Shown: positions 1 to 32,000 of the stretch, piece after piece
Layout: each line of letters begins with the position of its first letter
How positions within the stretch are numbered: the first letter of the stretch is position 1
From: an archaeon GW2011_AR10
GTDB taxonomy: Archaea; Iainarchaeota; Iainarchaeia; Iainarchaeales; GW2011-AR10
Assembly (NCBI GenBank): GCA_000830275.1
Contig: CP010424.1
Coordinates: 270,001-302,000, forward strand
Direction of reading: 5' to 3'
DNA: 32,000 nucleotides
Notes under the pieces: model-generated
Seen by the model: the letters and a program-made list of their open reading frames with translations, nothing else
Databases searched by the model: none
What the model was told of the DNA's origin: nothing
Position numbers and translations under genes: made by a program

Positions 1-124
1 TCAGCATCAACAAAATCAGGCCAAGCACAAACCATTGTGACTTGATTACGGCAATTTCTTTTGCAGCAATTCTTGCAATCCTTGCTCCAGGCAGCTTTTC
101 CAGCAGCTCTTTCAATGCAGGCAT
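1..124 (-). CDS. ABC-2 type transporter permease, N-terminal fragment (gene runs off the window start)
   Basis: Hand translation of the reverse strand from ATG at 124-122 gives MPALKELLEKLPGARIARIAAKEIAVIKSQWFVLGLILLML, open to position 1. It starts 1 nt after the stop (126-128) of the upstream ABC ATPase, the usual ATPase-permease pairing. A hydrophobic segment begins near residue 31. Confidence 0.5.
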   Translation of the reverse strand, partial: MPALKELLEKLPGARIARIAAKEIAVIKSQWFVLGLILLML

Positions 125-125
125 T

Positions 126-1157
126 TCAGTTCCTCAGTTGTTGTCCTGTAACATTCATGAAAACATCCTCTAAATCTGGCTCCTTGATTCTGGATGAAAC
201 AATCTCGTAACCTTCTTTTACAAGCCATTCTGTGATGCTGGCAATTTTTTCAAGCGCGCGTTCCGGAAGTAAAGAAATTATTAAGTAGTTTCCAGCTGCA
301 TTCACGTCACTGCCTTTCAGCGTGCCTTTAATCGCGTCAACTATTATTTTTTCAGGCACCTTGTTTAGTTTCACTACCAGCACTTTAACCCCGCCAAAGC
401 TTGCGATTAGTTCCTGCGGCGTTCCGCTTAAGAGCACTTTTCCGTCGCTTATCAGCCCAATGCGGTTGCACAAGTGCTCTGCTTCATCCATGTAATGGGT
501 TGTAATGCAGATGGTTTTGCCTTGGTGCTTTAGCTCAAAAATTTTTTCCCAGAAGTGCTCTCTCACCTTTGGGTCCAACCCAACAGTTGGCTCATCCATG
601 AAAATAACTTTAGGGTTATTCACGAGAGAGCACGCAATGTTCAGCAGCCTCTTGTAGCCGCCGCTCAAATTTTCTGCCTGCCTTTTCCTGAAGCTGCTTA
701 ACCCCAGCCATTCAATCAGGTAATCAGTCCGCTTTTGAAGTTCTGCTCCAGTTAAGCCGTACATTGCTCCAAAAAACTTAAGGTTCTGTTCAACTGTGAA
801 GCTGTAAAAAAAGCTTGTTTCCTGCGGTACAATCGCAATAAACCCTTTTATTTTGTCATAGTTTGCTGTTAGTTCTGCTCCAGAAAAATTTACTGTTCCC
901 GAATCGGCTTTTCCAAGGCCTGTCATGATTTTTGCAAGCGTTGATTTGCCCGCACCATTCGGCCCAATAAGGCCGAACACCTCTCCCTGCATTATGTCAA
1001 GCGAGACATCGTTGAGTGCCTGAAAGTTTCCATAGAATTTGTTTATGCTTCTAATCTGAACAATTGGTGCAGCTGCTGCGTAACCTCTTTTTTCTTGAGT
1101 TTTTGCTTCAGCCCCTTTAACCGCTTCCTTTGCTTGAACTGCGTTTTCAGCAGGCAT
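126..1157 (-). CDS. ABC transporter ATP-binding protein (ABC-2/DrrA-like exporter type)
   Basis: Walker A GPNGAGKST, ABC signature LSGGYKRLL, Walker B VIFMDEPTVGLD, H-loop TTHYMDEAE. C-terminal extension typical of ABC-2 ATPases. Confidence 0.9.
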   Translation of the reverse strand: MPAENAVQAKEAVKGAEAKTQEKRGYAAAAPIVQIRSINKFYGNFQALNDVSLDIMQGEVFGLIGPNGAGKSTLAKIMTGLGKADSGTVNFSGAELTANYDKIKGFIAIVPQETSFFYSFTVEQNLKFFGAMYGLTGAELQKRTDYLIEWLGLSSFRKRQAENLSGGYKRLLNIACSLVNNPKVIFMDEPTVGLDPKVREHFWEKIFELKHQGKTICITTHYMDEAEHLCNRIGLISDGKVLLSGTPQELIASFGGVKVLVVKLNKVPEKIIVDAIKGTLKGSDVNAAGNYLIISLLPERALEKIASITEWLVKEGYEIVSSRIKEPDLEDVFMNVTGQQLRN

Positions 1158-1303
1158 AATTGTTAAACAGTTCTTTAATATTTAAATGTAGCCTTCCTGC
1201 ATTTTTTCCCTGTTTTTTTCCCAAACCCCCCAACAAAAGTTTATATATTACTTTGCACTTATATTTTTCAGTTATTTTTGAATTGTTTTTGAATTGTGGT
1301 GTG

Positions 1304-2062
1304 ATGAAGGGAAAATTTTTCGCTGCATTTGCTTTATTTGCTTTGCTAATTGTTTCCGGTTGCATTTCGAATGAAGGAACTTTGCTTGTTAATGTTTTTG
1401 ATGTAACGGAAGCTGATGATGTTGAAAGCAAACCCCCTTTTTTGCCTGGTGCTACTGTTGAGGTTTACTCTAACTCAGGTTTGGCTGCAATAGCAAAAAC
1501 CGACAATAATGGCAAAGTTTCCTTTGAGCTTGCGGTAGGCGACTATGACGTGGTTGCTTCAAAAGATGGGTATGGAAAAGAAAAGCAGGAAACAACAGTT
1601 TCAGCTAACCAAACAACTAACTTAGAATTCCTGCTTGAAAAAGCTGGTGGCGGAGGCGGCGGAGGGGACAGCAATGTTGTTTCAGGAGGGGGCAGCGAAG
1701 GGCTTGTTTCCCCTGCATTTGAAATTGCCTATCACCGCGTTTGGCTGAACTTTGACGATGGGCAAGGAAAAATTATTAGTGCTGCTCCAGTGTCTGGTTT
1801 TGATTCCTGTTTTGATATTCTTATGAGCACTGGCACTGAAGCAGTCTGCGCGGAGGGAAAAACCTACAACCAAGGCGAAAAGTGCAGGTATTACTTGCAG
1901 GAGACTGCAAACAACCCGAACATTGACGAGGACAGGTGCGTTCTAGAAATCAGTTTCGAGGAAGGAAGCAGTGGAAAACAAGGCAAGAGGTTCTTTGAGA
2001 GCGACGGAAACTCTTCAAGCATTCACAGGGAAAGCATCAGGGAAATTTCTGACTCGCGCTGA
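1304..2062 (+). CDS. Secreted putative lipoprotein with a carboxypeptidase-regulatory-like (CarboxypepD_reg) beta-sandwich, a Gly-rich linker and a Cys-containing C-terminal domain
   Basis: ATG at 1304 gives MKGKFFAAFALFALLIVSGC (signal peptide plus lipobox-like SGC). The segment ATVEVYSNSGLAAIAKTDNNGKVSFELAVGDYDVVASKDGYGKEKQETTV matches the CarboxypepD_reg pattern. A GGGGGGG linker follows. The 48 codons upstream in the ORF track look like non-coding promoter sequence. GGTG lies just before the ATG. Confidence 0.7.
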   Translation: MKGKFFAAFALFALLIVSGCISNEGTLLVNVFDVTEADDVESKPPFLPGATVEVYSNSGLAAIAKTDNNGKVSFELAVGDYDVVASKDGYGKEKQETTVSANQTTNLEFLLEKAGGGGGGGDSNVVSGGGSEGLVSPAFEIAYHRVWLNFDDGQGKIISAAPVSGFDSCFDILMSTGTEAVCAEGKTYNQGEKCRYYLQETANNPNIDEDRCVLEISFEEGSSGKQGKRFFESDGNSSSIHRESIREISDSR

Positions 2063-2126
2063 TTCAATAACCAAATGAGCCCCTGTCAAAACCCTTTTAA
2101 ACAACTTTAGCTAATTATTTAACGCT

Positions 2127-2648
2127 ATGAGCATGAAACCATTGCAATTAGTTGCGTTAATTGTTTTGCTAATATTTTTGTTCAGCGGCTGCATTAAGCG
2201 CCAGGGTAGCGCAGAAGAAATTCCGTCAGATGAATTTGGACAGCAGCCAGGAGGGGAACTGCCTTCGCCTGAAGACACCATTGAAATAATTGTTCCCCAA
2301 AGGCAGGATGGCAGCGTTCCGGTCACTGCGCGTGTTGGAAAATTCAAGCTGCTTGAGGGCAGTGTTCTTTCAAACCTTCATGGCTTGAATGAGTTTGCTG
2401 GAACAAGCCTTTCAATAAAGGTTGACCAGATTTTTTTCCAGAACTTTCCTTTAGGTCCTGTTGCAAGGCTCCAGTTGCTTGATGATTCAGGAACCGTTAT
2501 TAGGACTGCCTTGGTGAGGCAAGGCAACAATGTAACTGAGAGGCTGAGCGGTTCAGGCCAAGGAACGCTTTTTCTCGAGCAAATAACTGTTGCGGAAATC
2601 AGCTATACTGACACGCCGAGGGACTACATTGAGCTAGAAATTGGCTGA
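2127..2648 (+). CDS. Hypothetical secreted putative lipoprotein
   Basis: MSMKPLQLVALIVLLIFLFSGC is a signal peptide with a lipobox-like FSGC. I recognise no other family. Confidence 0.6.
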   Translation: MSMKPLQLVALIVLLIFLFSGCIKRQGSAEEIPSDEFGQQPGGELPSPEDTIEIIVPQRQDGSVPVTARVGKFKLLEGSVLSNLHGLNEFAGTSLSIKVDQIFFQNFPLGPVARLQLLDDSGTVIRTALVRQGNNVTERLSGSGQGTLFLEQITVAEISYTDTPRDYIELEIG

Positions 2649-2650
2649 CC

Positions 2651-4201
2651 TCAGTGCCTGAAATGCCTTATGCCAGTGAAAACAAGCGAGATTTTGGCCT
2701 TGTTTGCTGCTTTAACTACTTCCTCATCCTTTACGCTGCCGCCCGGCTCAATTAGCCCTGCCACGCCTGCTTTTGCAGCTAGCTCAATGCTGTCAGCGAA
2801 TGGAAAAAAACCATCTGAAGCAATAACCGAGTTTTGGGCTCTTTTTCCTGCTTTTCCTATTGCAATTTTTACTGCTTCAACCCTGCTTGTCTGGCCTGCG
2901 CCAATGCCTATTGTCTGGTTTTCTTTAGCTAAAACAATTGCATTGCTTTTAGCGTGCTTTGCAACCCTCCAAGCAAAAAGCATTGAGGAAAGCTCCTTTT
3001 TTGAGGGCTTTTTCTTTGAAACAAACTTGAGGTCTCTGGAGGAAATGCCTTTGGTGTCGCGTTCCTGAAGCAGCAGGCCGCCTACAACTTTTTTGAAGGA
3101 GAACTCGTCAGAGTAACTGAATTGCCGGTCAAGGCCGTTCACTCTTAGAACCCTCAAATTTTTTTTCCTTTTCAAAATATTTAATGCAACTGAATCAAAG
3201 TCAGGTGCAATGACTATTTCATTGAAAAATGAGGTTATTTTTTTTGCAGTTGCAGTGTCGCATTTCCTGTTAAATGCAATTATGCCGCCGAAAGCGCTGG
3301 CAGGATCGCATGCAAGCGCTTTCCTGAAAGCATCAGAAACTGAATTAGAGGAAGCTGCGCCGCACGGGTTCCCGTGCTTTATTATTACGGCTGCTGGTTC
3401 CCTGAATTCTTTCACTAACTCGATTGCTGCGTCAGCGTCAAAAATGTTGTTGAAAGAAAGCTGTTTTCCGTTCATCACTTCAGCTATTGCAATGCAGGGC
3501 TCTTTCACTGCCGGCTCTTTGTAAAAAGAGCCTTTCTGCTGGTAGTTTTCCCCATACCTTAAGTCCATTATTTTTTCAAACGAGGCAGTGAATTTTTCAG
3601 GAAAACTTTCAGTGGAAAACTTTCTCCAGAAAAACTGGGAAATAATGGTCTCATAAGCTGCTGTTTCACTGAATGCTTCTACTGCAAGCCTTTCTCTGGT
3701 GGAAAAGCTTATTCTGCCATTGCTTTGAATTAGTTCATCCATAAGTGCAGCGTATTGTTTTGGGGAGCTTACAACTGCAACCCTTTCAAAGTTTTTTGCA
3801 GCAGCGCGAAGTAATGCAACTCCGCCGATGTCAATTTTTTCAATTATGCTTTTCATATCCTCTGTTTTTGAAGCGGTTTCCTTGAATGGATAAAGGTTCA
3901 CTACTATCAAATCAATCGGCTTTATTTTGTGCTTTCTGAGTTCAGCTTCATCAGCTTTTGTCCGGCGTGAAAGAATTCCGCCAAAAATTTTTGGGTGAAT
4001 GGTTTTAACCCGTCCTCCTAAAATTTCCGGAAAAGAGGAAATGGACTCGATTTTTTTTGCCGGAATCCTTGCCTTTTTGAGCAATTCAGCTGTTCCAGAG
4101 CTGGCAATTATTTCAACGTTGAACCTGTTTAGGATTCTCGCAAGCTCTGCTATTCCTTGCTTGTCTGAAACTGAGATTAGGGCCCTTTGGAGTTTAACCA
4201 C
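2651..4201 (-). CDS. purH: Bifunctional AICAR formyltransferase / IMP cyclohydrolase
   Basis: Motifs ALISVSDKQG, KTIHPKIFGGIL, VVNLYPF, DIGGVALLRAAAKNF, IIKHGNPCGAA, SAFGGIIAFN, GIGAGQTSRVEAV, ASDGFFPFADS, EPGGSVKDEEV and the terminal FTGIRHFRH. Length 516 aa. Confidence 0.95.
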   Translation of the reverse strand: MVKLQRALISVSDKQGIAELARILNRFNVEIIASSGTAELLKKARIPAKKIESISSFPEILGGRVKTIHPKIFGGILSRRTKADEAELRKHKIKPIDLIVVNLYPFKETASKTEDMKSIIEKIDIGGVALLRAAAKNFERVAVVSSPKQYAALMDELIQSNGRISFSTRERLAVEAFSETAAYETIISQFFWRKFSTESFPEKFTASFEKIMDLRYGENYQQKGSFYKEPAVKEPCIAIAEVMNGKQLSFNNIFDADAAIELVKEFREPAAVIIKHGNPCGAASSNSVSDAFRKALACDPASAFGGIIAFNRKCDTATAKKITSFFNEIVIAPDFDSVALNILKRKKNLRVLRVNGLDRQFSYSDEFSFKKVVGGLLLQERDTKGISSRDLKFVSKKKPSKKELSSMLFAWRVAKHAKSNAIVLAKENQTIGIGAGQTSRVEAVKIAIGKAGKRAQNSVIASDGFFPFADSIELAAKAGVAGLIEPGGSVKDEEVVKAANKAKISLVFTGIRHFRH

Positions 4202-4814
4202 GAATTTTCACTCTTCCGCCGACAATACTTATTTTGTGCTGCGCAAACAATTTAATTGCCTCCAGTAGGATTTCCTGTTCTGCTTTTTGCACTCTCTCCT
4301 TCAAAGAATCTGGCGTGTCACTTTTCAACACTTTAACCTTTTTCTGCATTATTATTGGGCCTTCATCAACTTGCTCTGTTACAAAGTGCAGCGTGCAGCC
4401 TGTTTCCTTTTCCTTGTTTTTTAGCACTTCCTCGTGAACATTCAAGTCCCTGCCTCCGGCATACTTTGGCAGAAGCGAGGGATGAATGTTTATTATTCGG
4501 TTCCTGAACGTGCTTAGCACTGGCTCTCTTACAATCCTCATGAAGCCAATCAGCAGCACCAGTTCAACATCATTTTCTTTGAGAATGCTGTTGATTTTTT
4601 TGTTGAATTCCTCGCTGGAGGAAAATTTTTTTCTTTCAACTGCAACTGCCTTTATTCCGTGCTTTTTTGCCCGCTCCAGAATGAATGCATCTGCCCTGTC
4701 GCTTGCCACAACAGCTATTTCTGCTTCAAGTTTCCCTGCTCCAATTGAGTCAATTATTGCCTGCAAGTCAGTTCCCTTAGTGGAGCCAAGCACTCCAAGC
4801 CTAAGCTTCTTCAT
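4194..4814 (-). CDS. purN: Phosphoribosylglycinamide formyltransferase (folate-dependent)
   Basis: GVLGSTKGTDLQAII, INIHPSLLPKYAG, GCTLHFVTEQVDEGPII. The stop overlaps the purH start by 8 nt. Confidence 0.9.
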   Translation of the reverse strand: MKKLRLGVLGSTKGTDLQAIIDSIGAGKLEAEIAVVASDRADAFILERAKKHGIKAVAVERKKFSSSEEFNKKINSILKENDVELVLLIGFMRIVREPVLSTFRNRIINIHPSLLPKYAGGRDLNVHEEVLKNKEKETGCTLHFVTEQVDEGPIIMQKKVKVLKSDTPDSLKERVQKAEQEILLEAIKLFAQHKISIVGGRVKIRG

Positions 4815-5667
4815 GCAGTGACCTCTTTGCAGCTAAAACCGTGTTCTGCATTAGTGATGCAACAGTCATTGGGCCAACTCCTCCTGGAACAGGCGAAATG
4901 AATGAAGCCCTGTTTTTAACGCTTTCAAAGTCAACATCCCCCACAAGCTTTTTTCCCTGCATTGTTATGCCGACATCAATCACTATTGCGCCTTTTTTCA
5001 CCATTTCTGCTTTAATGAGGCCCGGCTTTCCCGCAGCGGAAACAAGAATGTCTGCCTGCATTGTTTCCTTCTCTAAATCCTTTGTTTTGCTGTGGCATAC
5101 AGTTACTGTTGCGTTTTCCTTCATCAGCAGCGCGGCAACAGGTCTGCCGACAGTGCTGCTTCTCCCTAAAACAACCGCTTTTTTGCCTGCAATTTTTTGT
5201 TTAGTTGACTTAAGCAGAGCCATTATTCCTTTAGCTGTTGCTGGAACAAAGTATGGTTTTCCTGCAAAAAGCCTTCCCTGGTTGACAGAGGAAAAGCCGT
5301 CAACATCTTTTTCAGGGTTGATTAACTCCATTACCTTGACTGGATCCAAGTGCTCTGGCAAAGGCAGCTGCACAATTATGCCGTGAAACCGCCTGTCATT
5401 GTTGAGGGAAACAATTTTTTCCGCTAGGTGGTCTAAGGAAACATTGTCATTCAGGGAAACCTTTAATGCGTTAATGCCTAAGCTTTTTGCTTTCTCTATT
5501 TTTTTGTTGACATAAATGCTGCTTTCTGGAACAGAACCAAGCTGCACGATTGCGAGGCCAGGTTCAACCAGCTTTTTCTTCAGTTCAAAAATTTCTTTCT
5601 CCAGTTCAGAGTAAATCTGATTAGCTGCCTCCTTTCCGTTCAAAATTTTTGCAGCCACTTTCTTCAC
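4801..5667 (-). CDS. folD: Bifunctional methylenetetrahydrofolate dehydrogenase / methenyl-THF cyclohydrolase
   Basis: LAIVQLG, SSIYVNKK, GIIVQLPLP, DVDGF, VLGRSSTVGRP, PVPGGVGPMT. Overlaps the purN start by 14 nt. Confidence 0.93.
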   Translation of the reverse strand: MKKVAAKILNGKEAANQIYSELEKEIFELKKKLVEPGLAIVQLGSVPESSIYVNKKIEKAKSLGINALKVSLNDNVSLDHLAEKIVSLNNDRRFHGIIVQLPLPEHLDPVKVMELINPEKDVDGFSSVNQGRLFAGKPYFVPATAKGIMALLKSTKQKIAGKKAVVLGRSSTVGRPVAALLMKENATVTVCHSKTKDLEKETMQADILVSAAGKPGLIKAEMVKKGAIVIDVGITMQGKKLVGDVDFESVKNRASFISPVPGGVGPMTVASLMQNTVLAAKRSLHEEA

Positions 5668-5706
5668 GTTTCCAAACCTGCGGCAGTGTTAAACAAATTA
5701 AATGTA

Positions 5707-6954
5707 TTACTTGTAAAAAGGAAAATTCTTGCAGAAAACAGTAACATTTTTCCTGATTTTTTTCAGCGCGTTTTCATTTCCATGGTTTTTCATTGCCTTC
5801 ACAATGAAGCTGGCAACCTCTTTCATGTCTTTTTCCTTCATGCCTCTGGTTGTAATGACTGGTGTGCCAATCCGTATGCCGCTTGGGTCCCACGGGCTTC
5901 TGGTGTCAAAGGGAATCGTGTTCTTGTTGCAGTAAATTCCAGCTTTCTCCAGTGCATGTTCTGCCTGCTTTCCTGTAATGCCTTTTCCGTTCATCCATGT
6001 ATCAACAAGCATCAGGTGGTTGTCAGTACCATTTGATACAATCCTTTGCCCTTCTCCCATCATCGCTTCAGCCAGCGCCTTGGAGTTCTTCACTATCTGC
6101 TTTGCGTAATTCTTGAATTCCGGCTTTAATGCCTCGCCGAACGCAACCGCTTTTGCAGCGGTTGTTTGGTCATGTGGTCCCCCCTGTAATCCCGGAAAAA
6201 CCGCCTTGTCGATTTTTTCAGCAAATTCTTCCCTGCACATTATAACTGCGCCGCGCGGACCGCGCAGGGTCTTGTGAGTTGTTGTGGTTACAGCATCAAA
6301 GTATGGCACAGGGTTTTCGTGAACTCCTGCAGCGCATAAGCCTGCAATGTGCGCGATGTCAGCCATGCAGAATGCTCCAACTTCATCGCAAATTTTTCTG
6401 AATTCTTTGAAATTTATTTTTCTGGGGTAAGCAGTGTATCCGCTTAAAATCAGTTTCGGGTTTTCTTTTTTTGCCTGTTGCAGTATTGCATCGTAATCAA
6501 TCATTTCTGTTTCCCTGTCAACGCCGTACTGCACAAAGCGGTAAAGCTTTCCTGAAAAATTCACTTTGTGGCCGTGCGTTAAGTGGCCGCCTTCAGTTAA
6601 CTTCATTCCCATTGCAGTGTCTCCAAGCTCTAGCACCGCAAAGTAAACAGCCATGTTTGCCGGGCTTCCGGAGAGAGGCTGAACATTAACGTGCTGGGCA
6701 TTGAAGAGCTTCCTGCACCTTTTAATTGCAAGTTCCTCTATGTCGTCAATTACTTCGTTGCCTCCGTAATACCTTTTTCCGGGATAGCCTTCACTGTACT
6801 TGTTTGTTGGGACAGAGCCCATTGCCTCAAGCACCGCCTGCGAGACAAGGTTTTCTGATGGAATCAACTCGATGCCCTCCATTTGGCGCTTTTTTTCTTC
6901 CTGAATGGATTTGAAAATATCGGGATCCTGTTTCTTCAAGTAGTCCAAGTGCAT
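5707..6954 (-). CDS. glyA: Serine hydroxymethyltransferase
   Basis: [41 protein letters not shown]-lysine motif [26 protein letters not shown]. Confidence 0.95.
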
Positions 6955-7048
6955 TTCGTGGAGCGTTCCACCACCTCTTGCGCGCTGAATAAATGCAATA
7001 GAATTAGGAATTAAGCCTTAAAAAGCGTTTCTGTTTTGATTGAGGGCA

Positions 7049-7465
7049 CTAAATTTGAAATGTTTCTATGGTGCCTCTTCTGCTGAGGTGCCGGTCAAAA
7101 TTTCTGAAGAGGAGTTCTAATCGTTCTCTTGTAATGCCGGGCCTTTTCAAATTTAGTTCCATGCACATTTGTTCAACTTTTCTTTTCTTTCTTGCTTTAA
7201 TAACTCTTCTTTCTGCAGCTTCTTCAATTAATATGATTTCAGCAAGTATTTTTTGTTTGAGATTTTCGTTAATTGGAAATTCTCTCATGAAACGTCTCTG
7301 TTCTCTAATGTGGTTTCCAAGTCCCTCAAATGGAATTCTTTGAATTCGTTTTCTTATTTCTGCAAGCTCTTTTTGGGAAGGACCAAGTTCTGCAGCTGTC
7401 TTTTCCCTAGGGGGTATTTTTCCACGCCCCATAACCTTTCTGGCAAGATGCCTTCTTTTTCCCAT
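7049..7465 (-). CDS. Hypothetical small basic helical protein (P1) with a C-terminal helix-turn-helix that resembles sigma-70 region 4.2
   Basis: ORF on the gene strand between purA and glyA. ATG at 7465; the track start at 7468 is TTG. An internal MGRGKIPP matches the MHRGKMPP N-terminus of the ORF at 31200-31706. C-terminus is QMCMELNLKRPGITRERLELLFRNFDRHLSRRG. A TATA-like gaattaataag lies about 25-33 nt upstream on the minus strand. Confidence 0.55.
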   Translation of the reverse strand: MGKRRHLARKVMGRGKIPPREKTAAELGPSQKELAEIRKRIQRIPFEGLGNHIREQRRFMREFPINENLKQKILAEIILIEEAAERRVIKARKKRKVEQMCMELNLKRPGITRERLELLFRNFDRHLSRRGTIETFQI

Positions 7466-7513
7466 CAATAATAATATTTTTTAGGCTCTTATTAATTCTT
7501 TCTGTTTTAAGAA

Positions 7514-8788
7514 TCAGCAGATGATTGTTTCGTTTCTTTCAGGGCCAACTGAAACAAATTTAACCGGAACCCCGAGAGATTCTTCAATAAGCTTCAAGTA
7601 ATCTTTTGCTTCCTTTGGAAGCTCGGAAAATTTTTTTTCTTTTCCGCTGAGGGTGAATCCCTTAACCGTTTTGTAAACCGGTTTTGCCTTCTCAACTGTT
7701 GAGGTGCTGTAAGGAAAGTTTTTCACAATCTTTCCCCCGATGTCGTACTCAACCGCAACTTTTAATTCTTTCATTCCACTTAAAACATCAAGCTTTGTGA
7801 TTGCAAGCTCTGTGAAGCCGTTCAAGCGGTGTGCTGTTCGTAGCATTGGAATGTCAAGCCAGCCAACCCTTCTTGCTCTTCCTGTTGTTGTGCCAAACTC
7901 TTCTCCTTTTTCCCTGAGGTCATCAGCCTGTTTCCCTTGGAGCTCTGTAGGGAAAGGGCCGTTGCCTACTCTGGTGGTGTAAGCCTTCACTATTCCAACA
8001 ACCCTGCTTATTTTGTTGATTGGAATGCCGATTCCTGTTGCTACGCCACCGCTTAAGGGGTGAGAGCTTGTAACATAAGGATACGTGCCAAAGTCGTTGT
8101 CAAGGAAAGTTCCCTGAGCGCCCTCAAACAATATTTCTTTTCCTTTCTCAAGCTGCGCACAGACATGGAATGAAACATCCTTGAGGAAAGGGGCAAACTT
8201 TTTTCCCAGCCTTGAGTACTCCTTGAAAACGCTTTCAGCGCTGAAATCGATTTTTTTCCCATAAACTTTTTCAAGAATTTTTTTCTTTTCCGGAAAAATT
8301 CTTTCAATTGCTTCCTCAAGCCTTCTTTCATAAACCAAGTCCTCAAACCTTATGCCTTTGCGCAGGCACTTGTCAGCATAGCACGGGCCAATGCCGCGCT
8401 TTGTTGTTCCAATGCTTCCATTGTTGCTTTCTTCTCCTGCAATGTCCAATGCGTTATGCCACGGCATTATTATGTGGCACCTTGGGTCAATGAACAAGCC
8501 TGGTTTTTTCCCAATGCTTTCAATGGTTTTAAGCTCTTCCTCCAGCACTTTTGGGTCAATTATTACGCCAGCGCCAATCATTACTGTTTTATTGTGCATT
8601 ACTCCTGAAGGCAAGTGGTGCAGTTTAACTGTGTGTTCTGCAACCTTTACTGTGTGGCCTGCGTTGTTGCCTCCCTGAAACCTTGCAACAATGTCTGCTT
8701 TCTCGCTTAAGAAATCAGTTATTTTGCCTTTGCCTTCATCCCCAAACTGCGTTCCAATGACTACAATGCCTGTCAATTCCAACCCCAC
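7514..8788 (-). CDS. purA: Adenylosuccinate synthetase
   Basis: GTQFGDEGKGK P-loop, GGNNAGHTV, GTTKRGIGPCY, TTRVGNGPFPTE, GTTTGRARRVGW. The start at 8788 is GTG. Confidence 0.93.
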   Translation of the reverse strand: MGLELTGIVVIGTQFGDEGKGKITDFLSEKADIVARFQGGNNAGHTVKVAEHTVKLHHLPSGVMHNKTVMIGAGVIIDPKVLEEELKTIESIGKKPGLFIDPRCHIIMPWHNALDIAGEESNNGSIGTTKRGIGPCYADKCLRKGIRFEDLVYERRLEEAIERIFPEKKKILEKVYGKKIDFSAESVFKEYSRLGKKFAPFLKDVSFHVCAQLEKGKEILFEGAQGTFLDNDFGTYPYVTSSHPLSGGVATGIGIPINKISRVVGIVKAYTTRVGNGPFPTELQGKQADDLREKGEEFGTTTGRARRVGWLDIPMLRTAHRLNGFTELAITKLDVLSGMKELKVAVEYDIGGKIVKNFPYSTSTVEKAKPVYKTVKGFTLSGKEKKFSELPKEAKDYLKLIEESLGVPVKFVSVGPERNETIIC

Positions 8789-8806
8789 TTAATCTTCCAG
8801 GAATGA

Positions 8807-8817
8807 TTTTTTAAAAG
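8807..8817. promoter_or_regulatory. Central TATA-like box (ttttttaaaag) in the 48-bp purA/purE divergent intergenic region
   Basis: The palindromic core ttttaaaa (8809-8816) is centred 24.5 nt from both the purA GTG (8788) and the purE ATG (8837). Confidence 0.45.
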
Positions 8818-8836
8818 AATCCTTCCTAATCATATC

Positions 8837-9649
8837 ATGCCGGAAGTTCTGGTTGTTTTCGGTTCAGCTTCTGATGCTAATGTTTTCGAGCCGTTGCTTT
8901 CAGAGTTCCAGAGCAGTAAAACGTCTTTCGATTTCAGGGTTTTAAGCGCCCACAGGACCCCAAAAGAGCTGGAAAAAGCGGTTGTTGGAAGTGACGCAAA
9001 AATAATTGTTGCCGGTGCTGGCTTGAGCGCGGCCTTGCCCGGGGTTATTGCGGCACACACAATAAGGCCTGTCATTGCTGTGCCCTGCGGGAGCACATTT
9101 CATGGCCTTGACGCTTTCCTTGCTTCAGTGCAAACCCCTTCAGGAATCCCTGTTTTAAGCGTTGGCGTTGCAAAAAGCAGTGAAGCTGCAAAGCACTGCG
9201 TTAACGCATTGAAGGGGTTTTCCTCTGTTGTTTTGGTTGAAAGAACCGGCACTGAAAGCTCTGCTGCACCTGCCAAATGCGAGGAAAAACTGAATGAGTT
9301 GGGCGTGAAATTTGAAGAAGAAACCGATTCAAATTACTCTGACCCAAAAAAAATTTTCATTGATTTTGTCCAGCTTGAAAAAGCTGCTGCTTTGCCTGAA
9401 ACAAATGCAACTGTTATTGTGTGCGCGGTTAAGGGCAGCAGTTCCGCCTCAGATTCCATGGAGTTCCTTAAGGCAGCCGGAAAGCACTTGTGGGTTGGCC
9501 TGAACAGGGGCGAGAACGCTGCTATTGCGGCCGTTGAATTGCTGAACCTGAACGGAAAATTCGACTCAGTGCTGGATGCTGAAAGAAAAAATTTAAGGGA
9601 AAAACTGCTTGAATCTGACAAAGAAATTAAAAACAAATTAGCCAAATAG
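8837..9649 (+). CDS. purE: PurE-family (N5-)carboxyaminoimidazole ribonucleotide mutase/carboxylase with a degenerate second PurE-like repeat
   Basis: N-terminal half: VVFGSASD, VLSAHRTP, IVAGAGLSAALPGVIAAHT, PVIAVPCGS..GLDAFLASVQTPSGIPV, VGVAKSSEAA. Residues from about 140 to 270 repeat the strand-helix pattern (VVLVERTGTESS.., ATVIVCAVKGSSSAS, GLNRGENAAIAAVELLNL) but lack the catalytic motifs. Confidence 0.8.
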   Translation: MPEVLVVFGSASDANVFEPLLSEFQSSKTSFDFRVLSAHRTPKELEKAVVGSDAKIIVAGAGLSAALPGVIAAHTIRPVIAVPCGSTFHGLDAFLASVQTPSGIPVLSVGVAKSSEAAKHCVNALKGFSSVVLVERTGTESSAAPAKCEEKLNELGVKFEEETDSNYSDPKKIFIDFVQLEKAAALPETNATVIVCAVKGSSSASDSMEFLKAAGKHLWVGLNRGENAAIAAVELLNLNGKFDSVLDAERKNLREKLLESDKEIKNKLAK

Positions 9650-9663
9650 CTTTAGGTGAAAGA

Positions 9664-10659
9664 GTGGCAATCAACGTGAAGGGAAAACTGGCAAAGGGCT
9701 CAGTGAAAATCCTCCACATAAAAAGGGAACCTACTGAAAAAGAAATGGGTCTGGGCTCCTTCGAGTTTACCGATGACTACAGCATTTTCGATTATGGCAA
9801 AATGCCTGACACGATTCCGGGCAAGGGCGAGAGCCTTGCCCGCATGGCTGCCTACAATTTCGAGCAGCTGGCAAAGAAAGGAATCAGTTCCCATTACAGG
9901 AAATTTGTTGCACCAAACGAGATTGAAGTTAATCTTGTGAGAGTTCTTTACCCGCAGAAAAAAGAAATTAGCCTTCACACGCGAAATTACTTGGTTCCTT
10001 TGGAAATCATTTTCAGGAATTCGCTTCCAGCAGGCAGCTCGGTTTTCAAGAGGCTTGACAAGGGCGAGCTGAAGGTAACTGATTTGGGCTTGGACAAATA
10101 CCCTTTCCCGGGCCAAGTGCTGCCAAAACCGTTAATTGATGTTTCAACCAAGCTTGAGGAAACAGACAGATACCTTGGCTGGAGGGAAGCAAAGGAGCTG
10201 AGCGGTTTAACTGAACCGCAGATAGAGGAAGCAAAGGTTTGGGCGCGCAAAGTGAACGAGTTCATAACTTCAAAAGCTGAAAGCATTGGCCTGCACCACG
10301 CTGACGGAAAAATTGAACTGGCTGTAACCCCTGAAGACAAACTCATAGTGGTTGATGTTTTTGGCACGCTTGATGAGGACAGGATGCTAATGGATTCAGT
10401 GCACGTAAGCAAGCAGGTTCTGCGCGACTACTACAAAGCCCTTCCATGGTACAAAAAACTTGAGGATGCAAGAGCGAACAATGACCCGAAAGAAAAGTGG
10501 CCAGTGCCTCCAAAAATGTCTTCAAAGCTGAAAGAAATTGTCGGAAACATGTATAAGGGCGTTTGCGAGGCGTGGGTTGGAAAAAAAATCTGGAAAGCCC
10601 CCTCTGTTCAGGAAGCAGTTGGGGAATACGTTGAGTTCCTTGAAAAGCAAAGGATTTAA
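9664..10659 (+). CDS. purC: SAICAR synthetase (long form)
   Basis: GSVKILH, FEFTDDYSIFDYG, IPGKGESLARMAAYNFE, LVPLEIIFRN, DGKIELAV, VVDVFGTLDEDR. GTG start at 9664. Confidence 0.85.
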   Translation: MAINVKGKLAKGSVKILHIKREPTEKEMGLGSFEFTDDYSIFDYGKMPDTIPGKGESLARMAAYNFEQLAKKGISSHYRKFVAPNEIEVNLVRVLYPQKKEISLHTRNYLVPLEIIFRNSLPAGSSVFKRLDKGELKVTDLGLDKYPFPGQVLPKPLIDVSTKLEETDRYLGWREAKELSGLTEPQIEEAKVWARKVNEFITSKAESIGLHHADGKIELAVTPEDKLIVVDVFGTLDEDRMLMDSVHVSKQVLRDYYKALPWYKKLEDARANNDPKEKWPVPPKMSSKLKEIVGNMYKGVCEAWVGKKIWKAPSVQEAVGEYVEFLEKQRI

Positions 10660-10689
10660 TTCAGTAAAAAAAATTAAAACTTGTTTTGC

Positions 10690-11013
10690 TTATTTTGCCG
10701 CTACGAGCAGGTTTTTCTCTTTAATTTGTTCAAGTTGTTTTGCAAGCAGGCCGTCATATAACTCTATTAGTTTTTTTACTTCTTCATTTTTTTGGTTGAG
10801 TTTGAATAGTTTTGCTCGGCCGATTTCTCTTGTTTCAACAACTATTTTTTGCTTTATTAGTCTTGGCAGGATTCTGTGTATTGTGCTCCAGCCAATTCCT
10901 GCATTTTTTGCCATGTCTGTAAGGCTGTAGTCAAATTCTCTGCCGGTGATTAAAAACTCTAAGAGCCTTGTGGTCGGATTGTCACCCAAAAAGTCCAAGA
11001 ACAAATTAACCAT
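10690..11013 (-). CDS. Small winged-helix DNA-binding protein, likely co-transcribed with the sigma-like gene
   Basis: TTRLLEFLITGREFDYSLTDMAKNAGIGWSTIHRILPRLIKQKIVVETREIGRAKLFKLN has a wHTH pattern (helix-turn-helix plus beta wing). ATG at 11013 is preceded by GTGG; the track start at 11043 is TTG. It lies 34 nt downstream of the sigma-like ORF stop, on the same strand. Confidence 0.6.
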   Translation of the reverse strand: MVNLFLDFLGDNPTTRLLEFLITGREFDYSLTDMAKNAGIGWSTIHRILPRLIKQKIVVETREIGRAKLFKLNQKNEEVKKLIELYDGLLAKQLEQIKEKNLLVAAK

Positions 11014-11047
11014 AAAACCACTTAAATAAATTACCACAAACAACTAT

Positions 11048-12262
11048 TTATTTTTTCGGTCTTTTCCTATGTTTCCCAAAAACCGATTTCAGCGTTTGAT
11101 TGTTCCCTTTTCTTGCATATTCTCTGATTCTTCTAATAGCTCCACTAATTCTGACTATTGGAATCAACGCCGCATCAGCAGCTTCTACTTCGCTTAAAAT
11201 TCTTGGGCCAAGAAAAGTAATTCTGATTATTCTTTGCTCAAGGCCGGAAAAGTTTTCTATGGTTTTTGTTAACTCTTTTCTCTGCCTTAAGGTAAGAGTC
11301 CTTTTTGAAATATCTCCCGGCTGTATGCTCCCGGATTGAGTTGGAATTACTTCTCTCAATTCTGGAAACTGTTTTACCATGTTTACTCTGGCATCAGCCC
11401 AAATTCTTCTGGTTCCTTCCCTTGTAATTCCAAGCCTTGATGCAAAATATTTCACAGTTTTCGGATTTTCTCCGGGCAGAAGTGCCATTTCCATCAACTG
11501 TTTCTGTTTTCCTGATAGGCCTGCAACTGCTTTCCTGATTAGTTTCCTGTGCTCTCGCTCTTCAATGTAATCAAATTGGGGCTTTAATGGTTTTCTTTTG
11601 TCTCTGATGATGTCATGGAACAATTTATCACTTGTCTGTGCTGAATGGTCAATCGGCACTGGAGCATCCAAAGACAGCGGTTCCCTTATATCAGCAACAT
11701 AAACTCTGGTTGAGTGCGTTGGGCGAGATACCCTGTTAGGGTTTTTAATGCCGGATTTTATTGCAAATGCCCTGAATTCTTTCGCTGACCTTGCAGCCCT
11801 TCCATGTTCTCTTTCAAACTGCTGGGCTAAACCTGTGTCTCTTCTCCTCTCCTCAACAGCGAAAGGCAAGGTAAGATGGGGCCCCTCAGTATCAACTATT
11901 CTTCTGACATGGTTTCTGATTGATTTTTCAACATAGGTTGTGAATGCCGCGCCTTTGTTCGGTTCATAATCGTCTATTATGTAAGTTAAAAGCCGTTCGT
12001 TTGCGCTCTGAATTAGGTCTTCAAGCGAAATTGCGGAAGAAAATTTCTTTCCCCTTAAATGATAAACTTTTGTCCATTGCCTTCCGACAATTTGAATAAT
12101 GAAAGGAAGTACTCCCTCGGCAATTCTTTTCTTTAGCTCTGTTTTTTTTGCAGGATTTCTTGTCTTTTTATATTCTCTAAATAGTTCTGCATACTCCTGC
12201 TTTGAAGGAATTGTGATTCTGCGTAAATCCCTGCTGTACTGCTTTAAGGGGCTTTGGCCCAT
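11048..12262 (-). CDS. Sigma-70 family (RpoD-like architecture) protein with an extra C-terminal region-4-like module
   Basis: Compared by eye with E. coli RpoD recalled from memory. Region 1.2: SPLKQYSRDLRRITIPSKQEYAELF vs [28 protein letters not shown]. Region 2: LEDLIQSANERLLTYIIDDYEPNKGAAFTTYVEKSIRNHVRRIV vs [43 protein letters not shown]. Region 3: LTLPFAVEERRRDTGLAQQFEREHGRAARSAKEF vs [34 protein letters not shown]. Regions 3.2/4: PLSLDAPVPIDHSAQTSDKLFHDII...LSGKQKQLMEMAL...ASRLGITREGTRRIWADARVNMVKQF vs [22 protein letters not shown]...LTAREAKVLRMRFG...GKQFDVTRERIRQIEAKALRKLR. Confidence 0.8.
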   Translation of the reverse strand: MGQSPLKQYSRDLRRITIPSKQEYAELFREYKKTRNPAKKTELKKRIAEGVLPFIIQIVGRQWTKVYHLRGKKFSSAISLEDLIQSANERLLTYIIDDYEPNKGAAFTTYVEKSIRNHVRRIVDTEGPHLTLPFAVEERRRDTGLAQQFEREHGRAARSAKEFRAFAIKSGIKNPNRVSRPTHSTRVYVADIREPLSLDAPVPIDHSAQTSDKLFHDIIRDKRKPLKPQFDYIEEREHRKLIRKAVAGLSGKQKQLMEMALLPGENPKTVKYFASRLGITREGTRRIWADARVNMVKQFPELREVIPTQSGSIQPGDISKRTLTLRQRKELTKTIENFSGLEQRIIRITFLGPRILSEVEAADAALIPIVRISGAIRRIREYARKGNNQTLKSVFGKHRKRPKK

Positions 12263-12393
12263 CCCGTTTTCCTTGCTTTTGGAAGCGCTGAAGGCATAAT
12301 TACAATAATTAGGCTTGTTGTTATATTTAATTCTGATTATTCGGGGAATGGGAGCAGTGACTTTGAATCATCAATTCTGGGAAAAAATCGGCT

Positions 12394-13149
12394 TCATTCA
12401 AGGAACAGCAGCAGGGCCATTACGAGGATTCCTGCAAGGAAAACAATTATCTGCAGCACTGATTTTCCAGTGTCATCTTCGTGGTGCAATTCAGGAATCA
12501 GGTCAGAGCCTGCAATGTAAATGAACCCGCCAACAGTGAAGGAAACAATCAGCAGCTCAAAGTTTTCAATCGAGGAACTGAAGTAGAGTGCTGCGGCTGC
12601 CCCAAGCAGTGCTGTGAGCGCCGAAAGAAAATTGAATGCAAGCGCTTTTTTCTTAGAGAAACCACTGTGCAGCAATACACCAAAGTCACCAATTTCCTGC
12701 GGAATTTCGTGCAGGATAACTGCAATTGTTGTTGCAATGCCCACTGGAATGCTTGCAAGGTAAGCGCCTGCAATCAGTGCTCCATCAATGAAGTTGTGCA
12801 AGCCATCCCCCACTAGGTTCATGTAACCAAAGGTGTGAACATCTTTTTTTGCGTCAACGTTGTGGTGGTGGTGCCACCTGATTAATTTTTCTAGGGCAAA
12901 GAACAGTATTATTCCTGCAAGGATTGAAACCGACATTTCCAGGCTGAACCCTTCTGATTTAACTGCTTCAGGAAGAAGATGGAAAAACACATCGCCGAAA
13001 AGTGCTCCTGCTGAAAAGCCTACAAGCAGCAGAAGTGCTTTTTTTAGTTTTTCTTCATTCACTCCAATTGCGAGCACGCCTACAAGGGAGAGCACGCTGA
13101 CGAACAGAACCGAACCAAAAATGTATATTGTTTCGTTCAGACAAAACAC
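12394..13149 (-). CDS. ZIP-family divalent metal (Zn/Fe) permease
   Basis: Multi-pass membrane protein with a His-rich loop WHHHHNVDAKKDVH and the ZIP signature HNFIDG...ILHEIPQEIGDFGVLLHSG. Confidence 0.85.
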   Translation of the reverse strand: MFCLNETIYIFGSVLFVSVLSLVGVLAIGVNEEKLKKALLLLVGFSAGALFGDVFFHLLPEAVKSEGFSLEMSVSILAGIILFFALEKLIRWHHHHNVDAKKDVHTFGYMNLVGDGLHNFIDGALIAGAYLASIPVGIATTIAVILHEIPQEIGDFGVLLHSGFSKKKALAFNFLSALTALLGAAAALYFSSSIENFELLIVSFTVGGFIYIAGSDLIPELHHEDDTGKSVLQIIVFLAGILVMALLLFLE

Positions 13150-13200
13150 CCTGCTTCCTAATACTTTCTGCTACTTGGCCAAGCTTCCGGCACTGGCACC

Positions 13201-13251
13201 AGAACATCTAAAATCTTTTTTTAATACGTTTAGAACATCTAAAATCTTTTT
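13201..13251. repeat. Two exact 20-bp direct repeats (agaacatctaaaatcttttt) spaced 31 bp start to start
   Basis: Copies at 13201-13220 and 13232-13251, in the ZIP/purB divergent intergenic region. Confidence 0.9.
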
Positions 13252-13284
13252 CGAATACCTTTCATCTGATTTATAAAGTGATAA

Positions 13285-13311
13285 AATAATTAAATTAATA
13301 AGTATTCAACA
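13285..13311. repeat. 27-nt exact repeat, copy A (aataattaaattaataagtattcaaca)
   Basis: Identical 27-mer at 22064-22090 in the same orientation. Both copies are intergenic. Confidence 0.9.
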
Positions 13312-13366
13312 ACCTTCTAATAAGCAACTAACAATACAACAACCTTCTAATAAGCAACTAACAATA
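13307..13366. repeat. Perfect tandem duplication of a 30-bp unit (caacaaccttctaataagcaactaacaata x2)
   Basis: Units at 13307-13336 and 13337-13366. They sit directly between the 27-mer and the purB TATA box. The end of the 27-mer (ttaataagtattcaacaa) looks like a diverged third partial unit (compare ctaataagcaactaacaa). Confidence 0.9.
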
Positions 13367-13376
13367 TTTATATATA
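13367..13376 (+). promoter_or_regulatory. TATA box (tttatatata) for purB-purM
   Basis: Strong archaeal-type TATA about 30 nt upstream of the purB start (13402/13405). Confidence 0.5.
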
Positions 13377-13401
13377 AATCTAATAATTAAATACTTGTGG
13401 T

Positions 13402-14772
13402 GTGATGGACAAATTCGATTTTGTTTCCCCGATTGATTTCAGGTACTATGACAAGCGATTTGCCGAGTTTTTGAGCGAGAATGCGCGCGTAAGGTATCAG
13501 GCAAGAGTTGAAGCTGCCCTTGCCAAGGCCCTTGCAAAGCAGAAAGTATGCTCTGCCAGTGTTGCAAAAGAAATTTCCATGGCGGCTGAGAATGTTAAAG
13601 CAGTGGAAGTGTATGGGGAGGAAAAGCGGATAAAGCATGATGTGAGGGCTCTTGCAAATGTTTTGAGGAGCAGGGTTTCAAAGAAGGCAAAGCCGTTTGT
13701 TCACCTAGGTGCAACAAGCTATGACATTGTTGACACTGCTTCAGCGCTCCGCTTCAAGGAAGCAACAGAGCAGCTTGTGGTTCCTTCTCTTAAAGCACTT
13801 GAAAAAACTCTCATTAAGCTTTCTTTGCGCTATAAGGGAACAGTGCAAATTGGAAGAACGCACGGCCAGCATGCTGTGCCAATCACTTTTGGTTTTGCCC
13901 TCTCAGAGTATGTTTCAAGGCTTGGCAACAGAATAAATGAAATCGAGCGGAAAAAGGATTCCTTGCCTGGCAAGTTTTCTGGTGCGGTTGGAGCATACAA
14001 TGCTTCCTCGCTTGTCGTGCCAAACCCAGTAAAGCTGGAGCAAGACATAATGCGTTCTCTTGGGTTGCAGGTTTCAACGCATTCAACGCAGATAGTTGAG
14101 CCGGAGAGCCTTGCTGATTTGATGCATGCATTTGTTTCAGCTTTTTCTGTTCTTGCAAACCTTGCTGATGACCTTAGGCACCTGCAGCGCTCCGAGATTT
14201 CTGAGGTGGCTGAAGAGTTCTCCTCAAATCAAGTCGGCTCTTCCACAATGCCGCACAAGCGCAACCCGATTAATTTTGAGAATGTAAAGAGCCTGTGGAA
14301 AGAGTTTATGCCGAGGATGGGCACTGTTTACCTTGACTCTGTTTCAGAGCACCAAAGGGATTTAACCAACAGCGCTTCAGCGCGTTTTCTTCCCGAAATT
14401 GTTGCTGGCCTGGTTTTTGCTGCCGGCAGGCTGGATGGCTCATGTTCAAAACTTGTTGTTGACAAAAAAGCCATGAAAGAAAATTTTGGCAAAAGCAAGG
14501 AAGCAATTGTAGCGGAACCGCTTTACATTTTTCTTGCATCTCACGGCCATGCAAATTCGCATGAAGCAGTCAGAAAATTAACGATTAAAAGCATTGAATC
14601 AGGCAAGGGCGTGCTGGAGCTTGCAGTGGAAAACAAAGATTTAAAGCCTTTTTTGAAATTGTTTTCTAAAAAACAGCTTAAGTTGCTTGAGAACCCGGAA
14701 ACTTATGTTGGGTTAAGCGTTAAGGTAACGGAAGCTGTCTGCAGGCACTGGAAGAAAGAGTTGAAACTTTAA
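13402..14772 (+). CDS. purB: Adenylosuccinate lyase
   Basis: LGATSYDIVDTA, IGRTHGQHAVP, fumarate-lyase signature GSSTMPHKRNPINFEN. The start is GTG 13402 or ATG 13405; the context ttgtggtgtgatg is identical to that at 1294-1306. Confidence 0.93.
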   Translation: MMDKFDFVSPIDFRYYDKRFAEFLSENARVRYQARVEAALAKALAKQKVCSASVAKEISMAAENVKAVEVYGEEKRIKHDVRALANVLRSRVSKKAKPFVHLGATSYDIVDTASALRFKEATEQLVVPSLKALEKTLIKLSLRYKGTVQIGRTHGQHAVPITFGFALSEYVSRLGNRINEIERKKDSLPGKFSGAVGAYNASSLVVPNPVKLEQDIMRSLGLQVSTHSTQIVEPESLADLMHAFVSAFSVLANLADDLRHLQRSEISEVAEEFSSNQVGSSTMPHKRNPINFENVKSLWKEFMPRMGTVYLDSVSEHQRDLTNSASARFLPEIVAGLVFAAGRLDGSCSKLVVDKKAMKENFGKSKEAIVAEPLYIFLASHGHANSHEAVRKLTIKSIESGKGVLELAVENKDLKPFLKLFSKKQLKLLENPETYVGLSVKVTEAVCRHWKKELKL

Positions 14773-15800
14773 TGACTGATTACAAGGAGGCAGGGGTTAA
14801 CCTTGCGGAAGCAGACAAAGCTGTTTCAAGAATAGGCGAGCTTGCAGCAGAAACTTACACTAAAGATGTTATTGCAGGCGTTGGCGGCTTTTCAGGCTTG
14901 TTTTCTGCAAAATCTTTGAAGCAATTCAAGGAGCCAGTGCTTGTTTCAAGCATTGACGGTGTTGGCACTAAAGTAAAAGTTGCAAGGGCAATGAATTATT
15001 TCCGCGGCCTTGGAATTGATGTTGTGAACCATTGCTCGAATGATGTTGGAGTCACTGGAGCAAAGCCATTGTTTTTTTTGGATTATATTGCTTCCAGCAG
15101 GCTTGACGCAAAAGTTGTTGCAGAGCTGGTTGGCGGCATGGCTTATGCCTGCAAAAAAATTGGTGTGTCATTGATTGGAGGTGAAACAGCTGAAATGCCG
15201 TCTGTTTACAATGAAAATGAATCAGATGTTGTGGGAGTGATGGTTGGTGCTGTTGAGAGAAGCGAAATACTTGACGGCTCAAAAGTAAAGGAAGGCGATG
15301 TTTTGGTTGGCCTGCCTTCAAACGGCCTGCACACAAACGGTTTTTCTCTTGCAAGAAAGGTTCTCTTGGAGGATGCAGGAATGGACCCAAAAGCTTTTGT
15401 TGAGGGGCTTGGCTTGAGTTTGGGTGAAGAACTTCTCAGGCCGCACATTTCTTATGTTGGCCAAATAGCTTTGGCAAAGGAAAAGCATTCGCTTAAGGCA
15501 GCTGCCCACATCACCGGCGGCGGCTTTCAGGGGAACATTCCCAGAGTGCTTCCAAAAGGCTTTGGGGCAGAAATCGAAAAGCAGAGGGTTCCGGTGCAGC
15601 CGATTTTCAGGCTGATTCAGGAGAAGGGAAATATTGCGGAAGAAGAAATGTTCCGAACATTTAACATGGGCATTGGCCTTGTAATGGTTGTTCCGGAGAA
15701 GAACGCTCAAAGCCTTGCCAATGAAATCAGGGCGGAATTCAAGAAGGCCCCTGAAATAATAGGAAAGGTCATTAAGGGCCATGGAGTAACTTTTAAATAA
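14772..15800 (+). CDS. purM: Phosphoribosylformylglycinamidine cyclo-ligase (AIR synthetase)
   Basis: YKEAGVN, SIDGVGTKVKVA, GIDVVNHCSNDV, FLDYIA, GGETAEMP, SNGLHTNGFSL, AHITGGGF, FNMGIGLV. The TAATG overlap with the purB stop suggests translational coupling. Confidence 0.93.
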   Translation: MTDYKEAGVNLAEADKAVSRIGELAAETYTKDVIAGVGGFSGLFSAKSLKQFKEPVLVSSIDGVGTKVKVARAMNYFRGLGIDVVNHCSNDVGVTGAKPLFFLDYIASSRLDAKVVAELVGGMAYACKKIGVSLIGGETAEMPSVYNENESDVVGVMVGAVERSEILDGSKVKEGDVLVGLPSNGLHTNGFSLARKVLLEDAGMDPKAFVEGLGLSLGEELLRPHISYVGQIALAKEKHSLKAAAHITGGGFQGNIPRVLPKGFGAEIEKQRVPVQPIFRLIQEKGNIAEEEMFRTFNMGIGLVMVVPEKNAQSLANEIRAEFKKAPEIIGKVIKGHGVTFK

Positions 15801-15828
15801 TAGTTTTCTCCTTCTATTATCCGGTTTT

Positions 15829-16038
15829 ATGGTTGAATCGGAAAGTGAGCGGGCAAAGGAAGTGCTGGAAAACTACTTCGGCAATGATGAGGAAGAGCAG
15901 CTGACTCCGACGCAGAGGCAGCAGGTGGAGTTTGCCGCCAACCTTTTTGCGCTTGTCATAATCATCGGGTCCATCATTCTTATTGCGGTTATTGTTTTCC
16001 TTTTCTTCCAGCAGTACTATATTGAGCTGCCGTTTTAA
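15829..16038 (+). CDS. Hypothetical small single-pass membrane protein
   Basis: 69 aa: an acidic N-terminus followed by one hydrophobic helix (LFALVIIIGSIILIAVIVFLFF). It fills the gap between purM and cutA on the same strand. Confidence 0.45.
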   Translation: MVESESERAKEVLENYFGNDEEEQLTPTQRQQVEFAANLFALVIIIGSIILIAVIVFLFFQQYYIELPF

Positions 16039-16046
16039 CTTTTTTT

Positions 16047-16379
16047 TTGGAGTTGGTAACATTGGTGTACTTGGTTTATGTTGTATGCAGGAATTATGCT
16101 GAGGCAGAGAACATTGCGCATGAGCTGCTCAAAAAGCGCTTGATTGGCTGCGCTAACATAGTGGAGGATGTCCATTCTTTTTACTGGTGGAAGAAGCAGA
16201 TAGTTTCAGAGAAGGAATCGCTGCTTTTATGTAAAACCAGCAGGAGCCTGCTGGAAAAAGTGGAGAAAGAGATTACAAGGCTTCACAGCTACAAGATTCC
16301 GTGCGTTGAGTACATTAAAGTGGATTCAGCCCTGAAAGTGTATGAGAAGTGGCTGTACAAAGAACTGAAGGCAAAATAA
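16047..16379 (+). CDS. cutA: CutA1 divalent-cation tolerance protein
   Basis: LVYVVCRNYAEAENIAHELLKKRLIGCANIVEDVHSFYWWKKQIVSEKESLLLCKT...HSYKIPCVEYIKV matches the CutA1 pattern. There is no ATG near the N-terminus, so the start is TTG (16047) or GTG (16065). Confidence 0.8.
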   Translation: MELVTLVYLVYVVCRNYAEAENIAHELLKKRLIGCANIVEDVHSFYWWKKQIVSEKESLLLCKTSRSLLEKVEKEITRLHSYKIPCVEYIKVDSALKVYEKWLYKELKAK

Positions 16380-16394
16380 TTATATCGCTGATTG

Positions 16395-16420
16395 TCGTTT
16401 AATGTATTGACATTTAACGA
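16395..16420. promoter_or_regulatory. Imperfect palindrome (tcgtttaatgt attg acatttaacga) just upstream of the por operon TATA-like box
   Basis: 10 of 11 positions pair, with a 4-nt spacer. Followed by tttaaata (16425-16432) and GGTGA 6 nt before the porG ATG. Confidence 0.35.
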
Positions 16421-16478
16421 AAGCTTTAAATAGGCGAGCTGCAACTATTTAGTAATATTCCGGCTTCGTGGTGAGCGC

Positions 16479-17045
16479 ATGAAAGAAATCAGGTTCCATG
16501 GGAGGGCAGGCCAAGGCATGGTTACTGCTGCAGTAATAGTTGCCAATGCTGTCAGCCTTGAGGGAAAATACAGCCAGGCTTTTCCGTTTTTTGGCTCTGA
16601 GAAGCGGGGTCCGCCTGTCACAAGCTATTGCAGAATTGACGACAAACCCATCAATATTCATGAGGAAATTGACAGGCCAGACATTGTTGTTGTTGCAGAT
16701 GCAAGCACTTTGAAGGAAGTTGATGTTTGCGCTGGCCTTAAAGAGAACGGCATTGTAATAATCAACACAAACAGGAAGCCGGAGCAGCTTAAGCTTAAGG
16801 CTAAAAGGGTTTTCACTATTGACGGAACAGGAATCGCGTTAAAGCATCTGGGCAAGCCCATAACTAATACTGTAATGCTTGGGGCACTGCTCAAGGTTAC
16901 TGGCATTGCAAAGCTGGAAAATGCGCTGAAGGCACTTGAAAAACAGTTTGGTTCCAAGCTCAGCAAGGAAATGGTGGAGAAGAACAAAAAAGTTGTGGTG
17001 GAGTGCTATGACTTGGTGCAATTGCAGGAGGCGAGAGCCAAATGA
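16479..17045 (+). CDS. porG: 2-oxoacid (pyruvate):ferredoxin oxidoreductase, gamma subunit
   Basis: IRFHGRAGQGMVTAA, FPFFGSEKRGPPV. First gene of a gamma-delta-alpha-beta operon. Substrate (pyruvate vs 2-oxoisovalerate) cannot be decided from sequence alone. Confidence 0.85.
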   Translation: MKEIRFHGRAGQGMVTAAVIVANAVSLEGKYSQAFPFFGSEKRGPPVTSYCRIDDKPINIHEEIDRPDIVVVADASTLKEVDVCAGLKENGIVIINTNRKPEQLKLKAKRVFTIDGTGIALKHLGKPITNTVMLGALLKVTGIAKLENALKALEKQFGSKLSKEMVEKNKKVVVECYDLVQLQEARAK

Positions 17046-17293
17046 TTATCCCGCACGCGAAGCCAGGCACGACAGTGCAAGTCAAGACAGGCAATTGGAA
17101 GGCGCTGATGCCGATAGTGGAAGCAGAGAAATGCATTAAGTGCGGCATCTGCCAGAACTTCTGCCCTGAAGGAATAATGGGCCAGCCAACCAAAATCCCG
17201 GAAATTGATTACGATTACTGCAAGGGTTGCAGTATCTGTGCAAACGAGTGCCCTGTAAAATGCATTGAAATGAAAAGAGTTGAAGGGGAATAA
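17042..17293 (+). CDS. porD: 2-oxoacid:ferredoxin oxidoreductase, delta subunit (2x[4Fe-4S] ferredoxin)
   Basis: Two cluster motifs, CIKCGICQNFCP and CKGCSICANECP. ATGA overlap with porG. Confidence 0.85.
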   Translation: MIIPHAKPGTTVQVKTGNWKALMPIVEAEKCIKCGICQNFCPEGIMGQPTKIPEIDYDYCKGCSICANECPVKCIEMKRVEGE

Positions 17294-17435
17294 ATTTTTT
17301 GGAGTGAAAAAAATGGTTTTGAGAAATATTTATAAGGGATTGAACGAAGTGAAATCCCTTGAGGTATTGTGGTGTCAACTGACACTGGCAGTTGTTGAAG
17401 GGGAATAATTTTTTTGGAGTGAAAAAATGGTTTTG
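17279..17435 (+). repeat. 43/42-nt direct repeat of the porD-end/porA-start junction, flanking a 72-nt insert
   Basis: Copy 1, 17279-17321: gttgaaggggaataaattttttggagtgaaaaaaatggttttg. Copy 2, 17394-17435: gttgaaggggaataatttttttggagtgaaaaaatggttttg. They differ by one substitution and one 1-nt indel. The insert contains stems gggatt/aatccc and gtgtca/tgacac and a TATA-like atatttataagg. Confidence 0.9.
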
Positions 17436-18587
17436 GTTACAAGGGAAGGTGCAATTGCATTGGGGGACGTGGCTGTTAATTGCGGCGTTGAGGTTTGCGC
17501 TTGTTATCCTATTACTCCCACCACTCACTTGACTGAGGAGCTGAACAAGCGCTATGCTGATGGCGAGATTCCAGAGTACATCACGGTTGAGTCAGAGTTC
17601 GCTGCTATTTCTGCACTTGTTGGCGCTTCTGCTACCGGCGCAAGGACTTTTACCACAACAGGCGGCCAAGGGCTGCTCTTAATGCATGAAGTGCTGCACT
17701 CAGCTGCTGGAATGAGGCTGCCAATTGTAATGGTTGTCGGCAACAGGGCTGTTTCTTCTCCCCTAAACATTTGGAATGACGAGCAGGACACAGTGAGCCA
17801 GAGGGACACTGGCTGGATTCAGATTTACTGCAAGAACAACCAGGAAGCTGCGGATTCTCTGCCGCAGGCATTTAAGATTGCTGAAACAGTGATGCTGCCT
17901 ACTATGGTGTGCATTGACGGCCACTTTTTGACGCATGCAGTTGAACAGATTGACCTTATTCCAGTGCAGGAGCTGAAAAAGTTTCTTCCAAAATTCAGGC
18001 ACCCGCTGAAACTTGATCCAGAGAACCCGGTGAGTGTTGGGGTTTACGCTAACCCTGCACACTATCAAACGTTCAGGGAGGACTTGGTTAAGGACATGGA
18101 GGAATCGACAAAAGTCATAAATGACGTTGGCTCTGAGTTCGGGAAAATGTTTGGCAGAAGTTATGGTTTGGTTAATGCTTACAAGTGCAAGGATGCGGAC
18201 AGAGTCCTTGTTGGCCTTGGAAGTGTAATGGACAACGTGTTCGCGGTTGTGGATGAATTGAGAGCAAAAGGGGAAAAAGTTGGGGGATTGCATTTGAGGG
18301 TTTTCAGGCCGTTTCCTGCAAAAGAACTCAGGAAAGCCCTTGAAGGAAAAAAAGTTGGGATGATTGAGAGGAACCTGAGCATTGGCGCGTCAGCCCCGGT
18401 TTACACTGAATTAATGGAAGCAATGAGCGGTTCTAAGACAATAATTTCTAGCTTTTTTGGCGGGCTTGGGGGAAGAGGAATAAAGAGGGCAGAGATTAGA
18501 GCGCTGTTTGGTAAACTCAAAGGCAAGAAACCAGTGAAAGAGTGGATTGGAAAAGAGTACACTGCAAGCACTGGTGCAGGCTGTTAG
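17427..18587 (+). CDS. porA: 2-oxoacid:ferredoxin oxidoreductase, alpha subunit
   Basis: GAIALGDVAVNCGVEVCACYPITPTT, SEFAAISALVGASATGARTFTTTGGQGL, length 386 aa. GGAGTG lies 6 nt before the ATG. Confidence 0.9.
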   Translation: MVLVTREGAIALGDVAVNCGVEVCACYPITPTTHLTEELNKRYADGEIPEYITVESEFAAISALVGASATGARTFTTTGGQGLLLMHEVLHSAAGMRLPIVMVVGNRAVSSPLNIWNDEQDTVSQRDTGWIQIYCKNNQEAADSLPQAFKIAETVMLPTMVCIDGHFLTHAVEQIDLIPVQELKKFLPKFRHPLKLDPENPVSVGVYANPAHYQTFREDLVKDMEESTKVINDVGSEFGKMFGRSYGLVNAYKCKDADRVLVGLGSVMDNVFAVVDELRAKGEKVGGLHLRVFRPFPAKELRKALEGKKVGMIERNLSIGASAPVYTELMEAMSGSKTIISSFFGGLGGRGIKRAEIRALFGKLKGKKPVKEWIGKEYTASTGAGC

Positions 18588-18625
18588 GTTAGGTTCAAAG
18601 TGTTGTAGAAGTGGAGTGTGATGGA

Positions 18626-19543
18626 ATGAGCAAGCAGAGTGGAATGCATTTGTTTGCGCCCGGGCATTCAGGGTGCCCTGGCTGCGGGCCAAGTAATGCC
18701 TTGATTCAGTTATCTGACACTCTTGGAAAAGACATAATTGTTGTAAATGCGACTGGCTGCATGGAGATAATCTCTTCGCAGTATCCTACAACTGCTTGGA
18801 GAGTTCCTTACATTCACTCGTTGTTTGAGAATGCTCCAAGCGTCGCTTCAGGTGTCAAAGCAGCCTTGCGCGCGCAAGGCAATAATCATACTCAAGTGGT
18901 TGTTGTGGCTGGCGATGGCGCAACCTATGATATTGGGTTTGGCGCTTTAAGTGGAATGCTTGAACGAGGCGATGACGTGATTTACATCTGTTATGATAAC
19001 GAGCTTTACGCTAACACCGGCGTTCAAAAAAGCGGTGCAACCCCTTTTGGTGCTGAAACAACAACCACGCTTGTTGGAAAGATCCACAGGGGAAAGGAAA
19101 CCGAGAGGAAGCCTATTGTGGAAATTGCTGCCGCGCACAACATTCCTTACGCTGCTTCGGCAAGCATTGCGTATTACGGTGATTTTCAGATGAAGCTGAG
19201 GAAGGCAGCCAAAATAAAGGGGGCAAGGTTTATTACGGTTAGCGCTCCTTGCTGCCTTGGAGCAGGTTTTGATGGTGCAATAACGATGAGGGTTGCAAAG
19301 CTCATGGTCATGAGCAGGCTGTGGTTTTTGTTTGAGTGCGAGAATGGGCAGTACAAGTTGAACCTTGATATTGCTAATCCGAAGCCTGTTGAAGAATACT
19401 TGAAGCTGCAGAAAAGGTTCAAGCACCTTTCCGAAGAGCAGATTGCACACATTCAGGGAACAGCGGATGCAACTTATGCCAAGCTAAAGGCTCTTTGCGA
19501 GGTAAATGTCACGGAGCAGGAAAAAGCCGAAGCAAAAGCCTAG
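18626..19543 (+). CDS. porB: 2-oxoacid:ferredoxin oxidoreductase, beta subunit (TPP-binding)
   Basis: GHSGCPGCG, ATGCMEI, VVVAGDGATYDIGFGAL, ICYDNELYANTGVQKSGATP. I prefer the ATG at 18626 (GGAGTG 7 nt upstream) over the GTG at 18611 used by the ORF track. Confidence 0.9.
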   Translation: MSKQSGMHLFAPGHSGCPGCGPSNALIQLSDTLGKDIIVVNATGCMEIISSQYPTTAWRVPYIHSLFENAPSVASGVKAALRAQGNNHTQVVVVAGDGATYDIGFGALSGMLERGDDVIYICYDNELYANTGVQKSGATPFGAETTTTLVGKIHRGKETERKPIVEIAAAHNIPYAASASIAYYGDFQMKLRKAAKIKGARFITVSAPCCLGAGFDGAITMRVAKLMVMSRLWFLFECENGQYKLNLDIANPKPVEEYLKLQKRFKHLSEEQIAHIQGTADATYAKLKALCEVNVTEQEKAEAKA

Positions 19544-19554
19544 CAACACAATAG

Positions 19555-19568
19555 TTTTTAATTTTTTT
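19555..19568 (+). terminator. Oligo-T tracts (T5 and T7) downstream of porB, an archaeal-type terminator candidate
   Basis: tttttaattttttt begins 12 nt after the porB stop. The same AT-rich stretch probably doubles as the promoter for the Nudix gene (ATG 19585). Confidence 0.4.
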
Positions 19569-19584
19569 AATTCTATTTCTTTAT

Positions 19585-20007
19585 ATGCTTAAGAGAGGTG
19601 TTACCGGCATAGTGTTTTCAAAAAGTGGCCAGAACAATTTTTTTCTTCTTTTGCACCGCTGCCTTAACTGGAGTGGCTGGGAATTCGTTAAGGGAGGAAT
19701 TGAGGGGAGCGAGGCGCCAGAGCAGGCTGTGATGAGGGAGATTGAAGAGGAAACCTCGCTTAAGCGAGTTGAAATAGTTCACTGCCTGAATGGCACAATG
19801 GAGTGGGCTGTTGGAAGCACCAAATACATTTACAAGGTTTTTGTTGTGAGGGCAGACATGGGCGATAAGGTAAAACTTAATGAGGATATAAGAGAGCATG
19901 ATGGCTTCAGGTGGGTTGAAGAGAAAAAGGCTGAGGCAATGCTGACCCACGAAGACAACAAAAAGCATTTCAGGAAGGCATTGGAGTGGCTGAATGAAAA
20001 TGGCTGA
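19585..20007 (+). CDS. NUDIX hydrolase
   Basis: Nudix box GGIEGSEAPEQAVMREIEEETSL (Gx5Ex7REUxEExGU). Confidence 0.85.
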   Translation: MLKRGVTGIVFSKSGQNNFFLLLHRCLNWSGWEFVKGGIEGSEAPEQAVMREIEEETSLKRVEIVHCLNGTMEWAVGSTKYIYKVFVVRADMGDKVKLNEDIREHDGFRWVEEKKAEAMLTHEDNKKHFRKALEWLNENG

Positions 20008-20278
20008 GAGAAGGCTGCGTGCGATTGTTTCTGGGAGAGTTCAGGGAGTTTACTTTAGGGCTCACACAAAAGAGGAAGCAGTTAAACTGGATTTGACTGG
20101 TTTTGCAAGGAACTTGGATGATGGAACGGTTGAGGTAGTGGCTGAAGGGCCTGAAGTAAGGCTTCGTAAACTGAGTGAATGGCTTAAAAGGGGTCCGCCT
20201 GCTGCAAGTGTTGCTTCATTGGAGGTTTCGTGGAGTGAAGCTTCCAGGGAATTTAATTCCTTTGAGGTAACCTACTGA
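19994..20278 (+). CDS. acyP: Acylphosphatase
   Basis: VSGRVQGVYFRAHT and GFARNLDDGTVEVVAEG. 94 aa. Overlaps the Nudix gene by 14 nt. Confidence 0.88.
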   Translation: MKMAERRLRAIVSGRVQGVYFRAHTKEEAVKLDLTGFARNLDDGTVEVVAEGPEVRLRKLSEWLKRGPPAASVASLEVSWSEASREFNSFEVTY

Positions 20279-20733
20279 ACTATTCGGATTATTGTTTCAG
20301 CATAACTCTTTTTCTCGTGCATTTCCACTGTTATGCCAACTTTGTAGGAGCCTGGCAGAGCGTTTCCCACTGGGTTGACAATCAGCTCCAGTGTTCTGCT
20401 CTCCCCTGCCCCAAGAACTGAAATCGAGTTATCGCTGGGAAATACTGAAATAGCTGTTTTGTCTATTGGCATAACCTCCACTAACACATTGTTTGCTGTT
20501 TGCTGGCCAGTGTTGGTTACAGTGACAAAAAGCTTTGTTTGCTCTGATGGCATTATTTCCTGCTTTTCAAAGTAGGCTGTTACCTGTTTTTGCCTGAATG
20601 CCTCAGCAACAATCGAGGCAAGCCAAATAAGTGCTACTACTGCGATTAAGGCGCCTAATGCAATTGCCGGCCCCTTTGCTCTCTCAAAGGCATATTTGAA
20701 GTCAAGTCCTGCCCGATTATTGTAAATGCTCAT
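20272..20733 (-). CDS. Hypothetical membrane-anchored protein with a CARDB/DUF11-like beta-sandwich ectodomain
   Basis: One TM helix (AIALGALIAVVALIWLASIV), then LFVTVTNTGQQTANNVLVEV...LGAGESRTLELIVNP...PGSYKVGITV, a pattern typical of CARDB-like domains. Confidence 0.55.
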   Translation of the reverse strand: MSIYNNRAGLDFKYAFERAKGPAIALGALIAVVALIWLASIVAEAFRQKQVTAYFEKQEIMPSEQTKLFVTVTNTGQQTANNVLVEVMPIDKTAISVFPSDNSISVLGAGESRTLELIVNPVGNALPGSYKVGITVEMHEKKSYAETIIRIVQ

Positions 20734-20794
20734 GGCAACTATAAATTACTGAATAGTTTAATAAATAGGTTTTGGTTGTTGTGCTGCTGATTTC

Positions 20795-21082
20795 CTAGGG
20801 CAGGGTGAATAGCTTTGAATCATTTTTGCCGTCAAGCACTTTTGCTCTAACGCCTGCATCAAGCCATGCGTGGGCATAGCTGTAGGCCGCAAGTGCTTCC
20901 AGCTTCTTTCCTTTTTTCTCAAAGAACTGCGCGTCGTTGAAATAGTTTTTTGCCATTTCAAGGAAGTCAAGCGCAATTGCTTTCTGCCTTTCATCAATTC
21001 CTTTTTTCACTGATGCCTTTTCAAGCGCCTTCAAGGTAAGCCCCCTGTACTGCTTGAGTTTCTCGTTAATTCCTTCATTCAT
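20795..21082 (-). CDS. DUF357-like small archaeal protein
   Basis: AIALDFLEMAKNYFNDAQFFEKKGKKLEALAAYSYAHAWLDAGVRAKVL resembles the DUF357 family as I recall it. I prefer the ATG at 21082, which gives an ATGAATGA overlap with the dph5 stop, over the longer track ORF that overlaps dph5 by 80 nt. Confidence 0.55.
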   Translation of the reverse strand: MNEGINEKLKQYRGLTLKALEKASVKKGIDERQKAIALDFLEMAKNYFNDAQFFEKKGKKLEALAAYSYAHAWLDAGVRAKVLDGKNDSKLFTLP

Positions 21083-21827
21083 TGAGTTCCCCGATTGCTT
21101 CCCTTTCTTTTTCATTAAGTTTGCCGCAGACAATAAGGCTTTGCGGCATGCCATTGAATTTGTGCTTTTTTAGTTTTTCAGCTTTTCCCGCAACAATTTC
21201 TTCCTTTGAGCTGCCGGCAGCGCTTAATGCAACCAGCAGCGCTCTGTCTATTGCCTTGTTTTTCTTTTTTTTCTGGATTCCTTCAAGCACTTCAATTGCT
21301 TCCCTGATGCTCATAAGCTTTCCTTCCTCGGTTATTTCAAGCAGGCACAGAGTGTGCAGGCCGGCATTAAGGTTTTTTTCAATCACGCCATAAAAGCTTT
21401 CCGGCGAAAAGTTTTCTTTCGGAGCTACAACCGTGCAGGTCCTGCCAAACCTGTATTCATCCAGGCCTGTTTTTGCAAGGTAGTTTGTTACGGAAATGCC
21501 TGCAACCACTTTTGTTTTTACTCCTGCTTTTTTTGCATCAAGAATTATTTGAACGTGGGTTGTTGCTGTCAGCGGGTTGCCGAAAACAACCAGCGCAATG
21601 TTTTCTTTTTTCGCTTCAATTAAGAGCTCTCTGATGCCTTCCTCCACTTCTTTTCTTTTCAGTGCACTGATTTTTTTGTTAAGCCTTAACTCTAGCTCTG
21701 AAATTGTGCCTTCAGCATAGCTGCTGGTGTAGCTTTCAATGTAAACCCGCTTGCATTCCTTTAATGTGTCGATTGCCTCAAGTGTCAGGTGCTTTGGAGT
21801 GAGGCCTATTCCAACCAAGCAAAGCAT
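21075..21827 (-). CDS. dph5: Diphthine synthase (EF-2 diphthamide biosynthesis methyltransferase)
   Basis: Colinear with archaeal Dph5 recalled from memory: LVGIGL, YIESYTS, VVFGNPLTATTH, YRFGRTCTV, GLHTLCLLEI, PQSLIVCGKLNEKE. An archaea/eukaryote-specific marker. Confidence 0.88.
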   Translation of the reverse strand: MLCLVGIGLTPKHLTLEAIDTLKECKRVYIESYTSSYAEGTISELELRLNKKISALKRKEVEEGIRELLIEAKKENIALVVFGNPLTATTHVQIILDAKKAGVKTKVVAGISVTNYLAKTGLDEYRFGRTCTVVAPKENFSPESFYGVIEKNLNAGLHTLCLLEITEEGKLMSIREAIEVLEGIQKKKKNKAIDRALLVALSAAGSSKEEIVAGKAEKLKKHKFNGMPQSLIVCGKLNEKEREAIGELNE

Positions 21828-21861
21828 TTATCACACCTAAAAAGGTTGTTGAACACCATTA

Positions 21862-21915
21862 CTATAGCAAAAGACATTAGTTTTGGTAATTTCTTAATGT
21901 CTTTTGCGACTATAG
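21862..21915. other. Hairpin 1: ctatag-terminated stem-loop (12 bp + 6 bp with a 3-nt bulge, 15-nt loop)
   Basis: Arms ctatagcaaaagacatta (21862-21879) and taatgtcttttgcgactatag (21895-21915). Confidence 0.8.
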
Positions 21916-21954
21916 CAAACAGCCAATATTTTTTGAACTTTTTATTGCTGTTTG
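21916..21954. other. Hairpin 2: caaacagc / gctgtttg, 8-bp stem with a 23-nt AT-rich loop
   Basis: Inverted repeat read directly. Lies between the two ctatag hairpins. Confidence 0.6.
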
Positions 21955-22000
21955 CTAGATGCAAAACGCAGTTTCAATGTTCAATTACTTAAGCATTTTG

Positions 22001-22049
22001 CTATAGCGAATGACTTGTTTTTTACCATTATTAAAGTCATTCGCTATAG
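22001..22049. other. Hairpin 3: perfect 16-bp ctatag-terminated stem-loop (17-nt loop)
   Basis: Arms ctatagcgaatgactt (22001-22016) and aagtcattcgctatag (22034-22049). The loop contains ttacca, the reverse complement of tggtaa in the hairpin 1 loop. Confidence 0.85.
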
Positions 22050-22063
22050 ACTAATGAAGTTAC

Positions 22064-22090
22064 AATAATTAAATTAATAAGTATTCAACA
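22064..22090. repeat. 27-nt exact repeat, copy B (aataattaaattaataagtattcaaca)
   Basis: Identical to 13285-13311. Lies 4 nt from the stop of the DUF63 gene and 14 nt from hairpin 3. Confidence 0.9.
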
Positions 22091-22094
22091 GCAT

Positions 22095-22931
22095 TTAAAA
22101 GCAGGTTCCGACTCCGACAGTGAAGGCATCCCTTATGCCTGGAGCAAAGCCCATAATTATAATGAACACCTTAATGAATCCAGCCATGTTTTTGTCCTTC
22201 ACTTCCTTGTCAACATAGTAAATTATCAAAAGTGCAAGTGCAACTTTAACTAAAATAAATGCTGCAGGGAACACTCCAAGTATTGCCTCGCTGAGCGGGT
22301 GCTGTTCGCCGCAGTTGAGAAACTGCGTCGCAATGAAAGTGGCGCTCCCGTCAAGGGCTTGGCCTGCAACCGCGAGCAAGTTTAATCTATCTGTAACCAG
22401 CTGCGGCCTTATTTTTTTGGCAATTAAATAAGAAATTCCAACAGCTACTGCGGTTAATATTATGATTGCAGTGAAGTACTGCCATGCAACAAATTGTATG
22501 AAGTCAAACAAAACAAAGGGCGCGGCAAGCAGAGTGCCGATTGCTCCAAAAACCTTTATTGTTTCCTGCTTTATTTTTTTGGCCAGCCAGATTGAAAAAA
22601 TAAGTGCAGCTATTGCAAGCAGGCCAACCGCAACGTAAATGCCGGGCGTGACAGTGAGAAACCCTGGTTCGAATGGATTGCATGAGCGCCCGAGTATTTT
22701 CAGGTCCTCGAGGATGCGCAGTGTTGAGCCAAACAGCACGAATGCTAGAACTGCTAAACCGAACCTGAAATCAAATCTAATGCCTCGCTTGTTGAAGAAA
22801 GGGAAAACAAGGTAGAACGCAATTCCGATCAGGATTATTCCATAAGTAAGCGTGTTCACAAAATTGTAGCCAGAGTAATTGCAGATTGGGTCCAAGAAAA
22901 ACTCTTGAATGAATGGAGGGAAACCTACCAT
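22095..22931 (-). CDS. DUF63-like polytopic archaeal membrane protein
   Basis: About 7 predicted TM helices. QALDGSATFIATQFLNCGEQHPLSE resembles the DUF63 family as I recall it. I prefer the ATG at 22931 (MVGFPPF...). The 104 upstream codons in the track ORF are antisense to trm5 and look non-coding. Confidence 0.65.
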   Translation of the reverse strand: MVGFPPFIQEFFLDPICNYSGYNFVNTLTYGIILIGIAFYLVFPFFNKRGIRFDFRFGLAVLAFVLFGSTLRILEDLKILGRSCNPFEPGFLTVTPGIYVAVGLLAIAALIFSIWLAKKIKQETIKVFGAIGTLLAAPFVLFDFIQFVAWQYFTAIIILTAVAVGISYLIAKKIRPQLVTDRLNLLAVAGQALDGSATFIATQFLNCGEQHPLSEAILGVFPAAFILVKVALALLIIYYVDKEVKDKNMAGFIKVFIIIMGFAPGIRDAFTVGVGTCF

Positions 22932-22965
22932 GTATTTAAAATTAAATGAACATTTTAATATTGTT

Positions 22966-23853
22966 ATGGGTTCTGGCAGCATTGATGGAATTAAAAATAA
23001 GCAAAAGCCGCATTCACTCAAAGAGGCGCTGAAGGGAAAGCTTACAAAAAAAGAGTTTGCGCATTTGCGGACTTCTTTTGACATGCTCGGCAACATTGCA
23101 ATTATTGAAATCCCTTCGGAGCTTGTAAAAAAAGAGAAAATTATTGGCAAAGCCCTTTTGGAAGTCAGCCCGAATATTGAAACAGTGTGCAAGAAAACAG
23201 GCGCGCACAAGGGAAAATTCAGGGTGGAACCAGTGAAAATCATTGCAGGGAAAAAGAACAGGACTGCAACTTACAGGGAGTCAGGCTGCACTTTCAGGGT
23301 TTCTCTTGGAAAGGTTTTTTTCTCCCCGAGACTTTCAGCAGAGAGGCTCCGCATTGCAGGAGAAATAAAGAAAGGGGAGATTGTTGCGGTGCTTTTTGCC
23401 GGCGTTGGGCCTTTCCCAATAGTGTTCGCGAAAAACTCGGAAATGAAGCAGGCTTTTGCAGTTGAACTGAATCCCGCTGCTTTTGAGCAGTTGAAGGAAA
23501 ACGTTGAGCTGAACAAGGTGCAGGAAAAAGTTGTTCCCTTGCTTGGGGATGTTAAAAGAGTTGTTCCGAAAAAGCTGAAGGGAAAATGTGGCAGGGTTGT
23601 GATGCCTCTTCCTAAGGGCGGGGAGCTTTTCTTGCACGAGGCTTTTTTGTGCCTGAACGGCGGAAAAGGAATAATCCACTTTTACGATTTTGTCTCGCGC
23701 GAAAAAGGCTTTGATGAAGCGGTTGAAAAAATCAAGAACGCAGCGGAAAAGGAAAAAAAGAAAGTGAAAGTGCTGCTGAAAAGAAAAGTCAGGGATTACT
23801 CTCCTGACACATTCCAAGCGGTGATTGACTTCAGGGTTTCTAATGCCGGCTAA
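22966..23853 (+). CDS. trm5: tRNA (guanine37-N1)-methyltransferase, Trm5/Met-10+ family
   Basis: FDMLGNIAIIEIP, FRVSLGKVFFSPRLSAER, SAM motif VLFAGVGPFPIVFAK, ELNPAAFEQLKENVELNKV, VVMPLPKGG. I prefer the ATG at 22966, with TATA-like tatttaaaattaaat at 22933-22947. Confidence 0.85.
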   Translation: MGSGSIDGIKNKQKPHSLKEALKGKLTKKEFAHLRTSFDMLGNIAIIEIPSELVKKEKIIGKALLEVSPNIETVCKKTGAHKGKFRVEPVKIIAGKKNRTATYRESGCTFRVSLGKVFFSPRLSAERLRIAGEIKKGEIVAVLFAGVGPFPIVFAKNSEMKQAFAVELNPAAFEQLKENVELNKVQEKVVPLLGDVKRVVPKKLKGKCGRVVMPLPKGGELFLHEAFLCLNGGKGIIHFYDFVSREKGFDEAVEKIKNAAEKEKKKVKVLLKRKVRDYSPDTFQAVIDFRVSNAG

Positions 23854-23922
23854 TATAAGTGGCCAAAATTTACAAAGACTATTTTGATTTGATATGGAAG
23901 ATTTCTAAGGAGTAGTGTTTCT

Positions 23923-24255
23923 CTATTTTTCAAGCCTGAATCCTGCTTTGGCCCAGCCGTCAGTGCCTTCCACTAAAATTTTTATGTTAGTGTAACCCAG
24001 AATTTTTAGTTTTTCTGCCGCGATATGGCATGCTGTGCACATTGAATTCTTGCAATAAGTTATAACTTCCATGTTCTTTGGAATGTTCATTTTTCTGAGT
24101 TCCATTACCATGCCTTGGTAAGGCAAGTGCTTTGCTCCGGGGATATGGCCATTGTCATAATACTCTTTTTCGTTGGTGTCAAGAATGAGAATGTTCTGCC
24201 TCGAGTAAAGCCTTCCCCTTAATTCTTCCGCAGTAATTATCGGGAATGATGTCAT
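23923..24255 (-). CDS. Rhodanese-domain sulfurtransferase-like protein
   Basis: ILILDTNEKEYYDNGHIPGAKHLP, active-site loop YCKNSMCTACH, GTDGWAKAG. ATG at 24255; the track start at 24273 is TTG. Confidence 0.8.
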   Translation of the reverse strand: MTSFPIITAEELRGRLYSRQNILILDTNEKEYYDNGHIPGAKHLPYQGMVMELRKMNIPKNMEVITYCKNSMCTACHIAAEKLKILGYTNIKILVEGTDGWAKAGFRLEK

Positions 24256-24274
24256 AACAAAATTTTCGTTCAAT

Positions 24275-24287
24275 AAGTTTAATAATT
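24275..24287. promoter_or_regulatory. Central TATA-like box (aagtttaataatt) in the 53-bp rhodanese/adk divergent intergenic region
   Basis: Centre near 24281: 26 nt from the rhodanese ATG (24255) and 28 nt from the adk ATG (24309). Confidence 0.4.
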
Positions 24288-24308
24288 GTTTTTCCCTGAA
24301 TTCTCTCG

Positions 24309-24950
24309 ATGAATATAATCCTTCTCGGCCCGCCGGGAACGGGAAAGGGCACGATTGCGCAGTTCATTGAGAAAACTTTTGGCTTAAGGCAGATTTCAAG
24401 CGGTGACCTGCTCAGGGAACAGGTGAAAGAGAAAACGACTATTGGAAAAAAAGTTGAGCCCATAATGAAGGAAGGAAAGCTTGTTCCCGATGAGATAATA
24501 TTAAAATTAATCACCAGAAAAGTCAGGCAGCTAGGCAAAACCGGGTTTGTTTTGGACGGCTTTCCGCGCAACCTAGAGCAGGCGAAACTGCTTGATGAAA
24601 TGCTAAAAAAAGAGAAAATCGGGATTGATATTGCGCTTGAAATAAGTACGGATGAGGAAGTTATAGTGAAGAGGTTGAGTGCAAGGAGGCAGTGCAGGAA
24701 ATGCGGTAAAATCTACGGCATTGACATAAAACCAGAAAAGGAAGGCGTTTGTGATAACTGTGGCGGAGAGCTTTTCATGAGGGAAGATGACAGGCCGGAA
24801 GTGATAAAATATCGCCTGCAGCTTTATAATGAGCGAACCCAGCCACTGATAGACTACTACCTTGAAAAAGAAAAGCTTAAGTCGATTGATGGCAACATGC
24901 ATCTTGAGGAAATATTTGACGGCGTGCTTAAACTTCTGGGGAATAAGTGA
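24309..24950 (+). CDS. adk: Adenylate kinase (long bacterial/eukaryotic type with a Cys4 zinc lid)
   Basis: P-loop GPPGTGKGT, ISSGDLLR, GFVLDGFPRN, lid CRKCGKIY...CDNCGGEL, RxDD motif REDDRPE. Confidence 0.93.
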   Translation: MNIILLGPPGTGKGTIAQFIEKTFGLRQISSGDLLREQVKEKTTIGKKVEPIMKEGKLVPDEIILKLITRKVRQLGKTGFVLDGFPRNLEQAKLLDEMLKKEKIGIDIALEISTDEEVIVKRLSARRQCRKCGKIYGIDIKPEKEGVCDNCGGELFMREDDRPEVIKYRLQLYNERTQPLIDYYLEKEKLKSIDGNMHLEEIFDGVLKLLGNK

Positions 24951-25472
24951 ATGATTGCAGAAACACTTAAAGAAAACTATGTGTGGGTCCTAATATTTTT
25001 TGCCTTGAATGTGCTGTTTTACTTTCCAGCTGACTTCATAGGCAATTATGCATTATCTGGCGGAATATTCATTTCTGGCTTTTCAGTTTTAATTCTGCTT
25101 GTCCAGCTTGTTGTTCTCGGTTCATCATTTTTTCCCGCGTTGTTCGTGGCTTTCCAGCTTAAGGAAAAAAATTTTAACTTGGAAAAAATTCTTGCAGTTT
25201 CAGTTGCCGGAGTGATTGTTTTCTCTGTACTTTTGAGCGTGTTCAATTTTTCTCCACTGCTGTTTTCAAGCGATGAAGATTGGGGGACCCAGTACCTTGA
25301 TGCCGTGTTCTATCTTTCCCTTCCTGATGATGTTTCACTGGAGCAATTTAAGGCGTTCTCTTACTTTGAGGCAGTGAAGGATTCAGTCGGAATAACTGTT
25401 TCCAACATTGGTTCTGCTTTGCTTGGAACTGCCTTGGGTTTTTATTTGGCCGGGCCAAAAAAAAGAAAGTGA
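24951..25472 (+). CDS. Hypothetical polytopic membrane protein
   Basis: Four hydrophobic segments. The ATG abuts the adk stop (TGAATG). Confidence 0.55.
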   Translation: MIAETLKENYVWVLIFFALNVLFYFPADFIGNYALSGGIFISGFSVLILLVQLVVLGSSFFPALFVAFQLKEKNFNLEKILAVSVAGVIVFSVLLSVFNFSPLLFSSDEDWGTQYLDAVFYLSLPDDVSLEQFKAFSYFEAVKDSVGITVSNIGSALLGTALGFYLAGPKKRK

Positions 25473-25476
25473 TTTA

Positions 25477-26382
25477 ATGGTGAAAGCCGTTGTTGTGGGC
25501 AGCGTTGCCTTGGATTCAATTCGAACGCCTTTTGGAGAGGTACATGAGGCTTTAGGGGGTTCTGCTTCCTATGCGGGCTATGCAAGCTCTTTTTTTTCAA
25601 AAACAGGAATAGTCGGGGTTGTGGGAAGTGATTTTCCAAAAAAGCACTTGGATTTGTTTAAGAGGAAAGGAATTGATTTAAGCGGCCTGTCTTTTGCTGA
25701 CGGGAAAACGTTCCGCTGGCACGGCTACTACGAGTTTGACCTCAACCAAGCGCACACAGTCAAAACCGAGCTGAACGTGTTTGAGGAATTCCAGCCTGTT
25801 CTGCCGGATTCCTACAGGAAAGCAAAGTTTTTGTTTTTGGGAAATATAGGCCCGGAGCTCCAGTTGAACGTGCTTGGGCAGATGGCTTCAAGGCCAAAAC
25901 TAGTAGTTGCTGACACAATGAATTACTGGATTGAAAAAAGCAGGGAAACGGTTTTGGAAGTAGTGAAGGCAGTTGACATCATGCTGTTTAACGATGCAGA
26001 GGCAAGGCAGTTGTTTAGGACTCCAAGCATTGTCAAAGCAGCACGCATGGCTCTTGCTCTTGACTCGGATTATGCAATAATAAAAAAAGGAGAGCATGGT
26101 GCGTTAATGTTCACTCCTAAAAGCCATTTCTCTGCCCCGGCATATCCCTTGGAAAACATTGTTGACCCTACTGGTGCAGGGGACTGTTTTGGCGGCGCAA
26201 TGACTGGCTACCTTGCAAAAACAGGCAGCTTGACCGAAAAAAATTTACGTAAGGCAATAATTTTTGGTTCAGCTGTTGCATCCCTTGACGCGGAAGGCTT
26301 TTCGCTTGAAAACCTGAAAAAGATTTCTTTGAAGGACATTGAGGCACGCGTTCAAGAGTTCAAGGAAATAGTGCATTTTTAA
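25477..26382 (+). CDS. PfkB/ribokinase-family carbohydrate or nucleoside kinase
   Basis: VVVGSVALDSI N-terminus, FNDAEA, and catalytic/ATP motif DPTGAGDCFGGAMTGYL. I prefer the ATG at 25477; the track ORF extension overlaps the preceding membrane gene. Confidence 0.85.
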   Translation: MVKAVVVGSVALDSIRTPFGEVHEALGGSASYAGYASSFFSKTGIVGVVGSDFPKKHLDLFKRKGIDLSGLSFADGKTFRWHGYYEFDLNQAHTVKTELNVFEEFQPVLPDSYRKAKFLFLGNIGPELQLNVLGQMASRPKLVVADTMNYWIEKSRETVLEVVKAVDIMLFNDAEARQLFRTPSIVKAARMALALDSDYAIIKKGEHGALMFTPKSHFSAPAYPLENIVDPTGAGDCFGGAMTGYLAKTGSLTEKNLRKAIIFGSAVASLDAEGFSLENLKKISLKDIEARVQEFKEIVHF

Positions 26383-26401
26383 GAGAATAAATGTAAAATC
26401 G

Positions 26402-26410
26402 TTAATAAAA
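26402..26410 (+). promoter_or_regulatory. TATA-like box (ttaataaaa) for the gcv operon
   Basis: Centred 27 nt upstream of the gcvT ATG (26433). No room for a long leader. Confidence 0.35.
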
Positions 26411-26432
26411 ACTTTGGTCCTTGGTTTTTTGA

Positions 26433-27530
26433 ATGGGCAGTAAAACTCCTTTGTTTGAAGAGCACAAAAAACTCGGCGCGAAAATAATTGATTTTCTTGG
26501 ATGGGACATGCCTGTTTATTATTCCAGCGTAATTGATGAGCATAATGCAACGCGCAGCAAAGTAACGGTTTTTGACACATGCCACATGGGTGAGTTCAGG
26601 GTTGAGGGAAAACATGCCTTTGACTTGGTCCAGAAAGCCGTTACAAGGGATATTTCAAAGCTAAAAAGCGGGCAGATGGCTTTGGGCTGCCTTTGCAATG
26701 AAAGGGGTGGTGTCCTTGATGACCTTACAGTTTACAGGTTTTCAGATGAAAAGTACATGGTTGTTGTGAATGCATCCACCATTGAAAAGGATTTTCTGCA
26801 ATTCAGGAAAGTAAAGGAACAGTTTGGGTTTCACTGCAAGCTAACCAATGAAAGCAGCACAACTGCAAAAATTGATGTGCAAGGCCCAATTGCTGAAAAA
26901 ATTCTCCAAAAAATCTCGAATGCAAAACTGGATGGAATCAAATTCTACAATTTTGTTGAAGGAAAAATCCTCGGCTTTAATGTGGTTATTTCCCGCAGCG
27001 GCTACACTGGAGAGGACGGCTTTGAGCTCTACTTTTCCTCTTCTAAGGCGGCTGTTGTGTGGAATGCCTTGCTTGAAAAAGGCAAGGAAGCGGGAATTAA
27101 GCCTGCTGGGTTGGGTGCAAGGGACACTCTGCGCCTTGAAAGCGCTTTCAACCTTTACGGCAGCGAAATGGATGAAAGCAGGACGCCGATTGAATGCAGG
27201 TATGCTTGGGTCACTGACCTCGGAAAAGATTTTATTGGCAGGGATGCGCTGCTTAAGCAGAAAAATGTCGGGCTTAAGGAAAAACTTGTTGGCTTTGAGA
27301 TGACTGATAAAGCAATTGCAAGGCACGGCTACAAAATTTTTGTTGAAGGCAGGGAAGCAGGAGTTGTAACTTCCGGCAGCTTCAGCCCAACATTAAAAAA
27401 GAATATTGGTCTTGGTTATATTAAAGCAGAATTTTCAGATATTGGAACAAACATTGAGGTTGAGGTTAGGGAAAAAAAATTTAATGCAAGAATTGTCAGG
27501 CTGCCGTTTTATTCGAGGGAAAAGAAATGA
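26433..27530 (+). CDS. gcvT: Glycine cleavage system T protein (aminomethyltransferase)
   Basis: TPLFEEH, VFDTCHMGEF, SRSGYTGEDGFELY, GLGARDTLRLES, LPFYSR. Confidence 0.93.
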   Translation: MGSKTPLFEEHKKLGAKIIDFLGWDMPVYYSSVIDEHNATRSKVTVFDTCHMGEFRVEGKHAFDLVQKAVTRDISKLKSGQMALGCLCNERGGVLDDLTVYRFSDEKYMVVVNASTIEKDFLQFRKVKEQFGFHCKLTNESSTTAKIDVQGPIAEKILQKISNAKLDGIKFYNFVEGKILGFNVVISRSGYTGEDGFELYFSSSKAAVVWNALLEKGKEAGIKPAGLGARDTLRLESAFNLYGSEMDESRTPIECRYAWVTDLGKDFIGRDALLKQKNVGLKEKLVGFEMTDKAIARHGYKIFVEGREAGVVTSGSFSPTLKKNIGLGYIKAEFSDIGTNIEVEVREKKFNARIVRLPFYSREKK

Positions 27531-27928
27531 GCGAAGTAATGCAGGGCTTGAAGTACACGAAAGAGCACGAATGGACAAAGGCTGACGGGAACATTGTAAC
27601 AGTTGGAATAACGGATTATGCACAGCACGCGCTTACCGACATCGTGTTTGTTGAGCTTCCAGAGAAAGGGAAAAAGGTTGAGAAAATGAAAAGCTTTTCA
27701 GTGCTTGAGTCAGTTAAGTCTGTAAGCGATGTTTTTGCGCCGGTTTCAGGGGAAATTGTTGAGGTAAATAAAGAGCTTTCAGAAAAACCGCAGCTGATTA
27801 ATGAGGGGCCATATGGAAAGGGATGGATTGCAAAAATCAAGGCAAGAAATATTTCAGAGCTGAACGAATTGATGAGCGCGGAACAGTACAAGGATTATGT
27901 GAAAACAGTTGAAGAAAAAGGCAAATAG
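27527..27928 (+). CDS. gcvH: Glycine cleavage system H protein (lipoyl carrier)
   Basis: YTKEHEW, GITDYAQ, lipoyl-lysine motif ESVKSVSDVFAPVSGEIVEVN. ATGA overlap with gcvT. Confidence 0.93.
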   Translation: MSEVMQGLKYTKEHEWTKADGNIVTVGITDYAQHALTDIVFVELPEKGKKVEKMKSFSVLESVKSVSDVFAPVSGEIVEVNKELSEKPQLINEGPYGKGWIAKIKARNISELNELMSAEQYKDYVKTVEEKGK

Positions 27929-27933
27929 CGTGA

Positions 27934-29274
27934 GTGGTGAGATTGGATTTTGTCCCCAACACTAAAAAGCAGCAGGAGGAAATGCTGCAGGCAATTGGAG
28001 TGAAATCAATTGATGAATTGTTTGCTGACATTCCTCAAAAAATCAGGCTCAGGAAAGAACTTGCTCTTTCAGGCGGTCTCAGCGAGCAGGAAGTAAAGCA
28101 GCACCTTGTTGAGTTAAGCAAGAAAAATGCCAACGCATCAGAGTACAGCTATTTTATCGGTGCTGGTGCATACAATCACTTCATTCCTGCTGCAGTCTGG
28201 GCTTTGGCCGGAAGGTCAGAATTCGTAACTGCTTACACCCCTTATCAGCCTGAAATAAGCCAGGGCATGCTTCAGAGTATTTTTGAGTGGCAGACTGTGG
28301 TTTGCATGCTCACAGGAATGGATGCAGCCAATGCCTCCACTTATGATGCAGCTGAAGCAACAGCTGAGGCAGTGCTGATGAGCAAAAACCTTTCCCGCAG
28401 GACAAAAGTTTTTGTTTCAGAGGCGCTTAACCCGCAGTTCAAGGATGTTGCTAGGACATACGCTAACGCAAACCACATTGAATTTGTTGAAGTGAAAACA
28501 GAAAACGGCATTACTTCGTTGAAAGATCTCCAGAAAAAACTCGACGAAAACACTGCAGGCTTCATTGTGCAGAACCCGAATTTTTTCGGTTGCATTGAGG
28601 ACCTAAAGGAAATAGGTGAAGCTGTTCGTGCTAACGGCTCTGTTTTCACTGTGTGCGTTTCAGAGCTTGTGTCACTTGGTTTGCTGAAACCCCCAGGAGA
28701 ACTTGGAGCTGACATAGTTGTGGGGGATGCGCAGAGTTTTGGAATTCCAATAAGCTTTGGCGGCCCTTACGCTGGCTTTGTTGCAACCAAGTTCAGTAAT
28801 GTCAGGGAGCTGCCGGGCAGAATAGTGGGGCAGACAGTTGACGGAAAAGGAAGGAACGGCTACATAATGACGCTGCAGGCGCGCGAGCAGCACATCCGAA
28901 GGGAAAAAGCTCACTCCAACTTATGCACCAATCAGGCATTGTTTGCCTTGGCTGCAACAATTAACATTGTCCTCTTGGGAAAAAAGGGCGTGATGCAGCT
29001 TGCAGAGCAGAATGCCAAACTCGCGCATTACGCTGCTGAAAAAATTTCAAAACTGAAAGGATTTGAAGTGGAATTTAAGTCACCATTCTTCAACGAGTTT
29101 GTTGTAAAATGTGGAAACGCAGGGGAAGTGCAGGCAGGGCTGCTGAAGAAAAAAATTATTGGCGGCTATCTCCTTGAAAACGATTTTCCAAACCTAAAAA
29201 ATCGTTTGCTGTTCTGCGTCACTGAAATGAATTCAAGGGAACAAATTGATGAATTGCTGGGGGCATTGAAGTGA
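27934..29274 (+). CDS. gcvPA: Glycine dehydrogenase (decarboxylating), subunit 1
   Basis: FVPNT...[43 protein letters not shown] start. Confidence 0.92.
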
Positions 29275-30704
29275 AACTGATTTTTGAGAAAAGCGTTGAG
29301 GGAAGACAGGGCTCTGTTGTTGCTGATTCAGGAGTTCCTGATAAAACAGGCTTGATTCCTGAAAAGTTTTTGCGCTCCTCACTTGAATTGCCTGAGGTAA
29401 GCGAAGTTGATATAGTGAGGCATTACACGAAACTAAGCACAATGAATTACGGTGTTGACTCAGGCTTCTATCCCCTGGGTTCATGCACAATGAAGTATAG
29501 CCCCAAAATCAACGAGGAAACAGCAAGGCTTCCAGGCTTTGCTTTAACGCATCCTCTGCAGCCGGTGGAACTTTCCCAAGGCAACCTGGAGTTAATGTTC
29601 AACCTTGAAAAAATGCTTTGCGAGATAACTGGCTTTGAAAGGTTCACTTTGCAGCCTGCTGCAGGAGCGCAGGGAGAGCTTACAGGAATAATGATTATCC
29701 AGGCATATTTCAGGAAAAAAAAGGAAAAGAGGTCAAGGATCCTTGTTACGGACTCAAGCCACGGAACTAACCCGGCTTCAGTTTCAATCTGTGGCTTTGA
29801 GGCAGTGGAAGTGAAAAGCGATTCAAAAGGCAACGTTGACTTGGTGGACTTAAAGCAGAAAATGTCTAAAGAAGTTGCCGGCTTGATGCTAACAAACCCC
29901 AACACGCTTGGCTTGTTTGACAACAACATAATTGAGGTGTGCAAAATCGTGCACAGCAGGGGCGGCTTAGTGTACTGTGATGGTGCAAACCTGAATGCAA
30001 TTCTCGGAAAAACCAAGCCAGCTGATGCGGGCTTTGACATCATTCATTTGAACCTGCATAAAACTTTTTCAACGCCGCATGGAGGCGGCGGTCCAGGAGC
30101 AGGGCCGGTTGGCGTTACAAAAGAACTTGCAAGATTTTTGCCAAAGCCTCTTATTGAAAAGAAAGGCAACAGATTTGTGTTTGATTATTCTTCCAAGGAC
30201 TCAATCGGAAAGGTCAAGGGCTTTTACGGGAACTTTGGGGTTTTAGTTAGGGCTTACACTTACATTAAATCGGTTGGCGGCAGCGGTCTTAAACGGGTTT
30301 CAGAGAATGCGGTTTTGAATGCGAACTACCTTCTTGCTAGGCTCAAAAAAACGTATCACTTGCCTTACAATCGGTTTTGCCAGCACGAATTTGTTTTGGA
30401 TGACAAAAACCTTGCAAATGGCGTAACCACGATGGATGTTGCAAAGCGTTTGTTGGATTATGGTTTTCACGCGCCAACAGTTTATTTTCCCCTTATTGTG
30501 CACGGCGCGATAATGATTGAGCCAACGGAAACCGAAAGCAAGGAAACATTGGATGCTTTTGCCGAGGCAATGGAAAAAATTGTTTCAGAGGCAAAAGAAA
30601 ACCCGGAACTAGTGAAAAATGCTCCCTCAAAAACAATTGTAGGAAGGCTTGACGCTGTCAAGGCTGCAAGGGAACCAATTCTTAAGTGGCAGCAGAAAAA
30701 TTAA
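29271..30704 (+). CDS. gcvPB: Glycine dehydrogenase (decarboxylating), subunit 2
   Basis: [32 protein letters not shown]-lysine motif [22 protein letters not shown] overlap with gcvPA. Confidence 0.92.
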
Positions 30705-31108
30705 TTTTGCTTTCTTGACAAGTGTTTTGAGAGCCCGGGCAGAAGTTCTGAAAGTTTTTGAATTTGCCCCCTGATTTTTAGTGCGTCGTTTACTACACTT
30801 CTTTCAGCAATGTTTCTTGAGGTATAATCATTAGTTATTTCAGCAAAATCTTGAAAAATGCCTTCTTGAATCCTTTTCCAATCTTCTCTTAGTTTTTTTA
30901 ATTTCTCTTTTATGTTCCTTTGTTTTTTTGACGGATTTTTTTCCAGGAAATTTAGAGTATTATCCAAAAGCGCTTCCACTTCATATATTTCACTCATCAT
31001 TCTTGGGCATTTTTCCTCAAGGGCAATTAATTTAAGCCCTTTTTTAAGCGGCTGGTATCTTAGGGGTCTTTTATTTCCAAATCTTGCCAGAGGCCTGGGT
31101 AACACCAT
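30701..31108 (-). CDS. Hypothetical small basic helical protein (P2), paralog of P3/P4
   Basis: Basic N-terminus ([20 protein letters not shown]), a [15 protein letters not shown] segment (compare CPEIVPEMQRAEMIL in P3), a long predicted helical region, and C-terminal LLPGLSKHL (compare LYPELSKEL in P3 and QFPKLKTVL in P4). Confidence 0.55.
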
Positions 31109-31199
31109 ACTAATCTAAGCCTGTCCAGGTTTAAATTTCTTCCTGTTTTTGTCCCAATTAATTTAAAGGTGGAGAGGAAGATAAATTAGTGCACTAAAC

Positions 31200-31706
31200 T
31201 TAATGCTGTTTTAGTTCTTTTGAAAGTTCAGGGTAACTTTTTAGCTCTTTTGAAAGTTCAGGGTAAAGGTGCTGTAGGTCACGCACCACTTCAACTGCTT
31301 TGGCAGTGAATTTTTTTACCCTGGCTTTTGTTTCCTTCACTCTCTGAGGATTCCCGAGCAGTTTTTCCCTTTTCTCCAGAATGCTTGCTTCCATGTTGGA
31401 TAGGCCTACAATTAGCGGAGTAATACTTGTTTCCAGAACCTCTTTTGCTTTCATTGCTCTAATTCTGGCATTTTTATCTACGGGCATTTTTTTCCCGCCT
31501 TTTTCCCGGAGGTGATGCGCCTTGACAATTTCTTTCTTGAAAATATCGTCAAAGAAAAACCATGTTTTATGCAATATCATTTCTGCCCTCTGCATTTCTG
31601 GCACTATCTCAGGGCAAATGCTGAGAAGCCGCCTTTTGCGTGTTTCAAAATCGGTCAGTTTTGTGGGCTTCCTTCTTCCAAATGGGGGCATTTTTCCTCT
31701 ATGCAT
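31200..31706 (-). CDS. Hypothetical small basic helical protein (P3) with an in-frame 30-nt tandem duplication at the 3' end
   Basis: The N-terminus MHRGKMPPFGRRKP matches MGRGKIPP in P1. The C-terminus is YPELSKELKS-YPELSKELKQH, encoded by a 30-nt tandem repeat (25-nt cores at 31212-31236 and 31242-31266). Confidence 0.55.
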   Translation of the reverse strand: MHRGKMPPFGRRKPTKLTDFETRKRRLLSICPEIVPEMQRAEMILHKTWFFFDDIFKKEIVKAHHLREKGGKKMPVDKNARIRAMKAKEVLETSITPLIVGLSNMEASILEKREKLLGNPQRVKETKARVKKFTAKAVEVVRDLQHLYPELSKELKSYPELSKELKQH

Positions 31707-31721
31707 AACAAAAAACTTTTC

Positions 31722-32000
31722 CTATTTTTTTATTCCAAGAACAGTTTTTAATTTGGGAAATTGATTTGTTGCTATCCTAAGCTTTCTCTCAGCATCTGCT
31801 GTTAATTCTCTTGCGCGTGCTCTATCTTCGCGAATTAGATCCAATGTTCTTTGTTTTCTCCAAAGTAGTCCTTGTCTGGTATCAAGTGGTCTTCTGCCTA
31901 AATTATTCTCTACTTGCAGCATTAACTTGCTTATTTTGGTTAATTCTTCTTTCAATGCCAGTGCTGCATCAAGGCGTTTGGTATGGGGTTTTGCTTGATT
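31722..32000 (-). CDS. Hypothetical helical protein (P4), C-terminal part (reading frame stays open to the window end)
   Basis: The reverse-strand frame is open from 32000: NQAKPHTKRLDAALALKEELTKISK...ELTADAERKLRIATNQFPKLKTVLGIKK. The track start at 31955 is only a TTG. Same strand as P2/P3, with a similar C-terminal motif. Confidence 0.45.
   Translation of the reverse strand, partial: NQAKPHTKRLDAALALKEELTKISKLMLQVENNLGRRPLDTRQGLLWRKQRTLDLIREDRARARELTADAERKLRIATNQFPKLKTVLGIKK

Follow-up and report, generated by a model that had tools for sequence, protein, structure and literature searches.

A complete, strongly diverged protein of the sigma-70 family in a Diapherotrites (DPANN) chromosome, possibly domesticated as an accessory DNA-binding regulator

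To our knowledge, sigma factors are described in textbooks as initiation factors of bacteria only. In bacterial sigmas, the helix of region 2.2 is the core-binding determinant, and the beta-prime clamp helices of bacteria have the clamp coiled-coil of Rpo1N (A') as their homolog. This coiled-coil is bound by sigma-2 as well as by TFE, each of which aids open-complex formation, and sigma is the functional analog of TBP/TFB (PMC7289017, together with general knowledge); DPANN archaea lack TFE-beta (PMC7289017). Sigma factors in archaea have been known since 2013, when they were first described by Rinke et al., as cited in PMC6126073. Castelle et al. (2021) subsequently reported sigma-70 genes across DPANN, with a family (fam00359) found mainly in Woesearchaeota. 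The authors excluded mis-binning of these genes, found no anti-sigma factor and called the mechanism unclear (PMC8204110). The remark in the original prediction, which was made from the DNA sequence of the present locus, that sigma-like genes occur in DPANN is correct.

Here we describe a sigma-70-family gene of archaeon GW2011_AR10 (hereafter AR10), which lies in a window of 32,000 nucleotides, i.e., the whole stretch of DNA that was analysed. Residues 61–295 of the 404-aa protein matched the NCBIfam model TIGR02937 with 47.3 bits (cutoff 42.9), confirming that the predicted open reading frame encodes a real sigma-70 homolog. Pfam Sigma70_r2 (21.8 bits, residues 68–121) and Sigma70_r4 (14.9 bits, residues 246–292) stayed under their gathering scores of 24 and 24.1, respectively, and Sigma70_r1_2 and Sigma70_r3 gave no match in the 404-aa protein. 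Pfam searches with separate N-terminal, middle and C-terminal pieces of the protein gave no match. However, a phmmer search against the PDB produced colinear alignments with RpoS (residues 73–292) and with S. aureus SigA (residues 4–291). In the AF2 model (pLDDT 73), the fold is likewise that of a sigma factor: the best 50 Foldseek PDB matches were all group-1/2 sigma chains (sigma-A, sigma-S or sigma-70) from holoenzymes, with E values of ~1e-7 and 300–376 aligned columns. The colinearity through regions 1.2 to 4.2 that had been claimed therefore stands by alignment and fold, whereas the Pfam models do not carry it; because r1_2 and r3 give no match, regions 1.2 and 3 are assigned solely from alignment and fold. 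A sigma-4 profile built in this analysis scored 52.9 bits on the protein, and a search of 1.84 billion representatives returned nothing above 32% identity except fragments from the same lineage. These data establish the protein as a complete but highly divergent sigma-70-family member of bacterial ancestry, with the architecture 1.2–sigma2–sigma3–sigma4 followed by an extra, degenerate sigma4-like C-terminal domain.

The domains and other features of the locus are collected in Table 1, and residue conservation was assessed by column statistics over 147 sigma-70-family sequences. The N-terminal residues 4–70 are modelled by AF2 as helices H5–14, H21–33 and H37–69 at pLDDT 82–90. Of the region 2.2 helix DLIQEGNxGL of the sigma-70 family, D82, L83, I84, Q85, N88 and L91 are retained in AR10, among which D82/Q85/N88 are E. 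coli D403/Q406/N409 by homology. The equivalents of E407/G408/G411 in the same region are S/A/R (G is present in 139–142 of the 147 relatives). In region 2.3, F107/T109/Y110 are retained. Among the aromatic and polar residues of regions 2.3/2.4 that serve to recognise and melt the −10 element, the Y430 equivalent is kept, whereas the melting pair W433/W434 is replaced by K113/S114 at columns that hold W in 100 and 134 of the 147 relatives, respectively. The Q437 equivalent is N117, and the Y425 equivalent is also lost. Further downstream, residues 132–191 are modelled as helices H132–153, H160–169 and H183–191, region 3.1/3.2 carries the SLDAP motif, and in region 4.2 T280/R281/E282/R285 are kept (E. 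coli T583/R584/E585/R588 by homology), R584, E585 and R588 being residues that read the −35 element.

Table 1. Features of the sigma-70-family locus of AR10 (window coordinates).
Feature	Position	Strand	Basis or remark
wHTH CDS, MarR/ArsR-type	10690..11013	(-)	107 aa; AJF59821.1; independently conserved Diapherotrites gene
Remnant of conserved wHTH TATA box, AATAAATA	11045..11052	(-)	by-eye alignment with L009-L012 upstream regions
Sigma-70-family CDS	11048..12262	(-)	404 aa; AJF59822.1 / QT03_C0001G0321, archaeon GW2011_AR10
Second degenerate sigma-4-like domain (sigma-4'), residues 325-396	11075..11290	(-)	hhalign, BLASTP, AF2
Sigma-4 HTH, residues 229-298	11369..11578	(-)	sigma-4 profile; weak Pfam Sigma70_r4
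Region 3.2-like linker, residues 193-230	11573..11686	(-)	PLSLDAP motif; low AF2 confidence
A-run AAAA, AAA in strain variant L026/L027	11591..11594	(-)	frameshift
Sigma-3-like helical domain, residues 132-191	11690..11869	(-)	colinear RpoS alignment
Regions 2.2-2.4, residues 78-126	11885..12031	(-)	Pfam Sigma70_r2; column statistics
Region 1.2/2.1-like helices, residues 4-70	12053..12253	(-)	SigA 8x6f_E alignment from residue 4
G-run, GGG in AR10 and GGGG in variants	12258..12260	(-)	sets 404-aa or 416-aa start
Upstream ATG of 416-aa sigma form (MPSALPK...)	12295..12297	(-)	out of frame in AR10 allele
TATA-like box TTAAATAT upstream of sigma gene	12323..12330	(-)	33 nt before upstream ATG

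The second sigma-4-like domain, which we call sigma-4', is previously unremarked. AF2 gives it 4–5 helices at pLDDT ~80. No Pfam model matched over it, and a pairwise BLASTP between sigma-4 and the C-terminus was not significant (E 0.73), whereas hhalign comparison of the archaeal C-terminal profile with the sigma-4 profile gave a probability of 90% and an E value of 1.7e-6 over 49 columns. It is the profile–profile comparison alone that informs on the kinship of sigma-4' to sigma-4.

The proteins of the window are exact matches to those of archaeon GW2011_AR10 / Ca. Iainarchaeum (Diapherotrites, DPANN), which is a single 1,241,428-bp contig. Dph5 scores above its curated cutoff (TIGR00522, 211 vs. 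114 bits), and DUF357, DUF63 and Trm5b-like genes are also present in the window. Archaeal TATA boxes stand at −27 to −35 on genes on either side of the sigma gene, some of them within 1–13 kb and of the leaderless type. The archaeal nature of the contig, which had been read from these same genes and promoters, is thereby confirmed. The gene order ZIP–sigma–wHTH–purC recurs in at least 7 contigs that were assembled independently, with different assemblers and from different samples, the sigma ORF is intact in >20 contigs, and the codon usage of the sigma gene is nothing exceptional. The chimeric contig or misjoin that the original prediction had considered is ruled out by this shared synteny with identical junctions, the 1.24-Mb contig, the TATA promoters and the tetranucleotide correlation of 0.98 between 1–13.3 kb and the remainder. 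The sigma-70 homolog is therefore stably resident in a Diapherotrites chromosome. Its surroundings consist of purine-biosynthesis and metal-transport genes, and neither integrase nor capsid genes, nor any others typical of mobile elements, were found near it. As a separate observation, the 1–13 kb segment holds bacterial-looking genes, namely the bienzyme gene purH, an adk of bacterial type and the sigma gene.

The sigma gene is preceded by an archaeal-type TATA promoter. The distance from TTAAATAT to the AR10 ATG is 68 nt, and it is the upstream ATG of Table 1 that most strain variants and the 67% allele use, yielding a 416-aa form; six other window genes have in common a TATA-to-ATG spacing of −27 to −35. 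Sigma-70-type promoter-like sites were not enriched in the window (16 vs. 22.5 ± 4.9 expected).

As had been predicted, a 107-aa wHTH gene follows on the same strand 34 nt after the sigma stop. It starts at an ATG, and AF2 models its product (pLDDT 86) as a winged helix of the MarR/ArsR type whose C-terminal helix is long. Orthologs with 51–90% identity are present in four other Diapherotrites genomes (L009–L012), where no sigma gene was found nearby by tblastn. A divergent 90-aa gene accompanies three of these orthologs, and all four have a conserved palindrome and TATA promoter of their own. In AR10, the sigma stop TAA (11048–11050) falls inside the remnant of that TATA box, AATAAATA. Conversely, no wHTH gene was found at the sigma loci of the I. 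andersonii clade (L013–L015). Because the wHTH orthologs occur in four genomes without a sigma neighbour, the two-gene regulatory module that had been suggested is unsupported. The wHTH protein is an unrelated Diapherotrites regulator with its own promoter, next to which the sigma gene is juxtaposed only in the AR10 lineage.

Just 2 other species representatives of the AR10 sigma subfamily were found. P0288, a protein of Ca. Iainarchaeum andersonii SCGC AAA011-E11 (contig AQRS01000043.1) that is among the sigmas which Rinke et al. (2013) were first to describe, and its relative P0140 (MEK6958242.1) resemble the AR10 sigma in being encoded in Diapherotrites genomes, and they align with it end to end through 1.2, sigma-2, sigma-3, sigma-4 and the extra C-terminal domain. 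The core of that domain, FSG..R.I...FL.P..LS..E.A, is common to the AR10 and I. andersonii-clade sigmas, and BLASTP of the AR10 core against P0140 gave an E value of 3e-5. Pfam r1_2 and r3 match neither, and the WW pair is gone in both, being H-Y in the I. andersonii clade and K-S in AR10. However, the two share an identity of just 24–27%, and their contexts differ: the I. andersonii-clade gene has a Lon-like ATPase upstream and a metallo-beta-lactamase/NTP-transferase downstream, in place of ZIP/wHTH/purC. AR10 retains the R/E/R residues of sigma-4.2 and the I. andersonii clade does not, suggesting that the DNA-binding mode may not be family-wide. A neighbour-joining tree (283 columns, 147 sequences) placed the three archaeal proteins within a 10-leaf clade, and exact monophyly of the archaeal sigmas was recovered in 16 of 200 bootstraps; the phylogeny is uninformative because the distances (~1.7) are saturated. 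The AR10 protein is one of the archaeal sigma factors, a group reported before, and it has its C-terminal domain in common with the I. andersonii sigma. This shared domain, the ordinary codon usage and the exhaustive search, with ≤32% identity outside the lineage, leave the recent bacterial transfer that had been offered as one explanation unsupported, and on the same search an identifiable bacterium was rejected as the recent donor.

We propose, at roughly even confidence, that the protein has been domesticated and acts as a dispensable accessory regulator that binds DNA, rather than as a bacterial-style initiation factor, and that the neighbouring wHTH is unrelated to it; this is the most likely of the readings weighed here. 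Bacterial-style promoter melting would have been lost, and the protein would have been domesticated into a dispensable accessory regulator of transcription. It is predicted to bind DNA via the retained sigma-4.2 HTH, possibly aided by sigma-3 and sigma-4', and contact with the clamp coiled-coil of RNA polymerase may persist via the partly kept region 2.2 surface. The loss of the WW pair is in itself no proof of lost sigma function, since group-4 (ECF) sigmas are without this pair and yet melt promoters.

Variation among alleles bears on another reading, i.e., that the gene came by an old horizontal transfer and is now a relic in decay, without present function, which we regard as unlikely. The start codon is polymorphic through the G-run indel, and the internal frameshift in the A-run breaks the gene of L026/L027 into 237-aa and 146-aa ORFs, an allele known from two assemblies that may be of the same sample. 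The sigma gene has diverged about fivefold faster than its flanks (~5% vs. ~1% relative to L026); the between-strain dN/dS is 0.62 overall and ~1 in regions 2.2–2.4 and sigma-4'. In addition, the wHTH gene has no sigma gene next to it in the other Diapherotrites that were examined. However, a relic accords poorly with an ORF intact in >20 contigs, with an archaeal promoter in place, and with a dN/dS of 0.24 at dS ~0.9 vs. the 67% allele (N-terminal half of the gene). The five-domain architecture, which is colinear with that of I. andersonii at 25% identity, implies long retention. DGR-type hypermutation was rejected as the source of the locally divergent allele, whose spectrum is transition-rich and not adenine-specific, at dS ~0.9. 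The truncation in L016 was also rejected as a pseudogene; it is probably an assembly or scaffold breakpoint, and P0284, of the same allele, reads on beyond it.

The protein might instead be a genuine RNAP-associated factor, whose sigma-2 would sit on the Rpo1N clamp and which would recruit or modulate the archaeal polymerase at some promoters, beside or against TFB/TFE/Spt5; we consider this quite unlikely. At ~25% overall identity, AR10 and the I. andersonii clade have their longest invariant run in region 2.2 (DLIQ..NE.L), where they are also best conserved, and D82/Q85/N88 are kept. This conservation could mean that polymerase binding has been retained, and it favours such a factor. The protein still has all of its domains and the region 3.2 linker and has not been cut to a lone HTH, the dN/dS of the N-terminal half is the low value given above, and TFE-beta is missing from DPANN archaea (PMC7289017). 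On the other hand, the E407/G408/G411 equivalents of region 2.2 are replaced, the melting tryptophans are gone and presence within Diapherotrites is very patchy, while the frameshift allele and the between-strain dN/dS of 0.62 argue against a core role. A working hybrid, which appears improbable, would be a bacterial sigma scaffold that sits with region 2.2 on the clamp coiled-coil of the archaeal polymerase. There it would replace TFE/Spt5, or act in competition with them, in a lineage without TFE-beta, and sigma-4 and sigma-4' would guide the archaeal enzyme to private promoters; transcription in an archaeon would then be aided by a sigma.

A sigma borne by a virus or mobile element, or an effector directed against the RNA polymerase of a bacterial partner, is very improbable. 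The phage sigma-factor family PHROG 351 was matched at E 3e-13, and the allele-level mosaicism suggests recombination. However, the matches on viral contigs span sigma-2 alone at 31–40% identity, none of them with the C-terminal domain, the neighbours are the purine-biosynthesis and metal-transport genes named above without mobile-element genes, and no signal peptide is evident on the protein. The hosts of DPANN that we know of are archaea. An assembly or binning artefact that would bring the sigma gene or the whole 1–13 kb from a bacterium, for which the purH bienzyme, the adk and the sigma gene itself could speak, is effectively refuted by the junctions, the single-contig genome, the composition and the leaderless-type promoters described above, and by the exclusion of mis-binning for DPANN sigma genes (Castelle et al. 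2021, PMC8204110).

A sigma factor in DPANN archaea has been a curiosity since 2013, and its importance depends on whether a function can be given to it; should it engage the archaeal Pol II-like polymerase, it would bear on the evolution and interchange of initiation systems. The AR10 locus adds little to the known existence of archaeal sigmas. It is, however, a clean test case, with a single 1.24-Mb contig, many strain alleles and a defined archaeal promoter, and with a clear pattern in which residues of region 4.2 and some of region 2.2 are kept and those for −10 melting are lost, plus sigma-4'. With this context, residue pattern and extra domain, specific experiments on binding can be designed easily.

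Set against the systems described before, fam00359 and the AR10 gene are alike, by description, in being sigma-70-class genes of DPANN genomes. With respect to the archaeal factors TFB and TFE, Pfam, NCBIfam and Foldseek all indicate that the AR10 protein is a bacterial sigma and neither of these. It shares with the bacterial group 1/2 sigmas (RpoD/SigA and RpoS; 7vf9_F, 8x6f_E, 5ipl_F) the domain order and fold, as well as DLIQ..N..L of region 2.2, F-T-Y of region 2.3, SLDxP and T-R-E..R of region 4.2. We note, however, the following differences from these relatives. First, identity is at most 32%, and W433/W434, Y425, Q437 and the glycines of region 2.2 are lost. Second, the AR10 protein carries the extra sigma-4' and is without region 1.1. 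Third, its host, as an archaeon, is expected to have an archaeal transcription apparatus, unlike the hosts of bacterial sigmas.

The original prediction of a sigma-70 homolog was borne out. The 404-aa protein scores 47.3 bits over residues 61-295 with TIGR02937, the curated sigma-70 superfamily model (cutoff 42.9), its sole phmmer matches in the PDB are sigma factors, with colinear alignments to RpoS (residues 73-292) and to S. aureus SigA (residues 4-291), and the best 50 Foldseek matches of its AF2 model (pLDDT 73) are all holoenzyme sigma chains. With Pfam, Sigma70_r2 and Sigma70_r4 match but fall short of their gathering scores, and r1_2 and r3 give no match, so that regions 1.2 and 3 are identified by colinearity and predicted fold, without their Pfam models. 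The protein already bears the UniRef name 'Sigma-70 family RNA polymerase sigma factor', placed in Candidatus Iainarchaeum.

Features of the locus, its orthologs and other window genes. Residue frequencies come from 147 aligned relatives; equivalents in E. coli sigma-70 numbering (D403, W433, R584 etc.) are those we take to correspond to the AR10 positions.
Feature	Position	Strand	Remark
sigma ORF	11048..12262	-	404 aa; small same-strand ORF next
wHTH ORF, ATG form	10690..11013	-	107 aa; 34 nt downstream of sigma
region 1.2/2.1-like helices	residues 4-70		colinear alignment, AF2
regions 2.2-2.4	residues 78-126		colinear alignment, AF2, residue columns
sigma-3	residues 132-191		colinear alignment, AF2
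linker with PLSLDAP motif	residues 193-230		low AF2 confidence
sigma-4	residues 229-298		colinear alignment, AF2, residue columns
extra helical domain (sigma-4')	residues 325-396		pLDDT ~80
region 2.2 kept	D82, Q85, N88		D403, Q406, N409
region 2.2 altered			S, A, R at the E407, G408, G411 positions
region 2.3/2.4 kept	F107, T109, Y110		
region 2.3/2.4 altered	K113/S114		for W433/W434; W in 100/147 and 134/147 relatives
region 2.3/2.4 altered			Q437 to N; Y425 position to A
region 4.2 kept	T280, R281, E282, R285		T583, R584, E585, R588; no changes noted
90-aa gene	L009 4613-4885, L010 4613-4885, L011 4594-4866	-	highly conserved, divergent from wHTH
16-bp palindrome region	L009 4886-5000, L010 4886-5000, L011 4867-5000, L012 4876-5000		conserved, ~10 nt upstream of TATA box
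PurH	2651-4201	-	fused AICARFT/IMPCHase bienzyme
purA/purE spacer	8789-8836	purA -, purE +	48 nt, divergent genes
DUF63 ORF	22095-23243	-	mechanical ORF call
Trm5 ORF	22909-23853	+	mechanical ORF call
adenylate kinase	24309-24950	+	over bacterial-type PRK00279 cutoff

In the extra C-terminal domain Pfam recognises nothing, and its core is common to the AR10 protein and P0140, a homolog from an unclassified 'archaeon' MAG (BLASTP E 3e-5). In an hhalign comparison (probability 90%, E 1.7e-6), the joint C-terminal profile of the three archaeal proteins matches the sigma-4 profile over 49 columns covering region 4.1 and the HTH, and we read the domain as a duplicated, degenerate sigma-4 (sigma-4'), in which the R/E/R pattern at the recognition-helix positions is gone. 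Weak extra sigma-4.1-like C-terminal segments also occur in two bacterial-type sigma-70 matches from metagenomes, P0147 (700 aa) and P0185 (498 aa); therefore, tandem sigma-4-like repeats may not be restricted to archaeal proteins.

We consider the chances about even that the sigma protein has been domesticated into an accessory regulator, which would contact DNA through sigma-4.2, possibly with help from further HTH-like domains of the protein, and would not open -10 elements as bacterial sigmas do. A count of sigma-70-type promoter-like sites over 20 kb of the window shows no enrichment (16 vs. 22.5 ± 4.9 in shuffles).

That the gene is instead a decaying relic is unlikely, and its alleles bear on both readings. 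Compared with AR10, the same-lineage allele P0135/P0284 shows dS ~0.90, dN ~0.22 (dN/dS 0.24) and an ordinary substitution spectrum, which points to a diverged, constrained ortholog, present via recombination or co-assembly. In the L026/L027 contigs, sigma diverges by ~5% (65 substitutions) vs. ~1% in the ZIP and wHTH segments on either side, with dN/dS against AR10 of 0.62 overall and ~1 in regions 2.2-2.4 and sigma-4', and a 1-nt deletion in an A-run (window equivalent 11591-11594) leaves ORFs of 237 and 146 aa; this frameshift occurs in one ENA and one JGI assembly, which may share a sample, and could represent a genuine pseudogene allele. The start is also polymorphic (window 12258-12297, minus strand): AR10 has GGG and a 404-aa protein from ATG 12262, whereas 14 other contigs have GGGG and, because of the extra base, a 416-aa protein (MPSALPK...) from ATG 12297, 12 codons further upstream, which is the start in most strain variants. 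The gene has an archaeal-type promoter, whose TATA box TTAAATAT is 33 nt from ATG 12297 on the upstream side, the usual leaderless spacing; in AR10 this ATG opens a dead-end frame of 17 codons. Taken together, the allele comparisons indicate a real gene that has been long retained under relaxed yet non-zero constraint and is probably dispensable at the strain level.

Sigma forms a local divergence island (68-92% identity) inside flanks of 99-100% identity, both in L016 (9600-10188 vs. window 12320-11734) and in L026 (vs. window 12241-11242). L016 matches the window at 99-100% over 9.6 kb and then at 68-76% within the sigma gene, where it carries the P0135/P0284 allele; the apparent truncation of the gene in L016 is probably a scaffold breakpoint, because P0284 continues beyond the same point. 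The N-terminus of the L026 variant is an apparent mosaic of the AR10 and P0135/P0284 alleles, suggesting recombination between co-occurring lineages.

A true archaeal-RNAP-associated factor, with region 2.2 docked on the clamp coiled-coil, is rather doubtful; that region 2.2 is strongly conserved within the archaeal clade speaks for it, and the altered equivalents of E407, G408 and G411 in AR10 speak against it. A mobile-element or effector origin is very improbable, and matches on viral contigs are confined to sigma-2. Searched exhaustively with phmmer (E<=1e-3), 1.84 billion representatives yielded 796 matches, of which the two strong ones, P0134 (99% identity) and P0135 (67%), are same-lineage fragments and the others reach at most 32%; outside AR10, a species-representative scan found the subfamily only in the archaeal genomes of P0140 and P0288.

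An assembly or binning artefact, which had been a concern, is next to inconceivable given the 1,241,428-bp contig, recurring gene order and uniform composition, and a misjoin with bacterial DNA is effectively excluded. Exact-sequence matches place ZIP (AJF59823.1), sigma (AJF59822.1, QT03_C0001G0321), wHTH (AJF59821.1) and PurC (AJF59820.1) on that contig of archaeon GW2011_AR10 (Candidatus Iainarchaeum in UniRef), and seven contigs of different assemblies (ENA, JGI, NCBI GCA_013332025.1) and one Logan contig repeat the order ZIP-sigma-wHTH-purC. In tetranucleotide composition, 1-13.3 kb and the remaining window correlate at 0.98, sigma codon usage is unexceptional save for GC3 = 0.35, and the genes flanking sigma on either side carry TATA-like boxes at 27-35 nt from their start codons, the leaderless archaeal pattern. 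The window also encodes a diphthine synthase scoring over its curated cutoff, DUF357, DUF63 and a Trm5b-like methyltransferase.

Among the other genes, purA and purE are each preceded, at a distance of 27 nt from the start, by a TTTTAAAA-type box, and their spacer is a compact, near-palindromic candidate bidirectional archaeal promoter. The adenylate kinase and PurH look bacterial, in keeping with the bacterial gene content reported for DPANN. The DUF63 and Trm5 ORFs overlap by ~335 nt on opposite strands; since the DUF63 match starts only at residue 111, translation of this gene probably begins at an internal codon around 22913.

The proposal that sigma and wHTH form a two-gene regulatory module gained no support. 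The wHTH protein, modelled as a winged helix of the MarR/ArsR type that carries a long C-terminal helix, has 88 homolog clusters (51-100% identity), all those with a named source being from Diapherotrites or an unclassified archaeon, and its orthologs lack a sigma gene nearby in four of four other Diapherotrites genomes. All four have their own promoter, in which a common GGTATATTAATATACC-like palindrome, probably an autoregulatory operator, precedes a TATA box, and in three a divergent conserved 90-aa gene adjoins, for which there is no Pfam family and no tblastn match in the window. In AR10, the sigma 3' end stands in place of the palindrome and 90-aa gene, and a TATA remnant that contains the sigma stop codon is kept, as is the downstream sequence. 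By these comparisons the adjacency is specific to the AR10 lineage, and the AR10 wHTH most likely retains its own promoter; its proposed partnership with sigma is coincidental.

Rinke et al. 2013 reportedly mention complete sigma factors in Archaea in their abstract. A passage of a 2018 review (PMC6126073) has archaeal sigma factors 'first described' by Rinke and colleagues, and Castelle et al. 2021 (PMC8204110) described sigma-70 genes in DPANN genomes for which mis-binning was excluded; they detected no anti-sigma factors and regarded the mechanism as unclear. Our profile search recovered P0288 on AQRS01000043.1 of Candidatus Iainarchaeum andersonii SCGC AAA011-E11, at a locus encoding PCNA, RpoL and archaeal PheRS. 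Thus, a sigma in an archaeon is already a known kind of finding, in the same phylum and annotated for exactly the AR10 protein; the remaining interest lies in the role of a sigma inside an archaeal cell, for which this locus is a well-defined substrate. P0140 and P0288 align end to end with AR10 sigma at 24-27% identity. The WW positions are H-Y in the I. andersonii clade and K-S in AR10, and the region 4.2 R/E/R residues are present in AR10 and absent in the I. andersonii clade.
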